Below are positions 1-64,000 of a DNA stretch of 64,000 bases, piece by piece. Location of the stretch: contig NC_083412.1 in the NCBI RefSeq assembly GCF_020745735.1, forward strand, positions 59,548,320 to 59,612,319. The letters are read 5' to 3'. The translations under genes and the position numbers were made by a program. The DNA is from Hemiscyllium ocellatum (lineage: Eukaryota). Positions within the stretch are counted from its first letter, which is position 1; every line of letters starts with the position of its first letter. The notes beneath the pieces are model-generated. The model saw nothing but the letters and a program-made list of their open reading frames with translations. It was not told where the DNA came from and did no database searches.

Positions 1-785
1 GACCACTCCCTCCACGACTCCCTTGTCAGGTTCACACCACCCACCAACCCAACCTCCACTCCTGGCACCTTCCCCTGCAACCGCAAGAAATGCAAAACCT
101 GCACCCACACCTCCCCACTCACTTCCCTCCAACTCCCAAGGGATCCTTCCATATCTGTCACAAATTCACCTGCACCTCCACACACATCATTTAATGCATC
201 CGCTGCACCCAATGTGGCTTCCTCTACATTGGGGAGACAGGCCGCCTATTTGCAGAATGTTTCAGAGAACACCACTGGGACACCCGCACCAACCAATCCA
301 ACCACCCCAATGGCTGAACACTTTAACCTCCCCTCCCACTCTGACAAGGAAATGCAGGTTTTGGCCTCCTCCATCACCAGACCATGGCAACACGATGCCT
401 GGAGGAAGAGCGCCTCATCTTCCACCTAGGAACCCTCCAACCACAAGGGATGAATGCAGATTTCTCCAGCTTCCTCATTTCCCCTCCCCCCACCTTATCT
501 CAGTCCCAACCCTCAGACTCAGCACTGCCTTCTTGACCTGCAATCTTCTTCCCGACCTCTCCACGCCCCCACCCCCTCTCTAGCCTATCGCCCTCACCCT
601 AACCTCCTTCCACCAATCGCATTCCCAACAACCCCTCCCCTAAGTCCCTCCTCCCTACCTTTTATCTTAGCCTGCTTGGCACACCTTTCTCATTCCTGAA
701 GAAGGGCTCATGCCCGAAACATTGATTCTCCTGCTCCTTTGATGCTGCCTGACCTGCTGTGCTTTTCCAGCAACACATTGTTCAG
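1..785 (+). mobile_element. Penelope-like retroelement 3' fragment (GIY-YIG endonuclease remnant plus terminal repeat)
   Basis: A frame outside the ORF track reads FHICHKFTCTSTHII*CIRCTQCGFLYIGETGRLFAECFREH (about 145-275), matching the GIY-YIG motif of Penelope elements with an in-frame stop. It is followed by the cctgaagaagggctcatgcccgaaac...tgctgcctgacctgctgtgcttttccagc end that recurs in the window. Confidence 0.8.
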
Positions 786-1189
786 TGAAAGAGAGACTAC
801 AAACATCTTAAATGTTTAAACTTATACAATTTATTATGTAGAATCTATATAAGAGGTCTATAGTTCGACACAAATTTTAATTTATTGCTAAACAATGTGT
901 GCAGTTTTCTTTTCTTTTTGAATCTAAGAGTGGAAGTGGCTGAAATAGGAGGGACTTCTGCTCGGGGATGGGTTGGAATTTTGCACTTGGTTACTTAGTT
1001 GTCAAATGATTACATCAAGCGTTGGTGCTACACCACATTTTATGGGCTAAAGTGTTCTAAAGCCCATTGCGACCGTACAGGTTCCAACATCCAGATGCCA
1101 CGTTTAACAGGGACCCAGAAAACATTTCACTCTCTGCAACCCAAGAGCATTGATCAATCTCTACTCGTCATTCCCCCCTCACCCCTGGA

Positions 1190-1370
1190 GATGTCAGAGA
1201 CCAGGCCAAAAGGAATGCCTGGTTTAAACAATGCATCCCTAGAAGTTCTCCTGAAGGCCGATCACAGAGATGTTATTTTCCCTACAGTTGACAACAAGAG
1301 GCTGCTGCAGAGGCCCGCATGTGGGAGGGTTAAGCAAAACTGGCCCCAGTGCCGCAAGAGGGCAGGTATC
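1190..1370 (+). mobile_element. Degenerate Myb/SANT-like ORF fragment typical of PIF/Harbinger transposons
   Basis: ORF 999-1412 contains NASLEVLLKADHRDVIFP and NWPQCRKR, resembling the LEVLL..RRDVLFP..W.QCRKR pattern of Harbinger-associated Myb-like proteins (recognised by eye). Confidence 0.5.
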
Positions 1371-2732
1371 TCTGGCCACTCAACTCTTTATGCTCCCAGG
1401 AGTGTGAATTAACATTGTAAGGTTGTTACTGAAGCATAATGTTACACAAAAGCTTGGGTGCCAGGTCTCCATCAAATGTGCAATCAGTGTTTGCCATGTG
1501 TCATTGCAGCTACCCAGTGTAACAGTACTGAAATGACAGTGCCATCGCCTCTTACGCATCTGCTAGAGTTCACACTTAAAACATGAAAGGAACTGTAACA
1601 CCCAGCAACTCATATCAATGACATACACCACTTTGTGGAGAATTTGCACATCTCATAACCTTTCACCAAAGGCTCGCATGGGACAGTGACACAACCACAA
1701 AAGATGAGCTTTTGAGTTGATCACCTTTAATATTCAACTCCGTTTGCCTTGGTCAGGTTTGCTGGGGTCAGCTATTGTGCATCCCTCGTTGGGTCAGGCT
1801 TCATTCCCAACTCTGGAGGCATTTAATAACGACAAACCTGACTGGGACTTCTCAGCAACATGGAGACGCTCATCACTAAAGCTCTGAATGTTTGCTTTAA
1901 GAAATGTTTTAGTTACAAATGAGTCAAGTAACTGAAAAGGTGTTAGTTTATTGGTGCTTAGGGAAAGCAGTATATCCTACTTGGTGCACACCTGATAGAT
2001 ACAGTCAAATTTGTGACAACACGTAATTTCCATTTGGGCTCAGAGTGTTGTGACATGCTAATTAATGCAAAACATATACCGAACAGTGATGTTCAGGAAA
2101 GCTTACCTCCCTGAAAAGAGCTGAGAATTTACTAGCAAGAATTCAACTTGCTGTCAGGAATCTGAATCTTCATCTCCTGCCCAATTAGATTTCCCTGCCC
2201 TGCCCTTTTGAGAGCTCTGGGCTCTGGATATTCTGTATCATATGCAGATTTAAGGACATTCTGTTATTAGCAAGTGAACAACAAACTTTCTCAATTAATC
2301 TAATTCGTATTTTTCTCATGTCCAGATGTATTGTCAGGAAAGGTGAGGGCTGAAACTTCAAAACAATTATAATTTAAGGGGCCAGGAATTTTAGTTCGAA
2401 CTTGATGATGTATGTATCTTGGGACTCAATGTACATTTTGGGGAAAAAAAAATTGAAATAATTGAGGGTCCTGACTGGCATTACACATTTTCACTTTGTA
2501 AACCTCAGGTCAACTGAAACTCTTTGTGCGTATCTTAGCTTGCACCAAGCATCATGTACCTGTCATTTCCAAATCCAATGATCTAGGTTAGCTCCTGATC
2601 AACTTTAAAAATTCTCATCCTCGCTTGTAAATCTTTTCATGACCTCAACTCTGTCCGTCTCTATAATCATCCCCATTGCTAAAATATTCAGAGATTACTA
2701 TTTTTAACAATCAGAATCCCTATAGTGTGATG

Positions 2733-3021
2733 ACAGGCCCTTCGGCCAAATAGTCCACATCGAACCCCTGAAGAGTAACCCACCCAGACCCATTCTCCTC
2801 CCCTATATTTACCCCTGACTAATGAACCTACACATCCCTGACCACTATGGGCAATTTAGCATGTCTAATTCACCTAACCTGCCCATCTGTGGATTGTGGG
2901 AGGAAACCCACACAGACACAGGGAGAATGTACAAACTCCACACAGACAGTCACTCGAGGCTGGAATTTAACCCAGGTCCCTGGTGCTGTGAGACAGCAGT
3001 ATTAACCACTGAACCACTGTA
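2733..3021 (-). mobile_element. HE1-like tRNA-derived SINE, diverged
   Basis: Reverse complement of the same head and body as the copy at 4194-4506 (gtgctgtgagacagcagt..., ggaggaaacccacacagacacagggagaatgt). Confidence 0.7.
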
Positions 3022-4193
3022 CTACCCTTGCTGCTTGAATTCTGGCATCTTGAGTATCCATTATTTTTATTTACCTATCAATGGTGGCTCATCCTCCATC
3101 AGCCATGCATTTATATTCTGGAAATTCCTTCCTAAACCTCTCCACCTCACTTTTATTAATTTATATATATAAGAGTTAGACAAATTATTGACTGACAAGG
3201 GAGTCAAAGGTTATTGGGGCTAAACAGGGAAATTATTTAAAGTCACATTAGATTAGGCATGGTCTTATTTATTGGTAGAGGAGGCTTGAAGGCTTGAATG
3301 GCTTACCCCTAATTCCTTTGTTTTTGTGTTTGAAAATCTTTTTATGTGGCTCAGTGTCAATTTGGGTCCGTAACACTCCTGTGAAACATCTTAGGACAAT
3401 TTATTGAGTTAGAAGCAGCTTTATGAATACAAGCTATTATTTTTTGAATTTGGGTTTGATTCTCTTGTGTGAAAGTGTGGAACAGGTACTATCATTATAT
3501 TGAGCGTTACGATTATTCTGGAATAGCTAACTGTAAACTTAAAGTTTTTACTCAAGGACAGAGGAATTGGTGACAGGAAGTAGATTTTGAAGTCAACTGA
3601 ATTTGCTCTATTCATTCATGACTAATGCTTCTGCCTCCTTGCTGTCTAGCAGCATTAATCTCTGGAACTGCTTACAATGCCTCATACGTCTGGGCCCAGA
3701 ATTAGAATTGTCATTATTGTTAAGCTCGATTTAGTATTCTCTATCTTACAGTGCTGTGGAATCTCAGAACTTAATTTAGTTGAAGACAGGGATTGATACA
3801 TTTCCAGTCACTAATGGCATCATGGAAAAATGGATGGTGTGACAATGTATCATTAAGGTAGATGATCAGTAGCTTGGTAGAGCAAGCTCAAGAGCTTGGA
3901 TAGCCTACCTCTGGTCCTTTGTTGCTCCCTCTGTTGTTCCGCTTTGCAACACCTGAGACATCTACCAATAGCTCTTCCCTGACTGCAAAATTTGGCATGT
4001 GTACTGTGACATGTCACTAGTGTAAGAACTGTGTTTTTTTTATTTTTGTGTCTTTTAAAACTGCAAACTACAATGAGAGTGAACTTTAAAAGCAGGGAGT
4101 TACCAAGATGGCTGCATAATTTCACAGCAAAAAATTTGAACCTATTGCGATCTCTGTTTTTGTTTTGTGGCTATGGGTTCCCCATATGTTTTG

Positions 4194-4506
4194 GGGCGGC
4201 ACGGTGGCACAGTGGTTAGCACTGCAGCCTCACAGCGCCTGAGACCCGGGTTCAATTCCCGACTCAGGCGACTGACTGTGTGGAGTTTGCACGTTCTCCC
4301 CGTGTCTGCGTGGGTTTCCTCCGGGTGCTCTGGTTTCCTCCCACAGTCCAAAGATGTGCGGGATCAGGTGAATTGGCCATGCTAAATTGCCCGTAGTGTT
4401 AGGTAAGGGGTAAATGTAGGGGTATGGGTGGGTTGCGCTTCGGCGGGTCGGTGTGGACTTGTTGGGCCGAAGGGCCTGTTTCCACACTGTAAGTAATCTA
4501 ATCTAA
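4194..4506 (+). mobile_element. HE1-like shark SINE, full length
   Basis: tRNA-like head gggcggcacggtggcacagtggttagc (A box) and gggttcaattccc (B box); ends in a taatctaatctaa tail. Near-identical copies lie at 17679-17979 and 43675-43991. Confidence 0.9.
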
Positions 4507-5089
4507 ACAATGGACAGACAAATAAGAGCTGATCAGCTCCTCATTTTGTTTAAAAGTGAACCTGATTGGTTGTTAGCTAACTGATCAGGTTGGAACTGGA
4601 AACAAGTTACAGTGACATCGACAGGGAAAGCAAGAAAGACGCAGAAAGCTGTACAGTCGCTCTCCTCCAGCAGAAGCTGCCTGTTCTCTGTAATAACACT
4701 CAGCTTAAACTTGAAAAAGCAAGTTATCTTTCCTACAACAGTGGATACAACATAATAGCAGAAGATGGTTTACTGAAAATGAAGATTGGAAAACAAAAAG
4801 GAAAAAGAAAATTAAACAGAAAATTACAATCTTAATGATGTCATGAAAAATGACAGAATATAAGTGCAAATTATCTGGATATGATCATCCTTTTTTTCAG
4901 GTCATACGAAGAATGAAGTGGATATTGTGCTGCAAGGTGTATTACATGTGTCATATTTAATATTTGGATTTTAAAATAGAGGTGGGTAGATATGGGTCAG
5001 TTCTGTGACGGTTTTTATATATCAATTCAGAAAGTCATTTGGAGGAGAGACGTAGATAAATCAATTCCAAGAAAGTATGCAACTACAGT

Positions 5090-5670
5090 CATGTGACTGG
5101 GATAACCCTCTGTACTGTTAATGGATAAAATGTTTATGCTGTTGAGTGATTGAGTAAACATGTCAAGGTAAGTAGTTTGATTGGGACGTCAGAACAAAAT
5201 ACTCATGGGATAGAGTCTTCCAGGCATAAGAATGATATGGGTTATGGCTAGAAGGTTAGTTGGGAAAATCACATGAGATTGTCCAGTATGGAACTTCTCA
5301 ATGGAGAGTATTCTGAGGGGACTTGACCAGATGGATGTTGAAAGGATGTTTCCCCTTGTGGGAGAATTTTAAACCAGGCATCACAGTTTAAAAATAGGCG
5401 ACACCCATTTAAGACAGAGATGAAGAATATATTTTTCTCTCAGAGTATTGTGAGTCTTTAGAATTCCTTTCCTCAAAAGACAGTGGATGCAGAATGTTGT
5501 AAGATTTTTAAGGCAGATAGATTCTTGATTACTAAGGGGATGAGAGATTATTGTGGATATGCAGGTGTGTAGAGTTGAGCTTAAAATCAGATCAACTGTG
5601 ATCTTATTGAATGGCAGAGCAGGCTTGGATGGCCAACTGGTCTACTCCTGTTCTGTGTTGGTATGCTTGT
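5090..5670 (+). mobile_element. CR1-clade LINE 3' fragment
   Basis: Decayed CR1 3' end (aaggatgtttccccttgtgggag..., tttaagacagagatgaag, ttgaatggcagagcaggc...ctactcctg), similar to other CR1 tails in the window. Confidence 0.65.
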
Positions 5671-6239
5671 CTGAGAACAGAAAGTCTAATTTTCTAGTGA
5701 ATGCTGAATGGTGAGATGAGATTCTCACGAGGGAGTGGCAATAAGCCCATTGTATGCATTGATGTGCACTAACATCTCATTATTGCCTAAGCTCACCCTC
5801 TTATTGTGGGTGGTTTCCCATCTTGATGGTGACAATTCATGACATCAAAGTTAAAGCAGTTACATGGAGACTCCAGCTCTTGCATAACTGCTCCATGAGT
5901 CCATATAAGATGATTGGCATGCCGGCATAATTCACAGCATTGGCATCAAGTGCTGGAAATCACAGCCACACACAGATTGTGGAATTCATGCAGAAGTAAA
6001 CAAATTTGCAGGAGTGCTAGTCGCAAGCAGAAATCAGTCAAGGGGTTGCTGGATGTCATCATGCTACATTTATCTCACACCTGGACCATGTGCCAGCAAC
6101 ATTCACTACAAACACACTCCATGTACATGAACCATTTTGTAGTCTCTGGTGGATGTAGATTGCTATTGAAGATGTACCATATAACTGCTGTCATTTCTTA
6201 CTTTGTGCATGATTTCAAGGTGGCCCACATAAACCAGAA

Positions 6240-6495
6240 TGGCACAGTGGCTCAATGGTTAGCACTGCTGTATCACAGTACCAGGAACCTGGGTTTGATT
6301 CCACCCTTGAGTAACTGTCAATGCAAAATTTCCTCCAGGTGCTCTGGTTTCCTCCCAAAGTCCAAAGATATGCAGGTTAGGTGAATTAGCCATGGGAATT
6401 GTAGGGATAGGGTGAGTGGACTGCTCTTCAGAGGTTCGGTCTGGACTCAATGGGCCAAATTGCCTACTTCTGCACAGTAGGGATTGTATAATTCT
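6240..6495 (+). mobile_element. HE1-like SINE variant with internal deletion
   Basis: ggcacagtggctcaatggttagcactgct head and ggtttcctcccaaagtccaaagatatgcaggttagg body. Confidence 0.7.
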
Positions 6496-6664
6496 GTGAT
6501 TCACTTAAAACAATTAGAAGTTCTGTTTTTAAAATTACGAACAATTGATTTGGTGATCAAACTTGCTCAAGATAAATTTGGAAAAGTGTGGTTACCTCCC
6601 CAGGACATATAATAGGACAAAGGCAAATGCTGTCAAGAACTCAGAAGTATTGACTTTGAAAGGG

Positions 6665-6870
6665 TTGATTAGATTAGATTACTTACAATGTGGAGACAGG
6701 CCCTTCGACCCAACAAGTCCACACTGACCATCCAAAGCGTAACCCACCCAGACCCATTCACCTACATTTACCTCTTCACCTAACACTACGGGAAATTTAG
6801 CATGGCCAATTTACCTAATCTGCACATTTTTGGACTGTGGGAGGAAACCAGAGCACCCGGAGGAAACCTA
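6665..6870 (-). mobile_element. HE1-like SINE, 5'-truncated
   Basis: gattagattagattac tail followed by reverse-complement SINE body up to ggaggaaacc. Confidence 0.75.
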
Positions 6871-7436
6871 TAAAACTAAATGAGAAATGGTAAGATTTGT
6901 GGGAATGTGTGGTTTCTATTGCAGGTTTGTAGCAGACCTCAGCAAAATAGCAGCTCTTCGGAATGATTTGCTACAAAAGAATACAAGGTAGTTTGGTCAA
7001 AGGAGTGTCAAATAGCTCTTGAGAGTCGAAAAGTAATTATAATCAATGAATCCATGTAGGCAGCCCCTAATTTCATGACACGTCAAGGTAGCAATTGATG
7101 CTAGTGACTTAGAGTAGGTGCAGTTCTGTGACAATAAATTGAGTCCAACATAGAGAAGTTAGTGGGATGCTTTTCTAAAAAGCTCAATCAACACTAAAAA
7201 AGATACCTGCCAGTGTGTAATGACCAGATATAAAAGGACGATCAACTCCTCTCTTTATAAGCTCCCTCTTGGTCATTTGCACCAAATATTTTGTATTATA
7301 ACATCTCCAAGCATGTTGATTAAAATAATTGATGAAAATTAGTGTCTTGTCTTTTCTAAACCGCATCCCCTGACACACACACACGTACTCAAACAATAGT
7401 CAAGATTCAGAACTCTGGTGGATATAGTTTTCTATT

Positions 7437-7449
7437 AGAGATGCATCTC
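7437..7449. repeat. Left target-site duplication of the L1 element (AGAGATGCATCTC)
   Basis: The identical 13-mer occurs at 13252-13264, directly after the A-tail. Confidence 0.9.
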
Positions 7450-7457
7450 GGGGGATC

Positions 7458-7469
7458 CAAGATGGCGGC
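7458..7469 (+). promoter_or_regulatory. YY1-type motif at the L1 5' end
   Basis: CAAGATGGCGGC starts 8 bp inside the element after a G-run, the same layout as the YY1 site at the 5' end of mammalian L1. Confidence 0.55.
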
Positions 7470-7621
7470 GACTCAGCAAGACTGAGTCCACAGTGCTCTA
7501 CCCAAAACTTGGGAAAAGTGGGCTATCCACCCCCACCACACTCACTAAACCATTTATAATAGTTGTTAACCTTAAATAGTTACCTATTAGTACATTTAAA
7601 TAGTCTAATACTAGCTGGAAA

Positions 7622-8485
7622 ATGAGTAAAGGGAAGGGAACAGGCGGCTCTAAGAAAGCAGGGACCCCTCCCCCACCCTCTCCCTCTTCAGCTGCAACAA
7701 AGGTGTCTTCAGCTACTTCAGGAGATTTACCAATGAAGATGAGCTTTGAGGAGATGTTTGCCAGGTGGGAGGCGAAGATTGATGCTTTTATCGATGAGTC
7801 TCGGCAGAGCAGAGAAGCACTATCAGCCGAGCTGCAGAAGCAGGGCAGAGACATTCAGGAATTGGAGTGCCGAGTCAGAGAGGTGGAGTCGAAGGCCGCA
7901 GCCTCAGAGACTGGGATAAAATCAACAGCTGACCACATCCGTTTTCTCGAGAATCGAGTCCAGAACCTAGAAAACCACATTGATGACCTCGAAAATCGAT
8001 GTCGTAGAAAAAATATTCGGTTGGTGGGCCTGCCCGAGCAGGAAGAGGGAGGTCAGCTGACAGCATTCTTAGAGCATTGGCTGCCACAACTTTTAAATCT
8101 GCATAATGGATCAGGCCAGGTAAGGATAGAATGGGCCTACCGGGTCACAGTACGTGGGCCCGGCTCAACCCAGCGCCCACGCCCGGTCCTGTTCCAGCTG
8201 CAGAGCTATAGGGAGAGGCAGATGCTCCTGGAAGCCTCAAGAAATCTGGGAAAAGATCCCCAAGCTATGACCCACAAAGGATCCAGGATCATGCTGTTCC
8301 AGGACTTCTCCCCAGCTTTGGTCCGAAAGAGGAAGGCATTCGATGAGGCGAAGAAGCGTTTAAGGGACTTAAATATCCAGTACTCCTTACGATATCCAGC
8401 GACGCTACGCCTTAGCCACGAAGGATCCATATATAACTTCGGATCACCGGAGAAGGCTAAGGAATTCTTGGACTCTCTTAAATAA
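7622..8485 (+). CDS. L1 ORF1 protein (coiled coil, RRM, CTD), intact, 287 aa
   Basis: Heptad-rich segment followed by RRKNIRLVGLPE, AYR, PRP and FQDFS motifs typical of L1 ORF1p. Confidence 0.9.
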   Translation: MSKGKGTGGSKKAGTPPPPSPSSAATKVSSATSGDLPMKMSFEEMFARWEAKIDAFIDESRQSREALSAELQKQGRDIQELECRVREVESKAAASETGIKSTADHIRFLENRVQNLENHIDDLENRCRRKNIRLVGLPEQEEGGQLTAFLEHWLPQLLNLHNGSGQVRIEWAYRVTVRGPGSTQRPRPVLFQLQSYRERQMLLEASRNLGKDPQAMTHKGSRIMLFQDFSPALVRKRKAFDEAKKRLRDLNIQYSLRYPATLRLSHEGSIYNFGSPEKAKEFLDSLK

Positions 8486-9105
8486 ACTGTAAGAGATTGT
8501 GGACGCTGGTCTGCCTTTCCCATTATTTTGGTTTACATCCCTTCATCTTTTCTTATCTTTCCCCCTATGTGTGTATGTATATATATATGTTGGGGCGTTT
8601 GGTTAATGTTGATGGGGAGAGGTGGTTACCTTATTCTATTTTACTTCTGTTTTTAGGAGCGGGGTTGTTTTTCTTTCCCCTGTTATTTTGTGGTATTATA
8701 TTTAAGTATTACATGTTGAGATTGTAATCTTATAGTTATATATGGTATTAATATTCCCAAATATATTTAGATGTGGGTGTGGGTGGGGGTGGGGTGTTCA
8801 CTGTTAACTCTAGCTTTATATTATATTTGAATTCTCCTCATTTTATTGAGGAACACCTGGGTCAAGGGTGGGGCACTGGTTGGAAGAGGGTAAGATGGAC
8901 TGTGGGAGAGGAAGTGACGCTCCCTGGGAACAAGGGAGAAAATCTCCAATTCGGAATGTTTTATATTTTTTATACTTAGAAAGAGTTTTTTGTTATATTG
9001 TTTTGAGTGTATCAGAGAGTCTTTACTTTTGTAAATCTTGTATGCTCCATGCTCGGGATGTTCTAGATAGGGTTTCCCCTCCCGAGGGGTCTCGGATCTG
9101 TCCAG

Positions 9106-12100
9106 ATGATTATGGCTGAACAGTCGGTTAAGTGGTGCACCTGGAATGTCAGGGGGAGTAATTCGCCAGTTAAAAGGAAGAAAATATTATCAAATCTTAA
9201 GAAGGAGAGAGTTGATATAGATCTCCTACAGGAGACACACCTGTCGGATAAAGAACACTTAAAATTACGACAGGGCGGATTTGATCAGGCCTTTTTTTCC
9301 TCTTTAATTCAAAAAGCAGGGGAGTCGTTATCCTTGTCCGGAAGAACTTCCCTTTGAAAATTCTAAATCAGATAAAAGACGAATCTGGACGATATATTTT
9401 GATTAAAGCCCTCATAAATGGAGAGGAATATGGGATCTTAAATGTATACTGCCCCCCGGCACACCCCTTTAAATTCATAACGGAAGCTTTTTCAAAACTG
9501 ATGGCCTTTGGTGCCCGTCATACAATTATAGGGGGAGACTTTAATTGTATTATGGATCCGGAAATAGACAGGATTCCCAAGAGTGCCGCTGGAGTATCTC
9601 CCAGATCTAGACAACTGGCGGACCTGAATAAAGAATTAGGATTGGTAGATGTATGGAGATGTCTCCATCCACAGGGTAGAGATTTTTCTTTCTACTCTAA
9701 TCCACATAAATGTCACACAAGAATTGATATGTTTTTTGCCCCATCGATTTTTCTAAACTCTATAGCAACCTGTAAAATAGGTACTATAGCAATCTCTGAC
9801 CATGCCGCTGTATACATGGAAACTAAGGTAAAGAACAATGGGACATCTGCTCGGCATTGGCGTATGGACCCCTTCCTGATAAAAGATAGCAAATTTTTAA
9901 AGTACTTCTCCCAAGAACTTAAAACCTTTTTAGAAATTAATACTGGTACGGCTAGCAATCCGTCAATGATGTGGGAGACCATCAAAGCTTATGCACGAGG
10001 TTTGATCATCTCCTATTCAGCGACCCAGAGGAAAATGAAGGGAGAGCAACAGCGTCTGCTCGAAGCTCGCCTAAAAGCAGCCGAAACAGCATACGCTGAT
10101 AGACCTTCTATCACAAAATTGCAGAGGATTACAGCTCTTAGGACAGCTTTAAACACCGCGCTTACTCAAACGGCTAAAAGGGAAATATTATTTGCGAAAC
10201 AAAGATTATATGAATATGGCGACAAACCGGGTAGATACTTAGCATTTCTTGCAAAGAAAAAGAAAGCCCCTCAAACTATTCCGACCATCAAGGAAAGTAC
10301 AGGTACCCTGACTCATGATCATAAAAAGATCAATGCGACCTTTAAAGAATTTTATTCTGAACTATATAGATCGCAGGATTGTGAAGATAGGATTAGGAGG
10401 ATGCAGTCATTTTTTAAAAATTTGACCTTCCCGGGCCTGACTCCGGAACAGGTGTCGGCCCTAAATACCCCTTTAACAGTCCAAGAAATACTTGAGGCAA
10501 TTAGGCAACTTCAGAGCGGAAAAACACCGGGCCCGGATGGTTTTCAAGCTGAATTCTATAAAGAATTTACAGGAATATTGGTTGACCCACTTATGGATAT
10601 GTATAATTTTGTGCATAGTCAGGTCTGTCTCCCGCCCACGCTGAAAGAAGCAAATATTTCTCTTATCCTCAAAAAAGGAAAAGACCCAGAAGATTGTGCA
10701 TCTTACAGACCAATATCCTTACTAAATGTAGACTTTAAAATTCTCTCAAAAATGTTAGCACTAAGACTAGAAAGGGTACTGCCATATATTATAAAGGAGG
10801 ACCAGACGGGATTTATTAAGGGCCGCAGATCATCCAATAATATCAGAAGGGTCTTGAATATGATCCAAGCCTGTCATCAGGGAAAGATACCAGGAGTAGT
10901 AATTTCATTGGATGCGGAAAAGGCATTTGATAGGGTTGAATGGTCATATTTATTTTACACATTGGAAAGGTTTGGCGTTGGACAGGTGTTTACCAAATGG
11001 GTTTCAACATTGTATAATGACCCCAAAGCAGCTGTTATTACTAATGGGTTAAGATCGGATGGCTTCAGTGTGGGTAGGGGCTGCCGTCAAGGATGTCCTC
11101 TCTCACCATTGTTGTTTACACTGATAATCGAACCATTAGCAGAAGCCATCCGGACTGATCCTAATATAACGGCCCCGAGGATTGGTACAGGTAAACACAA
11201 AATTACCCTCTATGCAGATGACGTTCTCTTATTCCTCAGTAATCCTTTAATGTCAGTGCCTCATCTAATTCAAGTTATTAATACATTTAGTGCATTTGCA
11301 GGCTATAAAATTAATTTTTCAAAATCGGAAGCCATGCCAATGGGTGGTCTGGCTATGATACCCCACTTAATGGACGGATCCCCTTTTCCCTTCCGTTGGT
11401 CCCTGGAGGGCTTCTTATATTTAGGTATTTTTATCACGCCAGTATTTGATCAGCTGTATAGGGCTAATTTTGTACAATTAATGGAAAGGATAAGGCAGGA
11501 CCTCCAGCGATGGAGAGACCTTCCGATTTCCTGGCTAGGGAGAATAGCATTAATTAAAATGAATGTTCCGCCCCGTCTCTTATATCCTATGAGAATGCTC
11601 CTGCTGATGCTGCCAAGGCTAGCCCTACGTAAATTATATGGCTGGTTGGGCTCCTTTATTTGGAACCATAGACGGCCCCTTATTAAGCTGAAGAAGCTAC
11701 AGCTTCCACAGGCAAGGGGAGGACTGGACTTCCCAGACTTTAGGAAATATCAGTTAAGCTCCCTACTAAGTTACATAGCTGATTGGGTTTCATCTGATCC
11801 ACAATCAATTTGGCTGGATATCGAAGCCTCCCAAGTAAAATACCCACTTATTAACCTTTTATTTTCAGATAAGAGGAAAATCATTACAGACCGCTGTAAA
11901 AATCCCATAATATTAAACACAATTAAGGCCTGGAATATAATGCGGCAAAATGAGGGTAACTCACATAAAACATCCCCCCATGCACCAATAGTAGGCGCAT
12001 GGGGATTCCAACCGGGGATTACAGATGCCACCTTTAAACTCTGGAGATCCAGGGGCATCTCATGCTTAGGGGACCTATTTAAAGATGGGATCCTGATGTC

Positions 12101-12917
12101 CTTTGAGCAGCTGCGTCTGAAATTCGGAATACCTAATGGGGATCTCTTTCGATACTTCCAAGTTCGAGATTATATACAGAGGAAGACTACATTAATAGAT
12201 AGTCTTTATAAATCAGACAGAGAACGTAATGTCTTACGACCAGCGGGGGCATCCTCCGTTAGTACTATATACCATTTGCTACATGATGGAGTCTCAGGAG
12301 ACATGGATGACCTGCTTAAAACATGGGAGCAGGACTTGGGGCTAGAAATCTCTGAGGATATGTGGAATGACATTTGGGAAAATGCTAGAAGAATTGCTAT
12401 CTGTAACAGAACTCAGGCTATCCAACTAAAGATACTTCATAGGGCCCATATAGCTCCGGCTCGACTGGCAAAATTTAAGGCAGGAGCATCTCCAATGTGT
12501 CCCAAATGCAAAATAGAGGTGGGTACTCTTGCACATTGTCTGTGGACTTGTCAGAAAATCCACAGATACTGGACTAAAGTGGCAAATACCCTGACAGAAA
12601 TTTTAGGAATGGAAATTAGGGTGGACCCTGTATCTCTCCTTTTGGGCTTTTCGAACCTCTCATCTCTGGATATGCATGGGAAGAGACTATTTTCTATTCT
12701 CTCTTTCTGTGCAAGGAAAAATATTTTGGTGAACTGGGTGGCTGAGGGCCCCCCTGGACTTTCAAATTGGCTCAGATTAATTATGGAATATATCCCCCTT
12801 GACTTCCTCACAAATATGGTGCACCGAAAGACTGAATTATTTTATAAAATATGGCAGCCCTTTTTGAATTATATAAATGCAGATATTTCGGCTATCCTAA
12901 CAAGGGCTTTTATTTAG
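9106..12917 (+). CDS. L1 ORF2 (APE endonuclease, reverse transcriptase, CCHC) split by one 1-bp deletion near 9303-9305
   Basis: EN motifs WNVRG, LQETH, GGDFN, RIDMF, SDH; RT motifs GRGCRQGCPLSP and LYADD; CPKC..HCLWTC knuckle. Adding one T at tcttt restores FSSFNSKSRGVVILVRK and joins ORFs 9106-9357 and 9354-12917. Confidence 0.9.
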
Positions 12918-13251
12918 TGAAGATTTCAGACCAGGCTGCTCCGGGGCCCCTTGGGAGAGGAATCCTGCGCGAATACGGGTTTATTATATTTGATGTTTAT
13001 ACATTCCGAGCATGTAAGAGACTTAGGTATACACTCTGGTTAGTTATAGGTTAGATTAGTAGAAAATTGAGGTTTTTTTTTCTTTTTTCGTTTCTTTTTT
13101 TTTCTTTTTTGTTTTCTTTCTCTTTTCTTTGTTAAATTATGACTATTGTATATATGATTTAATTGTACATCAATGTTTGTATTTGAGAGTTTTGTTTATT
13201 TTTGTAAATTTGCAAAAATGTTAAATTTCAATAAAAATATCTACAAAAAAA

Positions 13252-13264
13252 AGAGATGCATCTC
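13252..13264. repeat. Right target-site duplication of the L1 element
   Basis: AGAGATGCATCTC, identical to 7437-7449. Confidence 0.9.
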
Positions 13265-13324
13265 TGTTATTTCTTACAAGATCTCAAGGTGGTCCACAAA
13301 AACCAGATAGAAACAGCTTCTCAC

Positions 13325-13432
13325 AACTGGCTCCATTCCTGATGAAGGGCTTTTGCCCGAAACATTGATTTTCCTGCTCCTCAGATGCTGCTTGAGCTGC
13401 TGTGCTTTTCCAGCACCTCTATAATCTTGACT
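13325..13432 (+). mobile_element. Penelope-type terminal repeat fragment
   Basis: cattcctgatgaagggcttttgcccgaaac...tgctgtgcttttccagcacc, the same family as about 690-780. Confidence 0.7.
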
Positions 13433-14439
13433 CTCCATTCAAAATCTATTGAAGTCGTGAAACCTACATTCAGAACCTCAACCTGAGTGTGAAAATCCTG
13501 TACTGTGTAGCCTGATAAAGGTCACATATTGCTCACATATTGCCAAAGAACTTTTCTGGCACTGAAAATGAACTTGTGTGAACTCTCAATCTATCAGATT
13601 TTAATTGTTACTAGAGATTTTTTAAACTAAGTTTACTCTTTCTCTCAACGACTTTATTTCTCCAGCTTTTAAAAGATCCTTTTTTTCTCTTTATTTCATT
13701 TTTTCAATCTAATATGACATTAGCTTTATGATTCTAACTTTGCTAATTTACATTTCTTTGTGAAAGATATTGTGCTGTTCATTGACAATAATTAAATCTG
13801 ATAATTTATAAAGACACACAAGGCTGAATCTTATGGGCTTTGTTTGATTAAATATCGGCTAGGTCAAGATTTTTGGAAGGCTTTTTTGCTGTGAGGCCCA
13901 ACGAGATCTCTCACCAAACCCAAACACTCCCTTGCACATATAACCCCATTTTCTCACCTTATTCTTCATTTAACCACAAGCCCACACTGTTCACCTCTCC
14001 TCACTCATATCCCAGCTAAACACTGGCTCAACATCATCACTATTCTGTCACCATTGCCCATTGGATACCTGTAGCTTGTCTTTGTCCAATGGAGGAACAT
14101 CACTTGCAGGCAACCAATCAGACAATTCCAGATATAATTTTTGATTTACAGCTCATAAAAGAAAACACGAACAACGAAAAGAAAATAAAGGTTGCACATT
14201 ATGCCCACAATACAAACCGGTTGCTGGCATTATGACCAATGACCCCAGTTAACATTCCGTGCTGGTCTGTTGCACCCAGCTCTCATCTACTGGAATTGGT
14301 GGTAATCAGGTTCTGACACAGCTGAACTCTCATGCACAGGAAAGCTTCTTCCTCTCCATTATCTGCTTCCACCCCTCATGGAAGGCTGCTCCAGTTCTCC
14401 CAAGTCCTCAGTATTTGGCAAATCACCTCATTGTCTGCT

Positions 14440-14600
14440 CCAATTGTGCAATGCAGAGCAGAACATGATGATGTGTCACTCCGTGTGTGGGCCGTACCAC
14501 TCAACACTCTCAGATCAGTCCAAGCAATGGAACTGTATCTTCAGAATCCCTCTTGTCTGCCCCACATGGTCCTTGTCGCAGAAAATCCATAAACTTGATG
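14440..14600 (-). mobile_element. Degenerate Harbinger (HARBI1-like) DDE transposase C-terminal fragment
   Basis: Minus-strand translation GILKIQFHCLD*SESVEWYGPHTE*HIIMFCSALHNW matches the G.LK.RF.CLD...II..C.ALHN pattern of Harbinger transposases. Confidence 0.6.
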
Positions 14601-14873
14601 AAGGTAAGTGGCCAACATATTACATCAAAAAAGGAAGGCCTGCTGTACTTTGATTCCTTTCCCATCCCAGAATCACATTAATCATTCAACTTACCATTAC
14701 ATTCAGTAGAACCCTTACATGACATAGGATCAAGCAATGTTCCAAAACTCCCAGAGCACCCTTGGAAGGTTCACAAGTGACGAGATGCTTTTAGCCTGCA
14801 TGTATTTAAGTCATTGCCACTAATCGCTGCATTACTACGTTGTCAGTGTTAGGTTTGTGATCACCAACAGTGT

Positions 14874-15078
14874 GTACAAAGTTAAAAATCACACAACACC
14901 AGGTTATAGTCCAACAGGTTTATTTCGAAGCACTAGCTTTTGGAGCACTGCTCCACAACCACCTGATGAAGGAGCAGTGCTCTGAAAGCTAGTGCTTCCA
15001 ATTAAACCTTTTGGACTATAACCTGATGTTGTGTGATTTTTAACTTTGTACACCCCAGTCCAACACCAGCACTTCCAA
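14874..15078. mobile_element. Penelope-type fold-back (hairpin) element
   Basis: Long inverted arms tgtacaaagttaaaaatcacacaac.../...gttgtgtgatttttaactttgtaca; flanks gtgatcaccaacagt and gtgatcaacagt resemble a TSD. Confidence 0.8.
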
Positions 15079-16849
15079 ATCGTGATCAACAGTATGGTTC
15101 TTATTGCCTTTAGTCAGCACTTGTACCTCCCCCCATCCCAAAGCATGTTTAGTCCTGTGCATTGTAAACGGGCAAAAAAATGATTGGAAATTAAATGGAT
15201 CTGGAGTTTGAAAAATTCATGGATTTGATCCTTCATTGTCCTGGCATCAAGAAGATGTGGATCTCATACTTTTTCCCTTCAAAGTGACACTGGCTCCACT
15301 CACCATGGCTGCTGTACTGAGTATTTTTCCATTATATTAGCACCTAAAGAATGTCAAATGATGGCAAGAATGTAGCTCACCATGGTCACCGTCAGCACTG
15401 AGCTCAACCTGTTTTCCAGGTACCTCCCCACAATCAAACTCTTCTAGGCCCCTCAGACCCTCCATGCTCCTTTTACACTGCACTACCCCAGCAGCACATT
15501 TCCACCCACTCTACCCACATCCCCGGCCAAGTCTCCAGCACGAAGAGATCCATTATAATGAACTTCGTTTCAACTATCCTCGCTGCTCCATGAGCTCTGC
15601 CACTACCACCACCCCCAGTCCACTCCTCCATCCTGATGAGTGTACAGTGATCACAACAAAAAACACCACCTCTCACAGCCCACCGCGCTCTCTGATGCTG
15701 CTCCATATAATTCTCATTACACTTTGAGATTCCTACCTCCCCCTCCTCCACAGCATGCCTCTCATTTTGTTCACCTTTCCAACTTTCACTGCCCTGTTTT
15801 TAGCACTGATATCTCCCTATGCCCTACAGCACCTGCAATTAATACACTGACCCCCCAGGATCATACTCAATTCAGACCTCTGACTGATTTCAAGGAGCAG
15901 CCCCTAGACATTACTGCTCAGGCCCCTGAATGGTGTCTTTGCAATTCCCCTGCTAATGGTACACAATTCTCCTCACTGCTTGTGACAGTCCTACAGTAGG
16001 ATTGTTGCCCAGTCCCCTGGACTGCAGGTTATCTTATCTGATAGTGACTGGCTCAAGTGGACGCCTTACCATGGCTAAACACTGGACAATGTGCTGACTG
16101 TGCCAGTGACTGATGGTACGGGGACCACTTGACTAACGGTGCCATACTAATTGACTGGACTGAGGACAAGCCTGTGACCAATTTCTGGTGTGGCTATTTG
16201 GTTGAATGAATATGCAGTTCTTTGCCGAGCAAGAAGCTGGCACATACTCTAGGTTCCCCTGACAATGCCCCCCACCCCAGCACCTCCCCCTGACAGGTCC
16301 CGACTGACGAGCATAGCAAGCAGCCTGTTGATGTGACTGTTCACATCTGCATATCAATATGGCAGTACTGATATCATGCAGGGTCTGGCTGAAGCATTGA
16401 CAAACTAACAGGCCAGTCAAGGCAAGATAAGGCTGCTGTGAATATGCAGGCAGGCAGTAAGTGAGTGAGCACTAAATAAGCAAGCGAGCAGCTCTGAGAA
16501 GCAGCCAGGTTTGGTCTGTCAGCTGGGTGCCTGTCCCTGCACAGAAAATGTCCACGCAGCAAGTTTACAAAACAAGTTGCTGGTGCACCCTCCAGTGCAA
16601 GTCTGTGCTTTCTAAGCAGAATGAGAGTGGATCAGAGAGCTGCCATGACAATTCTGAGGCATTGGTAAATATCAGATGCCAATGTAGATGTCACTGGTGC
16701 CCAGGATCATGCCCTGAGACAATATTTCTTGCTGAGCAATCAGTGGCAGGCTGAAGTTACCGAGTAGCTATGCTAACTTCCATTTTGAAAATTCAAGATG
16801 TCTCATTTGTTCAGCCTTTTTGATAAGATAGGTAGCTGCAAATTAATCA

Positions 16850-18330
16850 GAGAGTCATACAGTCATACAACACAGAGTCAGACCCTTTGCTCCAACCTGT
16901 CCACGTTGATCATAATCCCAAAGTAAACTAGTCCCACCAGTCTGTGCTTGGCCCATTTCCCACCAATATTTATTAATCATGTACTTATCCAAATGTCTTT
17001 TAAATGTTGTAACTATACCTGCATCCACTGCTTCCTCTGGAAGTTCATTCCACACACAAACTCCTCTCTGTGAAAAAATATTGCCCCTCATGTTTTTTTT
17101 AATCTATCTCCTCTTACACTCTGGTCTTGAAATCCCCATTCTGATAGAAAATACATTTGCTATTTACTTTGTCTATACCCCTGATGATTTTATAAATCTC
17201 CATAAGGTCACACCTCAATCTCCTACATTCTAGTGAAAAATGTCCCAGCCTGTCCAATCTTTCTTTCTAAGTTAAACCCTCCATTCCTGGCAACATCCTG
17301 GTAAACCTCTTCTGAATCCTCACCAACTTAGTAGTTTCCTTCCTACAGCATGATGACCAGACTGGACACAGTAGTCCAGAAGAGGGCTCAGAAATGTCTT
17401 GTACAACTTTAACATAGCGTCCCAACTCCTATACTCAAAGGTCTGAGCGATGAAGGCAAGCATACTAAATGCCTTCTTAACCCCCTGTCTATATGTGATG
17501 CATGCTTCAATGGGGTATTGAAATTGTAGGCCTCTCTATTCTACAACACTACCAAAGTGTAGTGGTATACGTACCGCCCTTGTTTCTTTCATCAAAATGC
17601 AATACCTTTCATCTATCCAAATTAAACTTCATCTGTCACTCTTTAGCCCACTGACCCAATTGATCTCTTTGTAATCTTTAGATTAGATTACTTACAGTGT
17701 GGAAACAGGCCCTTCAGCCCAACAAGTCCACACCGACCCGCAACCCACCCATACCCCTACATTTACCCCTTACCTAACACTACGGGCAATTTAGCATGGC
17801 CAATTCACCTGACCCGCACATCTTTGGACTGTGGGAGGAAACTGGAGCACCCGGAGGAAACCCACGCTGACACGGGGAGAATGCAAACTCCACACAGTCA
17901 GTCGCCTGAGTTGGGAATTGAACCCGGATCTCAGGCGCTGTGAGGCAGCAGTGCTAACCACTGTGCCACCGTGCCGCCCACTAGATAACCTATCTTAGAT
18001 AACCTTCTTCTGTATCCGTTATACCATCAATTTTGGTATCAACTGCAAATTTACTAATCATGCCTTCTGAATTCTCATCCAAATTATTTATATAAATGGC
18101 AAACAAAAGTGGACCCAGCATATATCCCCATGGAACACTGCTGGTCACAGGCCTCCAGTCTGAAAAACAACTCTCCATCAATACACTCTGTCTCCTCTCT
18201 TTAAGGCATTTTTTTAATGAAGCGGGTTGTGTGATTAATAAACTAACATGCGATAATCTCCCCAATAGACATCTCATTGCTACAGAGCAATAAACTTGTC
18301 TCAATACCTAACATCAAAGATGCAGTGAGT
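16850..18330 (-). mobile_element. CR1 LINE 3' fragment interrupted by a SINE
   Basis: Minus ORFs with CR1 RT/C-terminal text (WRPVTSSVPWG..LGPLLFAIYINNLD..ISKFAVDTK; MRGNIFSQRGVCVWNELP). Confidence 0.85.
17679..17979 (-). mobile_element. HE1-like SINE, full length
   Basis: Reverse complement of 4194-4506, from the tagattagatta tail to ...caccgtgccgccc. Confidence 0.9.
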
Positions 18331-19386
18331 TATTCCCAATGTCAAGATAGGCCTCAGTGGGTTTCTCATGTGATCCTGCCACAAATCTCGCCACAGGCCA
18401 CATTGTTCACGACCCTAAAAGATTCCAGCACAGTTGCTTTCCTTGTTCATAAAGGTCACAAATGGCCTGTAGAGAGCATGTTTTAGATCTCTAACTTACA
18501 TTAACATCTCATGCGAAAGACCAGAGAAATAATTTAGCAAGTGCAGTTTTATCAAGTTGCTAAGTTCACGAGCTTACCATCTATAGTTAATATAAAAATG
18601 AGTTGTTGTATATCAATAAAAAAAATGCATGAATGGAAATGGGGTAAAGGTTGGTGATTAGAAAAATTGAGGAGTTGAAAGGTTTAGGTTGACAAAACAT
18701 TAAAAGCAACCTTGAGTGCATAAGTGCAAAGCTAATGGATTCTTGCCAGAAAACAGTAAGCATAGATTATAAAATATAATGCTGAAGCTCTCTATGAAAT
18801 TATAGAAAGGCCACAACTGGCATGCTTTGTTGTTCTATACATACAAACATAAAAGGCAAGCAAGGATGGATAAAAACTCTTGGCCTGACCAGTAGTGCCC
18901 ATACGCAACAAACAAATAGTTTTGGAATTTGCAATCAACTAAAAGAACACATAATAATACAGCTTACTGTATTACATCAAAATATTAGGAAACTGTATTC
19001 ATTAATGGAAAAAAACAAATCTAGCAATCATCATAATATACCTAAACCACTTAAATGTTTAAAATTTCAGTTTAAGAAAACAATTAGTGTTAACGTCCAA
19101 CTTGCGACACTGGAGCCACTCTAAAGTTACATTTGTTTATGCATTTGCAGTTGCAAAACCATTCTTTGCCCAAATCACATATTTGAAAGTTGCTGGCAAG
19201 GTCAGCAATTTGTTGGCATCCTTAACTGCCCTTGAGAAAGCGAATAATCTGAAATGATATGAAACGTTTATTTCTTAAAGACGCACATGTGGTTCCTTTG
19301 TAGTTAGCAGTTTGCCTTATGTTTGATGTGGGGCAAATGCTGGCAACTGAGTAATCTCTGTAGAATCGATTATTTTTATCTATGAC

Positions 19387-19531
19387 CTTTACAACAGTAG
19401 ATTCTATTGTCTGGTCCTGCTCTGGTCTTTTCAATTCCTGTTTTTGTTTACTCTTTGGAAGAGTTTTGACATGAACAGATGCATAATGAAGAGTTTCACT
19501 GCTGAGAGAAATATTATCCTGTAACATATGT
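19387..19531 (-). CDS. Candidate cytoplasmic exon with ITIM (LHYASV)
   Basis: Strong acceptor tcttatttctctttctcag. Open frame HMLQDNISLSSETLHYASVHVKTLPK...ESTVVK; ITIM codons at 19474-19491. Possible donor AAG|gtcata, or read-through to the stop at 19222. Confidence 0.45.
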
Positions 19532-19622
19532 CTGAGAAAGAGAAATAAGAACACAAGATTAATTAAAAATAAGTTAATTGGAATTTTAGGTTTGATATTA
19601 ATTTAGCATGAATTTTGTTTGC

Positions 19623-19681
19623 CTGTTGTACAATGCAAAGCAATATAGGAATGTTAGTATTCCAACACATACAGCAAACAT
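19623..19681 (-). CDS. Candidate transmembrane exon
   Basis: Acceptor ttgcttgtttttag, then MFAVCVGILTFLYCFALYN. The non-canonical donor CAG|gcaaac (phase 2) matches the phase-2 acceptor of the ITIM exon across a 91-bp intron. Confidence 0.4.
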
Positions 19682-20229
19682 CTAAAAACAAGCAAATCAA
19701 CTGTACATTTCTGACTTTCATGTTTTGACAATAGCCTCTTAAAAATCCTGTCTGTTCTACACTTCACTTAAACTATTGGTTGGCATTCAATCAGCCCTCT
19801 CCACCATCTCTGGTTAAATTCCCAGGACCCTGTACTGGTAACAAATACAATCCTGCTGGTCCTTAATTGCACCTTCATGTTTGTATTGGACAATCAATAT
19901 CATGTCGCTTAGTGACTCATTAAGAACTGTCCACACCTTTGAAAAGGAAATCTTGAGTTTAAGGAATTGTGGTGCCCAGCCCACTGGATTTCCTACTGTT
20001 GCAAGCAGCTTCCTCCTTCTTCTGACTTGAAATGTTAACTCTGTTTCTGTCTCCACAGACGCTTCCAGGCCTACTCAGTTTCTTTCACGCTGCATTATAA
20101 TCAATCAGACTTCCAGCTGATAAGCAGAACACCAGCTTGCCAAACATAAACCGGAGACAAAAGTTACCTCATTTATAATCTCTTGCAATTAATTTAGTGT
20201 TGGATACTGGATGAAGCATCATCTCATGG

Positions 20230-21040
20230 TATCATAGAGGTGTACAGTACAGAAACAAACCCTTCAGTCAAACTCGTCCATACCAACCAGACATCAGAAA
20301 TTAATCTAATCCCATTTGCCAGCACTTGGCCCATATCCCTGCAAACCCTTCCTAATCATGTATCCATCCAGGTGCCTTTTAAATGTTGTAACAGTACCAG
20401 CCTCCACCACTTCCTCTGGCAGTTGATTCCACACACACACCATGCTCTGCATGAAAATGTTGCCCCTTGGGTCCCTTTGAAATCTTTCCTTTCTTACCTT
20501 AAACTTAACACCCTCTAGTTTTGGAATTCCCTACCCTGGGAAAGAAAGACCTGGACTATTCACCTTATCCATGCCCCTAATTATTTTGTAAACTTCTCTA
20601 ATGTCACCCCTCAGCCTCTGATGCCCCAACCTATTCAATCTCTCCCTACAGCTCAAACCCTCTAATCCTGGCAACATCTTTGCAAATCTTTTCTAAACCC
20701 TTTCAAATTTAACATCTTTCCTATGCCGGGAGAGCAGATTTGAATGCGGTATTCCAAAAGTGGCCTAACCAATGTCCTGTACAGCCACAACATGTCCTCC
20801 CTAATTCCTACACTCAATGCACTGACCAATAAAGGTACGTGTACCCAAATGCCTTCTTCACAACCCTGTCTACCTGCAACTCCACTTTCACTTCCAAGGT
20901 CTCTTTATTTGGCAACAGTCCCCAGGACTTTACTATTAATAATGTAAGTCCTACCCTGATTTGCCCTAGTGAAATGCAGAACCTCATATTTATCTACCTT
21001 AAACTCCTTCTGCCAGACCTCAGCCCATGTTCAATCATCC
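20230..21040 (-). mobile_element. CR1 LINE 3' fragment
   Basis: Typical reverse CR1 3' end (tgtacagtacagaaacaaacccttc..., gtggcctaaccaatgtcctgtacagc). Confidence 0.8.
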
Positions 21041-22189
21041 ACACTGGGAAGAAGATTTTAGTTTAAATACCCTCATTTTCAGTTGGATGCAATTGGAACA
21101 GTGCGGTTTCACTGAGTATTACTGTCATAAGGGCAGAAAACTGCTTATACTCACACATGTTTAATCAGTTTTGCCTTAAAATACATGTGTATATATGTAT
21201 GTGTACACTTGCCTGGTTAAACATTGCCATGATGTCCCCTTTAGTCAACGATATCTTACTTAATTCTAATGCCTAAACTAATACCTCAAGAAAACTCACA
21301 TGACATCTACTGTGATTTTTTACTATATTTAGATGCAAGTAAATGTCTCCAGAAGTAGTAGAACAAAAGCTGACCTTTAAAAATTACAGAACTACAAAAC
21401 GTTGGTTTGTTTATGGTCAAATGTCAGCAGTCTTCTTATGGAAATTGAGCCATTAAACAGGCAGGGCATCAATCGCAGGTATCAATGTGAAACAACATTG
21501 AAGTACCAATGTGAAACAACATTGTCATTTACCTCAATCATGTGGGGAGCCAAATAAACCAGACTTTTTGAAATCTATGATTCATCATTTTACATCCAGA
21601 GATAATTATTTGAGAGTCTGAGATTCAATCTAAAATGCTAATGCCATTGTTTTCACAGCTGAACACAACTATTTCAGCTGTTGGTGGATTTCTATCTTTA
21701 CAATGCTAATGTTTGCTGATTGAAGGTCAGGAATGAATAAATGACTGTTCTGGAAAAATACGCACCTTTCTCTATTTACTCCATCCTATCTCATATTTGT
21801 ATTTCCTCAAATTACTGAAAATTGAATTAAAAGCCAACAGGCTGAGTCTTGCTTCAACTTTCAATATGAACTTCGTAATATAATAAAAAGCATATTAATT
21901 TTCCCAATCAGATTTGGTGGTTAATACCAATAGTTCCTGGACAACCTCATCCTGGAAAGTTTGCAATTTATATGAGTTTCTTGTCTATGCTAATTAAAAT
22001 CTAGATCAGACATTGAGCTTAATTCACAGAAAAGAAGTGAACTAAATCTTCAAAGACATTTCAAAGCAATGACGTGTGCTCAGGACTATGTTTTATGTCG
22101 GTGAAATGTGGACCACTTGCAGCTAAATCATCAAAATAGCAGTCTTCTCAAAAAAATTGTTCACAATCATATGACTTAATTGGCTTTGG

Positions 22190-22560
22190 AGAATGTAGGG
22201 ACTGCAAATGTTGGAGATCAGAGCCAAGATTGTGGTACTGGAAAAGAACAGCAGGTCAGGCATCAGAAACGTATGCCCGAAATGGCGACTCTCTTGCTCC
22301 TCAGATGCTGCCTGACCTGCTGTGCTTTTCCAGGACCACACTCTCGACTCTGACTTCATTGGCTATAGAGCATAAAAAGTAGTTCCATAAGCAAGGACTT
22401 TCTCGCTGGTGAGAGATGTTCTCTCATTCCTGATGAAGGGCTTTTGCCCGAAACGTCAATTTTCCTGGTCCTCGGATGCTGCCTGAGCTGCTGTGCTTTT
22501 CCAGCACCACTCTAATCTATACTCTGATCTCCAGCATCTGCAGTCCTCACTTTCGCCCGA
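22190..22560. mobile_element. Two adjacent Penelope-type terminal repeat pieces
   Basis: Hairpin-like piece at about 22195-22355 and a single-arm piece at about 22425-22558, same family as 31044-31259. Confidence 0.7.
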
Positions 22561-22574
22561 GAGTTATTCTGCCA

Positions 22575-22740
22575 GTCAACCAGCAGGATGTTCAAAGCTC
22601 CATATCAAGGATGCTTACCAATATGACCTAAAACTTCTAGAATATTGAACCTAGGAATCACTAGCTGACAATAGTGGAAAATGGCAACAGCTTCTGTAAG
22701 GTGTTGTGATGACCAATGGTTATTACAGCAGTTTGACAAC
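22575..22740 (+). mobile_element. RTE-clade LINE 3' fragment
   Basis: Decayed translation PAGCSKLHIKDAYQYDLK...*ESLADNSGKWQQ resembles the RP.GRPKLR.KD.CK.DL..WE.LA.DR..W end of RTE ORFs. Confidence 0.5.
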
Positions 22741-24255
22741 AGACACTAATATTGCAAAACAACCTACGATAATATTCAGTTGTGTAATGAACAGGATTCT
22801 TAAGAATTGACTTCTTCAGCGATCAGCAAAGGTGTGAGCACCCTGACAAAATGAATTTGCTTCCTGTACGTTCATCATCTTCCATAGATGGAAGGCTGTC
22901 AATGAGAATTTATTCATGGATTATTGTGCTAATGATGGAAGTGGTACACTTAGCAGAGCAATAGTTCAACAAATGTTGCCGTCAGTGTTATCTAAAGGCA
23001 TGCCATAGAATTAGGGATTTTACTCTTGGTAGTCAAATCTCATTGAAATCAAATCAAAGATTGCATGATTTTGAAGAAACTTAGTCTAAAAAAAACTAGA
23101 TTTTGTTGATTCAACTTTATAGAACCTGTCTCAAAGATATTCAGCAAAAAATAGTTTCTGGTTGGGAAAAAGACAGAAGAAAAGATAGCCTGTGTCTCCT
23201 TGCGATAAAATTACAATAAAGTAGTGGCACCCTCTCATGTACAGTTTCCATGTGGAAAAAATAAACCTTCCTGAAGAAAGTTAGCCAAGGCAAAACATTG
23301 CTGTATTGACTTAATGAAGTGTCTGGTTGGAGCATATGAGGAACAAATACCTTTGTCTTAACCTTTTACTCATGGAATATGGGCATATTTCAATGTTCAT
23401 CTCCATCATATATCCGCAACCAATGAGGAAAGGGAAAATAAACAGACTGTGTAGCTAGGATATTATCCTCTATATCCATTTTTTTCTTGCTGTATTCCCT
23501 ACATACCCAGGCAGAAACAAAATCGAAACCAACTGTATGTTAATTTCATTAAGTTTGCTCTAATTAAGCAAGTGAGGACTTAAATTATATTCTATTTGAT
23601 TATTGGTATATGTAAAAATACTCTCTCAAAAAGGAAAAATGTCTTAATGGCCCAGTCAAGATTTATGGCTTTATTTCTGTTTATATGGTTCAAGCTAATG
23701 TACACACAGGGTCACAAATGTGAAAATACTTTGCGATAACGACCTTTTACTGAAGGATACCAATCACAGAGAGTACAAATTTGACTGAATGCATTGCTGT
23801 TATTGAATACCATTTCTTTTGTGCATATCTTGATAAACTTAAATTCTGTGAAACCTGAGAAACTGTCTCATATATCCGATTTGGTCTTATAACTAACAAA
23901 TATAAGTTAACCTTTTAAATTGGCCCTGTCAATTCCGACTATAATCGCAATTAAGGACTCTTATTGTCCCTACTTCTAAGCCAGGAGGCTTTAGTTCAAG
24001 TCCCACCTGCTTCAGAGGTGTGCAATTAAATTTCTGAACAGGTTAATTGGGATACATATATGATTGCAATTGACACACTTTACAATTAAAGTAAATCTTA
24101 AATCTTAAATAAAGACAAAAGATACTCTGCTTCCTTTGTGTTCCCAGTGTATCATATTCACAAATGATTTAGTTAAAGCTGACAATATTTTATAACAGCT
24201 TCAGTTTAGTGGAGCACAGATCACGTAAAGTCAAGGAATATATCAAAACATCTAC

Positions 24256-24318
24256 TTGTTACACATTTTGATTTTTCCATAATTTGGTCATCAACATCTT
24301 TGCCATGAACTGATGAAT
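24256..24318 (-). CDS. Candidate 63-nt phase 1-1 exon (DSSVHGKDVDDQIMEKSKCVT)
   Basis: Acceptor atattgatatatttatag, donor gtagat. Only the phase-1 frame is open, and it fits the upstream exon ending at 24589. Confidence 0.3.
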
Positions 24319-24588
24319 CTATAAATATATCAATATGAAAACAGTCTTATAGTCAAATATAGTTGTATGTATAAGTGAAATCCAACTATAAAAATAGTCT
24401 ATTACAATGAAATCATGCTCCATTTGGACAATCACTAAGGGTAAGAAATGTATATGTCATATGCATTTGCATGAAAAGGAAAAATATCCACATGACCCAG
24501 GTCAGTGTAAGGAGAAGAATTTATAATTTTATTACTGTAACACACAGGCTAACAAATGTGAAAAGACAACAAAATGAAGAGCATTTAC

Positions 24589-24664
24589 CAAGGACACTGA
24601 TAACAAGCAACAAAAAAACACATAAAATCCTATCTGTGACAATATACTCTATCTCTGTTTCCAT
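24589..24664 (-). CDS. Candidate leader (signal peptide) exon METEIEYIVTDRILCVFLLLVISVL
   Basis: Hydrophobic run ends at the phase-1 donor CTTG|gtaaat; spliced to 24256-24318 it gives ..LVISVLDSSVHG, a plausible signal c-region. Confidence 0.35.
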
Positions 24665-26089
24665 CCAAGGAGCCTGGCTTTGGTTTCCCCTAACCGTTTG
24701 GAATGTACACATTCTGTACTTGACACATTGTCACTAGAAAGATGACCCATTGTTCTGATATAGATTCTCCATCAGCCTTAGCTTCATTTTTCTGGAAAGA
24801 TCCCAATTCATTTCAATGAAGGTAGTCCTCTTTCACGTTAGACTTTTTCTTACTCTTTTAAATCTTGCAGTTTGAGGATCAAATATAGTCAAATTTTGAT
24901 CTAACATTATTCATTTGATACTTGGATGATTAAACGTCCCAAAGTCACCACAATTAGTTCTCGCATATTGAATGAAAGTCGGCAGAAAATTTCCAAGAAT
25001 GTGAGTATACCTTTCCACTTCCTCAACTCAATGCAAATAGATTCTGTCCTGTTCCTTTAAGGAAACCCTCTGTCTCCAAGACTAAGATGTCTTCCTGACC
25101 CAGTGCCATTGCCTTGCCTCCCTTTCATATATTTTTGAACATTCTTTCTCCTTGAATATTTTGTAGCCAATCCTCACAGTTTATAAACCATGTTTGTCAT
25201 TGCCAATACATCAAATTCTCACACAGCTTGTGCTTGTAGCTCATCAACATTATTGACTTGTCTTTTTAAGTGTGTGCATTCAAAATGCCACTGTATTCCT
25301 TGTAGTCCTTCTTAGTCAACTCCTATTCAGTATGGGAGCACTTCCTCTCTGGTCCTATGCATCATTCTCAGTGAATGTACATTATGTTGTTTTGCCACTT
25401 CTGCATCCTGCTGCCCATTTCCCTGTGAGTTTAATTTAAATCTTCCACAGCCACTGTCATGTGTTTCTCTGAGAACATTTATCCAGGTACTGGTGAGGTG
25501 TGAGCTGCACCTTATTGAAATGAATCTTGTATTTACCCTGTGGCAGATGTTAGACCAATGGGCCTGTACTGTTTTATTTTCTTTTTCCTTCCTTTCTTGC
25601 CAGAGAAGCTTTGTTGACTATTTTTCCAATCTGTTAAGACCTTTCCAGAATCCAGCAAACTCTACAAATTAGAATCAATACATCAATTACTTCATCAGCT
25701 ACTCATTTACAGACCATACCATTCATCACTTCTCATCTTTCAGTTCCAATCATTTTCTCAGTACCTTTTTCCTCATGAACATAATTTCATTTCAACAATT
25801 GCATAATTGTTTTAAGTACCTCCCTCTCTTTCAGTTCCTGGTTTTTAAGATGCTGTTTGTGTCTTCTGCATTGATTACTTACATAAAATGTTATTTCACA
25901 CTTCCAATCATTCTTTAGTTCCCACTAATTCCTCATTCTCAACCTCCCAGTGGAACAATGCTTGCTTTCCTCTTTTCCTTTTCAAATGCTGATAGAAATC
26001 TTACAATTTGTTTCTATTTTTCTACTTAGCTTTCTCTCATATTCTAATTTCTCCCATATATTTTAGTCACTGTTTGTTTTAGAATTTTA

Positions 26090-26745
26090 TCTCAACTTAG
26101 ACCATAAAATCATATGCTGGCCTTCATAGTGAGTGGATTTGAGTATATGAGGAAGGATATCTTGCTGCAGTTATGCAGGGCCTCAGTGAGGCCATGTGTT
26201 GAGTATTGTGTGCAGTATTGGTCCCCTTGTCTCAGGAGGGACATTCTTGCTGTTGAGAATCCAACAATTGGTTCTCAAGACCGATTCCTGGGATGGTAGG
26301 ACTGACATATGAAGAAGGATTGGATCGACTGGGCTTATGCTCGCTGGAACTTAGAAGAATCAGAGGGCATCTCATAGACACATATAAAATACTGATGGGA
26401 CTGGACAGGCTAGATGTGGGAAGAATGTTCCTGATGTTGGGGAAGTCCAGAAGTAGGAGTCACAGTCGAAGAATAAGGGGTAAGCCATTCAGGATTGAGA
26501 TGAAGAAGAATATCTTCACTCAGAGAGTTGTGATCCGGTGGAATTTCCTGCCATAGAAGGCTGGAAATGTATTAAGGCCAATGTATTAGATATATTCAAG
26601 AGGCCCTTGCAGGTAAAGGGATCAAAGGGTATGGAGAGAAAGCAGAAATGGGAAACAGAGATTGCATGATCAGCCATGATCATATTGAATGGTGCTGCAG
26701 GGTCGAAGGGCTGAGTGGTTGACCCCTGCACATGTTTTCAATGTT
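26090..26745 (+). mobile_element. CR1 LINE 3' fragment
   Basis: ORFs MLAFIVSGFEY..LQLCRASVRPCVEYCVQYWSP and LELRRIRGHLIDTYKILMGLDR. Confidence 0.85.
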
Positions 26746-26759
26746 TCTGTGTTTCTATA

Positions 26760-27840
26760 AGACATAGGAGTAGAAGTAGGCCATTCAGCCCATTCTATCA
26801 TTCAATGAGATCACAACTAGTCTGATAATCAAATCCACTATCCTATCTTTCCCCTACAACCCTCAATTCCTTTACTAATTAAAAATCTGTCTGTCTCAGC
26901 CTTGAATATATTTAGCAATACAGCCTCAACATCCTTCTGTGGCAAATAATTCTATAGTTACACTATCCTCTGAAGGAAGAAATTGCTCCTCATCTCTGCT
27001 TAACTGTATGGTCCTTTATTCTGAGGTTATGCTTTCTGGTCCTACACTCTCCCACAAGGCAAAACAACCTTTTTGCATCTATCCTGTTAAGTCCTCTAAG
27101 AATCTTGATTATTTCAATAATGTCAATCTGATTCTTCTATATTTCAGTGGGTACTGGTCCAAACTACTCAACCTTGCTTCATAAGACAATCCCTCCATAC
27201 TAGCCTAGGGAAACTTCTCTGAACTGTCCCCAATGCCAGTATGTCTTAGATAAGGGACCCAAAACTGTTCACAGTATTTCATCTGTGGACTGATGAGTGC
27301 ATTGTATCCTTTTAGCAAATTCTCCCTACTTTTATTCCCCATCCCCTTTAAAATAGGGGCTAAAATTCCATTTGCCTTCCCTATTACTGGCTGAATGTGA
27401 ATGCTTTCTGTGTTTCGTAGACGATGACCCTCAAAACCATCTGTTCCATGGCTTTCTACAGTTTTTGTCCATTTAAAATATTATTTAGCTCCTTTATTCT
27501 TCCCACCAAAGGGGATAACATCACATTTCCCCACATTATATTCCATTAATCAACTTTTTCGCCCACTCGCCTATGTCCCTCTGAAGGCTCTTTGTGTCAT
27601 CCTCACCACTTGCCTTCCCAACTATGTTTGTGTCTCAAGCAAACTTGGCTTTAGTCCAATCACTTCCTTCATCCAAAGCACTAATATGTATTGTAAATAA
27701 TTCTGGACCTAACACTAATCTTTGTGGAATTGTGCACTTTTTCCTTCAAGTTAACACTATCTTGAACTTCCTTAGCTATCCACAGATTGTGCATTCCTCT
27801 CCTAGATTCTCTCTTACTAGAATGTATCTTTGCTAATAAT
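26760..27840 (-). mobile_element. CR1 LINE fragment, tail-to-tail with the preceding copy
   Basis: Reverse CR1 3' end starting at cataagacataggagtagaagtaggccattcagccc. Confidence 0.7.
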
Positions 27841-28669
27841 GATGAAATATCTCATTAAATGTCTGCCACTGCATATCTGTTGTCCTATTCCATAACATTA
27901 ATTTCCCAACTTACTTTGGCTAGTACTGCCTTCATATCCTTGACAATGACCTTTATTTAAGTTTCAAACATTAATCTTCAACCAAATCTTCTCCTCCTCA
28001 AAATGAAGGCAAAATATGATCATGTTTGACATTGTTTTCCTGGAGCCTTCTTCACAATGAGAACAGTCTTGTCATTCCACCTTATGAGTTCTGAAATGAC
28101 ATCTCTCTCTAGTTGACTGTAGAAGATTTAAGAATCTGTCCTGAAAACATTACATGAACAGATTCCATGCTACCTTTGTAATTTAAATCATCTTTGATTT
28201 ATCTCCATATCCTTTGCAAAATTCCCCATTACTTATTCCTGTATATTCTAACAGTTTAGTTACCATGTGCAGACCTACAAATACTCCCACAAGACACATC
28301 TTACATTTCCTGTCTATTATTTCTGCCAAAACTGCACCTTGATCTTTAATACAAATGTTATCTTTTACTGTGTACTAAATTCATTTTTAATTAACACAGC
28401 TACCTTTTCCGAGCTTCCTGTCCTTTTGAAGTATCATGAAGCTTTTAATATATAGGTCCTAGTCTTGCTCATGCTGTGGTCGGACCTCTGTAATAGCTAT
28501 CAAGTCATACATATTTATTCCTATATGACATAACAATTCATCCATTTGTTACAAATGCATTCAGATACCATTGTTTTTACTATTATTTGTTGATGTAATC
28601 TGAAATTTTAAGCTCTGTCCCTTCCTGCCTCACTGATTATCATTACCCATGTTGGTACCTCGTACATAC

Positions 28670-30470
28670 CTTAGAACATAGACGTGTACAACACAACATG
28701 ATGTTGTGCCGAATATGACTCCAAATCAAACCAATTCCTTTTGCCTGTCCTTGGTCCATGTCCCTTGCATAATCATGTATTTATCTAAAAGATCCTTAAA
28801 CGCCCATAACGTGTTTGTGTCCACCACTCTTGGCAGGGCGTTCCACACTCTCTGTCCAAAATCTTGACCCTCATATGTCCTTTGAACCTACCCCCTCACC
28901 TTAAATGCATGCCCCCTTGTTTAGATATTTAAACTCTGAAAAAAAATTCTGACAATGAACCCTATCTATGCATCCATAATTTTATAGACTTCTATCAAGT
29001 CTCCACTCAGCCTCCACCCCTCCAGAGAAAACAACCTGCGTTTTTCTAGCCTCTCCTTATAGCTCACACCCTCTAATCCAGGCAGCATCCTAGTAAACCT
29101 CTTCAGCACCCTCTACACAATCTCCACATCCTTCTTGTAAGTGGCAACCAGAATTGAACAAGTGAACTACTCCAAGTGTGGCCTAACCAACATCTTATAA
29201 AGCTGGAACATGACATCCTGACTCTTGTACTCACTTCCCCAACCAATAAAGGCAAGCATGCCATACACCTTCTTTACCATCCTATCTACTCACGTGGCCA
29301 CTTTCAGGGAGCCACAGGCTTGAACCCCAAGACTGCTCTGTACATCAATAGTGTTCAGGGTCCTGACATTAACTGTATATTTTTCCTTAAAAGTTGACCT
29401 CCCAAAGTGTAGCCCGTTACACTTACGCAAGTTAAATTCCACCTGCTATTTCTCTGCCCATTTTTACAACTGATCTATATCCTGCCTTATCCTTTGACAA
29501 CCTTCTACATTATTCACAACTACACTGATCTTTGTATCATTTGCAAACTTACTAACCCACCCATCTACATTTTCATCCAAGTAATTTAAACCCATCACAA
29601 ACAACAGAGGTGTCAGTATGGATCCCTGCGAAACACCCCTGTTATGGACTAAGCCATTCTTAAGCAGGCAGCCCAGACCGCAACTTTGCTATTTGTTTTA
29701 GGAAGTGTACAGTGAAAATTACCCAGAGTAGGTTAGCTAGGTTGACTACCAGATTTTAAAAACAGACAAAAATTTATTCACAAAATTACGTAATGAAACA
29801 CAAAGAAGTGAAACAGAAAGAACAACATAGAATGCCCACAGAACTCAGTCTGTCCAAACTAGAGTTAATTATACTGTTCTGAAAATATACAACAGTCCCA
29901 AGAAACAAACCCCATAATCACAGAGTAAAAATAAAACAGAGGCTTACAGGCCAAAGTTAGAAGGGCAGAGGAAAGAGAAAAAGGTTTCTGGCCTTCTTCC
30001 ACACAGCCTCTGCTGCAACTGACTAAAACAAGAATTCAGCTTTCAGGACTGACCACTCCCCTTTCATTATACAGGTTACTTCTAAAACATAAAAGCCTTA
30101 GCCTAAAGTCTCATCTGTTTGCATACAAATAAAAAGCCTCTCAGTAAACACTTTCATCTCTGTACCACTTCAGCCTATTCTGAGCCTGGGCTGTTTTATG
30201 ACCCATCTGATAAAAATCAAGGACTCAATATCCTTGAGAAAAAGGAACAGCTTTGTGACACAACTAGGCATGGACCTTCAGCAAGAAAAACACCCTTCCA
30301 TCACTACCTTCTGCTTTCTATGGCCAATTCTCTATTCTGAAGGCCAAATCAGCGTGGATCCCAGGCATCCTAATCTTCTGGATGAGCTTACCATGACAGA
30401 CCTTGTTGAAAGCCTTGCTAAAGCCTTGTCCTCTCCCACCATTTGATCTGTCTTCCCCAGTCCCCACTAT
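28670..30470 (-). mobile_element. CR1 LINE fragment interrupted by a solo LTR
   Basis: Reverse CR1 text at 28670-29639 resumes after 30260 (ccatgacagaccttgttgaaagccttgct). Confidence 0.7.
29640..30260 (-). mobile_element. Solo LTR (same family as 52750-53382)
   Basis: Termini TGTTATGGACT...TTTGTGACA; collinear reverse-complement similarity to 52750-53382. The 4-bp flanks (cccc/caac) do not match as a clean TSD. Confidence 0.8.
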
Positions 30471-31043
30471 TTGGCTCCACTGCTCCAGTTATACAACTCA
30501 TCACTTGTAATAGTCTTAATGCTGACCAACAGTTTGAGAGTGGCCCAAGCACCAATGACTCCTGTATTTTCAGTTTTTTCCTACTCTTTCAGATGCCTAA
30601 CTATCTGTAATCCTGAACTCTTACTGCCTGTGGAATATGAATTTTTCTAATGGTTATTTTTATTAGAATTATGTCATGCAGCATTTATACACTGTTTTCA
30701 ATGCAATGCATTTAGTTCAGCCACAAAAGAAGATTGCATTCTATTCCAAATACTTTTTCCATTCTTCAGTTTATGGCATTCATTCCTAATGATCCAAAGA
30801 CAAAATGATACAATAAGGAGAAGACTCATTAGACCAAAGTATTAATAATTGGAAAAATCTTCAAATTGCAATTGGAACATCAATCAAACCATTAGTAATA
30901 ATTGATTATACATGATCAAGAATTGATACATTACATTCAATAATTTAAAATTCAGATCTTCAGATATATTCTTTAAACTGCATATTAAATCTGAAATATA
31001 TTTACTCACTGTCACTGGAATTTTTAATTGACTTGTGTGAAAT

Positions 31044-31259
31044 CTTCGAGGAGAAAGTGAGGTCTGCAGATGCTGGAGATCAGAGCTGAAAATGTGTTGC
31101 TGGAAAAGCGCAGCAGGTTAGGCAGCTTCCAAGGAACAGGAGATTCGACGTTTCGGGCATAAGCCTGAAGAAGGACTTATGCCAGAAACGTCGAATCTCC
31201 TGTTCCTTGGATGCTGCCTGACCTGCTGTGCTTTTCCAGCAACACATTTTCAGCTCTTG
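31044..31259. mobile_element. Penelope-type fold-back element with 11-bp TSD
   Basis: Inverted arms gagctgaaaatgtgttgctggaaaag.../...cttttccagcaacacattttcagctc; TTGTGTGAAAT at both 31033-31043 and 31260-31270. Confidence 0.85.
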
Positions 31260-31556
31260 TTGTGTGAAATGTATGAGTAGAACACCATTAAAGACTAATA
31301 TTAAAAATACTGTAATTTGTGTAATATGAATGTTATATGCATTATCCTATTTCTACTAAAATTTTCCAAAGAAATGCAGTAGCTATTTAACGGTTGAAGG
31401 ACTAATTCCACACCATCATTGAGGCTTTATCATAATGGTTATATTATTCATGAGTGGTTTTGTCACTGCCAGAAGGGATGCCACACCTCACTGTACTGGC
31501 GCATTGAATCGCGTTACTGAGATATACAGTATTACCACTTTCAATCGAATATCATA

Positions 31557-32586
31557 CTTTAACTATATAGCAAAAATTGCTGGGCACAACACCCTAAGAG
31601 ATGATCTTAAAATATTTCACTTTGCACCAAATAACTGTACAGATATTTAAAAATAACTTCAAAACCTAAGCCATCCTGCTGAGTTTCTATTCTCTGAATC
31701 CTTTATGTTCAGTAACAAGTTCACTACAGCCAGATAGTGATAAGCAAATTATCCACTTACATTTAAATGCAGAAAACCAATGTACTGCCAGCCTCTTACT
31801 GAACTCACACCTCCATTTTTGCTGCAGTTACACAGGTTTGAAATAGGCAATGTATCTTGAACTCCTTGCTAAAATTACTGGCGATTGGAAAGTTAATTTA
31901 TAATGTGCCTTCATGATTGTCCTTCCCTCATCTAACATGTTTGTCTAAACTCAGGTGCCCTGTCATTAATGGTATCTTTCAAAAATGATTTGTGTTATTT
32001 CCGGTTTTCAATGCATACATGGTGGCTATCAGTGTTGCAAGCTGATGGTTATTATTATAAATTGCCAGTTCTGGTTCAAACAAAAAACAAACCAGTTCAC
32101 CTACATTGGAGATTGCCAGGGCAATTGTGGTCTAATTTGAAAGTTAGAACTGGAGACTGCCAGGTCCAATATTGGTGAAAATAAATCTCATGCCTTCAGC
32201 ATTCACATCTATCTCCTGTAATTTCCAAATCACCCCTGTTGCTGTTAATTTGCAACTGATGGACAGAGCTACAGGTTGTGATGACAAGCCACTTCCTACC
32301 CAACACAGTCTAGCACCTTCAATTCATAAATAGGTGACATATATTTCCGACTATCATTACCTGCTTTTCTGTTGGTCAGCTTTTTCTTTGGTCTGGCAGC
32401 ATAAAATAACATTTTTTAACAAGATTGGTTTCAAACTGCATACTATGAAGACAGAAACCATTCAGGCAGCCTCCGAGAGGAAATAGTTTGCTACAGCCCA
32501 TATTTATACATTTTATAATTCTTCCCTTCCAAACTCCTACTCCCAATAGGGTGTTGTGCACAGCTATTTTTGCGATATAGTTGAAG
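31557..32586. repeat. 40-bp inverted repeat pair (36/40 identical) about 1 kb apart; possible MITE or DNA transposon ends
   Basis: 31557-31596 ctttaactatatagcaaaaattgctgggcacaacacccta versus the reverse complement of 32547-32586, cttcaactatatcgcaaaaatagctgtgcacaacacccta. Confidence 0.7.
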
Positions 32587-32609
32587 GAGCTATAGTCCTG
32601 CTCTCTCAT

Positions 32610-32782
32610 TAAAGAGATATGGCTGGTGGTAGATTAGCCTGAGGAGTCACCATGCTTAATATGAGGGGAGAAGTTGAAAAAGTGGGAACTCCCAGTAACC
32701 ACAGCTGGTGTGTGAATTGAACCTGTGCTGTTGGTGTTACTCTACATCAGAGGCTGACCAACTTAACTAACCAGCCCCCAAA
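32610..32782 (-). mobile_element. Probable tRNA-derived SINE fragment
   Basis: gaattgaacctgtgctgttgg...ttaactaaccagccccc resembles a reverse B-box/A-box head. Confidence 0.45.
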
Positions 32783-32795
32783 TGCTGACTGCAGT

Positions 32796-35573
32796 GAAAC
32801 AGTAAAAGGGAACATCAGGAGGTTCTTCATCCTCAAAGGTGTTCAGGAGGCGAGAAAGAGGCGGGGAAAATTGTCCCAGCTCCAGGAAAGTATGCAGAAC
32901 CTGCTCCTGCTGCAGACGATGGGGGTTGATGTCACGGAGGACCTCAAGGAGGTGAAGGGCCAGCAAGCCTCGCTCTTTTCCTCGGAGGCTTCCAAGATAA
33001 TCTTCCGGTCCAGGGTCCGCTCGGTGGAGCAGGACGAGACGTGCTCATGTTTCTTCTTCCAAAAGGTGCACAAAGAGAGCTCTGTGCTTAGCAGCCTGAA
33101 GGAAGAAGACGGCTCGATAACGTCATCTCAGGGTGACGTCATGAGGATCAGTAAATCCTTCTATGCCAGTCTGTATGATGCGAAGCCGACAAATAGCGCG
33201 GCCTCCCAGTCGTTGCTGTCGTCTATCACGGAAGTCTTAGATGACAGAACACGCGAGAGGCTGGACCAGCCGCTATCTCTGGACGAGCTGAACAAGGTCC
33301 TCGAGTTCTTCGAAAAGAAGAAAACTCCCGGAAGCAACGGCTTACCGGTCGAGCTCTATTCCACTCTGTGGGACTTGATTGGCCAGGACCTGCTGGAGGT
33401 GTATGTCAGTATGCTTCAGGCAGGTACCATGAGCGAATCCATGAGGAAAGGCATCATCACCCTCATCTACAAGCGGAAGGGGGAGAGGGAGGAACTCAAA
33501 AATTGGAGACCGATCACACTGTTGAATGCGGATTACAAAATCCTGTCTAAGGTAATTGCCAACCAGGTCAGGTCTGCTCTGGGGTCAGTGATTCACCCTG
33601 GCCAAACCTGTGCTGTGCCGGGCAGGAAGATCGCTGAGAGTCTCGCACTCCTCAGGGATACGATTGCCTACGTGCAGGACAGAGGGTTGGACACCTGCCT
33701 GATCAGCCTGGACCAGGAGAAAGCCTTTGACAGGATATCACACAGGTATATGAGAGATGTTCTCTCCAAAATGGGCTTTGGGGAGGGAATCTACAATTGG
33801 ATCAGACTGCTCTACACCAACATCGTCAGTGCAGTCTCAATCAATGGGTGGGAATCAGATAGCTTCCCAGTCAGATCTGGAGTCAGGCAGGGCTGCCCTC
33901 TCTCTCCTGCCTTGTTTGTGTGCTGCATAGAGCCATTTGCTGAGTCCATCAGGAAGGATGCGAGCCTGAGAGGGGTGACTATTCCTGGCAGAGGGGGCCT
34001 GCAGGTTAAGGCCTCCCTGTACATGGATGACGTCACCATTTTCTGCTCGGATCTGCTGTCCGTGCGCAGACTCATGTGCATACGTGACCAGTTCGAACAG
34101 GCCTCGGGGGCCAAGGTAAACCAAGGCAAGAGCGGGGCCATGCTCTTCAGGAACTGGGCCGACCAATCCTCGATCCCCTTTACCGTCAGGACCGACCACC
34201 TGAAGGTGCTGGGTATTTGGTTCGGGAGGGCTGGGGCGTGCGCCAAATCTTGGGAGGAGCGTATCAGTAAAGTGAGACAGAAACTGGGCAGATGGAAGCT
34301 ACGGTCGCTGTCCATCACGGGAAAAAACCTGGTCATCACTGTCATTGCTGTTGTACATGGCACAGGTCTGGCCTATTCCCAGAACCTGCACCTCTGCAGT
34401 CACCCGGGCCATCTTCCAGTTTATATGGAGTTCAAAGATGGGCCGGGTCCGAAGGGACTCGCTATACAAAGATCTGGGCAACGGGGGAAAAAATACACCC
34501 AATGCCACCCTCACCCTGATGGCCACCTTTGTGTGTGGCTGCATCAAGCTGTGCGTGGATCCCCGGTACGCAAACACCAAGTGTCACTACGTACTGAGGT
34601 TCTACCTGTTCCCGGTGTTGCGAAGGATGGGCCTGGCCTCGCTGCCACAGAACGCTCCAAGTAGTTAGACCATTCCGTATCACCTGTCCTTCGTGGAGAA
34701 GTTTATGAAGAAAAACACCTTTGACCACAAGTCCATCAGGTAGTGGTCAGCACGTATTGTCCTTGAGACCCTTCGGGAAAAGGAGAGGGCGGATCCTATC
34801 GAGCGGTTCCCTGAGCAGACTGTCAAAGCCATTTGGCAGAATGCCTCATCGCCAGAACTGTCCAACAAGCACCAAGACACGGCTTGGCTGGTGGTGAGAA
34901 GGGCTCTGCCTTTGAGATCTTTTATGCACGCCCGGACTCTCAGCCGCATCGCACGCTGCCCTCGAAGCGGCTGCGGGGGGGAAGAGACTGTCACACACCT
35001 CCTTCTGGAATGTGCCTATGCAGAGGAAGCCTGGAGAGGAATGCAGTGGTGTTTGTCGAGGTTCGTCCCGAGCAGCGCCGTGATGCGGGACTCCGTGCTC
35101 TACGGCCTGTTCCCCGGGACGCACACTGAGACGAGCATCGACTGTGTCTGGAGGATCATCAACTCGGTGAAGAACGCTCTCTGGGCGGTCCGAAACCTGT
35201 TGATCTTCCAGCAGAAGGAGTTGACCCCAACTGAGTGTTGCAGACTGGCACATTCCAAGATCCAGGACTACGTGTTGAGGGACGGGCTGAAGCTTGGGAC
35301 AGCTGCCGCCAAGGCGCGGTGGGGAAAGACCACCGTTTAACATCTGCCTGCCTAAAGAAGAACAGGGGGCCCAAGCAGACTTTTGGGCTCTGCTGACGCC
35401 TCAGCTAAATATATGGGCATATGAGCAAAAAAAGCACAGACCTGTATGTAACAATGATAATTTCTGATCTGTGTATGTAAATGTTGACATATGTATGGCA
35501 TTACCTAATGTACAGTCCATCAAATTATTTTATGATTATTTTACAAATAAAGTATATTTTTGAAATTAAAAAA
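32796..35573 (+). mobile_element. 5'-truncated Tx1-clade LINE (RT plus CCHC), disrupted
   Basis: RT motifs WRPITLLNADYKILSK, SLDQEKAFD, GVRQGCPLSP, LYMDD; frameshift near 34335; stops near 34666 and 34741; CPRSGC..HLLLEC knuckle; AATAAA and A-tail near 35545-35573. Confidence 0.9.
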
Positions 35574-36089
35574 AGACTCACTATTAGGTGAAGACACCTC
35601 ACTACTACCTTCTCAAGGGAATAAATACTGATCAAACCAGCAAAGTCCACATCCCAAGCAATAAAACCCCAGAGAAGGCTGGAAGTAATTGGCAGCATCT
35701 GCGGAGAGGGACCTCTCACTTTCCAGATAACTCTCCTTAGTGTTCTGATGAAAGGCCACCACCTGCAATGTTGGACTCCCTTTCCAGAGAAGCTAACTGA
35801 TCTTCATTGCCAGCATTTTCTACATTCATTTTGGTTCTGGAGTGGTGCATTCTGTAATCTGCTGAGTGAGGATGACACTGCTGCTTTGGTGTACACCAAA
35901 AACACATTGTGCCACAACCAACTAGTGCCAGTCTATAGCTAGGTCTTATTACTTGTAACTTTGGTTAGATGCTCAGCATGTGGCTATCATATTCCTCTAG
36001 CCATTCGTTTTATCTCTAGCACCATCTTATTTTTAATTTTTGGTAATTATCTCTCTGCCTCAACTAATCAGATCATAGGTCATCACTTT

Positions 36090-37070
36090 ACTTGCTATTC
36101 AGCTGATGATATTTTAGCCTCAGGGCTTTTGCCCGAAATGTTGATTTTCCTGCTCCTTGAATGCTACCCGACCTGCTGTGCTTTTCCAGCACCACTCTAA
36201 TCTTGACTCTGACCTCCAGCATCTGCAGTACCCACTTTCACCTACTGTAGTCTCACAGTCTGACACTTCTAATCATCACAGAGACATATTATTCAGCCTG
36301 TGGATATGCCACTCACATCATTTGTGTGATCTTTTGATCTCTCCATGCTGTGTGCTTCTCTTCACCTGAGCAAGGGACAGCACTCTGAAAGCTTATGACT
36401 GTAAATAAACCAGTTGGACTATAACCTGTGTGACTTCTGACCTATGGCTAGGCCCAGAACACTCATTCTCCAATAGTTTTAAGTTGGTCATGAATTCCCT
36501 GTTCCAAGCTTCTGCCTGATGTGCAAATCCAATGCACCGGCCCTCACTGGAATTTGGCTTATAGCGGTTTTCAAAGGTGCTGACAGATCATCGCAACATT
36601 TGTAAATTTTCAATCTGTCCTCTAGCTGTTTCTTTAGCAACCATTCCCTTAAATATCAAGATCGTGGCCAGAGACATTTCTTTCTCTCAGTCTTTTTCAA
36701 AAAGGTGAAGTTTGGGAATCCGGGTGGTAACCTAACTGCCTGAGCTTTAATGAGCAGGGATAGGAGCGACGCTGTGGGTATGGACTGAACGGGTTTCCTT
36801 TTCTTGTGCTACGATCCTGCATCTAAAATCCCAACCGGTCTGTGGTAATGAACCAAAGAAACTCATGTGAATGGGGATTTATAGATGGTCTATTCTACTC
36901 CCGGCCAGTGACAGTGGTGAAAGCTAAAGACCACACCACACCAGGTTATAGTCCAACAGGTTTATTTGGAAGCACTAGCTTTCGGAGCGCTGCTCCTTCA
37001 TCAGGTGGTTGTGCAGGTTAAGATCATGCTCACAGAATTTAGAGTCCAGTGTCATGGAGATTTGGTACAG
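36090..37070. mobile_element. Several Penelope-type terminal repeat fragments (about 36115-36240, 36365-36440, 36930-37070)
   Basis: Same two short terminal-repeat families seen elsewhere, separated by unique sequence. Confidence 0.6.
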
Positions 37071-37196
37071 TAAACCGGCACCTCCAAGTGACAGTGGTGT
37101 AATAGGAGCCGTGAACACTTCCTGTACACAACTATAACAGAGTGAAGCAGAGGAATGATGTCAATAGGATATCGCCCACAGAATATAACAGGTTCA

Positions 37197-39433
37197 CCCT
37201 CTTGCGGAGGAGGTTGTCGTGGTTGGTTTTGGGTGGTCCTCCTCGGCCTACGCCGACGACGTGCTCTTCACTTTCACCGACCCGGCTGACCTGGTGAGGA
37301 TGCATGAGTGCCAGGTGGTGTACTTGGCAGCATCTTCTGTCAGGATCAACTGGGCCAAATGTTCCGGACGACTGGTAGGTCCATGGCGGATGGACTCTCT
37401 GCTAGAGGAGTTATGGGGATTCAGCTGGAGTACTGCCCATCTCCTCTACCTGGGAGTCTACCTCTGCCTGGCTGAGGAATCCTGACCGGCCAATTGGCAG
37501 GAGCTGGAGGCCAAGGCCTCGGCTTGCCTGGGCCGCTGGTCAGGACTGCTCTAAGGGCTATCTTACAGGAGTAGGGTACTGGTCATAAACCAGCTGGTGG
37601 CCGTCATGCTGTGGTACCGACTGGCCACTTTAGTCTCTCCTCCTGGTTTGTCGCTGCCATCCAGAGAATGTTGGTTCGCTTCTTCTGGGACAAAAAGATA
37701 CACTGGGTCACTGCGCAGGTCCTCAGTCTCCCTATTGAGGAGGGCGGTCAGTTGCTGGTGTGCGTCCCAGGTGGTGACTTTCTGCCTTCAGACCTTGCAG
37801 CGATACCTTTGCGTCAAGCCTCCTCCTAGGTGGTGTGCCCTAGCAAAGTATTTTTTTCCACCAGCTGTGTAACCTCAACTATGGCACACAGCTCCTGTTC
37901 ATTGACCGTGATGGTTTAGAGGTTGCCCTCAGGACGCTGCCTGTCTTTTACCAGGATGTGATCACTGTCTGGAACATGGTTGAATTGCATCGTGCCTACC
38001 CTCCGGCAGGAGTAGCGGCTGTTGTCAGGGAGCCATTGCTCAGGAATCTGCACCTCCATACTCGCGTGTTCGAGTGGCTGTCAGAGGGGAGGGCCATGGC
38101 AGTGAGGGTGACCAGGATCGGGGATGTGCTGGGTAGCAGGGGCCTGGGCTGGACGCTGCCCCAGGACATAGCGAGCAGGGCAGTGGTAGACGTCCGGTGG
38201 GTGGCCACTGCCATTTGAAGCCTTAAAACGGCGGTGCTCGGACCCGACGTAGTGCAGCAGTTGGAGGATGCTCAGTGTGCGGTGGAATCCTGTCTGCGCT
38301 CACCCGTGCCCGGATGGAATTTCACATTGGCCCCCAAGGTGTCGCACTTCCCCCAGAAACCTGTACCGCACAACCTGAGCCACTTTCAGAATTTTAGTTT
38401 TGCCCCTTTTAGAGACATAAAACACCAGGTCTATATCGACTGTTGCGGCACACCGTCCACTTTTTCTCCCTCATCCACCACCCGGGCATGCCTTGGTGTG
38501 CCCATTTATCACCGGGTGGTGGGGATCTCCAGTGGAGGGATCTCTATGCAGGGGTCCTCCCCTTTCACTTGGGGATCTGGGGTGGAGAGTGTTGCATGCA
38601 GCGTTCTCCTGCAACCGAAGATTGCACTGATTCGTGGTCTCCCAGCCCAACCGCTTATTCTGTGATGCTGTGGAGTCCGTGGACCATGTATATGTTGGGT
38701 GTGGGTGCTTGCACCCCCTTTTTGGTTTTCTAAAAACCCTCCTTCTCTGTTTTTAGTTGCATTTCAGTCCCACGCTCCTGATCTTCAGGCACCCGGTACG
38801 GAGGGGGGAGGGCAGGTCTGAAGACCTCCTTGAGGGTCTGCTCCTGGGCCTGGCCAAACTGGCCATAAACTGGTCCAGGCAGCGGGCCATGGAGGAGGTC
38901 GTTAAAGCTGATCACCTTCCCCTCTTCCATGGTTATGTTAGAGCCTGGGTGCGTCTGGAGAAGGAGCATGCTGTGTCCACCAACACCCTGGAGCTGTTCA
39001 GGGAGAAATGGGCACCACAGGGAGTGGAGTACATTAGTTCCCCCTCCAACACTATTTTGATTTAGTCCCTGCCCTCCCCTTCACTGTTTGATCACACAGC
39101 ATTGCCCTTTGATGTGAAGGGCACTGCTTGTCACTGGCCATTTGGATGTTTCTTTTCTTCCTGGTGGTGGAAATTGAATAAAGATTTGTGCACTTTGTGT
39201 CTTTCACTGTGTCTCACACCTACACACACACAACATGGGTGCTGGGGAAAAATAAGCACTACCGCAGTTAGGCGGGAGTGTGAGGGTAAAAAAGGAAAAG
39301 GAGAAAAAAAAAAGCAGGAGTGTCAGAGGTTCTGTTCATTCTGAGAGCTGGCTCTGAGGGAGCTGGATCAGTCTCAAGGATTCTAAATGTGTAAATAAAG
39401 GGTGACCTGATGATGGGGTGGAAAAAAGCATAA
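37197..39433 (+). mobile_element. 5'-truncated, decayed Tx1-clade LINE (second family) with 15-bp TSD
   Basis: SAYADDVLF RT motif and LLLGLAKLAINWSR C-terminal motif; AATATAACAGGTTCA at both 37182-37196 and 39434-39448. Confidence 0.85.
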
Positions 39434-39708
39434 AATATAACAGGTTCATTCTATTCACACGCTCTGGGAACCTGCCAACCGGCTAAATGGCATGTGGCTG
39501 TTGAAGAGAATCATAAATGGGAGCACAGGAGGGGCCATTCGGCCCACTGCTTGTGTCGCCGTGATAGTTTGACGGAACTTTTTCCCATTTCCCTGTAATT
39601 CCTGCCTTTCCTTCTGTATTCCTGTCTGGCCTGAAGTCATGGTGACTCTGTCAGTAATGCAGTGGTCCTGCTGAATGAACTGGGTCAATGTGGCCCTGCT
39701 GACATCTG

Positions 39709-39791
39709 TTACAGAATTATAATTCCCCCTCTGGTTAGTGCTGTATAAACGCTGCCTGTTCTGTATCCGGCGGCACCTTTTCTCTTCATTC
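39709..39791 (-). CDS. Weak candidate terminal exon GMKRKGAAGYRTGSVYTALTRGGIIIL* with an ITIM-like SVYTAL
   Basis: Acceptor ttctggcttcag in phase 1, about 0.8 kb below the C1 exon. No TM exon was found in between. Confidence 0.25.
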
Positions 39792-40117
39792 CTGAAGCCA
39801 GAATTGTTCTTCAGTCAATGCTGACCTTTCACTGAGAGCCGCCTGGTGTGGGAGCAGGGAACGATTCCGCTCTGGAAATGTGGCTTAGAGAGGGGCTCTC
39901 TGACACAGCTCGGTGTGAAAACAAAGGGTGGAAACTAGCTAGGAATTGCCTTCTGTTTTTTTTAATGTTTCTCAAGGTTATTGTGTGCTCTAACAGGGTG
40001 ACTGAAGCAAACCCACCTGTTCGACCGAATTAAAGTCCATAAAAAACAATGTTGGAAGTTACTATGTGCAACGTGAAAGGTTATGATCATTATGTGCAAT
40101 CATTACCAATAAATACA

Positions 40118-40363
40118 ACATCAAAAATCACACAACACCAGGTTATAGTCCAACAGGTTTAATTGGAAGCACTAGCTTTCCGAGCGTCGCTCCTTCATCA
40201 GGTGGTAGTGGAGGGCTCAATCCTATCACCTGATGAAGGAGCGTTGCTCCGAAAGCTAGTGCTTCCAATTAAACCTGTTGGACTATAACCTGGTGTTGTG
40301 TGATTTTTAAATTTGTACATCCCAGTCCAACACCGGCATCTCCAAATCATGACTACTATCGAC
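40118..40363. mobile_element. Penelope-type fold-back element with 13-bp TSD
   Basis: Inverted arms of about 80 bp (aaaaatcacacaacaccagg.../...cctggtgttgtgtgattttt); ACCAATAAATACA at 40105-40117 and 40364-40376. Confidence 0.85.
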
Positions 40364-40560
40364 ACCAATAAATACAGCTTTAGCAATGTGTCGGTTTTAA
40401 TGGAATTGAGGTTACTTTTCTTGTTAGAAAAATGTGCACATCACTCTCCTGTTATTCCATCTCCAATACTGCGTGTTTTATAATGGAATTGTTAATTTTC
40501 CAGCCCCCTTGGCTATAACTGGGAGTCCTGTGGTGTGGTCAGTATTAGTGAGGCACCTAT

Positions 40561-40856
40561 CTGGACTGGCTCTGAGCCTTGTCCTCACTGACCCAGTGAA
40601 GGTGCTGTGCTGAATGTGACAGGAGACGGCGGCTCCCTGCTCCCGCTGGGGCTTTGCAATCCGCAGCCGGGAGCTCAGGTTGTAACTGCTGTCCGTGTTT
40701 ACTGTCAGCGAGCCCGGCTCCTCCTGGTAGGAGACATCCCCCTCAACAATCCAGGAAATGGTCAGATCCCTCGGGAAAAATCCCGCAGCCAAACAAGTCA
40801 GTGTCTGAATCCCAACGCCTTCATCCTGGGGATCCGCTGTCAGATTTCAGGTTTCG
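40561..40856 (-). CDS. Ig C1-set domain exon with frameshift
   Basis: Acceptor gttttatttag, then AKPEI (TGA at 40840-40842), shifting to TADPQDEGVGIQTLTCLAAGFFPRDLTISW..NTDSSYNLSSRL..SCHIQH..VRTRLRASP. C1 hallmarks are LxCLAxGFxP, W, NxDxSY...S.L and CxxxH. 296 nt plus 1 gives 99 codons. Confidence 0.85.
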
Positions 40857-41254
40857 CTAAATAAACACATCAAAACAACACACATTGTGTCAATCTTCAT
40901 TGTAGCAAATAGAAATCGGCAGGTAGCAAGGAGAGGGATGGTTAAAACAGCCTAAAACTTGGATACTCAATGGGACAGTGCAGAATGGGTTTAATAACTT
41001 GTACCCCGATTACCAAATCACCGACACCAGGAGACAGACCCCTCCTCACAATGTGGGTCAGAATGAGAACCGGGGGTCTCAATCCGTTTCGTCCCGACAC
41101 GCGGTCGAGTTGTGGTTTTTTTGGAGCAGGATGTTCAAGAAAATGAGAAAAGTAAACTTTTTCACAAAATCACTTTCGATATTTGCAATTGGCTTGTTGG
41201 AAATCGGATCTTTCGCTGTTATAGTTCGGATTAGAGAGTTTTGTCATAGAATCA

Positions 41255-42290
41255 TAGATTCTACAAGATGATCAGAGGATTAGATAGGGTAGACAGTGAA
41301 AGTCTTCTTCCTAGGATGATGATGATGTCAGCATGTAGGAGGGGGCATAACTACAAATGGAGAGGTGACAGATTTAAGACATATGTCTGAGGCAGGTTCT
41401 TTACTCAGAGAGTGGTAAGGGTGTGGAATGCCTTACCTGCTAATGTAGTCAACTCAGGCACATTAGGGAGATTTAAACAATCCTTAGATAAGCACATGGG
41501 TGACTTTGGGATAGTGTAGGGGGACGAGCTGAGAATAGTTCACAGGTCGGCGCAACACTGAGGGCTGAAGAGCCTGTTCTGCGTTGTATTGTTCTATGTT
41601 CTATGGAGTCACAGGTAGATAGAGTAGTGAAGAAGACATTTGGTATGCTTTCCTTTATTGGCCAGAGCATTGAGTCTACCAGTTGGGAGGTCATGTTGCG
41701 GCTGTAAGGACATTAGTTAGTTCACTTTTGGAAAATTACGTGCAATGCTGATCTCCTTCCTATTGGAAGGATATTGTGAAACTTGAAAGGGTTCAGAAAA
41801 AATTTACAAGTATGCTGCCAGGGTTAGAGGGTTTGAGTGGTAAGGAGAGGTTGAATAGGCTGAGGCTATTTTCCCTGGAGCGTCAGAGGCTGAGGGGTGA
41901 CCTTACAGAGGTTTATAAAATCATGAGTGGCATGGATAGGATAAATAGACAAGGTTTTTTTCCCTTGGGTGGGGGAGTCCAAAACTAGAGGGCATAGTTT
42001 AGGCTGAGAGGGTAAAGAACATAAAAGAGACCTAAGGGGCAACATTTTCATGCAGAGGGTGGTGCGTATGTGGAATGGGCTGCCAGAGGAAGTGGTGGAG
42101 TCTGGTACAATTCAACACTTAAAAGGCATCTGGATGGGTATATGAATAGGAAGGGTTTGGAGGGATATGGGCTAAGTGCTGGCAAATGGGACTTGATTAG
42201 GTTAGGATATCTGGTCATCATTAGCGAGTTGGATCGAAGGGTCTATTTCTATGATGTACATCTCAATGGCTCTGTGACTCATCATTGAGT
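41255..42290 (+). mobile_element. Two CR1 3' fragments in the V-C1 intron
   Basis: ORF KLERVQKKFTSMLPGLEGLS..LERQRLRGDLTEVYKIM, and a second CR1 tail at 41255-41590. Confidence 0.8.
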
Positions 42291-44700
42291 TGTACAGCAT
42301 GAAAATAAACCCTTCCATCCAACTCGTCCATGCTGACTAGATATCCTACATTTAGTCCAGTCCCACTTACAAGCACCTGGCCCATATCCCTTTAAATCCT
42401 TCCTATTCATATACCCATCCAGATACCTTTTAAATGTTATAATCATCCCAGCATCCACCAAATCCTCTGTGTGATAACATTGCCCCTTACGGTTCTTTTA
42501 AGTCCTTGTCCTCTCACCCTAATTCTATGCCCTCTAGTTCTGGACCCCCCCACTCCCACCCCAGGGAAAATACCTTGTCTATTTACCCTATCCATGCCCT
42601 TTGTGATTTTAGAAACCTCTATAAGGTCACCCCTCAGCCTCCAACACTCCAGGGAACATAGCTCCAGCCTATTCAGCCTCTCCCTGTAGCTCAATTCCTC
42701 CCACCCTGGCAAGGTCCTTGTAAATCTTTTCTGAATCCTTTCAAGTTTCACAACATCCTTCCGATAGGAAGGAGACCAGAATTGCATGCAATATTCCAAC
42801 AGTTGCCTAACCAATGTTCTGTATAGTCGCAATATGACCTCCCAACTCATATACTCAATGCCCTGACCAATAAAGGAAAGCATACCAAACACCTTCTTCA
42901 ATATCCTATCTACCTGCACTCTACGCTCAAGGAAAAATTAATCTGTACTCCAATGTTTTTTTGTTTAGCAACACTTCCCAGGACCATATATTGTGTTTAA
43001 GTCCTGCCCTGATTTGCATTTCCAAAATGCAGCACCTCACATTTACCTAACTTAAACTCCATCTGCCACTTCTCAGCCCATTGGCCCAGTTGATAAAGAT
43101 CCTGTTGTAATCTGAGGTAACCTTCTTCGCTGTCCACTACACCACCAATTTTGGAGTCATCTACAAACTTGCTAACCATGCCTCCTTTGTTCACATCCAA
43201 GTTGTTTACATAAATGATGAAAAGAAGTGGACCCAGCATGGATCTTGTGGCACTCCACTGGTCACAGGCTTCCAGTCTGAAAAACAACCCTCCACTGTTT
43301 CCTATCTTCGAGCCAGTTCTGTATCATAATGGCTAGTTCTCCCTGTATTCCATGAGATCTAACCTTGCTAAGCAATCTCCCATGAGGAACTTTGTCAAAC
43401 GCCTTACTGAAGTCCATATTTATCATGTCCACTGCTCTATTCTCATCAATCCTCTTTGTTACTTCTTCAAAAAAACTCAATTAAGTTAGTGAGATATGAT
43501 TTCACACATACAAAGCCATGTTAACTATCCCCAATCAGTCCTTGCCTTTCCAAATACATGTAAATTCTGTCCCTCAGGATTCCCTTCAACAATTTGCCCA
43601 TGACCAATGACATCCTCACTGGCCTATAGTTCCCTGGCTTTTCCTTAGCACCTTTCTTAAACTATGGCACCAGGTTAGATTAGATTAGATTACTTAAAGT
43701 GTGGAAACAGGCCCTTCAGCCCAACAAGTCCACACCGACCCGCCGAAGCAGAACCCACCCATACCCTTATATTTGCCCCTTACCTAACACTACGGGCAAT
43801 TTAACATGGCCAATTCACCTGACCTGCACATCTTTGGACTGTGGGAGGAAACTGGAGCACCTGGAGGAAACCCCCACAGACACGGGGAGAACGTGCAAAC
43901 TCCACACAGTCAGTCGCCTGAGGTGGGAATTGAACCCGAGTCTCTGGCGCTGTGGGGCAGCAGTGCTAACCACTGTGCCACTGTGCCGCCCACAGTTTGC
44001 TTATGTCCAGTCTTCCTGCACCTCACCTGTGACTATCAATAATACAGATATATCAAAAAGGTGCCCAGCAATCACTTCCATAGCTTCCCACATAGTTCAA
44101 TAGTATACCTGATCAGGTCCTGGGGATTTATCCACGTTTATGCATTTTAAGACATCCAGCACCTCATCCTCTGTAATCTGGACATTTTTCAAGATGTCGC
44201 CATCTATTTCCCTGCATTCTATATCTTCCACATCCTTTTCCACAGTAAATACTGATGCTAAATACTCATTTAGTATATACCCCATCTCCTGCAGCTCCAC
44301 ACATAGTCTGCCTTGCTGATGTTTGAGGGGCCATATTCTCTCCCTAGTTACCCTTTTGTCCTTAACGTATTTATAAAATCCCTTTGCATTCTCCTTAACC
44401 CTATTTGCCAATGCTATCTCATGTCCCCTTTTTGCCTTCCTGATTTCCCTCTGAAGTATATTTCTTCTGCCTCTGTACTTTTCTGAGAATTCACTTGATC
44501 GCTGCTGTCTATACCTGACGTATGCTTTCTTCTTCTTCTTGACCAAAACCTCAATTTCTTTAGTCATCCAGCATTCCTTACACCTATCAGCCTTGCCTTT
44601 TACCCTAGCAAGAACAATTTGTCTCTGGACTCTCCTTATCTCATTTCTGAAGGCTTCCCATTTTCCAGCCGTCACTTTACCTGTGACCATCCGCACTCTA
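42290..44700 (-). mobile_element. CR1 LINE fragment (about 2.4 kb) in the V-C1 intron, interrupted by a SINE
   Basis: Minus ORFs with DFSKAFDKVPHGRLL, LGPLLFIIYVNNLD, FVDDSK, LVRQLLEYCMQFWSP and KSPGPD. Confidence 0.9.
43675..43991 (-). mobile_element. HE1-like SINE, full length
   Basis: ttagattagattagattac tail through ...cactgtgccgccc. Confidence 0.9.
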
Positions 44701-45084
44701 TCAACTTTTAAAAGTTTTGGACGAATACCATCAAAAAGGGCCTCCCTCCAAAATTAGAACATCAACTTTTACATCTTGTCTATGCTTTTCCATCACTATT
44801 TTAAGACTAATAGAACTATGAGCGGCTTTCTTCAAACTAAGTGTTGAAAAGGATGGGACTGAAAGGATCCGATCGAAAAGCAGGTGTTGCTGGTGGGTGG
44901 TTACTGTGAGATTCCAGGTAACCCCCGGGCAGACCCTGTGCTCCCACACAACATCCCAGTGTGGGCTCTGTCTCTGTGATTCTGGGCACTGTTTCTGTTT
45001 CCTTCTCTCACACATTGAGTTATTTCACTCTCCCTTCATCTTCTCAGAGAAAGCTCACTGCACAGAACCAGGCCATTTGGCCCA

Positions 45085-45290
45085 TCGTGGCGAAAGGGAG
45101 GACTGCAGATGCTGGAGGTCAGAGTCAAGGTTAGAGTGGTGCTGGAAAAACACATCAGGTCAGGCTGGAGGTTCAGTGAGCCTGACGTGAAGGGCTGCTG
45201 AAGGGCTTTTGTCCCAAACGTCGATTCTCCTGCTCCTCGGATGCTGCCTGACTTGCTGTGCTTTTCCAGCACCACTCTCACCTTGACATT
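45085..45290. mobile_element. Penelope-type fold-back fragment
   Basis: agagtggtgctggaaaaacac... and ...gtgcttttccagcaccactct are inverted arms. Confidence 0.7.
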
Positions 45291-45738
45291 TGGCCCATCG
45301 TGTCCCTGCTGGTTCGACAGCCGCCTTATTCGGAAACTCTGAGAAATGTTTCTCTTCAGAATGTTTTGAACTTCATGATGAAATCTGTCTCTGTCCCAGT
45401 CCGGGGGAGTGCGGGTAAAACCGAGCCCATATGTGGACTCTGTTTCGGATGATCTTCAGTGTGAACCTGTACCGCTTGGTTTGGGACATGGGGATAGACT
45501 CTCCCTGTCTATTCTGTCCAGACACTGAATCAGCAACAAAACCTCGCGGATTCTGGGAACACTCAGCAGGTCAGGCTGTCTCTGGGGCACGGCTCAGATA
45601 AACCACTTTGATAAACTGTTCAACTATTAAACCTCCAACTTCTTCCAGTTCTGACCAACCTGACCCATGACCTGTTTCTCTCTCTCTCTCTCCAGATGCA
45701 GCCCTTCCTGCTGACTATTTTGGATCTTCCACAATTAC

Positions 45739-46080
45739 CTTGAATGTTCAATGTCATTCCATTTCCCTGGAAGTATTTCCAGGGCCGAGGTTTCTGTCTG
45801 AGAACCACACAGCGGTAAGTGTCAGAATCATTCACCATCAGCTCCCGGATAATGAGGAAACTCTCTGACACTGACACTGACATACGAGGGCTGTTTTCCA
45901 GGAAGTTCCTGGATCCTTTGCCGCTGAAGTCAGGATTGTCTCTTGCCCGACACCAATAATATCTCACCCGCTCCGCCCGCTCCTCTCCCGGTACCAGGCT
46001 GCAGTTAATCCGAGCGGTCTGCCCTCTCAGGAGAGAGAGAGCTGGAGGAGACTCAATCACTTCCAGAGGGACAACAGGCC
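45739..46080 (-). CDS. Ig V-set domain exon with built-in J-like G strand
   Basis: Acceptor ttatgttccag, donor CAAG|gtaatt; 342 nt, phase 1-1. Encodes LEVIESP..G.TARINC, W, DSDTYRC and FQGNGMTLNIQ (GxG motif) in one exon with no RSS. Confidence 0.9.
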
Positions 46081-46175
46081 CTGGAACATAATGTGACAAC
46101 AAATGGGAACATCATCTCCACAGAACCCGAGTCTAACTGCAATGACTGCTCCCTGGAATCAAAGGCAATCCTTAC

Positions 46176-46212
46176 CCAAGAGGAAGAGCCAGAGCCTGAG
46201 AGCTGAGCCCAT
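46176..46212 (-). CDS. Leader exon MGSALRLWLFLL(G)
   Basis: ATG in gaacATGG context (A at -3, G at +4), hydrophobic core, phase-1 donor TTGG|gtaagg, 95-bp intron to the V exon. Confidence 0.85.
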
Positions 46213-46240
46213 GTTCCTGAGGATGACGCTGTCTCACTGG

Positions 46241-46330
46241 CTACTTGGAGCTGTTGGTCATTGTGCAGGAAATGCCGGTCACAGCGACCTTGGTGCGGGG
46301 GGTGGACCGCTCACTGACTCACATCACACT
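46241..46330 (-). promoter_or_regulatory. Putative proximal promoter / 5' UTR of the V-C1 gene
   Basis: AP-1 consensus TGACTCA at 46315-46321, ETS-core CAGGAAAT near 46266-46273, uORF MTNSSK* at 46241-46261. No TATA box or Ig octamer seen nearby. Confidence 0.3.
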
Positions 46331-46719
46331 CACTGCTGCTCACAGACAGAAAGGAATAGCAACACTCAACCGGTCAGTGCCGGGATATTCACTGCTTCTG
46401 TGCAATAGCAAGTTAAGTTCCCCTTCATGAGCAAACCAACAAATCCTGTACCACGGTTTACAGGAGATTAATGGATACTGCCGAGAGATCAAATTTCCCG
46501 CACGTCTCCTCCCTCACCTCCTCTGTCATCCGCCTCCCTCAGAAAGACATTGATTTCAAAATTAAAATTGTTTTATTTCTTAAGGGGAACTTGAGATTAG
46601 AATGAGGAACAAGGCAGTAAAATGAGATTTTGATCTGAATTTCTGTAAAGATTGCCCTTTCAATTTTTTCCGCTTGGTTTTCCACTAAGTTTGTGTGAGG
46701 GATGTTTATACACCACCGC

Positions 46720-47290
46720 CCTCATGGTGTATGCAAAAGACCTTTCCAAGGGACCTGCTTTGAGTTGATTTTGCTTTAATAATTCTTCAGACTTACTTTC
46801 TATAATATCAATATTCTCTAACTTTATTTAAATATTTATACTTATGGCTAGCTTTCTCTTGTACTCCAAATTTTTCCTTTCTTATTAATTTTTAACTGTT
46901 CTAGCTGCTTGTTGTATTCTGTCCAAGCTGCTGACTTGCTGTCCATTTTTGCACAATTATATCATTTTTTGGAGTTTATTATCATCTTTTAGTTTTCTGG
47001 TAAATCTTAGGTGGTGGGTCTATCCCTTGGAATTGTTCTTACTCATTGGAATGCATCTGTTCTGTTTATCTGGGAATATCCCATAGAAACATAGAAATGT
47101 GAAGCAGGAGTAGACCAGTTAATTCTCCAAACCTGCTCCACCATTCAATAGGATCATGGCTAGTCATTCAACACAATTCTCTGTTCCTAATTTGTCCCCA
47201 TACCCCTTGATCCTTTTAGCACAAAGAACTATATCTAATTTCTTCTTGATATCACTCAATGTTTTGGTCTCAACTGCTTTCTGTGGCACA
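46720..47290 (-). mobile_element. CR1 LINE fragments
   Basis: Reverse CR1 text including the tail catagaaacatagaaatgtgaagcaggagtagacc. Confidence 0.6.
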
Positions 47291-47899
47291 GAATTCCACA
47301 ACTATTAGTAAGGTGAATGGTTTGAGCTTTGAGAAGGAAATTCCAGAGGTAAATGAGGGCAAAGGGAATAAGTGTGGGAAACTGTTTCCTGTAAAAGGTC
47401 ATAATGTTGGTCAACTGCAAAGAAATTAAAGACCTCGAGGAAGAAGGTGTGGGGGGAATGTTAATCCTCAGGTTTCCTGCCTCCATATGCAATGCCTGTG
47501 GGTAGAGGTAGATGCCAATGGCAAGGGGACACCAGACCTCCAGTATAGTGTTGCAATTGTGATCGACTGTGTCACTTTGCCTGGGATTGTAGATCACCTT
47601 GACGGTACTGACAAGGACAGACACAAGGACAGGAATCAGCCCAGGGGTACAGAAGGGAAGCAGAGGACATTGCTTCACTTTATCCACCAGTACCGGATGC
47701 AAATCCAAAAGCATGACTGTGCCAGGCCTCTCCAGTGTGGGGGTGTAATGCCACACTGTAGGCAGTGTAGGCAGCTTCAGGGCTCCTGTGCCCAGGGATT
47801 GTCCACTATGTCAGCTTTTTTCTCAGTTTTTAAAATCTTGTTTTCAAGTTTTTTTTCTCTTTTATCGATTTTTGGCAGAGGCAATATGAAAGCAGCTTT

Positions 47900-48685
47900 G
47901 TTGAGATCCAGAGCATGGCTGTGGCTGGTGAGCCTGGAGCAGGATCGGGAAGATGGCAGCGAGGTGGTTGGTGAGTCAGGTGCCGGATCTGGAAGATGGC
48001 AGCGAGATGGTTGGTGAGTCTGGTGCGGGATCTGGAAGATGGAAATGAGGTGGTTGGTGAGTCTGGTGCGGGATCTGGAAGATGGCAGCGAGGTGGTTGG
48101 TGAGTCTGGTGCGGGATCTGGAAGATGGCAATGAGGTGGTTGGTGAGTCTGGTGCCAGATCTGGAAGATGGCAGTGAGGTGGTTGGTGAGTCTGGTGCGG
48201 GATCTGGTTGATGGTAATGAGGTAGTTGGTGAGTCTGGTGTGGGATCTGGAAGATGGCTGTGAGGTGGTTGGTGAATCTGGTGCGGGATCTGGAAGATGG
48301 CAGTGAGGTGGTTGGTGAATCTGGTGCGGGATTGGAAAGATGGCAATGAGGTGGTTGGTGAATCTGGTGCGGGATCTGGAAGATGGCAGCGAGGTGGTTG
48401 GTGAGTCTGGGGCAAGATCTGGAAGATGGCAGTGAGGCGTTGGTGAATCTGGTGTGGGATCTGAAAGATGGCAGTGAGGTGTTTGTGAATCTGGTGTGGG
48501 ATATGGAAGATGGCAACAAGGTGGTTGGTGAATCTGGTGCGGGATCTGGAAGATGGCAGTGAGGTGTTGGTGAATATGGTGCGGGATCTGGAAGGTGGCA
48601 GAGAGGTGTTTGGTGAATCTGGTGCGGGATTGGAAAGATGGCAGCGAGGTGGTTGGTGAGTCTGATGGGGGATCAAGAAGATGGC
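47900..48685. repeat. 43-bp minisatellite, about 17-18 copies
   Basis: Unit gagtctggtgcgggatctggaagatggcagcgaggtggttggt. The minus-strand ORFs repeat with a 43-aa period (3 units). Confidence 0.95.
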
Positions 48686-49911
48686 AAAACAGATTTGAAT
48701 TAAGCCAATCAATTTTCTTAGTCACTGTGGTAATCCATGGGAAATGCAAAATTGAAAAGAAATGCATTCAACCAATATGCTGTTGTCCCCTCCCTAAAGA
48801 TGAGAAATTGCTTTGATCTTTTTTGTTGAGTTTTGTAGAAATCATATTGGTAGCTTTGCTACCAAAGCATTTCCATTATCACATCTTTGGAAGGAGAATA
48901 TTCCCTGATAGTAGACTGAACAACACAGGCTGTTTCAGATTAAATCAGGCTTTAGCTACAGCTCCACAACTACAAGAATAGGGAACTGGGACGAGTGTCT
49001 TATGCTTCTAGGCTTTTAACACAAATACAGTAAGGATTCACACTGTATGAAAGACATCTTCTTGCAATACTTTGGGAAGTGCAGCATTTTTCTGACATAA
49101 TTTGGCTTAATTCATTGATTATCCTTACAGAACATACTCCTATTCAATTGTTGTTAAGATAGGTGCATTACAAATGGTACTGTTGGTCAAATCAGACAGT
49201 GGGTTGGATGGACCTTAATGATTCAAGATCCAGATATCACAGTAAGATTGACCAAATTGCTAACTTTCTTAGCTGGTAATTTAAGTTACAGTGGTGAATT
49301 GCATGAGTGTCAAATTTGGGCAAGAAGTGATCCTAAGGGATCATTTGTTACAAAACAAAAGAGGACTCATAAATTCAACAAGATTGGAATATATGTCTGA
49401 CATACCTGAACAGAGAGATGCCACCAAACAGCTTTTGAATATTTTTGTTCATGGATCCTGTATGGTGGAGAATGCCATTAGAAAGTGTTACGACACAGGT
49501 AAACATTTCTGCTTAATTTCAAACCAGCAACACAGAAAAGATTTATCCCATGCAGTAATCTGTAAAAATTCAAGTGGCCAAGAACAATTAAGGGTAAAAA
49601 TTAATAAGTTTATTTTTTAAAGTATAACAGAGAATAATTAACTAACAGCTATATGCCAGTCCTTACTCTAAGCTATCTTTTACATTCCCTTCTCTAATAG
49701 TAGTTCGATAAAACCCTCGATTATGATTTACAGAACAAAACGTCTTATCTCAAAACCCCTGCAGCTTTCATTCTTATCGGTATTTCGGTCCTCTTTTCTT
49801 CTTCTTCATGATCGTGCTTCCCAGGTTATTGATTGATAAAGGTACCTTTAAGAGAGCTATTTTCTGGGCAGTATGCAGATGTTGTTGACTTTGCAGTTCT
49901 CCTCTCAACTC

Positions 49912-51572
49912 TTCAATTTTCCTGGGTCTTTCCCCTCCCCCCAAAGCATCGGATTGTGTCATTGGCTTTCAAAATGTTCAATGTACTCAATTCAAAGTGG
50001 ATTGGAGTTTGGTTTTTTTTGGGATTTAATCTAAACCGATTGGCCTAATTCAAATCTGTTTTGTCATTTCCAGGCAACCAGCTAATCAAGTTGTTCCATC
50101 AAATGTTACATTTTTTTTTTCAGAACACTTGGTTCTGTCAGGTAGTTCTGTTACTTTTAACTCTCTTACAGGTACAGTACGCCCATATCTTCATAACAAA
50201 AGTCAGAATGGGGAATATATGTAGAGGATCACCAAGGGTACACCTCATGCTGCGTTAGCTGTTAAATGACCAAATGGGATGAATTCTCAGCAGCCGAATT
50301 GGCACCTACAGCTTATGTAGTTAGTCACCCGGATAAGTTCTCAACACCAGCAGATATATCTTTTGCCAATATGTATGTAGTTTAAGTAACTTCCTGACAT
50401 TGTGGGAAGTGAGAGAGTTTTGTCTCAGCTGATTCTATTGTCTATGTTCTTGTTGAAGTATAGTTTTCAAATTGCCCAACATGGATGCTGTTACCATTAG
50501 TCAGGCTAAAGTAGAAGATCTCAAACAGGCTCAGTGTCATGATGATAATTTAGAACAGTTACAGGATGGAACATATCCTGCTTTCTATCACAGATGGAAA
50601 GCTAAGTTACAACTCCAGGATGGACTTGTTCTAAATAATGGATGGTATGTGGTGCCAACTGAAGATAGTAATCAAATTGTCTATCAATTTCATGACATTC
50701 AAGGTCATCAGGGAGTACAAACAACTGCTAATTAAATTACAGGGCTATGTTGGTGGCCTAATTTGCATACGGTTGTGAAGTTTTACGTGGCCAATTGTTT
50801 AATATGTTATCAGAATATTCCTGATAGGTACGTGAGTGAGAAGGAATTGAAGCAGGCAAGACTGGTTGAAAGCCCAAGGACTAATGTACAGATAGATTAT
50901 ATCAATCCTTTACCACCATGTCAGGGAGGATTCTGATATTTCCTCGTGGTAAATGATGCTTTCAGGAAGTGGATTGAGGCATTCCTTACCAAAGCAACAC
51001 AGCTAAAGTGACAGCAAATGTCCTAGTGCAACAAGTGTTTTCTAGGTGTTGTCAGCTGAAACAAAACTCTCTCACTTCCCACAATGGCAGGAAGTTAGTT
51101 AAACTACATACATATTGGCAGAAGATATATCTGCTGGTGTTGAGAACTTATCTGGGTGACTAACTACATAAGCTGTAGGTGCCAATTCGGCTGCTGGGAA
51201 TTCATCCCATTTGGTCATTTAACAGCTAACGCAGCGTGAGGTGTACCCTTGGTGATCCTCTATATATATTCCCCATTCTGACTTTCGTTGTGAAGATATG
51301 GGTGTACTGTACCTGTAAAAGAGTTAAAAATAACAGAACTACCTGACAGAACCAAGTGTTCTGAAAAAAAAAAGTAACATTTGGTGGAACAATTTGATTT
51401 AGGTGGTTGCCTGGAAATGACAAAACAGATTTGAATTAGGCCAATCAGTTTAGATTACATCCTGAAACAATACCAAACTCCAATCCACTTTGAATTGAGT
51501 ATATTGAAAATTTTGAAAGCCAATGACACAATCCAATGCTTTGGGGGGACGGGAAAGACCAGGAAAATTGAA
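49912..51572. repeat. About 520-bp inverted duplication (49912-50432 vs 51052-51572) with a 620-bp spacer
   Basis: Reverse-complement match along both arms; near-identical ORFs 50061-50258 (+) and 51226-51423 (-). Confidence 0.95.
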
Positions 51573-52379
51573 TCAAGGCACTCATTTTACTGTTCAAGTA
51601 ATGCAAGATGTTATGCTCTTATTTGGGATCAATCATATATTCTGTATTGCCTGACTTACTCAATTAAGTATAATAGCAGAAAGGATGAATTGTACTTTGA
51701 AAAACATGAATTGGAAGACCGTACAGCAAAACAATTTTACATGGAACATAGAACTACAATTTGTTCCAACGACAATGTGAAAGACAATTTCTAGTTCAAC
51801 TGGATTTACTCACATGTTTTGATGATAGAACATTCCATGAGGGGAATTGAATCTCTGTTGGGGGTTAAATTTTCTGAACCTGACATTGTTGCTCTTAGTC
51901 ATGAGAGAACTGTACAACAATTGCTTGGCAAGGTTCAAACAGCTCAGGTGTCAGCAGTTATTAAAATAGTACACAAAAGGAAACAGAGCAAGGCTTACAT
52001 TGATGGTAAAGTGAATTCGACAGAGTATAAGGTGGGACAACAGAAGATGCTTCAAGTTCATCAACCAGGTTTTTTTTGTCATTTGGATAGCATGGACCCT
52101 ATTCTATTGTAGATAAAGTAGGTCCTTAGTGTATAAAGTGTTACAGGATTCTGGAAAAAACTAGATGGTTTCATATAGACCAAGTGAAGGCATATGGTGT
52201 TCCATGTAATAATCGGTTTCATGTTCTGTTAGAAGCTTGTGATCTCTATGCATATACTTCTAATTCTTACATGTGTTCTTATTTATCTGGTTGTTTGAAA
52301 TTGACTTTATAGGGAGATAGTCAGATAGATAGTAAGTCAGAAGATTCCACAGATTGCCAGTCAGATAGATCATCTGATT

Positions 52380-53460
52380 CTTTACCTTCTGTCAGTCAGC
52401 CAATTCTTTAACCATGTCAATACCTTACTGCTAACACCATGGGCTCTTAGCTTATTTGCCAGCTTCCTGTGCAGCACATTGTCCAAGGCCTTCTGGAAAT
52501 CCAAATAGATTGCATCCACTGGCTCTCCTTTATCCAACTTCCTTGTTACCTCTTCAAGGGATTCTAACAAATTTGTCAGGCACGACCTCTTCTTGATGAA
52601 ATTATGCTGACTCAGTCCTATTTTCCCATGTTTCCAAGTAATCAGCAAGCTCATCTTTAATAATGTAGTCTAAAGTCTTACCAATGACGGAGATCAGCCT
52701 AAAGTGTCCCATCTTCTGTCTCCGTCCCTTCTTAAACAGGGATGTAACATGTCATAAAGCTGGTCCTTTTTTTCTAAAATCTGTTCCTTTTCTCAAGGAT
52801 ACTGTGTCCTTGGCTTTTTTCAGAGGGTTCATAAACAGGCCAGGCTCTGAGATGGCTGGGTTTGGTACAGAGATGAAAGGCCTTTTTGCTTATACATAAA
52901 CAGATGAGTCTTTAGGCCAAAGCTTTTATGTTTTTAGACATGGCCTGTATAAATCAAGAGGTGAGACCAACTCTCGATCTGAGCAGTTCAGTCCAGAACT
53001 AGTTAAGGAGTTCAGCTGTGGACTGTGTGAAGAAGTGCTGCTGGACTCTTTCTCCCTCTGTCATTCTAACTGTGATCTGTAAAGCTTTGTTTCACTTTTA
53101 CTATGTTTAAGGGGTTTGCTTATTGGGACTGTTGTGTATATTCGGAACAGTATAATTAAGTCTAGTTTGGATAGACTGAGTTCTGTAGGGGTTCTTTATT
53201 CTATCCTTTGTGCTTCATTATATAATTTGGTGAATAAATTTTTATCTGTTTTGAAACTGTAGTCAACCTAGCTAAATTACTCTGGGTAATTTTCACTGTA
53301 CACTTACCAAAACAAATTGCAAAGCTATGGTCTGGGCTGCCTGCTTAAGAATGTTTTGAGTGGTCTAGCCTAGTCCATAACAAACATTAGCCATTTACCA
53401 GTCCTCTGGGACCTTCCCTGATAACTATTGCTTTCAGAGTTCAGTGTACTGAAGTTGAAG
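52380..53460 (-). mobile_element. CR1 LINE fragment interrupted by a solo LTR
   Basis: Minus ORF SCLTNLLESLEEVT..DAIYLDFQKALDNVLH; the CR1 text continues after 53382. Confidence 0.8.
52750..53382 (+). mobile_element. Solo LTR with 4-bp TSD
   Basis: TGTCATAAAG...GTCCATAACA termini; AACA at 52746-52749 and 53383-53386; AATAAA at 53234-53239. Confidence 0.9.
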
Positions 53461-54479
53461 TGGTGGTCAGGTGCCTACAGCAGAAATGCTTACAAGCACA
53501 CTTTTAGATAAGTTAGCAAAACAAAGGATTTTTCTCAGGAGAAGCCTTTAAGGCCACATTTGAAAAACACATGCCCTGAAATCACCTTCAGAAAGATCAA
53601 AGAATTATGAGATGGAATCTACATGGAAAATAAAGTTGGTGACTTCACTCGAATTAGGATATGGTTTGATTCAACCCAAACTTAAAGATGCTGCCTGACC
53701 TGCTGAGCTTTTCCGGCAACTTCTTTTTTGTTTCTGAAAGAGTTAAAGTTCCTGTTAAATGTGAATGAAGTAATGTAAATGAAGTGAGTTAAAGTTAAGT
53801 TTAAGTTAGAAGTAAATGTTGCAGTAAATGTATGTTTTATATTGAATTTTGGTACTTTAAAAATTAAACAGAGTTTGTTTAATTAAATTCTGAATTGGTT
53901 CCCTGCCTTTTATCTGCCAAACAAGGGAAGAACACCAGGGTAAAAGGTTTGAGTACTCCTTTTCGGGCAACAAATCTGGCAACTGCCATGCTCCAAGTTC
54001 AATTTCATGTTCCAAACAGAAGCTGACTCTGTTTTCTTCTTCCACCAGCATCCTCTCAGGAATATAACTCTGTGTTCATTTAATAGTTCCTACAACCCCA
54101 TGGAATCCTTCAGTTCTGAAAAAAAAATGGCCTTTTCAATCAATGAATATTGTTGAATTGTCTAAATTAAGTTAGCAAAGTTGGCATTGCTGACAACTTT
54201 TCGAGGAGTGGACAGCAAAATGGCTGTCTTGTCAAGATTGCCAGAGGTTCATGTCTAAATGATACTCAGTGTCAGCCTCAGCACAAATATCTGAGAAGAA
54301 CCTAACACAATGCTTCGCTAACATTTACATCCAATTCCAGACACCTTCAGACAAGTCTGTAAATCCAATGGTTTGACCGAGATCCTGAGGATAGAAATGT
54401 GAAAAGTGACTTCTCACAATTCTGGGCAAAATCTTTCAGGATCTATATGTTTTAGTTAGCACTTTCTACCTTCCCAACA

Positions 54480-55400
54480 GGCTTAACTTAGCAATAGAAC
54501 ATAAAGCCATAGAAAGCTTACAGGACAGAAAGAGGTCATTTAGTCCACCATGTCTATGCTAGCTGAATAAACTAACTGCTCATTCTAATCCCACTTTCCA
54601 GCACTTGGAAAGTCTTCATCTTATAAAGTTTCATGTTCAAATCTAGGTTCCTTTTAGTTGGTTGATGGTTTCTTCCTCAACCCCCAAAATGGACAGCAAA
54701 TCACAGATACCCACTACTTTCTGGGTGAAAACATTTTTCCTCATATTCATTCTAACCTTTGTAGTAATCACCATATATCTGTGCTCCATGGTAATTGGCC
54801 TCTCCACTGAGGAATCCCTGCCCAATCTTTCTAAACGCCTCAGCCTCCCTTGTTCTATGAGAATCTTATCCAGCTTCCCTCATAGGATTCACTCCAAGGT
54901 CTCTCTCTTCCTCTGCCCCTTTCAACACCTTCCCAATTATTGTGTATTTCCCTTGCTTTGTTTGCCCTCCACAAATGCAAAGCCTTGTGCTTCTCTGGAT
55001 TGAATTCCATTTATCCCTTTTCTAACTACACAATCAAACCATAGATATCATTCTGCGGTCAACAGCCACTCTCTTCATTATCAAATACATGGCCAATTTT
55101 ATATATCAGCAGCAAATTTCCCAATCATGCTTCCCACATTTAAGTCTACATCAATAATACATATCGTAAACAGCAGGGTATCGAACACAGCCTAGTGGAA
55201 CACCATTGGAAACCACTTTCCATTAACAAAAATATCCTCAACCATTACACTTTGTTTCCTGTCAGTGAGCGAACTTTGGATCCAGACTGCCCCATTTCCA
55301 TCCGTCTCTCTGGCCTTAACTTCCCTGACCGGCCTGCCCTGTGAAATCTTGCCAAATGCATTTATAACATCTGCCTCCACGATTGTCCTCAGAACTGTTC
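54480..55400 (-). mobile_element. CR1 LINE 3' fragment, decayed
   Basis: Minus ORFs RMNMRKNVFTQKVVGICD and AVWIQSSLTDRKQSVMVE. Confidence 0.75.
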
Positions 55401-56283
55401 CCTCACCAGTACCTGACCTCCGATTTTCTGTTTCTGTGTCTGACATAAGTGCTAATTTTCAGTCATACTAGTTATAGACTCCAAAATAAAGTACAAGCAT
55501 TGATCTCTGATAATTTCTGTTGAATAGAGTTGTTGCAGCAGTAATGAATGTAGTGATCATTACAATGTTAAACTATCTTTTACTGGGATCATTTTAACTT
55601 TTAGTGATGCTTAAAAACAGGCAATATTGGATCAACAGCTTGTTACACACCCAATTTCTCATTTCATGTAACCCAAGTGAAAGGGAACCTATATGAGATG
55701 ACATTCTGACACTATCTGTTCTATACCATTACTGAAAATTTCAACTACTTTTATTGCCTTTAGCAAATCCTAAATCACATTTCAAAATCCTGCTGCTCTG
55801 GTAATTGAACCCTTCGGGGGTTAGGTTCAGCTTAGTAATAGCTTTTAATTTCTTATTGTCAGTCCATAAAATGTAGATACCATTGGCTATGCTAGCATTT
55901 ATTGTCTTCCTTTAATTGTGTATCACCCCAAATTCCCCCTTAACAAAAAAATTGAAAATGTCACCCTCAGGTATTATCATTAATTACATCTCAAAGATTG
56001 TCTTGAGTTTTCAAATGTTAGTTAGGTTTCTGTCGAGGTTTAGGGGAATTTGTGATTTGCTTAAGGTATTTATTCAAATTATTTGCAGATCCCTGAAACC
56101 AGATTATTGTATAATAAATTAATGCACTGGAACTTGCTCAATGAATGAATGGAATTTTTAAAACTTGATGGAAAGTCATAAAGAAATCAACATTTTTATA
56201 ATATGGGTAGAACAATGTTTCTATGAGCTTTAAGAAGGAGAAAGCATTTAAAACTAATAAAATGCTGGACTAAATATAAAATA

Positions 56284-56342
56284 TTATTGGATTTTTCTAC
56301 ACGTAATTTTTGAAATTGCTTGATAGTGTTTTGCCCTTGGGG
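56284..56342 (-). CDS. Weak candidate terminal exon (A)PRAKHYQAISKITCRKIQ*
   Basis: Strong acceptor catttctctttttttcag; the phase-1 frame fits the donor at 58716. Confidence 0.2.
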
Positions 56343-56779
56343 CTGAAAAAAAGAGAAATGTTGATTCGTGTTTTTGGCCAGTACATGGCACTGTTGTACT
56401 CTGCAATTGCTGTTTTGTGGCCTGTTAGAGAAAGGTTTTAAAAGACAAAGCATATAACTATACCGTGTAAATGAGTACCAGATTCATTCCTATAAAGCTA
56501 GGAAAGTTAGAGCAAAATTCACAGATCCTGGTGCACACTCCAAAAAAATCGTTAAAATAAAATAACTAACCAACTGGCAGACTTTAAGATACATCGTATG
56601 ATTACACCACCTAATGCTGAATTTTCCTGATCACATTCATAATTAATCTAATTGATGACTTTGCATTATGCAGTAGTTTAGAATTAGAAGAATGATAAAG
56701 AACCCTTTATGTTTTTGTGCCCATATAGGCTAAAAGTAACATTCTGACACATTCATACATGGTTCTTAAAGTTGAAGAG

Positions 56780-57120
56780 CAGCACAATGGCTCAGTAGTT
56801 AGGACTGCTGCCTCACAGCATCAGGGATCTGGATTTAAATCCAGCCTTGGGTGACTGTCTGTGTGGAGTTTGCACATTCTCCCCGTGATTGTGTGGGTTT
56901 CCTCTGGGTGATCCAATTTCCTCCCACGATCTAAAGATGTGCAGGTAAGGTGGATTTGCCATGCTAGGTTGCCCACAGTGTACAGGCTAGGTGGATTAGC
57001 CATAGGAAATGCAGGGTTACAGGGGTAGGGTACTGGTGTGGATCTGGGAGGGATGCTGGCTGCAGGGTTAGTGTGGACTTGGTGGCTGAATGGCCAATTT
57101 CCACACTGTAGGGATTCTGT
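56780..57120 (+). mobile_element. HE1-like SINE variant
   Basis: gcacaatggctcagtagttaggactgctgcctcacagc head through cacactgtagggattct. Confidence 0.8.
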
Positions 57121-58715
57121 AATGCTTGAAATACAGTCAAATAATACTTCCTAAGAATTCTTGATTACCAACTGAATATTAAATCTGGTTGTAAATGGCA
57201 CTACCTCCCAGGCTGAGTTAACATCATTAACCAGGAGAAGTAATCTTAAAAGTTTTCAGAAAATTGCTCTCTTCAAAGAAAAATTGTCACATTTTTTCAT
57301 TGGTTGTTAGCATTATCTGACTGAATGCAAAGTGCCCTTATTCATCAGGCAGCATATATCCTACTCTACCAATTTTAGTGAAAAGCTTTGAGCTTTACTA
57401 GTACAATCGTAAACATATTTGGAAAAAAAAGGGTTTATGATTTCTGGAGCCAATAAAATGAAGAAATCCTCACGAAAGCATGTATGATGTCAGTAATATA
57501 ACAACCAGCTGATTTCTGACAACGTTATCTTTCCATGTTTGGCCTTTCTAAAGATGGAAAAAACTACTTTGCTGAACATGCAGTGGCTTTCCAATGAATG
57601 ATTATATAACAATAGCTGTGCAACAGAATTAAAGGTATACAGTCACCTAAATACAAGTTGTTGCATGTCGTACGATTTCTCACTTCTTTCAAAGATTGCG
57701 AGGATTTAAAAAATATTTTTCAATCTTTCCAAAGCTAGTTATGGAAACAAAGTGTGCAACCAAGTTATAAAACTCAGTGCCCAAGTTCCCTTTTTCAGGG
57801 CTTGAAAAGGACATTGGATGATTGTTTGGATAAAAGAATAATGCACAAGGATATGGAGATAGAGCAGGAGATGGCTCATTTAACAAGTTGGTATAAGTAC
57901 AAAAGGCCAAATGACCTCCTTCTGTGCATAACACTTCAGTGATTAGTGGAGTGAGCTGTTACATGAACTGACTGTTAGGGGAGAACCTTTGCCAAAGGAT
58001 AATAGTGTGGTATATTTGGAGTCAAAACTAAATATACAATTCCAAGTCCTTGCAGGTGCTAGACCTTAAAACAACTGACAAGATAATGTTACCCAATCAT
58101 ATCATTAACCTGCCAGGTAGTCCCTCAAGTATACATGGCAAAATTGTTCAATATCAATTTATTTTGCATTTGCTGTTGACCAATGTCAAATCTTTATACA
58201 GCCCAACAGCACTGTTTTAAAATGCTCAAAATCCATTCTGCACCTTATAAATCAAAGACCTGCCATATTCATCTTCAAAGGGTTTCTCATTTTAAGTGAT
58301 TATAGCATAACCTGGTGAAAAAGAACACAGTCATTAAATGCCACAAAGGATGGGCTATGGTGTAGCCTCAGCAAGATGTCACTTCCTCCAGGAGTACAGT
58401 TCTGAGCTAAAGGAAAGTGCAGAATTTACACCCCTTGACTTATATTGAGCAGGTCACTTTGGGCATGTCAGCGTGAATATTTGGCCTTAAATTCCCACTT
58501 ATTCTTGGTTCTGAGACAGACATCTGCACAAAGGTCATGCTAGTATTTCATACACAGATATATGTTACTTGATGAATGCTGTAGTAAATGTTGTAATTGT
58601 AATTGTGTCTTATTATACATCAAAGATTACTCTGCCTGGAAACCAGGCGTGTGGTTGGCTGGATTGGGATAAAATGGAAAAAGTAATGAAAACATTTTTC
58701 TCATTCTAATCTCAC

Positions 58716-58819
58716 CAATGGCAGCTTTTAAGTCTTTTAATATGGCCTGATCTGTATTTTTAAACCAAGACTTGATCAGAAGAACAGTGAGGCTTGCCAA
58801 TGTGGCCAAACTTGCTCTT
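58716..58819 (-). CDS. Weak candidate exon RASLATLASLTVLLIKSWFKNTDQAILKDLKAAI (TM-like then basic)
   Basis: Acceptor ctgtttctttgtgatgtccag, donor ATTG|gtgaga; only one frame is open. Confidence 0.3.
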
Positions 58820-59529
58820 CTGGACATCACAAAGAAACAGAGTCCCTCTGATGTCTAGTTATGTTTTATCATGTGGCTACATTCTATTGTGTGTGCATGG
58901 TTTTCTTTGTTCTGTGTAACTATGCTTTGTTGGCTATTGATGTGCTGTATTGCCTGTGGTTATGCTTTGTTTTATGGGCATTTTGCATTTTTGTGTCTTT
59001 TCTCTGCTGCTAAAATAGCATAGACTTTAAAATTGGCAATGAACACTTTAAAGAAAAAATTGTGTATCACATCCAAGTTTTCCCCCTCTAATTGAAACAA
59101 CGAAGACTTGTAAACCTGCAAACTTGAAAGATTATGGTCATTAGCCATTCAGTACTTGGTCTGGATAAACCACATAAAGTACATTCAGATCCTACTGTCA
59201 TCTACTTAAACTGCTCATTATTCCTCGTCATCCTGGAATGCAATAATTGCATCAACTGGTTTCTCTCCTGTGAATTATCTTTTTAAACCATTCTTCCAAA
59301 TCTGTTCCATCAGCTAAAAGAAATTAAAAGGAACGCATGGATTCCTTTATCACTGAGATCTACACCATCCCACCAGTGGCACCTTCTTCTGCCCTTCCTT
59401 CCTGCTCAGAAGGTCTCCCCTGCCCTAACACTGAAATTGTATCCTTCTTCACATTTTTTGCGATCTCTACATGACATCACAGAGATGATCCAGACCCTTG
59501 ACAGCTTCGTCTTTCCTATTGCCACTAAG

Positions 59530-61150
59530 CTATGAGACATAAAACATTGGAGTGAGAGCAAGGCCATTTGGCCCAGCAAGTCCAGTCCTCCATTTAATCA
59601 TGGCTGATAGGTGATTCAATTCCACTTACCTACACTCTCCTCATAGCCCTTAATTCCTTGCGAGATTAAGAATTTGTCAATCTCTGCCTTGAAGACGCCC
59701 AGTGTGCTGGCCTCCACTGCGCTCCATGGCAACGAATTCCACAGGCCCACCACTCTCTGGCTGAAGAAATGTCTCCTCATTTTCATTGTACATTGACCCC
59801 TTCTAATATTAAGGCTGTGCCCACGGGTCCTGGTCTCCCCGCCTAAGGAAACAACTTTCCAGCATCCACTCTTTCCAAGCCATGCATTATCTTGTAAGTT
59901 TCTATTAGACCTCCCCTCAACCTTCTAAACTGTAATGAATACAATCCCAGGATCCTCAGCCACATGTTAGGCCTAACATTCCAGGGATCATCTGTGTGAA
60001 TCTCCGCTTGACACACTCCAGTGCCACTATGTCCTTCCTGAGGTGTGAGGCCCAAAACTGGACACTGTATTCCAAATGGGACCTAACTAGAGGTTTATAA
60101 AATCTCAGAAGCACGTTGCTGCTTTCATATTCCAACTCTCTTGAGATAAGTGACAACATTGCATTTCTTTCTTAATCATGGACTCAACCTGCAAATCAAA
60201 CTTTAGAGAATCCTAGACTAGCGCTCCCAGATCCCTTTGTACTTTGGCTTTATGAATTTTCTCACTGCTTAGAAAATAGCCCACGTCTGTGTTCTTTCTT
60301 CCAAAGTGCAAGACCTCGCATTTGCTCATCAGCCATTTGAATTTCATCAGCCATTTTCTGGACCACTTTCCTGAACTGTCTAAATTTTTCTGCAACCTCC
60401 CCACCTCCTCCGAACTACCTGCCTGTCTGCCTAACTTTGTATCATCGGCGAACTTTGCCAGAATGCCCCCAGTCCCTTCATCCAGATGATTAATATATAA
60501 AGTGAACAGCTGTGGCCCCAACACTGAACCGTGCAGGACACCACTTGTCATCAGCTGCCATTGTTTTATCCCCACTCCCTGCCTTCTGTCAGATAGCCAA
60601 ACCTCAATCCATGCCAGTAGCTCACCTCGAAAACCGTGGGCCCTCACCTTACTCAGCAGCCTCCCATGAGACATCTTATCAAAAGCCTTTTGGAAGTCTA
60701 GATAGATAACATCCACTGAGTTTCCCTGGTCTAACCTACTTGCTACCTCTTCAAATAATTCTAACCGACTTTGTCAGGCACGACCTCCCCTTACAAATTC
60801 CATGCTGACTTCTTCTAATCTGGCACTGCACTTTCAAGAATTTAGAAATATTATCCTTAATGATGGATTCTAGAATTTTACCTACAACCGAGGTTAGGCT
60901 AATCAGCCTATAATTTTCCATCTTTTGTCTTGATCCTTTCATGAACAAAGGGGTTACAACAGCAATTTTCCGATCATCTGAGATTTACCATGACTCCAGT
61001 GATTTTGGAAGGTCACAGTCAGCACCTCCACTATTTCCTTACCTCTCAGGACTCTAGGATGTAGCTCATTGGGGCCAGGAGATTTATCAATTTTCAGACC
61101 TTTTAGCTCTTCTAGCACTTTCTGTTTTGTAATGGCTTTGATCCCTGGTT
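59530..61150 (-). mobile_element. CR1 LINE fragment (RT to 3' end)
   Basis: Minus ORFs YRLISLTSVVGKILE, DVIYLDFQKAFDK, GSVLGPQLFTLYINHLD, KFADDTK and LVRSHLEYSVQFW. Confidence 0.9.
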
Positions 61151-61169
61151 GTCTTGTTCTCTCTCTACA

Positions 61170-63520
61170 CATACTGTACCTCTCTTCTGTGAAACTGTTC
61201 AAATCATCCCTCTTCTTAAAAAAACAACCATTGACATTTGACAATCTTTTATATTCGGACCCTATACCAAACCTTTCTTTCCTTTCCAAAGCCCTTGAAG
61301 CCACCATCCAAAATCCATGTCAGTTCTCCCAGAACACCATATTTGAATCCCTCCTGTCGGAAAGTGGTTTTTATCAAAGTCACAACTGATACTTACTGTG
61401 ACCATGATGAAGGTGACAATTTCCATTCTCATCCTTCACAGTTTGTCTGCTGCTTTTAGCATGGTTGATAATAACACACTTCAGTGCTGCCTACTTTCTC
61501 CAGTTGGTCAGCCCTACTATTACCTGTCTATTCCTATCTTCTAATCATAGTGACAGTATCATTTTCAATAGTTACTTATCCCTCTCCCACATAATTAGGT
61601 CAGCCGTTCTCAAGAATCTATACTTAAACACATTTTTTTCTCAGTAACGTACTGTCCCAATGCAACATAATCTACAAACAATGCATCAGTTTTCATAGGT
61701 TCACTACTGACATCCAGCTAGCTCATCATTCTCTCAATTCCTTCATTGCTGCTAAATTATTGGATTGCTAATCTGGTATCCAATATTGGGTGAACATTTT
61801 TTTTTCTCAGTTAAACATCAGGAAGTGTTCTGATCCCAGACCACACTGTCACTTTTTTATTACAATCTGGTTAGGGACCAATAACAATTTCCTAAAGCAG
61901 GCAAAATGAGAGATTCAAAGGTCTCATTGAGAGAATAAAACGCAAGTTTCCATTCTTTTGAACAAATGGGAATAAACTCTATATTATGTTACAGTATTTC
62001 AAACAGATATTAATAAAATATTACGTTTTAACAATCTGTTTGAATTAACCTGAGATAAAAATGTGTAATAAATGCACCGTGGATGAATACATGACAAAAC
62101 ATACCAAATATCTAATGTTACCAAGACAGATCTCACAGATTTCTCAGAATTCTTCCAAAAGTCAATCGCACAGCAGCTCACTGAATCTCATTAAAACTAT
62201 AAGGGATTCCAATTATTCACTGTTCATGACCTTACTATAGAACTCCCTCAATATCACTCTGTCAGGGATTGTCTCAAAGGCTACCTACAGTCTAGTAATT
62301 CACTCTCACAGTTAGAACAGCCCAGTCTTGGCTTCTAGAAATAGTGCTCCAGCATTTATTGGGGAACAATTCCTTCAACCTTACTTCCGCTGCACTATTA
62401 AGGCAACACAGCTGATTGTAAGTTCCCACAGCTCCCAAGTTTTCCTTGAGCCTTAACCTCAACACTGAGTTGATTTCCTGGCTGTCCGTACTCCAGAGTT
62501 CTAATGGGTCAAAGGCTGTAGCAGGAGGTTTATGAGGTGGAGTCTTTATTTCCTGCTCCTAACTCTGGACTGACTGAGATAGGAACCTTCTCCTCTGACT
62601 GCCTATGTCCAACTGACTGTTCAATTATACTTGAATTGTTCTAAGTGACCTATTGAAAACATTGCAATTATTATTATTATTATTGCTTGAAAGTTTTTAA
62701 TGTAACTAGTAGTTTGGAACAGTCAAATGTAACAATGCCTTGCAATTGTTTGTTTTATGAATGTTATAACATTCATAGATTGCTAACTTGCAAAGGAAAA
62801 AGTAAAACTAAAACAGGATTCCATCACAGAAGACTGAAACCAATGACTTGTATCCCTTTTTAAATTTTTGTCCCCGACTATCAACGCCACTGTTCTCCAC
62901 GGAAACTATTTCAGGTGGAAATTGGCTGTTCACAACCTTGGTGTTATATGTGATCCTGCGATGCATATCCAATCACACATCTGTTCCATCAGCATGTCTG
63001 GTTATAGTCATACACATAAAATACTTGACTTTAACCCTCCTCAGTTCACCTGCTTCCAAACTCTCATTCATGCATTTATTATCTTGAAACATTTCTGTAT
63101 CACTGTATTGATTATTGTAACACGTCGGCTTGTGTCCCAAATTTGTTTCTCCATAAACTCTGTTGTTCTTGTCTTTTCAACAATGCACTGATGCTCGCTC
63201 TCTGTCTCAAATTCCCCAAAAGCCACAATTTGATTCAAAAATTTCACCTGGTTTTCAAATGTTTCCATGGCCGCATCTTTCCTTACCTCTGTAGTCTTCC
63301 CCAGACTAACAAATCTCTCAGATATCTCCAATCATTTAATTCTGATCTCTTCAGCAGCCCTTATTTTAACAGCTCAACCATTCGTGACTGGGTCTTTGAG
63401 AGTCTAAGTTCTGAAATTTCCTTGTCAAACCCCATCAATTCTCCACAACCTTTTTCATGTGGCCACAAAAAACAGCAGAAGAAGACCATTTCTTTCTTAA
63501 ATTTACTTCAAAACATTGAC
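61170..63520 (+). mobile_element. L2-clade LINE remnants (about 61170-61830 and 62850-63520)
   Basis: PIPNLSFLSKALE and VHNLGVICDP..HICSI match L2 RT motifs YRPISNLSFLSK.LE and VRNLGV.FD. Confidence 0.65.
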
Positions 63521-64000
63521 CTCTGATGAAGCTATTGGTCACCTGCTCTAACTTGTTTGTCTCTGTGCCTAATTTGTGTTTTATGGTGATCTTATAAACA
63601 GCCGAGTTACATTCTATTGCATGAAAGTCACTACATAAATGTAAGTTGACGTTGATTGTTACAGCTTGCCTCCAGTTCCTCCACCATAATAACTCATGAT
63701 GGATACCATGGGACTTCAGCAAGGTAGTCCCAATACTGAGTACTAATACTATTCAAAATTTGGTTTAAATTTGACTGCAATTCTGAAAAAGTGTCAAGAT
63801 AAAATACATTATTTCAGATACTTTGTTTCTTCTCATCAGGTTCCTTAATTATTTCTCATCAAAAGACTGAATACGAGGGAATTAAACTGTGAGTAGAGCG
63901 CTAACTGTCTTCCTTTATTTTCACAACCCATCATTCCTGGACTTCTCAAGCAGATTGGGCTTAAAGCCAATAACAATCTGACTTTTAAAAGTATTAAATT

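What the first reader, a model, noticed from the sequence alone, without database searches (positions are those of the whole stretch)
40478..46212. Non-rearranging, germline-joined VJ-C1 antigen-receptor-like gene
Seen in the sequence: a leader exon, a 95-bp intron (Ig/TCR V-gene-like layout), one 342-nt exon with a whole V domain including a J-like FQGNGMTLNIQ strand and no RSS, and a C1-set exon. Established: C1-set domains are largely confined to Ig, TCR, MHC, tapasin, SIRP, B7-H6-type and a few non-rearranging VJ-C1 genes such as shark UrIg and PRARP, which are discussed as relatives of the pre-RAG receptor. The V lacks light-chain marks (WYQQ, LLIY, RFSGS), so it is not an ordinary joined IgL. 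Inference: a member of a poorly described shark VJ-C1 family. This is the best candidate for a new system in the window.
Basis: partly seen in the sequence, partly recalled or inferred. Interest (0 to 1): 0.82.

Follow-up and report, generated by a model that had tools for sequence, protein, structure and literature searches.

The report
Dead copy of shark VJ-C1 receptor
The exons are real, but this is a decayed extra copy of an epaulette-shark inhibitory surface receptor with an antibody-like V plus C1 outer part; an intact copy lies 22 kb away and is already in RefSeq, so this locus itself is ordinary.

Summary
On the minus strand there is a split leader, a 95-bp intron, a 342-nt single-exon V domain with a J-like strand and no RSS, and a C1-set exon.

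The gene does not stop at 40478. Homology to intact relatives puts its TM exon at 30858-30754, a cytoplasmic exon at 24318-24260 and an ITIM tail exon at 19518-19222, about 27 kb in all.

The genome is Hemiscyllium ocellatum. The same chromosome carries two intact-looking paralogues, both modelled in RefSeq as "SIRP-alpha-like". Copy B has the full V-C1-TM-ITIM/ITSM structure. The scan already followed it up as s1-200204.

The window copy is a multi-hit pseudogene:
- a 4-bp deletion and TGA in the C1 exon
- two lost splice donors
- a TAA in the TM exon
- two signalling tyrosines lost
- a 1-nt deletion in the tail
- a change at the invariant Thr of the J motif

The family occurs in sharks, rays, paddlefish and sturgeon under inconsistent automatic names, and I found no paper describing it. 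It is not on the MHC class I chromosome, and two 20p13 (SIRP-region) marker genes map to another chromosome. It lies between a TTF2-like and a MAN1A-like gene. No RNA evidence could be obtained.

The parts
46176..46212 (-). Leader exon (MGSALRLWLFLL + first base of the next codon), phase 1
   Evidence: Identical to the leader of RefSeq models P0044 and P0050.
46081..46175 (-). 95-bp leader intron (GT...AG)
45739..46080 (-). Single-exon VJ-type V domain, 342 nt, open. The invariant Thr of the family's GxGT J motif is Met here (GNGMTLNIQ).
   Evidence: Pfam V-set E 6e-8. 92-94% aa identity to paralogues. 61% identity to the Scyliorhinus orthologue. The Thr is invariant in alignments A5 and A7.
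40857..45738 (-). V-C1 intron, 4882 nt. Relative to copy B it is enlarged by about 3.6 kb of transposon sequence (about 41216-44823).
   Evidence: The copy B intron is about 1.3 kb. BLAST blocks stop at 41215 and resume at 44824. RT-like and SINE-like ORFs lie in between.
40561..40856 (-). C1-set exon, 296 nt instead of 300. A 4-bp deletion (one ATCT unit) after codon 5 gives an in-frame TGA at 40842-40840. The splice donor is GT->AT at 40560-40559.
   Evidence: Pfam C1-set E 4e-13. Three-copy alignment A1: A and B read AKPEIYLTADPQ... and CCAG|GTAGGT, C reads AKPEI* and CCAG|ATAGGT.
30754..30858 (-). Transmembrane exon relic, 105 nt, phase 1-1, with nonsense TAA at 30844-30842 (FSNY*YFGLMSLLLIVSFCLWII...)
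   Evidence: Aligns to the copy B exon that encodes GFSKYYYLGLLSLILIVPFCLWIIKSQCYKQKNGK of P0044.
24260..24318 (-). Cytoplasmic exon relic, 59 nt (DSSVHGKDVDDQIMEKSKCV). Donor GTAAGT is mutated to ACAAGT at 24259-24258.
   Evidence: tblastn with orthologues. Alignment A6 against the copy B exon.
19222..19518 (-). Tail exon relic. The ITIM LHYASV is kept. The ITSM TEYAVL has become IESTVV (TCT at 19401-19399). TTYASL has become TTCASL (TGT at 19287-19285). A 1-nt deletion moves the stop to 19224-19222.
   Evidence: tblastn to P0001 and P0004 tails.

Best explanation
The finding is the 5' third of a pseudogene of about 27 kb (window 46212 to about 19222, minus strand; G000:C16:59,567,541-59,594,531). 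It is one of three clustered paralogues in Hemiscyllium ocellatum of a non-rearranging receptor family built as leader, VJ-type V domain, one C1 domain, uncharged TM, and a cytoplasmic tail with one ITIM and two ITSM-like motifs. By inference from those motifs, the intact protein is an inhibitory surface receptor: ligand binding at the V domain would lead to tyrosine phosphorylation and recruitment of SHP-1/SHP-2-type phosphatases. The ligand is unknown. The window copy (C) is the tail-to-tail inverted duplicate of the intact copy B and has been disabled several times over. The B/C duplication is old, since the 3' halves are only about 70-80% identical. The promoter-leader-V-intron-C1 module is about 94-98% identical among all three copies, so it was probably homogenised later by gene conversion or re-duplication. 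The C1 deletion and donor mutation would then have arisen after that. Shown here: exon structure, lesions, paralogy, orthologues, chromosomal position. Inferred: inhibitory signalling, conversion history, lack of function.
For: V-set and C1-set domains. Three copies on C16. The 4-bp deletion and donor GT->AT are seen only in copy C. Collinear inverted homology runs from B to C between window 46471 and 19036, with identity falling from 97.7% to about 70-80%. TM exon with TAA. Cytoplasmic exon with donor GT->AC. Tail with two Tyr lost and a 1-nt deletion. RefSeq P0044 (362 aa) reproduces exactly the five coding parts that I mapped in copy B. P0044 and P0050 sit on a contig of 103,478,965 bp, the length of C16. 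No protein model matching copy C was returned. Orthologues at 45-79% identity occur in 12 elasmobranch genera, with relatives in Polyodon and Acipenser. ITIM and ITSM motifs are conserved in alignment A5. The J-motif Thr is invariant in the family but is Met here.
Against: The leader and V exon are still open with intact splice sites. I could not confirm the lesions in independent reads, so they rest on one assembly. dN/dS among the three V exons is about 1 but rests on only 8-14 differences. The conversion scenario rests on an identity gradient and a modest mosaic of shared differences.
Confidence: 0.88

Rival explanations
1. Copy C is a living gene that now makes a short secreted product. 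This would be leader plus V domain plus AKPEI, or V plus a frameshifted C1 read into the intron. It could act as a soluble decoy for the ligand of the membrane receptor.
For: The leader, its intron and the V exon are intact and open. The promoter region is 97-99% identical to the expressed-looking paralogues. With the C1 donor dead, the premature stop could lie in a terminal exon and escape nonsense-mediated decay (inference). Copy A's RefSeq model P0050 also ends just after C1.
Against: The invariant Thr of the GxGT strand is replaced. V-exon substitutions look neutral. The downstream exons decayed independently, as expected of a gene that simply died. No AATAAA occurs in the 180 nt after the C1 exon. 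No protein model for it was returned by the database searches.
Confidence: 0.07
2. The lesions are assembly or consensus errors, or a null allele of the sequenced individual. In the species, copy C would then be a third working receptor gene.
For: The region is a recent inverted duplication, where assemblers can mis-polish. The 4-bp deletion lies in a short ATCT tandem.
Against: There are at least seven independent lesions of different kinds (indels, substitutions at splice sites, a nonsense codon, Tyr codons) spread over 27 kb. Most lie in the 3' half, which is only 70-80% identical to copy B, so mis-assembly between copies is unlikely there.
Confidence: 0.03

Closest known systems
RefSeq models 'tyrosine-protein phosphatase non-receptor type substrate 1-like' of Hemiscyllium ocellatum (P0044 = copy B, P0050 = copy A) and their elasmobranch orthologues (e.g. 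XP_038658211.1 Scyliorhinus canicula, XP_051870356.1 Pristis pectinata)
   Same: Same exon plan, identical leader, 92-94% identical V, 98-100% identical C1, and homologous TM, cytoplasmic and tail exons.
   Different: The window copy carries a frameshift, a nonsense codon, two dead donors and lost signalling tyrosines. No protein model for it was returned.
SIRP-alpha / SIRP family (mammals; PDB 2wng)
   Same: It works like a SIRP. Both have a non-rearranging VJ-like V domain followed by C1-set domain(s), a TM, and a tail with several ITIM-type tyrosines. The two-domain model superposes on SIRP-alpha at TM 0.52 and 24% identity. This resemblance is why RefSeq names it so.
   Different: It has one C1 domain instead of two (batoids have a lineage-specific duplicate). 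The V profile matches V-kappa, TCR V-alpha and VNAR better than SIRP V, which is absent from the top 60. VPS16 and a Nop-domain gene, which flank SIRPs on human 20p13 (my own knowledge), are on C7, not C16.
UrIg / UrIg2 (Flajnik et al. 2023; PMC12227049; PDB 9dmx)
   Same: Non-rearranging, split leader, single-exon VJ domain followed by a C1-type domain, found in elasmobranchs. UrIg2 gave the highest summed PDB score for the C1 exon.
   Different: Nurse-shark UrIg2 has nine C1-type domains, and its N-terminal domains form disulfide-linked homodimers. UrIg is MHC-linked and UrIg2 is linked to the Ig/TCR complex. This family has one C1 and an ITIM tail. It lies on C16, whereas all MHC class I hits are on C113 and most C1-exon hits outside this family are on C9. 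The UrIg2 score is a sum over three domains, each only 17-27 bits.
B7-H6 / B7 family (PDB 3pv7)
   Same: V plus C1-type ectodomain on a TM anchor. It gave the best whole-model superposition (TM 0.60). The sturgeon and paddlefish relatives are auto-named NCR3LG1-like. The cluster lies between a TTF2-like and a MAN1A-like gene; in human, from my own knowledge, B7-H4 (VTCN1) lies between TTF2 and MAN1A2.
   Different: Only 16% identity. As I recall, B7 V domains lack the GxGT J-like strand. B7 tails have no ITIM/ITSM array. The relation was not tested by phylogeny.
PRARP (Fu et al. 2019, J Immunol 202:1992, cited in PMC10751288)
   Same: Non-rearranging VJ gene. An ITIM tail and paired genes are as I recall them from the abstract, not checked here.
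   Different: Could not be compared: the paper and its sequences are not held.

Membership tests
Elasmobranch/chondrostean VJ-C1-TM-ITIM/ITSM receptor family (RefSeq 'SIRP-alpha-like' LOCs) | Split leader and one-exon V domain with a J-like GxGT strand; no RSS | tested here: met
   The J-motif Thr is mutated to Met in this copy.
Elasmobranch/chondrostean VJ-C1-TM-ITIM/ITSM receptor family (RefSeq 'SIRP-alpha-like' LOCs) | Single 300-nt phase 1-1 C1-set exon beginning AKPE | tested here: met
   The homologous exon is present (98-100% aa identity to paralogues) but frameshifted, with a dead donor.
Elasmobranch/chondrostean VJ-C1-TM-ITIM/ITSM receptor family (RefSeq 'SIRP-alpha-like' LOCs) | Uncharged TM exon (..YYY..LILIVP.CLWII..) and a tail with ITIM LHYASV plus ITSM-like TEYAVL and TTYASL | tested here: met
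   Homologous exons are found at 30858-30754, 24318-24260 and 19518-19222. They are present only as relics: a TAA in the TM exon and two of three motifs lost.
Elasmobranch/chondrostean VJ-C1-TM-ITIM/ITSM receptor family (RefSeq 'SIRP-alpha-like' LOCs) | Intact open reading frame (a working member) | tested here: not met
   At least seven lesions.
SIRP family proper | V domain closest to SIRP V domains | tested here: not met
   The profile of 12 family V domains against PDB returned V-kappa, TCR V-alpha and VNAR in the top 60 and no SIRP. The single-sequence search gave the same.
SIRP family proper | Conserved synteny with the SIRP region (human 20p13 neighbours such as VPS16 and NOP56) | tested here: not met
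   Vps16_N hits occur only on C7:87.68 Mb. Nop-domain hits are on C7:113.07 Mb and C1. The locus is on C16:59.4-59.6 Mb. Only two markers were tested.
SIRP family proper | V-C1-C1 ectodomain | tested here: not met
   Shark members have one C1. Two nearly identical C1 domains in Hypanus and Mobula look like a lineage-specific duplication.
UrIg / UrIg2 | VJ followed by several C1-type domains; linkage to the MHC (UrIg) or the Ig/TCR complex (UrIg2) | tested here: not met
   One C1 domain. All 82 MHC class I hits are on C113. Most C1-exon hits outside this family lie on C9. UrIg features are from PMC12227049.
Germline-joined immunoglobulin light chain | V close to IgL V genes; C exon followed by a stop, with no TM or cytoplasmic exons | tested here: not met
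   The V matched only its two paralogues and one 32% hit in the whole genome at E <= 1e-3. TM and ITIM exons are present.
PRARP | Sequence relationship to chicken PRARP1/2 | not testable with these tools
   No PRARP sequence or paper could be retrieved.

The most novel reading that the evidence does not exclude
The dead copy is not inert. Its promoter-V-C1 module is kept 94-98% identical to the two live paralogues by ongoing gene conversion, while its 3' half has drifted to 70-80%. The cluster would then shuffle variation in a germline-joined VJ domain through a pseudogene donor, as chicken pseudo-V genes do. This would occur in a receptor family that is an undescribed non-rearranging VJ-C1 lineage in a TTF2-MAN1A interval, the human counterpart of which (1p12-p13) I recall being counted among MHC-paralogous regions.
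Probability: 0.07. Interest if true: 0.65.

Novelty: new member of a known kind. Interest (0 to 1): 0.27.

Why it matters
This locus matters little on its own. It is a pseudogene, and the scan already followed up the intact copy B next door (s1-200204).

The family is of moderate interest:
- It is a conserved, non-rearranging VJ-C1 receptor of cartilaginous fish and chondrosteans with an inhibitory tail.
- Automatic annotation names it at least seven different ways: SIRP-alpha-like, SIRP-beta-like, Ig kappa-like, Ig heavy chain Mem5-like, TCR beta-like, B7-H6-like and tapasin-related.
- I could find no paper that describes it.
- It lies away from the MHC class I chromosome and from the chromosome carrying the 20p13 (SIRP-region) markers.

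The family therefore belongs in discussions of which VJ-C1 genes predate RAG. The pseudogene is useful as a neutral comparator for the live copies, and as a warning that the V and C1 exons alone give a misleading 'secreted antibody-like' gene model.

Tried and rejected
- RNA evidence.
Copy B has neither an acceptor nor a donor there. P0044 and all orthologues go straight from ...EKSECA to DNISL... with no such segment. The real TM exon is at 30858-30754.
- The conspicuous 91-96% B/C block at 25007-25654 is a retroelement fragment, not an exon.
- A hydrophobicity scan alone gave several false TM candidates. tblastx of B against C was too noisy because of repeats.
- Literature: searches for PRARP, for SIRP with cartilaginous fish, and for signal regulatory protein with shark returned nothing relevant. 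The UrIg 2023 and PRARP 2019 papers are not held.
- The look-up of encoding contigs found no record for P0044 and no neighbouring genes within 10 kb of the Pristis orthologue.
- The ESM Atlas gave only generic V-set neighbours.
- Foldseek against PDB could not discriminate among Fab chains, SIRP-alpha and B7-H6 (model pLDDT 74.8, pTM 0.59).
Full report
**1. What is in the sequence**

The feature lies on the minus strand.
- The leader exon runs from the ATG at 46212 to 46176. It is 37 nt, ends in phase 1 and is followed by GTAAGG.
- The intron 46175-46081 is exactly 95 nt.
- The next exon, 46080-45739, is exactly 342 nt and open. It ends in ...YFQGNGMTLNIQ before a G|GTAATT donor.
- Pfam scores this exon as V-set over the full domain (E 6e-8).
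- No RSS heptamer occurs in or beside the V exon.
- The exon at 40856-40561 scores as C1-set (E 4e-13).

**2. Three copies, and this one is broken**

A six-frame search of the window's own genome (3.98 Gb, window = C16:59,548,320-59,612,319) found the V exon three times on the same chromosome, at 92-100% amino-acid identity. The C1 exon is also present three times, at 98-100%.
- Copy A is at 59.384-59.387 Mb on the minus strand.
- Copy B is at 59.524-59.545 Mb on the plus strand.
- Copy C is the window copy.

The three C1 exons were aligned with their flanks.
- A and B begin AKPEIYLTADPQ... and end CCAG|GTAGGT, a 300-nt phase 1-1 exon.
- C has lost one ATCT unit, so the reading frame from the V exon hits TGA at 40842-40840.
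- The donor of C is AT instead of GT (40560-40559).

**3. The rest of the gene**

BLAST of the sequence around copy B against the window shows one long collinear inverted homology. It runs from window 46471 down to 19036, so B and C are tail-to-tail duplicates of a unit of about 27 kb.

A phmmer search of the V domain against 1.84 billion representatives returned full-length relatives.
- The best is XP_038658211.1 of Scyliorhinus canicula: 367 aa, 61% identity in V.
- Its layout is leader, V, C1, TM and a tail carrying LHYAPV, TEYAVL and TIYASL.

A word-indexed search with that protein returned two Hemiscyllium ocellatum RefSeq models.
- They sit on a contig of 103,478,965 bp, the length reported for C16. 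This identifies the genome.
- P0044 (362 aa) is copy B.
- P0050 (237 aa, V-C1 plus 11 residues) is copy A.

tblastn of the orthologues onto both copies, followed by base-level alignments, located the remaining exons.
- Copy B: TM exon at 59,530,352-456, cytoplasmic exon at 59,535,923-981, tail exon at 59,544,725-976.
- Copy C: 30858-30754, 24318-24260 and 19518-19222.

Copy C is damaged in each of these exons.
- The TM exon has a TAA at 30844-30842 where B reads TAT.
- The cytoplasmic exon's donor GTAAGT has become ACAAGT.
- In the tail, the ITSM-like TEYAVL reads IESTVV and TTYASL reads TTCASL.
- A 1-nt deletion in the tail shifts the stop.
- Only the ITIM LHYASV survives.

In the V exon, the Thr of the GxGT motif is Met in copy C. 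That Thr is invariant in all 12 family V domains aligned.

With at least seven independent lesions spread over 27 kb, copy C is a pseudogene. Neither database search returned a protein model for it.

Copy B lacks splice sites there, and no orthologue contains such a segment.

**4. History of the cluster**

Identity between B and C falls along the unit.
- 97.7% over promoter, leader, V and the 5' part of the intron (1.65 kb, mostly non-coding).
- 93.5% around C1.
- 90%, 88% and 84% in the next blocks, then about 70-81% through the TM, cytoplasmic and tail regions.

Copy A shares only the 5' module, at 96.7-97.1%, and its homology stops about 45 nt past the C1 donor.

In a three-way comparison, the V-side segment is roughly star-like, with 20 C-unique, 19 A-unique and 8 B-unique sites. 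In the C1-side segment B is the odd one out, with 23 B-unique sites against 7 for A and 7 for C.

I read this as an old B/C duplication whose 5' module was later homogenised or re-copied. The C1 lesions would then be recent and the 3' lesions older. This is inference.

dN/dS among the V exons is about 1, but on only 8-14 differences.

The V-C1 intron of copy C is 4.9 kb against 1.3 kb in B, because of about 3.6 kb of inserted repeats.

**5. What the family is**

Members were found in:
- seven shark genera: Hemiscyllium, Stegostoma, Scyliorhinus, Mustelus, Heptranchias, Heterodontus and Cetorhinus;
- five batoid genera: Pristis, Hypanus, Mobula, Narcine and Hemitrygon;
- more distantly (about 30%), Polyodon and Acipenser.

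The Polyodon protein shares the characteristic ...YYY...VP..IWI... TM and tyrosine motifs. Nothing from teleosts or tetrapods passed E 1e-15, within the limits of a word-indexed search.

Automatic names range over SIRP-alpha-like, SIRP-beta-1-like, Ig kappa-like, Ig heavy chain Mem5-like, TCR beta-like, NCR3LG1-like and tapasin-related. The family is evidently uncharacterised.

By its motifs the intact protein should work as an inhibitory receptor that recruits SH2-domain phosphatases. This follows from established ITIM/ITSM knowledge and was not tested.

**6. Comparison with known families**

- *SIRP.* The architecture and tail are SIRP-like. However, a profile of the family's V domains matches V-kappa, TCR V-alpha and VNAR best, and SIRP does not appear in the top 60. 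VPS16 and a Nop-domain gene map to C7; I take these as 20p13 markers from my own knowledge of the human map.
- *UrIg/UrIg2.* Nurse-shark UrIg2 has nine C1-type domains, its N-terminal domains form homodimers, and the two genes are linked to the MHC or the Ig/TCR complex (PMC12227049). Here there is one C1 and an ITIM tail. All 82 MHC class I hits are on C113. Most C1-exon hits outside this family are on C9.
- *IgL.* Excluded by the TM and ITIM exons, and by the absence of any other close V in the genome.
- *Structure.* An AlphaFold model of the V-C1 ectodomain of copy B (pLDDT 74.8) matches Fab chains, SIRP-alpha (TM 0.52) and B7-H6 (TM 0.60) about equally by E-value. It does not discriminate.

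**7. Neighbourhood**

- A weak GRF zinc-finger hit lies at C16:59.323 Mb (28.3 bits; TTF2 carries such a finger).
- A glycosyl-hydrolase-47 mannosidase gene lies at C16:59.83-59.90 Mb.
- Together they bracket the cluster, as TTF2 and MAN1A2 bracket TRIM45 and VTCN1 on human 1p12-p13 (human map from my own knowledge).

This partly confirms the earlier follow-up of copy B (s1-200204), which placed it in a 'B7/TTF2' neighbourhood. The paralogue identity of the mannosidase was not established.

A second, different VJ-C1-TM family lies 7 Mb away on the same chromosome. It is related to Pristis XP_051870431.1 and Callorhinchus LOC103180135.

**8. Verdict**

The scan has already described the intact neighbour on other DNA (s1-200204).

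The window locus is a newly recognised pseudogene member of a family that is modelled in RefSeq but not described in any paper I could search. Its interest is low to moderate.

Noticed in passing
L027:3185-6421 (G000:C16:59,384,184-59,387,420), minus strand: Copy A has only the leader-V-C1 module. Homology to B and C ends about 45 nt after the C1 donor, and its RefSeq model P0050 ends 11 residues after C1 (ELALVLFLGKD). It may be a naturally truncated or secreted member, or an incomplete model.
   Followed up: partly
L027:6583-9100: An insertion of about 2.5 kb lies just upstream of copy A's start codon. It carries a 615-aa ORF with reverse-transcriptase-like and GIY-YIG-like (YIGETG) motifs, as in Penelope-like retroelements. 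The flanking homology to the window overlaps by about 19 nt (46245-46263), which suggests a target-site duplication.
   Followed up: no
G000:C16:66,621,000-66,791,000 (L030-L033): A second, distinct non-rearranging VJ-C1-TM family has two to three copies 7 Mb from this cluster on the same chromosome (48-61% identity to Pristis 'Ig kappa light chain-like' XP_051870431.1; related to Callorhinchus LOC103180135). In Pristis both families also share one chromosome.
   Followed up: partly
window 7622-12917, plus strand: An apparently intact LINE: a 287-aa ORF1-like frame (7622-8485) and an open 1187-aa ORF2 with endonuclease and reverse-transcriptase motifs (9354-12917). It lies between the 3' ends of copies B and C.
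   Followed up: no
window 47777-48767: A tandem repeat whose units stay open in three frames on the minus strand (repeated ...HQPPHCHLPDPAPDSPTTSLPSSRSRTR...). It looks like a minisatellite, not a gene.
   Followed up: no
G000:C9:6.7-24.3 Mb: More than a hundred near-identical C1-type exons (open frames of 116 aa, about 29-36% identical to the query C1) are spread over 17 Mb of C9 and several small contigs. They are presumably the multi-cluster immunoglobulin loci.
   Followed up: no
P0033, P0042 (Hypanus sabinus, Mobula birostris): Batoid members of the family carry two nearly identical C1 domains in tandem (V-C1-C1), an apparent recent exon duplication. Hemitrygon P0051 has a different TM/tail after C1.
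   Followed up: no
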